From Deltaproteobacteria bacterium (GTDB taxonomy: Bacteria > Myxococcota_A > UBA9160 > UBA6930), in the NCBI GenBank assembly GCA_031396315.1, contig JANNKN010000220.1, positions 1-31,032 on the forward strand: a DNA stretch of 31,032 nt, read 5' to 3'. The notes beneath the pieces were generated by a model that was not told the origin of the DNA, did no database searches, and was given only the letters and a program-made list of their open reading frames with translations. Each line of letters starts with the position of its first letter. Within the stretch, counting starts at the first letter, position 1. Positions 1 through 31,032 of the stretch are shown here, piece after piece. The translations under genes and the position numbers were made by a program.

Positions 1-819
1 CAGGAATGCGACGTTTATCAGGGCATCTTCGCGCGCGGCCGCGACGCCTTCGACGCGTTCCAGCGCCAGGTCGAGCCCGGCGCCGAGCGGCCGGGAACCA
101 TCCCGGGCGCGGCGCGCTGCACGGCGCACCGCATCGGCGACGTCGCGATCGTCGCGCTCGACTTGCGCAGCGAACGCACTGAGCGGCAGATCCTCAGCGC
201 GGCGAGCTGGGCAGCGGCGCTGGCTGGCATCACCGCGGCCGCAGCGAACGGACCGAAGCACCTGCTGCTGATCACGAGCACGCCGGTGGTTTGGCCCCGC
301 GCGGGCTTCCTGCAGGGCCTACTCGAGGCGATTCCCGGCGAGCAGAAGCTCGAGGACGACCTGCGCGATTTCTGGTCGAGCGATGCGCATCAGATCGAGC
401 GCAAGAACCTGCTGAAGCACCTGTTCGCCGTCGCGAACGAGCAGCGCTGCCGCGTGACGATCGTCTCGGGCGACGTGCACTTCGCGGCGCTCGGACTCGC
501 GCGCACGACGCGCATCCCGAACGCGCGACCGAACGCCTGCGTGATCAACATCTTGATCTCGTCCGCAATCGTTCACACGCCGCCGCCCGGAATCGCCGCC
601 TTCGCGCTGAAGACGTTCGCGAGGACCGACGAGCTACAGCGCGGCCTCACCGCGCGCATGATCGAGTTCCCCAACAAGGACGTGCGCTTCGTCGCGAAGC
701 GCAACTGGCTGCGCATCAGCGCGCAGCCGCCGGGCACGCCGAGCGCGCTGCTCGCCGAGTGGTTCGTCGAGCAGCACGAAGGCGCGCGCTTCGAGAAGGA
801 CATCGACCCAGTGCTGTGA
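1..819 (+). CDS. PhoD-like (alkaline phosphatase D family) metallophosphatase, C-terminal part, 5'-truncated by window edge
   Basis: Frame 1 is open from base 1 (QECDVYQGIF...ALDLRSERT) to TGA at 817-819. Motifs DLRSERT, LLITSTPVV and IVSGDVH resemble PhoD-like phosphatases. Confidence 0.6.
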   Translation, partial: QECDVYQGIFARGRDAFDAFQRQVEPGAERPGTIPGAARCTAHRIGDVAIVALDLRSERTERQILSAASWAAALAGITAAAANGPKHLLLITSTPVVWPRAGFLQGLLEAIPGEQKLEDDLRDFWSSDAHQIERKNLLKHLFAVANEQRCRVTIVSGDVHFAALGLARTTRIPNARPNACVINILISSAIVHTPPPGIAAFALKTFARTDELQRGLTARMIEFPNKDVRFVAKRNWLRISAQPPGTPSALLAEWFVEQHEGARFEKDIDPVL

Positions 820-822
820 GCT

Positions 823-1266
823 TCATTTCTTGCGCGGCTTGCTCGGCGGCGCAGTTCTCCGCGGCTCCGCCTTCGCCGCAGGCTCGGCCTTCGCGGCCGT
901 GGCCTTTGCGTTCCGCGACGGTCGCTTGGCGCTGGGCGCCTTCTGCACTTGCTTCTCTGCGTGGACGATTCCGCGCGCGATCCACGCTTGCAGATCCGCG
1001 TCTTCCTCGAAGCCGGCCGGCGCAACCTGAACGAAGCCGCGCATCGGACGCCCCGTGAAATCCATCGCGCGCGCGTGGGGCTGCGCGACGGCCTCATCGT
1101 GTGCGCCCGGCCCGACGCGCACCATCAGCTCGTCGCGGATGACTCCCGCCGCCATGTTGCCGTTCGCGAGGAACACGACACCGCCGAACATTTTCTTCTC
1201 GCTGATGCGCGGGTCGTCTTGAAGCAGCTCGCGAATGCGCTGCGCGAGCCCTTCGTCGTAAGGCAT
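823..1266 (-). CDS. TfoX/Sxy N-terminal domain protein with Lys/Ala/Pro-rich C-terminal tail
   Basis: MPYDEGLAQRIRE...EKKMFGGVVFLANGNM...LMVRVGP...MDFTGRPMRGFV is a typical TfoX_N pattern. GGAGG lies upstream of ATG at 1266. Confidence 0.85.
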   Translation of the reverse strand: MPYDEGLAQRIRELLQDDPRISEKKMFGGVVFLANGNMAAGVIRDELMVRVGPGAHDEAVAQPHARAMDFTGRPMRGFVQVAPAGFEEDADLQAWIARGIVHAEKQVQKAPSAKRPSRNAKATAAKAEPAAKAEPRRTAPPSKPRKK

Positions 1267-1285
1267 GTGGGGCCTCCTCCAGCGC

Positions 1286-2737
1286 TCAGCCCTGCGCCGC
1301 GTGCCTCCCCGCTCTTCTTCCGAAGAACGTGCTCTCACCGATGCAGGTGCCGCTCGAATAGCCCTTGCCGTCTTGCGCGATGTTCGAGGCGCACGCGCCG
1401 GCCGCATAGAGGCCCCGGATCGGCGACGCGTCGGGCCGTAACACCTCGCCGTCGCGCGAGACGCGCAGGCCGCCCAGCGTGAACGTGCGGAACGCGCCGC
1501 TGCCGAGGGAGCCGCGCAGCGCCGCGAGCGGCGGCTTGTCGAGCGGCTTCAGCCATTTGGCGTGCTTGTGGAACTCGGGATCTTCCTTCTTCGCGGCGTT
1601 CGCGTTGTAGTCCGCGAGCGTCTTCTGCAGCGCACCCTTCGGCATGCCGAGGTCCGCCTCCATCGCGGCCACGTCTTCCCAGGCATCGACGACGTCCCAG
1701 CCGCCGAACTCGGGGCGCCCGAAGCATTCTTCGTCGACGATCAGGTACGCCTCGGCGTCGGGCTGCAGTGTGATCTCGATGCTCGAACGCGAGTGGTAGA
1801 CGTCTTCCGCGACAAAGCGTTTGCCGAGCTTGTTGACGAGGATGCCCTTCAGCAGCTTCTCGGGGGGATAGAACGGATAGGTGATCAGGGCGCCCGCCAT
1901 GTGCAGCGCCTCGCCGCCCGCTGCCAGGCCGAGCTGGATGCCGGCGCCGTCGTCGTTCGGCGTGTATTGGCGCTCGAGTCGCGCATCCAGCAGGTGCGGC
2001 GCGTATTTCCCCAACATCTGCTCGTTGTTGGTGAAGTGGCCCGTTGCGAGCACGACTCCCTTGCGCGCGCGAACCGTGCGCTCCTTTTCGAAGTTGCGCA
2101 TGCGCACGCCGACGATGCGATCGCCGTCGCGCACGAGCTCGCGCACCCAGCTCTCGATCTCGATGCGCGCGCCCAATTCCTTCGCCCGCGCGATCAACAC
2201 CTCCATCATCTTCGCGCCGCCCGCGTGGCCCTCGAGCGCCACCTTGTGCCCGCGCGGTGCCGGCTTCGCCTGCTCCCGGTACGGCCAGGCTTCCTCGTTG
2301 CCGCTCCAGATCAAGCACTCGTCCGTCATTTGGAGCACGTGCTTGCCCTTGAACATCGTGTCGTTGAACGGCACGCCCTGGGCGAGCAACCAATCGAAGT
2401 GCGCGACGCTCTCGCTGCAATACAGCTGGATCTTGTCGCGATCGGGATCTGGTGTGTTCGCGATCAGGTACTTCTCCATGTCCAGGGCCGTGTCCGCGAC
2501 GCCGACCGCCCGCTGGACGCGCGTGCCGCCGCCCGCGTACACGTGACCCGCCGCCATCGACGTCACGCCGCCGCCGCCACTCGCGCGCTCGAGCACCAGC
2601 ACGCTCGCGCCGGCGAGGCGCGCCTCGATCGCGGCGCACGCGCCTGCGCAGCCGAGGCCTGCGATCACGACGTCCACCTCGTCGTCCCACTTCGAGATCT
2701 CGCGCGCGTCGATCACGCGGTATTCGTGCGCTGCCAT
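1286..2737 (-). CDS. FAD-binding-2 family oxidoreductase, 3-ketosteroid delta4-(5alpha)-dehydrogenase-like
   Basis: N-terminal dinucleotide-binding motif DVVIAGLGCAG, then VLATG, TLGGLRV and GLYAAG. C-terminal GYSSGTCIG carries the Tyr-x-Ser pair seen in delta4-KSTDs. GGAGG precedes ATG at 2737. Confidence 0.8.
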   Translation of the reverse strand: MAAHEYRVIDAREISKWDDEVDVVIAGLGCAGACAAIEARLAGASVLVLERASGGGGVTSMAAGHVYAGGGTRVQRAVGVADTALDMEKYLIANTPDPDRDKIQLYCSESVAHFDWLLAQGVPFNDTMFKGKHVLQMTDECLIWSGNEEAWPYREQAKPAPRGHKVALEGHAGGAKMMEVLIARAKELGARIEIESWVRELVRDGDRIVGVRMRNFEKERTVRARKGVVLATGHFTNNEQMLGKYAPHLLDARLERQYTPNDDGAGIQLGLAAGGEALHMAGALITYPFYPPEKLLKGILVNKLGKRFVAEDVYHSRSSIEITLQPDAEAYLIVDEECFGRPEFGGWDVVDAWEDVAAMEADLGMPKGALQKTLADYNANAAKKEDPEFHKHAKWLKPLDKPPLAALRGSLGSGAFRTFTLGGLRVSRDGEVLRPDASPIRGLYAAGACASNIAQDGKGYSSGTCIGESTFFGRRAGRHAAQG

Positions 2738-2853
2738 CGCTGCCTCCGTGCCCAACTGAGCGGCGGCGTACGCTAACGCGCGTGGCCACCGGCGTGCGTG
2801 CTACCTGAGCTGCCGGCATTTCGCAGCCGGCACGCGCAGGTCCAGGAGACGAA

Positions 2854-3663
2854 TTGACCCGCCCCTACATCCGAATCGAGAAGCCGCGGCCGCACACGAG
2901 CGTGATCGTGCTGGACCGCCCCGAACGCATGAACTCGATGTCGTTCGACCAGATGGTTCCGCTCGCCGAGGCGATCGAGGAAGTCGCTGCCGACAACGAC
3001 ACGTGGTGCGTCGTGCTCACGGGCGTCGGGCGCGGCTTCTGCTCGGGCGCGGACACACAGCATGGCGGGCCGCCTCCGAACATCGCGGGCATGACGCTGA
3101 CGCGCATCGCGACGCGCTCGATGTCGATCCTCGCGGATCTCGTGCCCGCGCTGCGGCGCATGCCGCAGCCGGTGATTGCAGCGATCAACGGCGCGGCGAT
3201 CGGCGGCGGCATGTGCCTCACGCTCGGCGCCGACATCCGCATCGCGGGCGCGTCCGCCTACTTCCGCGCAGCGGGTATCAACAACGGCCTCACCGCGACC
3301 GAGCTCGGGCTCTCGTTCTTATTGCCGCGCGCGATAGGATCGTCGCGAGCGTTCGAGATCATGCTGTCCGGGCGCGACGTCGACGCGAACGAGGCCGCCG
3401 CAATCGGACTCGTCTCGCGCACCGTTCCCGACGACAGACTGATGGACGAAGCGCTCGCGCTCGCGGACACCATCAACGGCTGGAGCACGCAGGGCGTGCA
3501 GCTCACCAAGAAGATGATGTGGTCGGGCCTCGAGACGGCGAGCCTCGCGGCCGCGATCGAACTCGAAAGCCACACGCAGCTCTACGTGCGCCTGACGACG
3601 AAGAACTTCGAAGAGGCGGTGCTCGCGCGCAAGGAGAAGCGGGCGCCCGACTTCAAGGATTGA
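2854..3663 (+). CDS. Enoyl-CoA hydratase/isomerase (crotonase), EchA12-like
   Basis: FCSGAD, IAAINGAAIGGG and YFRAAGINNGLTATELGLSFLLPRAIGSSRAFEIML closely recall mycobacterial EchA12. TTG start with AGGAG upstream. Confidence 0.9.
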   Translation: MTRPYIRIEKPRPHTSVIVLDRPERMNSMSFDQMVPLAEAIEEVAADNDTWCVVLTGVGRGFCSGADTQHGGPPPNIAGMTLTRIATRSMSILADLVPALRRMPQPVIAAINGAAIGGGMCLTLGADIRIAGASAYFRAAGINNGLTATELGLSFLLPRAIGSSRAFEIMLSGRDVDANEAAAIGLVSRTVPDDRLMDEALALADTINGWSTQGVQLTKKMMWSGLETASLAAAIELESHTQLYVRLTTKNFEEAVLARKEKRAPDFKD

Positions 3664-3916
3664 CCGCGATCAGGGCATCTCCGCCGAGGGGGACGGTCTT
3701 CGCGGTATCGACGCCGCGGCAGACGGGGTGCTCGTGAGCACAGGCACGATTCGCAACAGCGGAGTGACATCCACGACCGAGTTCGCGCTCGCCTTGGGCA
3801 CAGGCGGCGGCTATCGCGAGGTGGTGATCACGAGCACGAACGGCGGGAACAGCGCCAGCGTCTTGGGCAGAGTGAACCTCGGCAACAATCTCTGCCAGGG
3901 CGTTCCCTGCCCGTAG
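3662..3916 (+). pseudogene. Start-less C-terminal remnant of a probable secreted beta-helix-type protein
   Basis: Frame 2 reads DRDQGISAEGDGLRGIDAAADGVLVSTGTIRNSG...GGGYREVVITSTNGGNSASVLGRVNLGNNLCQGVPCP*. It is Gly/Asn/Thr/Ser-rich and protein-like. There is no convincing start with RBS, and an upstream in-frame TGA (3593) lies inside the crotonase gene. Confidence 0.5.
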
Positions 3917-4084
3917 TCGCCTCTCCTCGGGCGTCTCGGTCGGCGGTGCGCCCACGATCCCGGCGCCGGGCGCGACCTCTGCTCATGCGCTGACGGCTCG
4001 CCGCAGCGCGGACCGCGCGGCCCCAGCTGGGGCGCGCGGGCGCGGCGCGGCGCCACGGGTCGCGCGATCCTGCGGCGCAAACGC

Positions 4085-4101
4085 GGGGCACATCGCTTGC
4101 A
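4085..4101 (+). promoter_or_regulatory. Putative sigma-54 (-24/-12) promoter for the monooxygenase
   Basis: GGGGCACATCGCTTGCA: GG(4087-88)-N10-GC(4099-100) with GGCAC and TTGCA, about 60 nt upstream of ATG 4163. Confidence 0.55.
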
Positions 4102-4162
4102 CCGCGAGGGCACGGATCGCGACGCGATGTCGCGCGCGAATCCACAACGCGAGGAACGCGAC

Positions 4163-5665
4163 ATGGCGGCGAGCAGCAGCACGGGAACGAACGGCGCAGC
4201 GCAGCGAGTGGAACACTTCGACGTGCTGATCGTGGGCGCGGGCATCTCGGGCGTGGGCGGCGCGGTGCATCTCCAGCAGCAGTGCCCCGGCACGCGCTTC
4301 GTCGTGCTCGACGCGCTCGAGAGCTACGGCGGCACCTGGCACACGCATACCTACCCCGGCATCCGCTCCGACAGCGACCTCTACACCTTCGGCTACCGCT
4401 TCAAGCCGTGGACGACGGCGCCGATCGCGACCGCCGACGAGATCCGCAAGTACATGGGTGAGGTGATCGCCGAGCACGATCTCGGGAAGCACATCCGCTA
4501 CCGCCACCGCATCACACACGCGAGCTGGTCGAGCCGCAACAACCAGTGGAGCGTCGAGGCGACGCGCACCGACACCCAGGAGAAGCTCCACCTCACCACG
4601 AGCTTTCTGTGGATGTGCCAGGGCTACTACCGCCACGCGCAGGGCTACACGCCCGAGTGGATGGACATGGCGAAGTTCCGCGGAAAGATCGTGCACCCGC
4701 AAACGTGGCCGAAGGATCTCGACACCCGCGACAAGAACGTGCTCGTCATTGGATCGGGCGCGACCACCGCGACCGTGGTGCCCGCGATCGCCGCCGACAC
4801 GAAGCACACCACGGTGCTGCAGCGCTCGCCGACCTACTTCATGCCGGCGCAGAATCGCAACGAGCTGGCAGACACGCTGCGCGAGCTCGAGGTCGACGAG
4901 ACGTGGATCCACGAGATCGTGCGGCGCAAGATCCTGCGCGACCAGCACCTGCTGACGCAGCGCTGCCTCGAGCAGGGCGACGCGGTGAAGGAGGAGCTGC
5001 TCGCGGCCGCGCGCGCGTTCCTGCCCGACGAAACCGTGAAGCAGCACTTCACGCCGAAGTACCGCCCCTGGCAGCAGCGCCTCGCGTTCATTCCCGACGG
5101 CGACCTGTTCAAGGGCATCCAGTCGGGCAAGGCGTCGATGGTCACGGACGAGATCGAGCGCTTCACCGAGCGAGGCGTGCTGCTGAAGTCGGGCCGCGAG
5201 CTGGAGGCCGACATCATCGTCACCGCCACCGGCTTCGACATCAGCATCCTCGGCGACATCGCGTTCACGATCGACGGCAAGCCGCTCGACCTCCACGACA
5301 CGGTCACCTACCGCGGCATGATGTTCACCGGTGTGCCGAACTTGTTGTGGGTGTTCGGCTATTTCCGCGCGAGCTGGACACTGCGCGCCGACCTGCTCGG
5401 CGACTTCGTGTGCCGCCTGCTGAACCACATGCGTGCGACGGGCAAGCGGCGCATCGGCGTGACGCTGCGGCCCGAGGATTCCGGCATGCCGCTCCACGAC
5501 TGGATCGACCCTGACAACTTCAACCCCGGCTACTTGATGCGCTCGTTGCACCTGCTGCCGAAGCGCGGCGACAAGCCCGAGTGGCAGCACACCCAGGACT
5601 ACTGGCGCGAGAAGGACGAGATCCCCGCGATCGACCTGAATGGCAAGGAGTTCGTGTACGGCTGA
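4163..5665 (+). CDS. Flavin-containing / Baeyer-Villiger monooxygenase (EthA-like)
   Basis: GAGISG Rossmann motif, GGTW...YPGIRSDS, BVMO fingerprint FRGKIVHPQTWP, second Rossmann VIGSGAT and ATG motif. GAGGA upstream of ATG 4163. Confidence 0.92.
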   Translation: MAASSSTGTNGAAQRVEHFDVLIVGAGISGVGGAVHLQQQCPGTRFVVLDALESYGGTWHTHTYPGIRSDSDLYTFGYRFKPWTTAPIATADEIRKYMGEVIAEHDLGKHIRYRHRITHASWSSRNNQWSVEATRTDTQEKLHLTTSFLWMCQGYYRHAQGYTPEWMDMAKFRGKIVHPQTWPKDLDTRDKNVLVIGSGATTATVVPAIAADTKHTTVLQRSPTYFMPAQNRNELADTLRELEVDETWIHEIVRRKILRDQHLLTQRCLEQGDAVKEELLAAARAFLPDETVKQHFTPKYRPWQQRLAFIPDGDLFKGIQSGKASMVTDEIERFTERGVLLKSGRELEADIIVTATGFDISILGDIAFTIDGKPLDLHDTVTYRGMMFTGVPNLLWVFGYFRASWTLRADLLGDFVCRLLNHMRATGKRRIGVTLRPEDSGMPLHDWIDPDNFNPGYLMRSLHLLPKRGDKPEWQHTQDYWREKDEIPAIDLNGKEFVYG

Positions 5666-5677
5666 GGCGCGACGCCG

Positions 5678-6109
5678 TCAGCTGCGCGCGCGCTCAGCGA
5701 GCGCGGCGTAGAGCGCGTCGTAGAGAAACGACGCTCGCTCGACGGTGTCGTGATCGTCGCGCGCGACGAGCGGAAAACCGCGCGACAGCAGCTTCAAGCC
5801 CGCAGCCTCGGCCACGAGCGCTTCCTCGCCGGCGACGTCGGCTGCGTGGACGATGCGCGCGAGTTCGCCGAGCACGGGATCCGCGAGGCCGTACGCCGCA
5901 AGGATCTGCTCGAACGAAGTGACCCCGCCCGCATTCGAGAAGCGCGCCCCCGGTGCGTCGAAGCCGATCGCGCCTTCGTCGCGTTCGACGCGCGCGACCG
6001 CCTCCGGCTCGACGAACACGAACTCCGCCTCGCGGTCGACGAAGCGGCGCACCAGCCACGCGGTCGCGGTTCGGTTGACGCGAATGTGCCTGCGAGTCAC
6101 CCAGCGCAT
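5678..6109 (-). CDS. Chromate resistance protein ChrB-like (C-terminal domain only)
   Basis: MRWVTR...AWLVRRFVDREAEFVFV...FDAPG...SFEQIL...LARIVHAAD...EAAGL...DD...LYDALY matches the standalone ChrB_C pattern. Confidence 0.8.
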   Translation of the reverse strand: MRWVTRRHIRVNRTATAWLVRRFVDREAEFVFVEPEAVARVERDEGAIGFDAPGARFSNAGGVTSFEQILAAYGLADPVLGELARIVHAADVAGEEALVAEAAGLKLLSRGFPLVARDDHDTVERASFLYDALYAALAERARS

Positions 6110-6128
6110 GCGCTGCGCAACGGAGCTG

Positions 6129-7820
<1,692 letters not shown>

Positions 7821-7875
7821 GCTGTGCCTCCATGCGCGCCGTGCGCGCGACGCGAGGCAAGCTACCACGGCCCGG

Positions 7876-7891
7876 TGACCGATCGGGGTCA
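7876..7891. promoter_or_regulatory. Palindromic operator-like site TGACC-N6-GGTCA between divergent hydrolase genes
   Basis: TGACCgatcggGGTCA in the 7821-7942 intergenic region, 18 nt upstream of a TATGCT -10-like hexamer (7910-7915, + strand). Confidence 0.4.
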
Positions 7892-7942
7892 GGCCTCGAT
7901 CGACCACACTATGCTCGCGAGAAGCCAAGGACTGGAGACGTG

Positions 7943-9370
7943 ATGCAGGACTACGAGCACTACGACGGACTCGGGCTCGCCGCGCTGGTGAAGAAGCGCG
8001 CCGTCTCGCCCAGCGAGCTGCTGGAGGCGGCGATCGCGCGCTGCGAAGAGCGCAACCCCGCCATCAACGCGGTCGTGATCCCGATGCTCGAGCAAGCGCG
8101 CACGGCCGCGAAGGCGGACGTGCCGAAGGGTGCGTTCGAGGGCGTGCCGTTCCTGCTGAAGGACCTGCATCTGAACGTGCCTGGCGTGCGCACCACGAAT
8201 GGCTCCTCGCTCTACGCCGACAACCTGCCCGCGAACGAGAGCGAGCTCGTCGCGCGCTACCGGCGCGCGGGGCTCGTGGTGTTCGGGAAGAGCGCGTCCC
8301 CAGAGTTCGGGCTCACGTGCACCACGGAGTCGCGCATCTTCGGGCAGACGAAGAATCCGTGGAACCTCGAGCACACGTCGGGCGGCTCTTCGGGCGGCGC
8401 GTCGGCAGCGGTCGCCGCGGGAATCGTGCCGCTCGCCAACGCGAGCGACGGCGGCGGCTCGATCCGCATCCCCGCGAGCTGCTGCGGGCTGTTCGGCATG
8501 AAGCCGACGCGCGGCCGCACGCCGCTCGGGCCCGACTCGGGTGAAGGCTGGAGCGGCATGAGCTGCGTGCACGCCGTAACAAGAACCGTGCGCGACAGCG
8601 CGGCGCTGCTCGACGCTACGGCCGGCCCCGACCTCGGCGCGCCCTACGCCGCGCAGCCGCCGCTGCGCCCGTGGCTCGCGGAAGTGGGCGCGCACCCGGG
8701 ACGCTTGCGCATCGCGCTCGACACCGAAACCTGGAACGACGCGGCCACGCATCCCGATTGCCGCGCCGCCGCCGAGGACGCCGCGAAGCTGTGCGAGTCA
8801 TTAGGGCATCACGTCGAGCGTGCGCGTTTCGCGCCGAGCAGCATCGCGGAGCTGCGCAAGGCCGCGCTCACGGTGATCGCCGCAAACATCCGCTGGTCGA
8901 TCGAAGCCGGCGCGCGCAAGCTCGGCCGCGAGCCGAAGCCCGACGACGTCGAGCCCGCCACGTGGCTCGTGGCGGGGCTCTCGAAGGCGCTGGATGCAGT
9001 CGCCTACGCCGACGCGACCAAGGTGCTCCACCGCACCGGCCGCGAGCTCGCGCGCTTCCTCACGAAGGTCGACGTGCTGCTCTCGCCGACGATGGGCACG
9101 CCGCCGCCGAAGCTCGGCGTACTCTCGCTCTCTGCGCCCGATCTGCAGCAACAGACGCGCGTGTTGATGGAGGCGACCGGCTATACGCAGCTCGCCAACA
9201 CCGCCGGCACGCCGGCGATGAGCGTGCCGCTCTGGTGGAACGCAGCGGGCCTCCCGATCGGCGTGCAATTCATTGGGCGCCACAACGACGAGGCGACGCT
9301 GTTTCGCCTCGCGGCGCAGCTGGAGAGAGCGCGGCCCTGGTTCGGGAGACGAGCCGCATTGGCTTCGTGA
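7943..9370 (+). CDS. Amidase signature family enzyme
   Basis: PFLLKDL (catalytic Lys), GGSSGGASAA and SDGGGSIRIPASCCG (Ser-cisSer-Lys triad). GGAG upstream. Confidence 0.93.
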   Translation: MQDYEHYDGLGLAALVKKRAVSPSELLEAAIARCEERNPAINAVVIPMLEQARTAAKADVPKGAFEGVPFLLKDLHLNVPGVRTTNGSSLYADNLPANESELVARYRRAGLVVFGKSASPEFGLTCTTESRIFGQTKNPWNLEHTSGGSSGGASAAVAAGIVPLANASDGGGSIRIPASCCGLFGMKPTRGRTPLGPDSGEGWSGMSCVHAVTRTVRDSAALLDATAGPDLGAPYAAQPPLRPWLAEVGAHPGRLRIALDTETWNDAATHPDCRAAAEDAAKLCESLGHHVERARFAPSSIAELRKAALTVIAANIRWSIEAGARKLGREPKPDDVEPATWLVAGLSKALDAVAYADATKVLHRTGRELARFLTKVDVLLSPTMGTPPPKLGVLSLSAPDLQQQTRVLMEATGYTQLANTAGTPAMSVPLWWNAAGLPIGVQFIGRHNDEATLFRLAAQLERARPWFGRRAALAS

Positions 9371-9416
9371 GAAGCGGGGGCCTGAACACATTCCTCTGGT
9401 TGATCGGGAGACGCGC

Positions 9417-10295
9417 ATGAGCACACTCGAAATCACCCGCCTCGCGGGCTCTCTTGGCGCGGAGGTGCGCGGAATCGACCTCGCGCGGGCGGATGCATCC
9501 GACGCCGAGCGCATCCGCGCACTGCTGCTCGAGCACTGTGTGCTCTTCTTCCCGGGGCAGCAGCTCACGGTCGAGCAGCACGTGGCGCTCGGCCGACACT
9601 TCGGGCCGCTCGAGGCGCATCCCAATCTGAAGAACCCGTTCACGCAGCATCCCGAGCTGTTCGAGCTCGCGGCGACCCACGGCGGCATCGCCGACGAGTG
9701 GCACACGGATCTCACGTTCCTGGCGTCACCGTCGCAGATGTCGATCCTGCGCATGGTGAAGTGCCCGCCCGTCGGCGGCGACACGATGTTTACGAATCTG
9801 TGCGCCGCCTACGACGCGCTCTCGCCGCCGCTACGCGAGCTCTGCGACGGACTGAGCGCGCTGCACGACGCGCATCCGCACGGCAAGCCGGACCTAATGA
9901 CCGTACACCCCGTCGTGCGCGTTCACCCGGACACCGGCAAGCGCGCGCTCTACGTGAATGAGCACTTCACGCGGCGGATCGTCGAGCTGTCGGCGCCCGA
10001 GAGCGACGCACTGCTCGCGTTCCTCACGCGCTGGGTGCACGAGGAGCGCTTCACCGTGCGCTACCGCTGGAGCGAGGGCACGATCGCGTTCTGGGACAAC
10101 CGCTGCACCCAGCACTTCGTGGTCGCGGACTTCTCAGGCCAGCGCATCATCCAGCGCGTGACGGTGATGGGAGATCAGCCGAAGGGCAACGACCCGCGCT
10201 GGCCCGCGTGGAAGCCGAATGTGATGAGCGCGCAGACGCGCCACGATCGTCAACTACTGAAGTGGCTTTCGGACCGCGACAAGAAGGCCGACTGA
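9417..10295 (+). CDS. TauD/TfdA family Fe(II)/2-oxoglutarate dioxygenase
   Basis: LGAEVRGIDL, WHTD (HxD), GGDTMF, HPVVRVHPDTGKRALYVN and WDNRCTQH. GGGAG upstream of ATG 9417. Confidence 0.92.
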   Translation: MSTLEITRLAGSLGAEVRGIDLARADASDAERIRALLLEHCVLFFPGQQLTVEQHVALGRHFGPLEAHPNLKNPFTQHPELFELAATHGGIADEWHTDLTFLASPSQMSILRMVKCPPVGGDTMFTNLCAAYDALSPPLRELCDGLSALHDAHPHGKPDLMTVHPVVRVHPDTGKRALYVNEHFTRRIVELSAPESDALLAFLTRWVHEERFTVRYRWSEGTIAFWDNRCTQHFVVADFSGQRIIQRVTVMGDQPKGNDPRWPAWKPNVMSAQTRHDRQLLKWLSDRDKKAD

Positions 10296-10345
10296 GCAGC
10301 GAGTCGCCGGGCGAGCACACGGCCCCTGCGTGCCGCCCAGCGAAT

Positions 10346-10370
10346 CAGCGGCGGCTCCGGCCGCCCGCTG
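10346..10370. terminator. GC-rich hairpin between convergent tauD-like and tesB genes
   Basis: CAGCGG-CGGC-(TCCG)-GCCG-C-CCGCTG, a 10-bp stem with one bulge and no U-tract. Confidence 0.3.
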
Positions 10371-10445
10371 CATTCGCAAAGCACGACGCTCGATCCGGCA
10401 GGGTCGAAACGCGTGGCGGTCACGCCTGGAGCGAGCCGAATGCCC

Positions 10446-11261
10446 TCACGAGGTTTTCTTCGACCGTAACAAGCCTTCTTGCGCGATCGTCGCGACGTGC
10501 ACGCCGGCGCGGTCGAAGACTTGGCCCGTGGCGAGGCCGCGGGTTCGAATCAGGCCGTGGCCAGTCGTGTCCATCAGCAGCCAGTCGTCGGCGCGCACCC
10601 GGCGGTGGAACCACAGGGCGTGGTCGAGGCTTGCACCCATCCAGTCCGCTGCGCCCGGCCCGCCTTCGCTCGGCGCGCCGCCGGCGCGCGAGTTCGAGAC
10701 GGCGTCCATCATGTTCATGTCGCTCAGGTAGGCGAGTGCGCAGTAGTGAAGACGCGCGTCGTCGCCGAGCGGCAGCGGGAAGCGTCCCCACACGAGTGAG
10801 CGCGGGCGGTCCTTCGGCTGCGGCACCTCGCGGCGATCGAGACCTGCGTCGTACACAGGCGGCAGCGCGTCGGGCTCAGGCACGCCGCTCGGCATCGCGA
10901 ACGACTGCGACTCGGCGCCTTCCTCGAATCGCTGGAAGGAGCATTCGAGCGTGAGGATCGCGCCAGCGCTCTGCCGTGCGATCACCCGGCGCGTCGTGAA
11001 CGAGCGCCCGTTGCGCACGCGATCGACCTCGTAGCGCACCGGCTCACCGAGCTCGCCGCCGAGGATGAAGTACGCGTGCAGCGAGTGGACGCTGTGCTCG
11101 TCGCGCACGGTTTGCGTCGCCGCCCATAATGCCTGCGCCACCACCAGGCCGCCGTAGATGCGCCCCCACGGATACGGCGGGCTCTCGGCGACGTAAGTGT
11201 CGGGGCCGTGGGGCTCGAGGCGGAACACGCGCGACAGATCGATGGCGGGCTGCATCTGCAT
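10446..11261 (-). CDS. tesB: Acyl-CoA thioesterase II
   Basis: GRIYGGLVVAQAL, HSLHAYF, VRNGRSFTTRRV, AYLSD and ASLDHALWFH. Alternative start at 11255. Confidence 0.88.
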   Translation of the reverse strand: MQMQPAIDLSRVFRLEPHGPDTYVAESPPYPWGRIYGGLVVAQALWAATQTVRDEHSVHSLHAYFILGGELGEPVRYEVDRVRNGRSFTTRRVIARQSAGAILTLECSFQRFEEGAESQSFAMPSGVPEPDALPPVYDAGLDRREVPQPKDRPRSLVWGRFPLPLGDDARLHYCALAYLSDMNMMDAVSNSRAGGAPSEGGPGAADWMGASLDHALWFHRRVRADDWLLMDTTGHGLIRTRGLATGQVFDRAGVHVATIAQEGLLRSKKTS

Positions 11262-11303
11262 GGGGTCCGAAACCTAGGAACTCGATTCTCCGCCGGCCAT
11301 CCT

Positions 11304-11777
11304 TCACGCCCCTGCCAAGCGGCCGGGTGCGAACTCGCGCCGCCCCGTCGCGGGTACGGCGCGCGTCGCCTTCGCGAGGCCGAACAGCGGCATGTTGTTG
11401 TAGACGCACTCGTAGTCGCCGGGACGCACGCGATACGTCTCGTGCCAGATGCCGACGTCGCCGTTCGAGCCGATCGCCCGGTTGAATGCCTTCCACGCCG
11501 GCAAGTGCTCGCGCGCCTTGTCGGTGGCGTACTTCTCGAGCTGCTCGAACGAGCGCCAGTACTGCAGGATCAGGAACGTGCGGCCGGCCCAGCCTTCTGC
11601 GCCGAGGAAACCAGAGCTCGGATCGGGCCCGAGCTCGCGCAGCATGCGGGTCATCGCCGTCGCGACGGGGATCCACTTGTGCAGCTTCCAGAGCTTGTTG
11701 ATGCGCATACCGATCAGGAACACCACGAACTCGCCGTCGGTTTCCGCAGTGAGTCGCTCCGCTCGAATCTCGGGCAT
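11304..11777 (-). CDS. DUF4188 domain protein (dimeric alpha/beta barrel, monooxygenase/dehydratase-like)
   Basis: [33 protein letters not shown] and GIWHETY. GAGGAG upstream of ATG 11777. Confidence 0.85.
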
Positions 11778-11942
11778 TTCTTCGAACTCCTCGTGGCGTG
11801 GCGATGATCGCGATGATCGCGAACCTGCCTGAGCCCGCTCGATTTTCGCCGCAGCGCGCTGCCGAGCCGCGTGACGCACGTGCGGCCGTGGGTACCGGAG
11901 CTCCATACCCAGACCGGCGCCGCGCTGGCGGAGCTTCCCTAG

Positions 11943-13091
11943 CTACTCCGCCTCTTCGCTCTCCGCGGCTTCGGGCAGATCCTCCGCCACGATCTGGTGC
12001 GGAGCTGCGACCGCGGCGGCTGCGGCGGCGGCAGCGCGCGGCGTGATCTCGTTGATGCGGTCGATCAGGCGCCGCAGCCGGCCCGTGCTCCTGCGGTCGA
12101 AGCGCAGCACCAGCCGCGCGAGGCCGGGCGCGTCGCCCTCTTCTTCGGGCAAGGCCCCACTCGCTTCGATCTCGCCGCGCACCAGCACATCCGCGAACTC
12201 GCGCGAGAGCGCCGCGAGTGCGTCCCCGCTCGGCGCCTCCTGGACGCGCAGGACGAGGCGATCGCGTACGTACCGGCTCGAGTGGTAGTTGCGATAGAAG
12301 CGCGTGATCTCGGCGACCGCTTCGTCCACCGAGTCGGTCACGCGAAACAGCGCGACATCGTCGGGCGAGATCAGCTTGCGCTTGAGCAGATGCTCGTCGA
12401 CGTACTTCGCCCAGTCGCGCCAATAATCACCGCCCGGCGCGTCCACGAACACGACCGGCAGCATCTCGCTCTTGCCGGTCTGGATCAGCGTGAGCGCCTC
12501 GAATCCCTCGTCGTGGGTGCCGAAGCCGCCAGGAAAGAGTGCGATCGCGTGCGAGTGGCGCACGAAGCTGACCTTGCGCGTGAAGAAGTACCTGAAGTTC
12601 ACGAGCTTCGCGTCGCCTGCGATCACTTCGTTCGCGGCTTGCTCGAACGGCAGGCGGATGTTCACGCCGAACGAGGCGTCGCGGCCGGCGCCGCCTTGCG
12701 CGGCCTGCATGATTCCGCCGCCCGCGCCCGTGATGATCATCCAGCCGTGCTGCGCCATCACTTCGGCGAAACGCTCGGCCTGCACCCAGTCGGGCGAGCC
12801 GGGTTGCGTGCGCGCGCTGCCGAATGCGGAGACTTTTCGGATGCCCTCGTAGGGAGCGAAAACGCGCAGCGCGTGGCGCAGTTCCTTGATCGCGGCGTTC
12901 ACGAGCTTGAAGTCGCCATCAGAGGGGTCGTCGTTCAGGAAGCGCAGCGCCGTCACGATCATCTGTCGCGCGTACTCGACGCTGCCTTCGTCGCGCGGCC
13001 CGAAATCAGCGTTGGCGGCGGCGACGAGTGCGTCGACTCCCGCGTTCAGCGCATCGCTCTTCAGCTCGTAGCGGCGGCGGGGGCGGCTCAT
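11943..13091 (-). CDS. LOG family (TIGR00730-like) nucleotide phosphoribohydrolase, long form
   Basis: FGSART, ITGAGGGIMQAA, FRYFFTRK and PGGFGTHDE (PGGxGTxxE). Start could also be 13118. Confidence 0.88.
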   Translation of the reverse strand: MSRPRRRYELKSDALNAGVDALVAAANADFGPRDEGSVEYARQMIVTALRFLNDDPSDGDFKLVNAAIKELRHALRVFAPYEGIRKVSAFGSARTQPGSPDWVQAERFAEVMAQHGWMIITGAGGGIMQAAQGGAGRDASFGVNIRLPFEQAANEVIAGDAKLVNFRYFFTRKVSFVRHSHAIALFPGGFGTHDEGFEALTLIQTGKSEMLPVVFVDAPGGDYWRDWAKYVDEHLLKRKLISPDDVALFRVTDSVDEAVAEITRFYRNYHSSRYVRDRLVLRVQEAPSGDALAALSREFADVLVRGEIEASGALPEEEGDAPGLARLVLRFDRRSTGRLRRLIDRINEITPRAAAAAAAAVAAPHQIVAEDLPEAAESEEAE

Positions 13092-13198
13092 GCGCGGAGG
13101 TTTAGCGGGAGAAGACATCGTTGGGATCCAAGGGCTCTCTTCGGCTCACGCTGCGCCCCGCCTGAGGCGCTTCATTCGCGGTCGCCCCGGAACACGCC

Positions 13199-14593
13199 TC
13201 AGCTCGCCCCGTCACCGCGCAGTACGGCGGGCAGCGTGCGCAACAGAATCAGAAAGTCTCGCGCGAGCGACCAGGTGTCGATGTATTCGAGATCGAGCCG
13301 CACCCAATCCTCGAATCCGATCTTGTTACGGCCGCTCACTTGCCAGAGGCAGGTGATGCCCGGGCGCATCGAGAGCCGGCGGCGTTCGGTCGTGCGGTAG
13401 GCCGCGACTTCGCTCGGGATCGCGGGGCGCGGGCCCACCAGGCTCATGTCGCCGCGAAACACGCTCCAGAGCTGCGGCAGCTCGTCGAGGCTGTAACGGC
13501 GCAAGAATCGGCCGACGGACGTCACACGCGGGTCGCGCTTGATCTTGAAGACGGGGCCGTCCATCTCGTTGTGCGCAGCCAGCTCCGCCCGGCGTTCCTC
13601 GGCGTCGGCGACCATCGTGCGCAGCTTCGGCATACGGAACAGGCGTCCGTTCACCGAGCAGCGCACCTGATGGAAAAATGCCGGCCCCGGCGAGCTGATT
13701 TTGATCGCGAGTGCCGACGCTCCGATCAGCGGCGCGGCCAGCAGCAGCAACACACCCGATCCGAGCACGTCGACTGCGCGCTTCAGCGCGAGAAAGCCCG
13801 CCGCGTGATGCACGGGCGCGAACGAGAGCGCGGGGAGCGCGCCGAAGCGCTTCACGCGCGGCGCGGGCAGCAGGTCGCCGAATACGTCGGAGAGCAGCGT
13901 GATGGGAACGCCGGCGCGCGTCGCCGCGTCCACCACCAACACGACTTCTTCGAGCTTCGAACGCGGCACGGCGACGATCACTTCGTCGATCACCTGATCC
14001 GCGAGCACCTCTTCGATCGCGGCGAGCGGCAGCACGCGCGAGGCCTGCACCGCCGGGCCGCGCTTCGGCAGGCTCGCGTCGATGAAGCCGACCACGCGCA
14101 GCCCCCATTCTGGGTGGCTCACGATCACGTCTTCGACATACGCCGCGCGCGGGCCGGAGCCCGCGATCAACACGTTGCGCGTGTTTCGGCCCGTGCGGCG
14201 AATGAAGCGCGCGATGCCGAAGAAAATGATGCGCATGCCGCCGAGCACCGCGAGCTGAGCGCACGCGATCACGAGCGGGAACGACGCGGGCGCGGGCAAT
14301 TGCAGCGCGAACCCGACGGCGGCTTGCGTGAGACCTGAGAACAGCGCCGCCAGCGCGAGCGAGGTCGAGATCTCGCCCACCGAATCGCGCCGGCGCGAGT
14401 CGTAGAGATCGAGGGCCCGCAGCGCGATCGGCCATGCGAGCGACGCCGCGAGCGCGAGCGGCAGCAGCGCCAAGCCCGTGCCGGCTACGCCGAAGCCGGG
14501 GATGCGCACGATCAACACGAACAGCGCGGCGCTGACCACTACGTCCGCCAGCTGCAGCGTTGCATCGATTTCACGCGAGAGCGCCCGGAGCAT
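13199..14593 (-). CDS. Polyprenyl-phosphate glycosylphosphotransferase (priming sugar transferase, WcaJ/CpsE type)
   Basis: N-terminal hydrophobic helices, central VLIAGSG Rossmann-like region, then KRAVD, KLRTM, DPRVT, SLDELPQL, MSLVGPRP, PGITCLWQV and DLEYI. ATG at 14593. The longer ORF-track N-terminus is spurious. Confidence 0.92.
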   Translation of the reverse strand: MLRALSREIDATLQLADVVVSAALFVLIVRIPGFGVAGTGLALLPLALAASLAWPIALRALDLYDSRRRDSVGEISTSLALAALFSGLTQAAVGFALQLPAPASFPLVIACAQLAVLGGMRIIFFGIARFIRRTGRNTRNVLIAGSGPRAAYVEDVIVSHPEWGLRVVGFIDASLPKRGPAVQASRVLPLAAIEEVLADQVIDEVIVAVPRSKLEEVVLVVDAATRAGVPITLLSDVFGDLLPAPRVKRFGALPALSFAPVHHAAGFLALKRAVDVLGSGVLLLLAAPLIGASALAIKISSPGPAFFHQVRCSVNGRLFRMPKLRTMVADAEERRAELAAHNEMDGPVFKIKRDPRVTSVGRFLRRYSLDELPQLWSVFRGDMSLVGPRPAIPSEVAAYRTTERRRLSMRPGITCLWQVSGRNKIGFEDWVRLDLEYIDTWSLARDFLILLRTLPAVLRGDGAS

Positions 14594-14682
14594 GTGTGCC
14601 CGTTTCGACCGGACGCGCGCCGCGCTTGCACGCTTCGTTGCGCACGCGCGAACCGCGCATGTGCCGTTAGTCTGCGCGTTCC

Positions 14683-16953
14683 GTGCCCACGCATCCCACG
14701 CTGCAAGCGCTCGCCTGCCCGGGCGTAAAGGCGCTCGCGCTCGCCCGCTTCGCGCGCGCGGCGGGCGGCACCGCGCTCGTGACGGCGCTGCGCTGGCACG
14801 TTTACGAAGTGGACGGAGAGGCGTCGGCGCTCGGCTGGCTCGGGCTGGTCGAGTTCCTGCCCGTGATTCCGCTCGGGCTGGTCGCGGGCGCACTCGTCGA
14901 CGCGACCGATCGCGTGCGCGTGGCCGCGCTCTCGCAGTTCGGCTTCGCGCTCGCCGCATTCGCGCTCGCGCTCGGCGCGGATTCGGGCCTCGCGGTGCTG
15001 CTCGCCTGCGCGTTTGCGACTGCGGTCTGCAGCGCATTCGAGTTCCCGGCCGTCGCGACGATCCTGCCGAGCCTCGTGCCGCGCGCGATTTTCCCGAGCG
15101 CAGTCTCGCTGGTCGCGACCTCGCGCAACCTCGGCTGGACGCTCGGGCCGCTGCTCGGCGGTGCGGGTCTCGAGTGGATCGGCGTCTCGGGCACGTTCGC
15201 GGCCGCGGGTGGTGTGGTCGCGCTGAGTGCGCTGGCCGTAACAACTCTGCCGCGCGCGCCGGTGACGGGCGAGCGGCGCGAGGTGAGCTTGCGGGCGATC
15301 CGCGAAGGCATCGCGTTCGTGCGGGCGGAGAAGCCCGTACTCGGCGCGATGACGCTCGACCTGTTCGCGGTGCTGTTCGCTGGCGCGACGGCGCTGCTCC
15401 CCGTGTACGCGAAGCTGCTCGATGCGTCGGGGATCTGGTACGGCGTACTGACCGCGGCGATGACGGTCGGCACGTTCCTGATGTCCGCGGTGCTGATGAT
15501 TCGCCCGCCGATGGCTTGGCCCGGCCGCGCGCTGCTCGGCTCGATCGTGGTGTTCGGGCTCGCAACCATCGCGTTCGGGCTTTCGCGCTGGTTCCCGCTC
15601 TCGGTGCTCGCGCTGATCGCAGCGGGCATGGCCGACGAGGTGAGCATGGTCGCGCGCTCGACGATCATTCAGCTCGGAACGCCCGACGCGCTGCGGGGCC
15701 GCGTCTCCGCCGTGAACGCGATCTTCGTCGGCGCCTCGAACGAGCTCGGCGCCGCGGAATCCGGCTTTCTCGCGGCAGCGACCAGCGCGACCTTCTCCGT
15801 CGTGTTCGGCGGCGTCGCGTGCCTCGGCGTACTCGCGATCGTCGCACGCAAGCTCCCGCAGCTCGCGCGCTTCCGCGTGACCGGAGCGATCGCACTCGTG
15901 TTGTTGGGCGCCGCCGCGGCGAGCACGCCGAGCGCGCATGCCGAGACCGGCGTGCGCAGCCCGGCGGGCGAGCGCGCCGCGGCACCGCCCGCGGCCGCCT
16001 CGCTCTACGCGCCGCATCACGGCGACGACGGCTACTTCGTGCCCTGGGGCGAAGACGACTCGCGCGGCCTGGGCGCGTTCTTTCGTTGGCAGTTCGCGAA
16101 GAACGCTTACGGCGGCATGTCGCGCAGCCCGGCGCCGCGCGTCGCGAACGACGGCGCATCGCTCGCGCGGCCGCTGCCGCGTGGCAGTGCGGAGCTCACC
16201 TGGGTGGGGCACGCCAGCTTCGCAGTGCACGACGGCGCGGACGTGTTCCTCACCGATCCGCACTTCGGCGCGCGCGCATTCCTTCCGCCGCGTCTCGTAG
16301 CGCCGGGCGTCCCGCTCGCCGCGATCCCGCACGACGCCTTCGCCGTGATCTCGCACAGTCATTACGACCACCTCGACGCATTCACCGTGAACGCGCTGCC
16401 GGAGGATTTCGCCTGGTTCGTGCCGCTCGGGCTCGCCGAGTGGTTTCGCGCGCGCGGGCGCGAGAACGTGGTCGAGCTCGATTGGTGGCAGAGCGCGACG
16501 CGCGGTCGTTTCACGATCACGTGCGTACCCTCGCAGCATTGGTCGAAGCGCATCGAGCTCGGCACCAACGCGTCGCTCTGGTGCGCGTGGCTGATCGATT
16601 CGGGCGAGCGCAGGTACTACTTCGCGGGCGACACCGGCTACTTCCACGGCTTCGCCGAGGTCGCGCGCCGCTACGGCCCGATCGACGCCGCCCTGCTTCC
16701 GATCGGCGCCTACGAGCCGCGCTGGTTCATGGATTTCCAGCACATGGACCCGGCGCAAGCGCTGCAGGCGTTCCGCGATCTCGGCGCGCGCACGATGTTC
16801 CCGATGCACTGGGGCACGTTCGAGCTGACCGACGAGCCGCCAGACGAAGCGCCGCGCGAGCTGCGGCGGCAGATGCAGCGGCTCGCCATCGACGCGCGCG
16901 AAATCGCGCTGCTCGCGATCGGCGAGACGCGCCGGCTGCCCGCACCTCCTTGA
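14683..16953 (+). CDS. MFS transporter (MFS_3/EntS-like) fused to a NAPE-PLD/RomA-like MBL-fold hydrolase
   Basis: One 756-aa ORF. Residues ~1-398 are MFS (VAGALVDATDRVRV, PDALRGRVSAV). Residues ~450-756 are MBL (WVGHAS, TDPHF, HSHYDH, ELDWWQ, PSQHWSKR, FAGDTGY, PIGAYEPRWFM, HWGTF). Confidence 0.85.
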   Translation: MPTHPTLQALACPGVKALALARFARAAGGTALVTALRWHVYEVDGEASALGWLGLVEFLPVIPLGLVAGALVDATDRVRVAALSQFGFALAAFALALGADSGLAVLLACAFATAVCSAFEFPAVATILPSLVPRAIFPSAVSLVATSRNLGWTLGPLLGGAGLEWIGVSGTFAAAGGVVALSALAVTTLPRAPVTGERREVSLRAIREGIAFVRAEKPVLGAMTLDLFAVLFAGATALLPVYAKLLDASGIWYGVLTAAMTVGTFLMSAVLMIRPPMAWPGRALLGSIVVFGLATIAFGLSRWFPLSVLALIAAGMADEVSMVARSTIIQLGTPDALRGRVSAVNAIFVGASNELGAAESGFLAAATSATFSVVFGGVACLGVLAIVARKLPQLARFRVTGAIALVLLGAAAASTPSAHAETGVRSPAGERAAAPPAAASLYAPHHGDDGYFVPWGEDDSRGLGAFFRWQFAKNAYGGMSRSPAPRVANDGASLARPLPRGSAELTWVGHASFAVHDGADVFLTDPHFGARAFLPPRLVAPGVPLAAIPHDAFAVISHSHYDHLDAFTVNALPEDFAWFVPLGLAEWFRARGRENVVELDWWQSATRGRFTITCVPSQHWSKRIELGTNASLWCAWLIDSGERRYYFAGDTGYFHGFAEVARRYGPIDAALLPIGAYEPRWFMDFQHMDPAQALQAFRDLGARTMFPMHWGTFELTDEPPDEAPRELRRQMQRLAIDAREIALLAIGETRRLPAPP

Positions 16954-17080
16954 TTACCGGGCGAGTGCGGGTGCCCCCGACGGCGAGGACCCTGCGGCCG
17001 CGTGCGCCGCGCTCGGTGCCCGCGTCTACGTCCTCGACTCGGGCGGCGGACTCAGGCCACATCCTGGTAGCGCCTTCGCG

Positions 17081-17797
17081 TCAGCGCGCGGCGCTCGTCA
17101 CCTGCGTGCGCTGCGGCCAAGGGCACGCGCTCGCCTGGCGTTCGTATTGCTCGGCTCGTTCGGAGACTTTGCGCGCGACGCCGAACAGCCACGGCTTCTG
17201 ATCGAAGCTGCGCCGCTGATAACCCGTCGGGCCCTCGTGATAACCGAGATACAGGTGGAAGGCGTCGTGCTTCGGAATGTCTGCGGTACGCGAGAGCAGG
17301 TCCGAGTAGAAGCCGACGAAGTCGATCACGTCGGCGAAATCGTCGCGCTGTGCGTGGCGGTTGCCCGTGCGGTCGCGGTAGTCGCTCCAGGCGGCGTCCT
17401 GCACCTGGCCGTAGCCGAAGGCAGAGGACGCGGGGCCGACGGGAATCACGCCGAACAGCTTGCGCCAGCCGGGGCGTGCTTTTGCGCGGAAGCGCGACTC
17501 CTGATGCAGGATCGCCATCGAGAGTGACGGCGCGACGCCCCAGCGCTCGCGCGAGCGCTCGGCAGCGGCGAGCCACTCGGGCTTCTCCGCGAACAGGCCG
17601 CACAAGTCGTCGAGTTGTTGGGGAGGCAAGTGCGCGCAGGCGAGCGCGAAGAGCCCAGCCGCGATCACCGTGGTCGCGAGCGCGCCGGCGCGCAACGCGA
17701 GGCTGGCCGAGTCGCCTCGGCCCCGCTCACCGCCCCCGGTGCTTCGCTCGCCTTCGGCTCGCTGCGCGCGCCGCTCCGCGTCGTTTGCGTCAGCCAC
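17081..17797 (-). CDS. Transglycosylase SLT-like domain protein, probable lipoprotein
   Basis: MAILHQESRF (catalytic Glu), SSAFGYGQ, RDDFAD and YHEG. Hydrophobic stretch ends FALAC. The GTG start overlaps the upstream stop (GTGGCTGA). The true start may be later. Confidence 0.8.
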   Translation of the reverse strand: MADANDAERRAQRAEGERSTGGGERGRGDSASLALRAGALATTVIAAGLFALACAHLPPQQLDDLCGLFAEKPEWLAAAERSRERWGVAPSLSMAILHQESRFRAKARPGWRKLFGVIPVGPASSAFGYGQVQDAAWSDYRDRTGNRHAQRDDFADVIDFVGFYSDLLSRTADIPKHDAFHLYLGYHEGPTGYQRRSFDQKPWLFGVARKVSERAEQYERQASACPWPQRTQVTSAAR

Positions 17798-18884
17798 CCG
17801 CCGCCCGGCGATCGTGCACGAGCACCGCCTCGCGCGCGTCGAACTGGATCGTCACTTTGCCGAGGCCTGCGCTGCCCTGCACGACGCCGAGGCCGAGCAC
17901 ACTGTGCTGCACGCGGTCGCCCGACGCGAAATGCTCGCTCACCGAGTAATTACGGACGGGGCGCGTGAGGTCGGCATCGACCCGCACGGGCGTCGCTGGG
18001 CCCGATGACTTCTTGCGCTTGCTGGGCAACGACTTCGGACGGACTTTGTCCGCGCCCAGCTCGAACGCGGGCTCGAGGCGCGGGTCGCCGTCGAGGTGAG
18101 GTGCGCCGGTGTCGTACGAGAAGCCCGGATCGCCGGGGCTACGCAGCGTCAGGAACCTCACCGGCACGTCGAGCTTCGCGCCGATCTCGCGTGCGAGTCG
18201 CTCGAGCTCCTTGATCCACGCCGCGCCCTTCTGCGCCTCGCGCTTCCGCGAGAGCTCCCACCAGCGGAAGCTGCCGATCACGAACACTGCGGGCGGCGCC
18301 GGGGAGATCTCTTCGGCGGTCTTCTCTGCGAGCTCTGCCGTGAGCGATTCGCGATTCGCCTCGACGCCCGCGGCCCATGCGAGGCCTTCGAGCAGTGCGC
18401 GCAGCGGCGTGTCCCCCGTCTGCACGCGCGTCGCGCCCGGCGCTAGCCAACGCACCACCGCGACCGCCAGGCGGCCATCGGGCCCGACACCGAGCAGATC
18501 GATCGGCTCGGCGCCCCAGTTCGGATCGTCTACGCCGAGTGCCTCATCCGGCTGCGCGGCCTTCAGGACGGCGCCCGCATGCAGCGCTGCGAACGTGCCA
18601 GCCTCCGGCAGCGCGAGCGGCGGGCCACCCTCCGCGGTACGGGTCGCGAGCGCGAGCGCGAGATGCTCGCTGTCGCGCGCGGGCTTGCGCTCCGCGGCGA
18701 GCTTGCGATTCGCGGCGACGAGGTGCTTGCGTCCACTCTCCGCGCGCCGCGGTGCGGCTTCGCGCTCGGCCGCGAAATCGGCGGCCAGGATCTCTCCATT
18801 CAGCGAGGCGGCGACCGCCTTGAATCCCTTCGCATTGCGCACTTCAGTGGTCGCCGCGCGCTCGAGCAGCGGATGCTTGGCCAC
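17790..18884 (-). CDS. Hypothetical protein: degenerate PD-(D/E)xK-like core plus C-terminal PcrA/UvrD-type Tudor-like domain
   Basis: Strong RBS GGAGGTGA before GTG 18884. Core: EHLALAL...IDLLGV...LAVAVVRW...GDTPLRALLEGLAW. C-terminus: FASGDRVQHSVLGLGVV...GKVTIQF. The CDS is well supported, the domain calls are inferred. Confidence 0.7.
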   Translation of the reverse strand: MAKHPLLERAATTEVRNAKGFKAVAASLNGEILAADFAAEREAAPRRAESGRKHLVAANRKLAAERKPARDSEHLALALATRTAEGGPPLALPEAGTFAALHAGAVLKAAQPDEALGVDDPNWGAEPIDLLGVGPDGRLAVAVVRWLAPGATRVQTGDTPLRALLEGLAWAAGVEANRESLTAELAEKTAEEISPAPPAVFVIGSFRWWELSRKREAQKGAAWIKELERLAREIGAKLDVPVRFLTLRSPGDPGFSYDTGAPHLDGDPRLEPAFELGADKVRPKSLPSKRKKSSGPATPVRVDADLTRPVRNYSVSEHFASGDRVQHSVLGLGVVQGSAGLGKVTIQFDAREAVLVHDRRAAGG

Positions 18885-18917
18885 GCTCACCTCCCCCGGT
18901 TCGATTGGCAGTCGGCC

Positions 18918-18923
18918 ATCATA
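18918..18923 (-). promoter_or_regulatory. Sigma-70-like -10 element (TATGAT) for the 18884 gene
   Basis: TATGAT on the minus strand 33 nt upstream of the GTG. A nearby GAGTT-N6-AACTC inverted repeat (18940-18955) sits around the -35 position. Confidence 0.45.
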
Positions 18924-18992
18924 GGCGAGGAATCTCGTTGAGTTAGGGCGAACTCGGCCAAATCCGGGCAGGCGAGCCCTCGGAGACCGGAA

Positions 18993-19493
18993 ATGAAGCG
19001 CGCGATCTTGCTCCGGCACGCGACCGCCGCCGAGGCGCGCGAGGACGCTCTGCGCGAGCTGACCGCGGAGGGCGCGGCCGAGGCCGCGCGAGCCGGCGCA
19101 AAGATCGCGGCGCTCTCACCCGGCTGGGCACCCACCCACGCGCTCTGCTCGACCGCGCTGCGGGCGAGCGCGACGCTCGCGGCCGCACAGGCGGCGCTGG
19201 CAGAGCTCGCCCGCATCGAGTTCGATGCGCGGCTCTACCTCGCGAGCGCGGCCCAGCTGCTCGCGGCGTTGCGGCGCTTGCCTGAGCACGACGCCTGCGT
19301 GTTGCTGGTCGCGCACGAACCGGGGCTCTCCGATCTCGTGCGCCAGCTCGCGCGCCGGGCCGAGCCGGGTGCGCGCGTCCACGTTGGGGCCGGGATGGCG
19401 CCCGCTTCGTTCGCGGCGCTCACACTCGATGTCGCGCGCTGGCGCGACGTGGGCCCGGGCTGCGCAGAGCTCGCGACCTTCGCGCGACCCTAA
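18993..19493 (+). CDS. sixA: Phosphohistidine phosphatase SixA-like (histidine phosphatase superfamily)
   Basis: LLRHATA (RHG-type motif), LTAEG, CSTALRA, RLYLAS and LLVAHEPGL. Confidence 0.8.
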   Translation: MKRAILLRHATAAEAREDALRELTAEGAAEAARAGAKIAALSPGWAPTHALCSTALRASATLAAAQAALAELARIEFDARLYLASAAQLLAALRRLPEHDACVLLVAHEPGLSDLVRQLARRAEPGARVHVGAGMAPASFAALTLDVARWRDVGPGCAELATFARP

Positions 19494-20080
19494 GCGCTCG
19501 CGCGTTTGCGCAGCACGGAGGCCGCGCGCGCTGCGAGCAGCACCGCGAGCAGCGCGGCGTATACGAGCGGCTCGCGCAAATCCTTCTTCACCAGCCACAC
19601 GAAGTGCAGCACGCCGAACACAGCCGCGGCGTATGCGAGGCGGTGCAGCGCGAGCCAGCGGCGACCGAGGCGGCGTTGCCAGGCGCGCGTCGAGGTGATC
19701 GCGAGTGGAGTCATTAGGACGAGCGCGGCAAAGCCGAGCGTCACGTACGGGCGCTCGACGATCTCCTCGGCGAGTCGCGTGAACGCGAAGCCGAGATCGA
19801 GCGCGAAAAACGTGGCGGCGTGAAGCGTCGCGTAGAGGAACGCGAGCAGACCGAACGTGCGCCGGTAGGGCGCGAGCGCCGCGAGGCGCGGCGAGAGGCG
19901 GCGCAGCGGCGTCACCGCGAGGCACGCGAGCAAGCACTGCAGCGCCCAGGCGCCGGTGACGTGCGTGATCGTCTCCACCGGGTTCGCGCCGAGCCCGCCG
20001 CGCAGCGCGCCGTGTGCGAGCCACGCGAGCGGCGTGAGAGCCGCTGCGATGACTGCGGCGTGAACGAGCTTTCGCCTCAT
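19490..20080 (-). CDS. msrQ: Methionine sulfoxide reductase heme-binding membrane subunit
   Basis: TGAWAL...LAVTPLRR, RRTFGL...YATLH, RPYVT, PLAITS, WLALHRLAY...LHFVW. Directly downstream of msrP. ATG at 20080. Confidence 0.93.
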   Translation of the reverse strand: MRRKLVHAAVIAAALTPLAWLAHGALRGGLGANPVETITHVTGAWALQCLLACLAVTPLRRLSPRLAALAPYRRTFGLLAFLYATLHAATFFALDLGFAFTRLAEEIVERPYVTLGFAALVLMTPLAITSTRAWQRRLGRRWLALHRLAYAAAVFGVLHFVWLVKKDLREPLVYAALLAVLLAARAASVLRKRASA

Positions 20081-20096
20081 CGAGACGGCGCCGCGC

Positions 20097-21068
20097 TCAG
20101 TAGTGCTTCCGCAGGTCCATGCCTTGGTACAGGCGCGCGACCTGATCGGCATAGCCGTTGAACGCCAGCGTCGGCCGCTTGCTCCATTCGCCGATGCGCC
20201 GCTCGCTCTTCTGCGTCCAGCGCGGGTGATCGACGCGCGGGTTCACGTTTGCGTAGAAGCCGTACTCGGCCGCGTTCTCGTCACTCCACGTCGTGCGCGG
20301 CTCGCGCGCGACGAGCTTCAACTTCACGATCGACTTGATGCTCTTGAAGCCGTACTTCCACGGCACGACGAGCCGCAGCGGCGCGCCGTTCTGGCTCGGC
20401 AGCACCCGGCCGTACATGCCGACGGCAAGGATCGCGAGCGGATGCATCGCCTCGTCGAGACGCAGGCCCTCGCGATACGGCCAGTCGAGCGTGCTGCGGC
20501 GCTGGCCGGGCATCTGCTCCTCGTCCACCAGCGTCTCGAACGCGACGTACTTCGCCTGCGAAGTCGGCGCGAAGCGCTTCAGCACATCGCCGAGCGGAAT
20601 CCCCACCCAGGGAATCACCATCGACCACGCCTCGACGCAGCGCAGCCGATAGATGCGCTCCTCGAGCGGGTACTCCTTCAGCAGCGCGTCGATGTCGAGC
20701 ACGCCCGGCCGCGCGACCTCCCCCTCGACCGCGAGCGTCCACGGACGAATGCGTAGCGAGTGCGCGTGCTGCGCGGGGTCTTCCTTGGCGGTGCCGAACT
20801 CGTAGAAGTTGTTGTAGGAAGTGGCGTCCTCGTAACGCGTGAGTGCCTCGCTCGTGCGATAGCCCTCGGGCGCCGGGATCACCTTTGCCAGCTTCGCGAG
20901 CGCGGCCGGCGCGGGCGTCGCAGCGCGCGCCGCGGTGTCTTCACCGCAGCCGAACAGCGCCGCCGCGGAGAACGCGGCGCCTGCCTGCAAGAACGAGCGA
21001 CGGCGCAGCACCAGCGCCTCGGGAGTCACGTCGCGCTCGGGGATCAGGCTCGGACGAATTAGGTGCAT
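20097..21068 (-). CDS. msrP: Molybdopterin-dependent methionine sulfoxide reductase catalytic subunit
   Basis: Tat signal [50 protein letters not shown] and YGFYANVNP. Confidence 0.96.
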
Positions 21069-21182
21069 CGAAGGGCTCCTGAGTATCGCGATCGTCTAGA
21101 CGCCCCGAGCGGCGCCTCGGTTACGGCGATGGAGCAGCCTGGCGCGCACGATTTATTGCGCCAATCCGCCACAGCCGCGGCA

Positions 21183-21188
21183 TAGAAT
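21183..21188 (+). promoter_or_regulatory. Sigma-70-like -10 element (TAGAAT) for doxX
   Basis: TAGAAT 49 nt upstream of ATG 21238, in an otherwise GC-rich context. No canonical -35 at 17 bp. Confidence 0.4.
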
Positions 21189-21237
21189 GCGCCCCGCGCA
21201 CTCGCTTCCACCCCTATCGACAGACGGAGACTCCCCC

Positions 21238-21645
21238 ATGGGCTTCCTCGCACCCCACGCCGACAAGATCTACGCGCTGTTCCGCCTCATGGCGGGGCTG
21301 CTCATGCTGCAGCACGGCACGCAGAAGGTTCTCGGCTGGTTGGGCGGCATTCCGGAAGGTGTGCCCGCGTTCATTCAATACGGCGCGGGCAGCATCGAGT
21401 TGTTCGGCGCGCTGCTAGTCGCGATCGGCCTGTTCACCGCGCCCGCCGCGTTCCTGCTCTCCGGCACGATGGCGGTCGCCTACTTCATGGGCCACGTCTT
21501 CAACCCGCAGAGCAACCCGACCGGCAGCCTGATCCCCACGACGAACGGCGGCGAAATCGCGGTGCTCTACTGCTTCGCATTCCTCTACATCGCCGCCAAG
21601 GGCTCTGGGATCTGGAGCGTCGACGCCATCCGCGCCGCGAAGTAA
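21238..21645 (+). CDS. DoxX family membrane protein
   Basis: RLMAGLLMLQHGTQK, IELFGALLVAIGLFTAPAAFL, MAVAYF...H, NGGE...LYCF, GSGIWSVD. Confidence 0.9.
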   Translation: MGFLAPHADKIYALFRLMAGLLMLQHGTQKVLGWLGGIPEGVPAFIQYGAGSIELFGALLVAIGLFTAPAAFLLSGTMAVAYFMGHVFNPQSNPTGSLIPTTNGGEIAVLYCFAFLYIAAKGSGIWSVDAIRAAK

Positions 21646-21697
21646 CCGCACCGGAACACCGCGATGCTTCCAAAGCGCGCGCAACGCGCACGCCGGA

Positions 21698-21718
21698 GGC
21701 GCGGCTCAAAGCCGCGCC
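21698..21718. terminator. Perfect 9-bp hairpin downstream of doxX
   Basis: GGCGCGGCT-CAA-AGCCGCGCC between convergent genes. Confidence 0.4.
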
Positions 21719-21765
21719 GATCCGCGCCCCCCCTCCAAAAGTCTGGCGGCGCAGCGCAAGCACGA

Positions 21766-21938
21766 GCAGCCGCGGCGGGGCCGGGGGCGGCTGCGGGCGA
21801 ATCAAGCGCAGCTCGGCCCCGAACTCCGAGCATCGCAACGCCTCAACGCGGCGCGTGCACAACAATGCCAGGGACACCCCAGCGAGGGGCCGCCAGCGAG
21901 CCATCGCCCGCAGCCGCCCCCGGCCCCGCCGCGGCTGC
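21766..21938. repeat. Perfect 35-bp inverted-repeat doublet (REPIN/MITE-like)
   Basis: 21766-21800 GCAGCCGCGGCGGGGCCGGGGGCGGCTGCGGGCGA is the exact reverse complement of 21904-21938, with a 103-bp spacer. Each arm has its own 8-bp stem (GCAGCCGC/GCGGCTGC). Confidence 0.85.
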
Positions 21939-21959
21939 GCTCACCGCACACCTACGCCC

Positions 21960-22451
21960 TCACACCGGATCCCACTTCAACTCGCGCTCGCCCCAGAACG
22001 AATCCGTCACCTTCGCGCCCGTCTTCGCCCGCAACGACACCTCTTCATACGTCCGCGTATACCCCGTGTGCAGGATGCGCCACTTCGCGTCGGCGCCTTT
22101 GACGTACACGTCCTCGTAAAACGCCGAGCCGTTCAGCGTCCAGCCCTGTTCGAGATTGATGACGGTGTCGTGCAGCGCCCACACGCCTTTCGCGCGCGTC
22201 GCGCTCTCGAGCACGATCTCTGGGTGGTGCACGGTGTGGCTGCTCAGAAATTTCGGCGACGACATCGACTTCTCGAGGAACGCCATGATCTCGTCACGCC
22301 CCGTGAAGCTGTACTTGCCGCCGCCGTACGAACTCGTCGCGTTCTCGGCGAGCGTCTCGCGCAGCTCCACCCAGAGCTTGCGATCGACGCAGCGCAGATA
22401 GCGGTACTTGAGCTGCTTGATCTCTTCGAGCGCCTGCAGATCGATCGGCAT
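21960..22451 (-). CDS. SnoaL/NTF2-like protein (BaiE/scytalone dehydratase-like)
   Basis: IKQLKYRYLRCVD, SSHTVHHPEI, AKGVWALHD, YEDVY and WRI. AGGAGG upstream. Confidence 0.85.
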   Translation of the reverse strand: MPIDLQALEEIKQLKYRYLRCVDRKLWVELRETLAENATSSYGGGKYSFTGRDEIMAFLEKSMSSPKFLSSHTVHHPEIVLESATRAKGVWALHDTVINLEQGWTLNGSAFYEDVYVKGADAKWRILHTGYTRTYEEVSLRAKTGAKVTDSFWGERELKWDPV

Positions 22452-22517
22452 CGGAGCCTCCTCGGTGAGGCGTGCAGCGTATCCCGCGTGACGGGTGTTT
22501 CGCTGTGCGCCGAACTC

Positions 22518-23441
22518 CTAATTCTCCACCGCCGGCAGCACTTCCGCGATCGCGCGCGCCGTCTGCTCGCGAAGATCCTGTGTGCCCTGTGCGAGCGGCA
22601 GCAGCACGAGCTTCGAAACGCCGCCAGCGACGTACTGCTGGATGCGCGCGACGAGATCCGCGGGCTTGCCGGTGACGATCTGTCCGTCCGCCCCGCCCGC
22701 GCGCGCGGCGGCGCGGCCCGCGAAGCGCTGCACCATCGGGTCGTCCGCGCCGCCGAAACGGAACGGGATCGTCGCGCCATAATGATCGGCGTCGATCGTG
22801 CGGCCCGTCTTCGTGCACTCCGCGCGAATCGCCGCGACGACGCCCGCGATCTCGCTCGGCGCCATCAGGCCGCCGAGCCAACCCGTGCCGATGCGCGCCG
22901 TGCGCCGAATCGCAGCCGGGCTGTGGCCGCCGATCCAGAGCGGCAGCGGCTTCTGCACCGGCAACGGGGAGATGCGTGCGCCCTGATAAGTGAAGTGCGC
23001 GCCCGCGTAATCGACGGCCTCGCCGTTCCAGAGCCGCGCCATGATGTCGAGCGTCTCATCGGAACGCTTGCCGCGCACGGCGGGATCGCGCCCGGTCGCC
23101 TTCCAGGTCGGGTCGCCCTCGAAGCCGACGCCGAACACCGGCAGCAAGCGCCCGCCCGAGAGGAAGTCGATCGTCGCGCACTCTTTCGCGAGCACGAGCG
23201 GATCGCGATACGCGACGACTACCGCATTCATGCCGAACTTGATGCGCTCGGTCGCGCCTGCGAGCGCTGCCATCGCCGCCATCGGCTCGAGCTGCGCGTC
23301 GGCGCCGACCAGGCGATCCGTCTGCCAGAGCGAGTCGACGCCGCCGGCCTCGCACTGCTCTGCGAAGCCGAAGTAGTCGCGCGCGCGGTCGAAGCCGAAG
23401 GCGGCGACGCCAATGCCACAGCGGATCTTCACGGCTCGCAT
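22518..23441 (-). CDS. LLM (luciferase-like) flavin/F420-dependent oxidoreductase
   Basis: DSLWQTD, ATERIKFG, RDPLVLAKECATIDFLSGGRL, PLPLWIGG and RTARIGTGW. Start ATG 23441 or GTG 23432. Confidence 0.88.
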   Translation of the reverse strand: MRAVKIRCGIGVAAFGFDRARDYFGFAEQCEAGGVDSLWQTDRLVGADAQLEPMAAMAALAGATERIKFGMNAVVVAYRDPLVLAKECATIDFLSGGRLLPVFGVGFEGDPTWKATGRDPAVRGKRSDETLDIMARLWNGEAVDYAGAHFTYQGARISPLPVQKPLPLWIGGHSPAAIRRTARIGTGWLGGLMAPSEIAGVVAAIRAECTKTGRTIDADHYGATIPFRFGGADDPMVQRFAGRAAARAGGADGQIVTGKPADLVARIQQYVAGGVSKLVLLPLAQGTQDLREQTARAIAEVLPAVEN

Positions 23442-23503
23442 CGCGCCGCAGCATAGGCCGGCACGAACGGCGCGCGTAGACTGCGGCGCGAAGAAGGAGA
23501 CGC

Positions 23504-24589
23504 GTGCCGTCGAAGCTCTCAACTTGCCTCGTGCTCACACTCGGTGCGTCGCTCGCGGGTGTTGCGCTCGGCGCGCCCGCGGCCAAGGCGCCCGCGCGCC
23601 GGGTCGTTCAGCCGGATGCCGGCGCCTTCACCATCGTGCTCGTGCCCGACACGCAACACGAGGTCGACACGAACCCCGACGCCACCACGAAGCTCGAGTT
23701 TCCGTGGCAGCTGCCGCGGCTCGAGCGCAACGCGGCGTGGATCTGCGAGCAGCGCGATGCCCTGCGCATCGCGGCGGTCCTGCACCTGGGAGACTTCGTG
23801 CAGGCGCAGCCGCGCGGCGTGCACGCGCAGTGGGACTACGCGACGCGCCTGCTCGACAGCGTCGAAGCGTGCGGCATCCCGTGGCTCGCCGCGTTCGGCA
23901 ATCACGATTGCGATGCGGGACCGAACGGCTGCGCGCTTCCCAGCGGCGGCGACCGCGCGAGCAACTTCCAGCAGCACGTGATGACGCGGCAGGCAAAGCA
24001 GCCGGAATGGCAGGGGGCGGGCCCCGAGATCCGGCCCGCACACGGCCGCTGCGGCCTCGGCGGCGCGATGCGCGCGCCGAGCCGGAATGGCTGGATCCGC
24101 TTCGCAGGTCGCTTCGCTGCGCTCTCGCTCGATTGGTACCCCGACTGCAAATCCCAGGACGACTGGGCGCGCACGGTGCTCGAAGAGCACGCCGCCGACA
24201 CGCAGTTCCTGCTGCTCGGGCACGCGATCGCGAGGCCGGGCGATTCGCCGACGTGCGCTGGCGGCACCGAGCCCGGACAAGCGCTGCGCGCCGGCCAGCT
24301 CGCGCGCGCGAGCGGCGTGTTCGCGATCGTGGGCGGCCACTACGTCCAAGATCCGAATTTCGCTTGTTACGGCTCGAGCGACATGGGTGGGCACCGCGTG
24401 CTCAACGTCTTCTCCGACTTCCAGACGAACGGCGGCAAGGAGATGGCGGGAACGCTGGTGCTGATGCGCGTCGACGTCGCGGCCTATCCGGCCCGGCCGA
24501 ACGTCTGCATCCGTCAATACAACCCCTCTCTCGACAAGTACGACGTCACCGAGCCGGAGCGTTGCTTCGACCTACCGGCGGTGAGATAG
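23504..24589 (+). CDS. Secreted calcineurin-like metallophosphoesterase, Cys-rich
   Basis: Signal peptide, then PDTQ, HLGD, GNHD, LGH and GGH motifs. AAGGAG upstream of GTG, with a TAGACT -10-like hexamer at 23477-23482. Confidence 0.8.
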   Translation: MPSKLSTCLVLTLGASLAGVALGAPAAKAPARRVVQPDAGAFTIVLVPDTQHEVDTNPDATTKLEFPWQLPRLERNAAWICEQRDALRIAAVLHLGDFVQAQPRGVHAQWDYATRLLDSVEACGIPWLAAFGNHDCDAGPNGCALPSGGDRASNFQQHVMTRQAKQPEWQGAGPEIRPAHGRCGLGGAMRAPSRNGWIRFAGRFAALSLDWYPDCKSQDDWARTVLEEHAADTQFLLLGHAIARPGDSPTCAGGTEPGQALRAGQLARASGVFAIVGGHYVQDPNFACYGSSDMGGHRVLNVFSDFQTNGGKEMAGTLVLMRVDVAAYPARPNVCIRQYNPSLDKYDVTEPERCFDLPAVR

Positions 24590-24622
24590 GCTGCGCGCGT
24601 CGCAACCCAAAAGGAGCCGTCG

Positions 24623-25102
24623 ATGGGCAAGTACACGCGCGCGGAACTGCTCGAAGCATTCGAGGACTACAAGCGCCGGCGCGACATCGCCTCGACCAGC
24701 GGCGATTGGAACGTGTGGGCCGACTGCTTCGCGGAGGATGCGCGTTACATCGAGCACGCATACGGCGAGCTCGAGGGCCGCGAGACGATCCGCGCTTGGA
24801 TCTGCAACGTGATGGCGCCGTATCCCACGATGACGTTCCCAATCACCTGGCTGGTCGTGGACGAAGAGAACGGCGCGATCGTGTGGGAAGTGCGCAACGC
24901 GTTCCCCGAGCCCTACCAACAGAACGGCGAGCCCTACTCGTTCCCCAATTGGTCGCGGCTCGTGTACGCGGGCGGCATGAAATGGAAATCCGAAGAGGAC
25001 GTCTACAACCCCGCGCGCGACGCGGGGCGCGTCTTCAAAGGCTGGATCAAGGCCGGCGGCAAAACGCGCAGCGCTGAAAAAGTGCAGATGGCGCACCGCT
25101 GA
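24623..25102 (+). CDS. SnoaL/NTF2-like protein
   Basis: DWNVWADCFAEDARYIEH...GRETIRAW...EEDVYNP. AAGGAG RBS. Confidence 0.8.
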   Translation: MGKYTRAELLEAFEDYKRRRDIASTSGDWNVWADCFAEDARYIEHAYGELEGRETIRAWICNVMAPYPTMTFPITWLVVDEENGAIVWEVRNAFPEPYQQNGEPYSFPNWSRLVYAGGMKWKSEEDVYNPARDAGRVFKGWIKAGGKTRSAEKVQMAHR

Positions 25103-25114
25103 GGAAAATTGCGA

Positions 25115-25134
25115 CGCTGCGCTCACTCGCAGCG
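25115..25134. terminator. Hairpin after the SnoaL gene
   Basis: CGCTGCG-CTCACT-CGCAGCG, a 7-bp stem with no U-tract. Confidence 0.3.
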
Positions 25135-25226
25135 CCGGCGCCGCGCCCAATCCGGTAGCCCCCCGGCGCGCGCAGCGCGCGACGACGGGTTACCGTGCTC
25201 GCGCTTCCCGCCCGAAAGGATTCCGC

Positions 25227-26399
25227 ATGCCCGAAGTATTCATCGTCGAAGCGGTTCGTTCGCCCCTCGGTCGCCGCGGCGGCGGTCTCGCGACGATGCA
25301 CGCGGCCGACTTGTTGGGCAACGTGATGAGGGCCGCTACCTCTCGCGCGGGCCTCGACGCGCGCGAGATCGGGCAAGTGATCGGCGGCTGCGTCTCTCAG
25401 GTCGGCGAGCAGTCCTACAACATCGCGCGTACCGCGTGGCTCTCGGCCGGGCTCCCGCTCGAGATCGCGGCCACCACCGTCGATAGCCAGTGCGGTTCGT
25501 CGCAGCAGGCGAGCACGCTCGCGGCGGGCCTCGTCGGCGCGGGCCTCGAAGAGGTCGTGATGTCCTGCGGCGTCGAGATGATGAGCCGCGTGCCGCTCGG
25601 CGCGAACTTCTCCGACAAAAAGCTCGGCCGCCCGGTGCCGAAGTCGTACTTCGCGAGATACGCGTTCAACTCGCAGTTCCAGGGCGCGGAGATGATCGCA
25701 AAGGAATACGGCATCACGCGCGACGACACGGACCGCTTCGGCCTGCGCAGCCAGGAAAACGCGGCGCGTGCGTGGCGCGAGGGCCGGTATGACCGCGAGG
25801 TCGTGCCGCAGGACGCGCCGGTGCTGGACGCCGAGGGCAAGCCCACGGGTGAGAGCCTGCGCGTCGCGCGCGACGAAGGCATGCGCGAGACCTCGCTCGA
25901 GAAGCTCGGCGCATTGAAGGCCGTCATCGATGGCGGCCTGCACACCGCGGGCACGAGCTCTCAGGTCACGGACGGCGCGTCGGCGCTGATCCTCGCTTCC
26001 GAGGCCGCCGTGAAGCGCCTCGGGCTGAAAGCGCGCGCGCGCATCGTCTACTCGACGATCGTCGGCGTCGATCCCGAGACGATGCTGAAAGGTCCCATCC
26101 CGGCGACTCGCAAAGTGCTGGAGCGCACGAAGCTGCGGATCGAGGACATCGATGTGTGCGAAGTGAACGAGGCGTTCGCGTCGGTGGTGCTCGCCTGGCA
26201 GAAGGAGTGCAGGCCCGTGCTCGAACGCGTGAACCCGAACGGCGGCGCGATCGCGCTCGGCCATCCGACCGGCGCGACCGGCGACCGCCTGATCACTTCT
26301 GCGCTGCACGAGCTCGAGCGCACGAAGGGCCGCTACGGACTCATCTCGATGTGCTGCGGCGGCGGGCTCGGCACCGGCACCCTCATCGAGCGGCTCTAA
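25227..26399 (+). CDS. Thiolase (acetyl-CoA C-acyltransferase), FadA5/steroid 3-ketoacyl-CoA thiolase-like
   Basis: Catalytic SQCGSSQQA, ALGHP and MCCGGG. QVIGGCVSQVGEQSYNIARTAWLSAGLP recalls mycobacterial FadA5. Confidence 0.9.
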   Translation: MPEVFIVEAVRSPLGRRGGGLATMHAADLLGNVMRAATSRAGLDAREIGQVIGGCVSQVGEQSYNIARTAWLSAGLPLEIAATTVDSQCGSSQQASTLAAGLVGAGLEEVVMSCGVEMMSRVPLGANFSDKKLGRPVPKSYFARYAFNSQFQGAEMIAKEYGITRDDTDRFGLRSQENAARAWREGRYDREVVPQDAPVLDAEGKPTGESLRVARDEGMRETSLEKLGALKAVIDGGLHTAGTSSQVTDGASALILASEAAVKRLGLKARARIVYSTIVGVDPETMLKGPIPATRKVLERTKLRIEDIDVCEVNEAFASVVLAWQKECRPVLERVNPNGGAIALGHPTGATGDRLITSALHELERTKGRYGLISMCCGGGLGTGTLIERL

Positions 26400-26412
26400 C
26401 AAGCGCCGCGCG

Positions 26413-28923
26413 ATGGAGGATTCGACGGAACACAGCGGCGTGCGCAGCGGCTTCGCGCTCGCGGCGGCGGCCGCGCTCACGCTCGCTGCGGCGCTCGCGC
26501 ACGCCGAGGCTCCCGCCCCGCCCTACGCGCTGGCGCCGAACCGCGAGATGTCGCCGACTGTCTCGCTCACGAAGCTGCCGAGCGGCATCCGCGCCCCGAA
26601 GATCGACGGCCGCCTCAACGACTCGGCCTGGGAGTACGCCGGCGCCCTCGGCGCGTTCACGCAGCAGAGCCCGCACGAAGGCGCCGAGCCCACCTTCAAG
26701 ACCGACGTCAAGGTGCTCTACGACGCCAAGTACTTCTACGTCTCGGTGCGCGCGTGGGACCCCGAGCCCGAGAAGCTCATCACGAAGGTGATGCGGCGCG
26801 ACACGAGCCAGCGCAGCGACGACCGCGTGCTGATCACGATCGACACGTTCCACGACAAGCGGAACGGCTACATGTTCTCGACCAATCCGAACAGCGGCCG
26901 CTACGAGGCGCTGATCGAGAACAACCAGACCGTGCGCACCGAGTGGGACGGCATCTGGTTCGCGAAGGCGCGCGTCGACGCGGAAGGCTGGACCGCCGAG
27001 TTCGCGTTCCCGTTCCAGTCGCTCGCGTTCGACCCGAAGCAGACGACCTGGGGCTTCAACGTCACGCGGAGCGTGCGCCGCATCAACGAAGAGAGCCGCT
27101 GGGCCTCGTGGCGCCAGAACAAGTTCCCGCTCGACATGTCCGAGGCGGGCGCGCTCACCGGCATCGTCGGCGTCGTGCCGGGGATCGGCCTCGATGTCGT
27201 TCCGTACGGCGCGGTCGGCGGCTTCGTCGAGCGCAACGTGGACGAGATCCCGCCGTTCAGCCCGACCGAGCACCGCGACTACTCGACGCTCGATCCCGGC
27301 CTCGACGTCTACTACAAGCTCACGCCCTCGATCACCGGCGCGCTCACCTTCAACACCGACTTCTCGGACTCCGACATCGACGCGCGCCAAGTGAACCTCG
27401 ACCGCTTCGCGCTGTTCTTCCCCGAGACGCGCGATTTCTTCCTGCAGGACGCCGGCATCTTCGACTTCGGCGGCATCGGCGAGCAGGTCATGTTCAACGA
27501 CATCTCGAACCCGAATGGCATGCCGTTCTTCACGCGCAAGGTGGGCATCTTCTCGGATCCGACCGGCGTCGCGGGCACCGACATCCTCGACATCCGCGCC
27601 GGCGCGAAGGTCACGGGCCGCGTCGGGCGCCTCAACTTCGGCGTGATGAACGTGCAGCTCGAAGACTTCGAGCTGCACTGCAACCTCGACGTCGCACGCG
27701 ACCAGCGCGAGTGCGGCAAGCGGGCGTCGGCCGCGCGCGAAACGAATCTGCGCATCGGCAACAAGAACCTGTCGGTGGCGCGCGCGAAGTGGAACTTCGG
27801 CGCGGAGTCCACCGCGGGCGTGATCGCGACATACGGCGACCCGAACAGCCCCGGCACGGGCTCGACCGTCGGCGCGGACTTCCGCCTGCGCTCGAGCCAC
27901 GTGCGAGGCAACCAGATCGCCGAGCTGATCGGCTGGGCGCAGCGCACGAGCCTGTCTGGCCACGCGCGCGAGTTCCGCGAGCTGGTGCCCGACTCGGGTC
28001 CCCGCCGCGACGACTTCGACTCGAAGAGCGACGAGGCCTACGGCCTGCGCTTCCGCTACCCGAACGATCACTGGTTCGTAGACGCATCGTGGTCGCGCAT
28101 CGGCGAGGATTTCGATCCGGCGCTCGGCTTCGTGAATCGCCCCGGCGTCGACCAGTTCCACACCTTCGCGCGCAAGCGCTGGCGGCCAGCAAGCGGTTAC
28201 GTGCGGACCTACGACAGCTTCTTGGAAGCCGATCTGGTGCAGGGACTCGACGGGCACCTGCAGACGTTGATCCTCAACCCGACGTTTCTCGAGATCCACA
28301 ATCAGCTCGACGACTTCATCTACCTCGGCGCCGAATCGCGCAGCGAGATCATCTCCGACGTCGACATCTACTCCGACTGCGCCGGCTTCTACATCAACGA
28401 GACGCCGCTGCTCTGCATCCCGGCGAAGCGTTTCGACTGGCGCCGCGTGCAGGTCGGCTTCGGCATGGCGCAATCGCGCCCCGTCGCGCTCTACCTCGAT
28501 TACTCGTACGGCGGCTTCTTCGGCGGCAAGCTCCACTCGATCGAAGCGAGTGCCGAGCTCCGGCTGAGCAAGCACTTCTACGGGCAGCTCGACTACGTCG
28601 AGAACCGCGCGGATCTGCCCGCCGGCTTCGAAGTGTGTGCGCCGCTGAGCTGCGAGGGCAGCGGCGATTTCGTCCAGCGCCTCGTGCGGCTGCGCGCGCA
28701 GATCATCTTCACGCCGGACATCAGCTGGGACACGTTCGCGCAGTACGACAACCTGAGCAGCTCGGTCGGCTGGAACAGCCGCCTGCGCTGGATCCTTCAG
28801 CCCGGCAACGAGCTCGTGATCATTTGGAACCAGTCGCAAGGCGCGAGCGACATCGAAGGCCGCGATTTCCGCTTCCAGAGCGCAGGCCTGACCACCAAGC
28901 TGGGCTGGACTTTCCGCTTCTGA
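26413..28923 (+). CDS. DUF5916 / CBM9-like domain outer-membrane beta-barrel protein
   Basis: Signal peptide ending AHA. IDGRLND..W, WDGIW, WTAEFAFP, NTDFS...NLDRFALFFPETRDFF and FFTRKVG. C-terminal aromatic barrel signature WTFRF. Confidence 0.85.
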   Translation: MEDSTEHSGVRSGFALAAAAALTLAAALAHAEAPAPPYALAPNREMSPTVSLTKLPSGIRAPKIDGRLNDSAWEYAGALGAFTQQSPHEGAEPTFKTDVKVLYDAKYFYVSVRAWDPEPEKLITKVMRRDTSQRSDDRVLITIDTFHDKRNGYMFSTNPNSGRYEALIENNQTVRTEWDGIWFAKARVDAEGWTAEFAFPFQSLAFDPKQTTWGFNVTRSVRRINEESRWASWRQNKFPLDMSEAGALTGIVGVVPGIGLDVVPYGAVGGFVERNVDEIPPFSPTEHRDYSTLDPGLDVYYKLTPSITGALTFNTDFSDSDIDARQVNLDRFALFFPETRDFFLQDAGIFDFGGIGEQVMFNDISNPNGMPFFTRKVGIFSDPTGVAGTDILDIRAGAKVTGRVGRLNFGVMNVQLEDFELHCNLDVARDQRECGKRASAARETNLRIGNKNLSVARAKWNFGAESTAGVIATYGDPNSPGTGSTVGADFRLRSSHVRGNQIAELIGWAQRTSLSGHAREFRELVPDSGPRRDDFDSKSDEAYGLRFRYPNDHWFVDASWSRIGEDFDPALGFVNRPGVDQFHTFARKRWRPASGYVRTYDSFLEADLVQGLDGHLQTLILNPTFLEIHNQLDDFIYLGAESRSEIISDVDIYSDCAGFYINETPLLCIPAKRFDWRRVQVGFGMAQSRPVALYLDYSYGGFFGGKLHSIEASAELRLSKHFYGQLDYVENRADLPAGFEVCAPLSCEGSGDFVQRLVRLRAQIIFTPDISWDTFAQYDNLSSSVGWNSRLRWILQPGNELVIIWNQSQGASDIEGRDFRFQSAGLTTKLGWTFRF

Positions 28924-28965
28924 GTGCTTCGGGCGACGAGTCCGCCGCCACGGGAGCGCCAGCGC

Positions 28966-29334
28966 TCAGATTCCGAGCTTCTCGAGTAGCGGCGGTCCTA
29001 ACACCAACAGCCCCGCGACGGCAGCCGCGAGTGCTGCGAGCAACACGCCGCCCGCGGCAACGTCCTTCGCCTTCGCGACGAGCGGGTGCGGGGCCGGCGC
29101 GACGCGATCCGCGAGCGCTTCGAGCGACGTGTTCAGCGCCTCGGCCGCGAGCACGCCGCCGATCGCGAGTGCGAGCAGCGCAGCCTCCGCGCGCGAGACG
29201 CGCAGCCACGCGGCGAGCGCGCTCACCGCGAACGCGGCAGCGAGGTGAATGCGCGCGTTGGGCTCGCGCGCGAACGCGGCGATGCCGCGCAGCGCGAAGC
29301 CGAAGCTCGCAGCGCGCGCGCGCCACCCGCTCAC
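28966..29334 (-). CDS. dgkA: Diacylglycerol/undecaprenol kinase family protein
   Basis: SFGFALRGI...EPNARIH, AEALNTSLEALAD and AKDVAAGGVL. The GTG start overlaps the mobA stop (GTGA). Confidence 0.9.
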   Translation of the reverse strand: MSGWRARAASFGFALRGIAAFAREPNARIHLAAAFAVSALAAWLRVSRAEAALLALAIGGVLAAEALNTSLEALADRVAPAPHPLVAKAKDVAAGGVLLAALAAAVAGLLVLGPPLLEKLGI

Positions 29335-29936
29335 GTCCGCGCCTCGCGCGCCGCGAGCCGCGCGTACTCGTCGGGGGTGTTCACGTTCGCGAGCGCGCGG
29401 CCGTCTGGATCGAGCGAGGCGAGGTCGTCGCCTTCGAGCCAGCTCACGGCGAGCCCGTCCAGCATCGCGTTCAGCGCGAGCTTCCCGCGTGCGAGGCAAT
29501 GCTGCGCCGCCGCGAGCGCGGGCGCGCGGCGATTGAGCGCGCACCGCGGCTGCGCGAAGCCGCCCGCGCGCGGCACGACGGCGTCGGCCTCGGGAAAGGC
29601 GGTGAGCCCCAACAAGAGATCCGGCGTGATCGCCATCAGGTCGGTCGCGAGCACGAGCACGCGCTCCTCGCGTGCAGCGGCGAGCGCCGTCGCGACGCCG
29701 AGCAAACCGCAGCGCGGGCCTTCGGCGTCCGCGACGCGGCGGCCTGGCGCGCTCGTGGGCGGATCGCCGCCGACGAGCAGCACCTCCTCGAACAAGCCCG
29801 CGAGCAGCTTCGCGAGCCGCTCCGCTGCGGGCTCGCCCGCGATCACCAGGTGGGCCTTGTCGCGACCCATGCGCGTCGAGGCTCCGCCCAACAACAGCGC
29901 GGCGCTCACGTTCGCGATGCGCGATTCGCCGCTCAC
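29331..29936 (-). CDS. mobA: Molybdenum cofactor guanylyltransferase
   Basis: LLLGGASTRMGRDKA, GLLGVATAL, VLATD and NVNTPDEY. Directly downstream of moeA. Confidence 0.85.
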   Translation of the reverse strand: MSGESRIANVSAALLLGGASTRMGRDKAHLVIAGEPAAERLAKLLAGLFEEVLLVGGDPPTSAPGRRVADAEGPRCGLLGVATALAAAREERVLVLATDLMAITPDLLLGLTAFPEADAVVPRAGGFAQPRCALNRRAPALAAAQHCLARGKLALNAMLDGLAVSWLEGDDLASLDPDGRALANVNTPDEYARLAAREART

Positions 29937-29946
29937 CGCGGAACGC

Positions 29947-31032
29947 TCACGTCGCAGCCCGCGCGAAGAAGCTCTCGTCGAGCACGATCACGCGCGCGCG
30001 CGAGCCCGCCGCGATCTCGCTCGCCTCGCTCGGGAAGACGAGCAGCCCGTCCGCCAGCGTCATCGAGCGCAGCACGCCGCTGCTCTGATTTCCGGTCGTG
30101 CGAGCGACGACGACGCCGTCGCTGCGCCGTTCGAGGAAGACGCGGACGTAGTGCTCGCGACCGGGCTTCTTGCGGAAGGCCTCGCCGGCGACCGCCTCGA
30201 TCTCGGGGCGCGCCGACTCGCGCCGGCCAGCGAGCCGTAACAACAGCGGCCGCACGAACAGCTCGAAGGTCACCATCGCCGAGACCGGATTGCCCGGCAG
30301 GCCGAACACGAACGCGCCTTCGCCGTCGTTCGCGCGCCCGAACGCGATCGGGTAGCCGGGCTTCATCTCGACGCCCCAAAATGCGAGGCGAACACCGAGC
30401 TTCTCGAGTGTCGGGCGCACGTGGTCGTGATCGCCGACCGAGACGCCCGCGCTCGAGACGAGCACGTCCGCAGCGAGGCCCGCGCGCAGCAAGCGCTCGA
30501 GGTCGCCCGGCGTGTCGCGCGCGATGCCCAAGTTGTTGGGGAGCGCGCCGACCTCGCGGCACTGCGCCGCGATCGTGTACGCGTTCGACGAGACGATGCG
30601 GCCGTTCGTGGGCTCCTCGTGCGGCTCGACGAGCTCGTCGCCGCCCGAGAGCACCGCGACCGTGGGCTGCCGATGCACGTGCACGAGCGTGTGGCCGAGC
30701 GACGCCAGCATGCCCACCTCGGCCGGCCCGACGCGCACGCCCGTCGAGAGCACGAGATCCCCCGCGCGCACGTCCTCGCCGGCCTCGCGCACGCTCTCGC
30801 CGCGCACGGCGGCGACTTGCACGAGCACCTCACCCGCGCGCGCCTCGGTGTCTTCCTGACGCACGACGGTGTCGGCGCCGGCGGGAACGGGCGCACCGGT
30901 GAAGATGCGCGCGGCCTCCCCCGCCGCGAGCGCGCGCGGCGCCTGCCCGCCCGCCGCCACCACGTACGCGACGCGCAGCCGCGCGCCCGGCGCAGCGACG
31001 TCGGCGGCGCGCAGCGCGTAGCCGTCCATGGC
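29947..31032 (-). CDS. moeA: Molybdopterin molybdenumtransferase (gephyrin-like), 5'-truncated by window edge
   Basis: AMDGYA, IFTGAPVPAGADTVVRQED, SGGDEL, SSAGVSVGDHD, MKPG, GLPGNPVSA and NQSSGVLRSM. Confidence 0.95.
   Translation of the reverse strand, partial: AMDGYALRAADVAAPGARLRVAYVVAAGGQAPRALAAGEAARIFTGAPVPAGADTVVRQEDTEARAGEVLVQVAAVRGESVREAGEDVRAGDLVLSTGVRVGPAEVGMLASLGHTLVHVHRQPTVAVLSGGDELVEPHEEPTNGRIVSSNAYTIAAQCREVGALPNNLGIARDTPGDLERLLRAGLAADVLVSSAGVSVGDHDHVRPTLEKLGVRLAFWGVEMKPGYPIAFGRANDGEGAFVFGLPGNPVSAMVTFELFVRPLLLRLAGRRESARPEIEAVAGEAFRKKPGREHYVRVFLERRSDGVVVARTTGNQSSGVLRSMTLADGLLVFPSEASEIAAGSRARVIVLDESFFARAAT

Follow-up and report, generated by a model that had tools for sequence, protein, structure and literature searches.

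A predicted PD-(D/E)xK nuclease domain with a decayed active site, joined to a UvrD/PcrA-type Tudor domain, in an undescribed protein family of uncultured Myxococcota

Introduction

What is the role of a protein that combines a nuclease-like domain, in which the catalytic signature is incomplete, with a C-terminal domain of the kind carried by the UvrD/PcrA helicases? The question is raised by a gene on contig JANNKN010000220.1 of a Deltaproteobacteria bacterium (assembly GCA_031396315.1), from which a stretch of 31,032 nucleotides, here called the window, was analyzed. An earlier reading of this DNA made from the sequence alone had presented the product of the gene, P0001, as an orphan in which an apparently dead PD-(D/E)xK fold meets a PcrA-type Tudor-like domain, and had suggested that it might serve as a transcription/repair adaptor, a defense sensor or a decoy.

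Gene Organization and Genetic Context

We found that the 364-aa open reading frame and its strong ribosome-binding site, both noted before, are real. P0001 (364 aa followed by a TGA stop) is coded on the minus strand at 17790-18884, with GGGGGAGG at 18897-18890, while the plus-strand frame across the same interval is riddled with stops. Its start codon is a GTG (18884-18882) backed by the N-termini of homologs (MAKHPLLER, MSQHPLIE); an in-frame GTG further upstream, at 19019, was dropped as alternative start, as these N-termini fit 18884. The TATGAT once taken for a -10 box is present at 18923-18918, but a sigma-70 scan of 17000-19600 gave no promoter-like site, and nothing except the hexamer itself stands behind the call. 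The motifs singled out by the sequence-only reading all occur in P0001 with the residue numbers it had assigned, i.e., EHLALAL (E73, H74), IDLLGV (D129), AVAVVRW (V143-V144-R145), GDTPLRALLEGLAW (157-170), SKRKK (289-293) and the C-terminal YSVSEHFASGDRVQHSVLGLGVV...GKVTIQF...LVH (313-357). The coordinates of all features are collected in Table 1.

Table 1. Features of P0001 and its neighbors in the window (residue numbers are those of P0001).
Feature	Position	Strand	Basis
Whole coding sequence, P0001, 364 aa + TGA	17790..18884	-	Translation; start from homolog N-termini
Shine-Dalgarno GGGGGAGG, 5 nt 5' of GTG	18890..18897	-	Sequence reading
N-terminal helical region, residues 1-67, HPL...APRR...GKK motifs	18684..18884	-	Alignments; model helices
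PD-(D/E)xK (restriction-endonuclease-like) core, predicted, residues about 68-272	18069..18683	-	Model secondary structure, structural matches
H102-A103-G104, strand 1, replacing D-Y-Q of Tudor-less relatives	18573..18581	-	Alignments
Clade-specific loop insertion, residues 108-127, between strands 1 and 2, D120-P121-N122	18504..18563	-	Alignment A2
D129, retained 'PD' aspartate, start of strand 2	18498..18500	-	Alignments; D in 123/133 family members
V143-V144-R145, degenerate (D/E)xK, strand 3; relatives E-x-K	18450..18458	-	Alignments
Clade-specific basic motif R213-K-R215-E-A-Q218-K-G220	18225..18248	-	Conservation table, 133 sequences
Basic linker, predicted disordered, residues 283-300, PKSLPSKRKKSSGPATPV	17985..18038	-	pLDDT
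Pre-Tudor motif, residues 303-313, consensus EADLSRPVRxY	17946..17978	-	Alignments
UvrD/PcrA-type Tudor (SH3-like) barrel, predicted, residues 316-359	17808..17939	-	VIA-align; profile A3; sub-threshold PF21196, PF12073
SLT_4 lytic-transglycosylase-like gene, downstream	17081..17797	-	Pfam PF19489, E 2.1e-64
SixA-like histidine phosphatase gene, divergent	18993..19493	+	Homologs named phosphohistidine phosphatase / PF00300

The neighbors of the gene are msrPQ, the SixA-like gene and SLT_4, and no defense genes were found beside it. The GTG start of SLT_4 overlaps the P0001 stop by 8 nt (GTGGCTGA), and an identical overlap occurs at the orthologous locus L001; on the other side, the P0001 gene and the divergent SixA-like gene have a 108-bp upstream region in common. 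The gene order msrP-msrQ-X-SLT_4, in which X is the P0001 gene, is retained down to 52% identity.

Distribution of the P0001 Family

The label of orphan had to be abandoned, as at least 296 full-length homologs of P0001 exist, and clustering at 50% leaves 330 representatives. P0001 is a member of an undescribed protein family: searches with it gave no match in Pfam, even at E ≤ 10, none among PDB sequences and none with PADLOC, while NCBIfam returned a weak match to the tail of DinX only, and literature searches around REase-ARP and DUF3553 brought up nothing on the family. Its members occur as one copy per genome; of 47 genomes sampled from the order, 36 have a full-length one, as does one of ten from the rest of the class; elsewhere among 301 sampled genomes of the phylum no full-length member was found. 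The genome under study yields a single match to the family, without an active paralog. The family is thus vertically inherited within one order of uncultured Myxococcota, where it represents a near-core gene for which no Pfam, NCBIfam or PADLOC model exists. Since all carriers are known from metagenomes only, its practical value is limited for now. Short matches that looked like stand-alone Tudor domains do not represent a separate small-protein family, as they proved to be fragments of P0001 family members on short contigs.

The Nuclease-Fold Core

The AlphaFold2 model of P0001 (pLDDT 88.7, pTM 0.75) begins with a helical region (helices 5-63, pLDDT about 90) that is common to the Tudor-less relatives described below. 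Residues about 68-272 then adopt, in this model, the alpha-beta-beta-beta-alpha-beta core of the PD-(D/E)xK superfamily, composed of a helix with E73 and H74 (68-84), strands 1 to 3 (97-105, 128-133 and 139-145), a second helix (160-176) and strand 4 (199-205). All top solved-structure matches retrieved with VIA-align are PD-(D/E)xK nucleases; the best is NucS 2vld, with a Z of 7.6 and an rmsd of 3.0 over 108 residues, Z values of 7-8 being in the range where, as the program warns, a match may come from a common arrangement. It is accompanied, over residues about 65-272, by Upx, 2okf, SduA, AF1548, Can2, McrC, FokI, SfsA and HamA. In AFDB the core matches DUF91 (E 2.6e-8, TM 0.72 by hit), and in the Atlas the NucS_C and UPF0102 clusters, so that the restriction-endonuclease-like fold anticipated from sequence is borne out at the level of predicted structure. 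The sole match of the core profile A2 among PDB sequences, to OsmC, was spurious.

Although the NucS/EndoMS C-terminal nuclease domain (PF01939; 2vld, 5gke) provides the best solved match of the core, and the AFDB and Atlas neighbors of the core are annotated as DUF91 or NucS_C, the likeness is structural only: P0001 gives no match to PF01939 even at E ≤ 10, and it lacks both the N-terminal domain of NucS and the catalytic glutamate. By a mapping through the ExK-bearing relatives and secondary structure, D129, V143 and R145 correspond to D160, E174 and K176 of NucS. NucS_C is rare in Myxococcota, with one positive genome out of 121.

Much closer are proteins of about 260 aa that lack the Tudor domain and are associated with the REase-ARP nuclease (PF22558). 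Their homology with P0001 extends over the whole domain (residues 1-273, phmmer E 1e-10 to 1e-34) and includes the N-terminal helical region, E73/H74, D129, the D/E-T-P motif, the LRALLEGLA helix and W209/W223; in the Atlas, 252 residues superpose with a TM of 0.61. NCBIfam recognizes none of them. The signature IDLLG...VIELK...DTPLRALLEGLAY, which the sequence-only reading had ascribed to an uncharacterized family, exists and is their consensus (alignment A2). The genes of ExK-bearing relatives adjoin REase-ARP nuclease genes or are fused to REase-ARP, the fused form being named 'PGN_0703 family putative restriction endonuclease', and in one case the surrounding island also contains McrBC, GIY-YIG and toxin-antitoxin genes. 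The P0001 family is thereby tied to a widespread and equally uncharacterized two-nuclease system (N-domain plus REase-ARP). In contrast to these island genes, P0001 is a vertically inherited core gene with no REase-ARP neighbor or fusion, none being present at its own locus or at the orthologous loci L001, L002 and L004. PF22558 was not found in the P0001-encoding genome, and control genomes gave no match either.

Residues Lost, Kept and Gained

The Tudor-less relatives keep the motif set EEH, DYQ, D, ExK and DTP, whereas P0001 reads SEH, HAG, D, VxR and DTP. The catalytic PD-(D/E)xK signature is therefore incomplete in P0001: D129 is present, but strand 3 reads V143-V144-R145, and the alignment with the E-x-K relatives confirms that this is the ExK position, as had been proposed. 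In 56 Tudor-less relatives, E143 is found 54 times, K145 55 times and the DY motif 54 times. Among 134 Tudor-bearing proteins, on the other hand, 16 residue types, K, R, V and W among them, occupy position 143, and only seven proteins have E or D there; position 145 is R in 79 and K in 50, and DY is kept in ten. E73, H74, D129, D158, T159 and P160 are almost invariant in the Tudor-bearing family (of 133 sequences, 120 have E73, 124 H74, 123 D129 and 119 D158, with a further 12 having E at the latter position).

Other features are particular to the Tudor-bearing proteins. In alignment A2 the Tudor-less relatives show a gap of nine residues at the loop insertion (108-127), the DPN residues of which are well conserved (D120 in 112, P121 in 108 and N122 in 108 of 133). 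R213 and R215 of the RKREAQKG motif are invariant across the 133 sequences, and the Tudor-less consensus of alignment A2 does not contain this motif.

In the tree, the Tudor-bearing proteins group in a single clade that branches from within the ExK family, and DY is still present in the basal members of this clade. The expectation that loss of ExK goes with gain of the Tudor domain is borne out by the counts at position 143 given above; as both changes fall on a single fusion event, they represent one coincidence in time and not replicated co-evolution.

The Linker and the Tudor Domain

The basic linker, with pLDDT below 50 at residues 288-298 of the model, is followed by the pre-Tudor motif, in which D305, R308, P309, R311 and Y313 are near-invariant. 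EADLSRPVRxY also precedes the Tudor domain in other Myxococcota proteins. Residues 316-359 are modeled as a five-strand SH3/Tudor barrel of the UvrD/PcrA type, superposable on solved C-terminal domains of these helicases. The nearest is that of mycobacterial UvrD1 (9dqs, Z 4.7, 40% identity), and further VIA-align matches are 5dma (Z 4.6), 7egs (Z 4.5), 7egt (Z 4.4) and 9dci; overall, Z lies between 4.2 and 4.7 and the rmsd between 1.9 and 2.6, with 40-44 residues superposed. When the family profile A3 was run against PDB sequences, the five best matches were UvrD/PcrA C-terminal domains (E 0.002-0.14), and in the P0001-encoding genome its second-best match was the resident UvrD Tudor (E 4.9e-4). 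The assignment of the C-terminus to this class, made earlier from its motif, is upheld by the superposition and the profile. Pfam models respond below their gathering scores: for PF21196 (23.9 bits), P0001 gave no match and six of 21 family C-termini were sub-threshold (best E 0.0049), and for DUF3553 (PF12073; 20.3 bits) P0001 scored 13.8 bits (E 0.046, residues 296-364). A DUF3553 structural match was found in AFDB (E 6.8e-5). The weak NCBIfam match to the Tudor region of DinX agrees with the relationship of that region to DUF3553 (PMC6511836). BLASTP between the Tudor sequences of P0001 and the resident UvrD was not significant, so the domain was not recently copied from the uvrD gene of this genome.

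With the Tudor domains of UvrD, PcrA and UvrD1 (PF21196; 5dma, 6yi2, 7egs, 7egt, 9dqs) and the DUF3553 of DinX, the P0001 domain shares the fold, the signature GDR-x-x-H-x-x-(aromatic or L)-G-x-G-x-V ... F ... K-x-V-L and the placement behind a disordered linker, C-terminal to a DNA-acting domain. It differs from them in two shorter loops, in the absence of the final A-x-L-E strand, in the conserved EADLSRPVRxY ahead of it, and in being carried by a degenerate nuclease instead of a helicase or polymerase. H327, L330, F348 and L355, invariant in the family, align manually with H681, W684, F705 and the L714/L715 pair of PcrA, in which H681, W684, K712 and L714 are needed for RNA polymerase binding (PMC5397179). 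L330 thus replaces W684 (W/F/Y in the known domains of this type), and V354 and L355 are conserved. At the position of the lysine that is critical in PcrA/UvrD (K712 in Geobacillus numbering), P0001 and its nearest homologs have a glutamate, Glu352; among the 133 family members, 77 have K, 23 R and 19 E at this position.

Origin and Possible Function

With somewhat better than even confidence, we favor the view that P0001 is a domesticated nuclease domain that no longer cuts but binds nucleic acid, and that its Tudor domain tethers it to a partner in genome maintenance. The family has a single origin, in a PD-(D/E)xK nuclease of about 260 aa of the kind that normally has an REase-ARP-type nuclease as neighbor or fusion partner. 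This domain gained, once, the basic disordered linker, EADLSRPVRxY and the UvrD/PcrA-type Tudor, and the fused protein is without an REase-ARP partner. After the fusion, the ExK glutamate was free to vary, the lysine came to alternate with arginine, and the DYQ of strand 1 decayed stepwise, while R153, the R213-K-R215-E-A-Q-K-G motif and the DPN loop arose as new conserved residues. The core may thus act as a module that binds nucleic acid or a DNA structure, tied through the flexible linker and the Tudor domain to the host partner. Such a history, with one fusion, stepwise decay of an active site and new conserved basic surfaces, makes the family a clean natural experiment in pseudo-enzyme evolution. 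Inactivated nuclease folds are reused for binding elsewhere, e.g., in the nuclease-like domain of RecC, and in factors such as Mfd and CarD/CdnL a Tudor-like domain keeps a DNA-binding module on RNA polymerase (PMC5397179 for the Tudor comparison). P0001 would follow the same logic, although these cases are functional analogies and not family-level homologs.

We consider the nuclease domain probably non-catalytic, judging from the residues at its active site. That P0001 is instead an active nuclease with a rewired site, in which E73, D129, D158 and perhaps D120 hold the metal, K/R145 binds phosphate and the Tudor targets cutting to transcription/repair complexes, seems unlikely to us. It would account for the conservation of these acids and of H74 and for the seven Tudor-bearing members with E or D at 143, and there is precedent in Cfr10I and NgoMIV, PD-(D/E)xK enzymes whose second acid is supplied from another position. 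However, the variability of position 143, the replacement of the catalytic lysine by arginine in 79 of 134 proteins and the gradual loss of DY point to relaxed constraint and not to a relocated catalytic residue, and P0001 lacks the REase-ARP partner that accompanies the active relatives. The pairing or fusion of the closest catalytically intact relatives with REase-ARP, and the island in which one of them resides, might also suggest a defense component, i.e., a sensor, a decoy or an immunity-like inactive paralog of the REase-ARP-associated nuclease. A defense role, as raised in the sequence-only reading, is nevertheless unlikely, and in this particular form very improbable: the gene is single-copy, nearly universal in one order and inherited vertically, it lies among housekeeping genes with no adjacent defense genes and no PADLOC match, and no active paralog or REase-ARP that it could regulate or mimic was found in its genome.

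Under the favored reading of a non-cutting, tethered module, the candidate partners of the Tudor domain are those known for Tudor domains of this type, i.e., the beta subunit of RNA polymerase and UvrB, to which the UvrD/PcrA repair helicases dock by it, and Ku. The RpoB of the same genome carries, in its SI1 region, the strict helicase-interaction motif VDEATGEVI (the TGE beta-hairpin of RNA polymerase beta; PMC8318588), and Mfd, Ku and a UvrB fragment are also encoded. The C-terminal module recurs in other Myxococcota, attached there to HTH and NUMOD1 DNA-binding domains. Glu352, in the place of the critical lysine, argues against a UvrD-like salt bridge of P0001 to the TGE glutamate. UvrD and UvrD1 show no UV-repair phenotype when their Tudor domain is deleted (PMC11975281), and a docking role therefore need not be important. 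Docking on Ku or nucleic acid, with P0001 as an end-binding accessory of non-homologous end joining or other repair, has in our estimate a low probability. The nearest solved Tudor, that of UvrD1, has been linked to the binding of Ku (PMC11975281), the genome encodes Ku and the PcrA-type lysine is Glu in P0001, but the gene was not found linked to ku or ligD at its own locus or the orthologous loci compared, and the Ku-Tudor interface is without residue-level definition. A more specific form of the tethered-module reading, which we offer tentatively as a possibility, sees P0001 as a non-cutting sensor of DNA or R-loop structures that rides RNA polymerase (or UvrB) by means of its UvrD-type Tudor and acts in transcription-coupled genome maintenance. 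If so, it would be a dated example of the conversion of a defense nuclease into a core housekeeping protein, and a Tudor domain that docks on RNA polymerase or UvrB would make the family a new lineage-specific player in that process. Such docking would also lend further weight to the view of the UvrD-type Tudor as a portable docking tag.

Gene Model and Genomic Context

The studied gene is open on the minus strand only, where translation yields 364 residues from a GTG at 18884 to a TGA at 17790-17792; translated on the plus strand, the same interval is interrupted by stops and holds no ORF. GGGGGAGG lies at 18897-18890, ahead of the start. The frame stays open further upstream, to a GTG at 19019, yet homologues begin at the downstream position (MAKHPLLER, MSQHPLIE), so we retain 18884, the start proposed in the sequence-only reading. 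The hexamer TATGAT, which that reading had taken for a -10 element, is present (18923-18918), but a consensus scan detected no sigma-70-type promoter there. Its motifs and residue numbering were all accurate: D129, V143-x-R145, GDTPLRALLEGLAW, SKRKK and the GDRVQH...GLGVV...F...LVH tail. The window has a G+C content of 69%, and the ORF shows a codon-position G+C bias like that of neighbouring real genes.

Genes in the neighbourhood of the studied gene
Feature	Coordinates	Strand	Remark
msrP-like	20097-21068	-	
msrQ-like	19490-20152	-	
SixA-like histidine phosphatase	18993-19493	+	166 aa; homologues with PF00300 or named phosphohistidine phosphatase
Studied gene	17790-18884	-	
SLT_4 transglycosylase-like	17081-17797	-	
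MFS-metallo-beta-lactamase fusion	14683-16953	+	

The stop of the studied gene and the GTG opening the SLT_4-like gene share 8 nt (GTGGCTGA, 17790-17797), which points to joint transcription of two genes whose functions look unrelated; at L001, a locus in another genome, an overlap of equal length is called (7085 vs 7092). The order msrPQ-X-SLT_4 was found again at loci of 73% and 52% identity and is not kept at a locus of 47% identity. A spacer of 108 bp separates the studied gene from the divergent SixA-like gene, and in a close relative their homologues are tagged consecutively (VII78_09050, VII78_09055).

Family Size and Distribution

The protein had been described as an orphan, which our searches contradict: 296 proteins match it at E<=0.001 in a word-indexed search, more than 100 of them over the full length at 47-88% identity, and an exhaustive phmmer search recovered 330 homologues among 50% cluster representatives. 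Named homologues are hypothetical proteins of metagenome bins assigned to Myxococcota or Deltaproteobacteria, and Pfam domains are absent from all 296. When the family profile was searched against 301 genomes of the phylum, full-length matches occurred once per genome, in all 9 genomes of the taxonomic family, 36 of 47 of the order and 1 of 10 from the remainder of the class. The other sampled families of the phylum yielded no full-length copy and have the C-terminal module only, except for one partial core-only match (genome G262); nor was a second copy found in the source genome. These proteins form a conserved, single-copy, vertically inherited family in which a UvrD-type Tudor domain follows a degenerate nuclease fold and a flexible basic linker. 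No paper on the family was found in the literature and no model in Pfam, NCBIfam or PADLOC; both the fusion and the way it evolved are new.

Core and Tudor Domains

The AlphaFold2 model, built from a 35-sequence alignment, has a mean pLDDT of 88.7 and a pTM of 0.75, with pLDDT below 50 only at residues 288-298 and the final three residues. Compared with 48,161 solved chains by a method independent of Foldseek, residues ~65-272 matched PD-(D/E)xK nucleases exclusively: NucS (Z 7.6, rmsd 3.0 over 108 residues), followed by Upx, 2okf, SduA, AF1548, VC1899, Can2, McrC, FokI, SfsA, HamA and PaqCI. The tool's own guidance marks Z-scores of this size as middling. Foldseek against AFDB clusters returned DUF91 (NucS-like) proteins (E 2.6e-8, TM 0.72 by hit), and the Atlas matches were NucS_C and UPF0102/NERD clusters. 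The elements follow one another as a helix with E73/H74, strand 1, strand 2 from D129, strand 3 ending in V143-x-R145 and a helix from P160. Since the fold class is unanimous and this order canonical, the PD-(D/E)xK assignment of the modelled core is secure despite the middling scores, in agreement with the restriction-endonuclease-like fold expected from the sequence.

The predicted PcrA/UvrD-type Tudor domain was likewise recovered: residues 316-359 superpose on those of M. smegmatis UvrD1 (9dqs, 40% identity), PcrA (5dma), M. tuberculosis UvrD1 (9dci), E. coli UvrD in complex with the RNA polymerase lobe (7egs) and Thermus UvrD in complex with UvrB (7egt). The best five PDB sequences for a profile of the family C-termini were UvrD/PcrA C-terminal domains, and its next-best match in the source genome was that genome's own UvrD tail, which matches PF21196 at 36.4 bits. 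A weak NCBIfam match to the DinX tail fits the described relationship between DUF3553 and Tudor domains (PMC6511836). At the fold level the protein belongs to both the PD-(D/E)xK and UvrD-Tudor groups, but it reaches the Pfam threshold for none of NucS_C, PF21196 and DUF3553; its C-terminus, below the thresholds of the Pfam Tudor models, is a divergent branch of the UvrD/PcrA type rather than a certified member.

Conserved in the C-terminal module are an EADLSRPVRxY motif and Tudor residues H327, L330, G331, G333, Q336, K343, F348, L355 and R359. The critical PcrA lysine K712 aligns, in a manual alignment to PcrA and UvrD, with position 352. Of 133 family members, 100 have K or R there, but the studied protein and its near relatives have Glu. 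The linker-motif-Tudor module also ends other Myxococcota proteins, some with HTH or NUMOD1 DNA-binding domains, which fits a portable docking tag.

At five loci in other Myxococcota (L029, L030, L031, L039, L040), proteins of ~330-630 aa end in this module, with a zinc-ribbon-like VECxxCxxRHRxR motif conserved ahead of it; their N-terminal parts have no Pfam match, and several come from same-order genomes without the full-length family. At two further loci (L035 151-1488, minus strand; L037 387-1679, plus strand) the module is joined to NUMOD1/HTH or Cro/C1-type HTH DNA-binding regions, an arrangement that would suit RNA-polymerase-docked transcription factors.

Origin and Decay of the Active Site

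Relatives of ~260 aa align to residues 3-273 and lack the C-terminal module. Their consensus (EEHLA ... LDYQVPLKA ... GKIDLLG ... VIELK ... DTPLRALLEGLAY) is exactly the signature given in the sequence-only reading. Two of the ExK-bearing relatives examined are immediately followed by a REase-ARP (PF22558) gene and three are fused to REase-ARP, the fused type being labelled 'PGN_0703 family putative restriction endonuclease' in the Atlas; one ExK-bearing locus (L007) has McrBC, GIY-YIG and toxin-antitoxin genes as neighbours. The studied protein is a member of this unnamed REase-ARP-associated family by descent, but lacks its catalytic motif and its partner.

With every retrieved homologue aligned to one HMM, Tudor-less proteins (n = 56) have E at position 143 in 54, K at 145 in 55 and DY at 102-103 in 54. 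Among the Tudor-bearing proteins (n = 134), position 143 shows 16 residue types and is E or D in 7, position 145 is R in 79 and K in 50, and DY persists in 10. In a FastTree phylogeny of the core, all Tudor-bearing proteins form one clade nested inside the ExK family, and a 282-aa sequence that is probably truncated groups with them. The nearest ExK-intact outgroups of this clade are P0148 and P0151, and basal Tudor-bearing lineages still keep DY. There was thus a single fusion. Conservation of the glutamate ended at the fusion node, and the remainder of the site eroded later. The proposed association of ExK loss with Tudor gain thus holds, but with only one such event it amounts to coincidence in time rather than to co-evolution seen repeatedly.

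In P0153 (267 aa), sister lineage of the Tudor clade and itself Tudor-less, the ExK glutamate is gone too (A-x-E), so active-site decay may have begun before the Tudor gain, although P0153 sits on a long branch and its placement is unsure. At L007 (4634-8035) and L008 (948-4349), an ExK-bearing relative and REase-ARP are flanked by conserved 360-aa and 112-aa genes of unassigned function; this set, which had no PADLOC match, may be an undescribed multi-gene defence cassette.

Proposed Role and Alternatives

We propose that the core would bind nucleic acid without cutting while the Tudor domain would tether it to a partner, much as in the Tudor-tethered genome-maintenance factors UvrD/PcrA, DinX, Mfd and CarD, and as in inactivated nuclease folds reused for binding. 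A still-active nuclease with a rewired active site is an unlikely reading. The degeneration of position 143 speaks against it; in its favour, ancestral E73, H74, D129, D158, T159 and P160 are still conserved in the Tudor-bearing family, and the clade has gained a conserved D120 in a D120-P-N loop. Also conserved and new to this clade are R153 and R213-K-R215-E-A-Q218-K-G220. That the protein is a defence component, as the setting of one ExK-bearing relative might suggest, is also unlikely; no defence or mobile genes adjoin the studied gene, and REase-ARP was not found in the source genome, a search in which control genomes gave no match either.

Published work names as partners of UvrD-type Tudor domains a TGE beta-hairpin in RpoB SI1 and its UvrB counterpart (PMC8318588) and, in the case of UvrD1, Ku (PMC11975281). 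In RpoB of the source genome, the split of the Rpb2_1 domain contains VDEATGEVI, which fits the pattern [VIL]-D-x-x-T-G-E-[VIL]-[VILT] strictly. Of uvrB, the assembly of 852 contigs contains only the first 65 codons, where a contig ends (C847 1-195); PF12344 has no match in this genome, and the gene was evidently broken by assembly. Mfd and Ku are both present; a Ku-directed role of the Tudor domain, which these analyses do not separate from the tethering proposed here, seems improbable. Tethering by a simple UvrD-like contact is disfavoured in this protein by Glu at position 352 and by the absence of the last UvrD strand.

Two secreted, beta-propeller-looking proteins of the same genome (contigs C71, 12711-12737, and C658, 24-50) carry a strict PcrA helicase-interaction motif (FYVLDRATGELL). 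They recall YxaL and YwhK, propeller proteins of B. subtilis that bind PcrA; here the match is probably no more than the common propeller blade motif.
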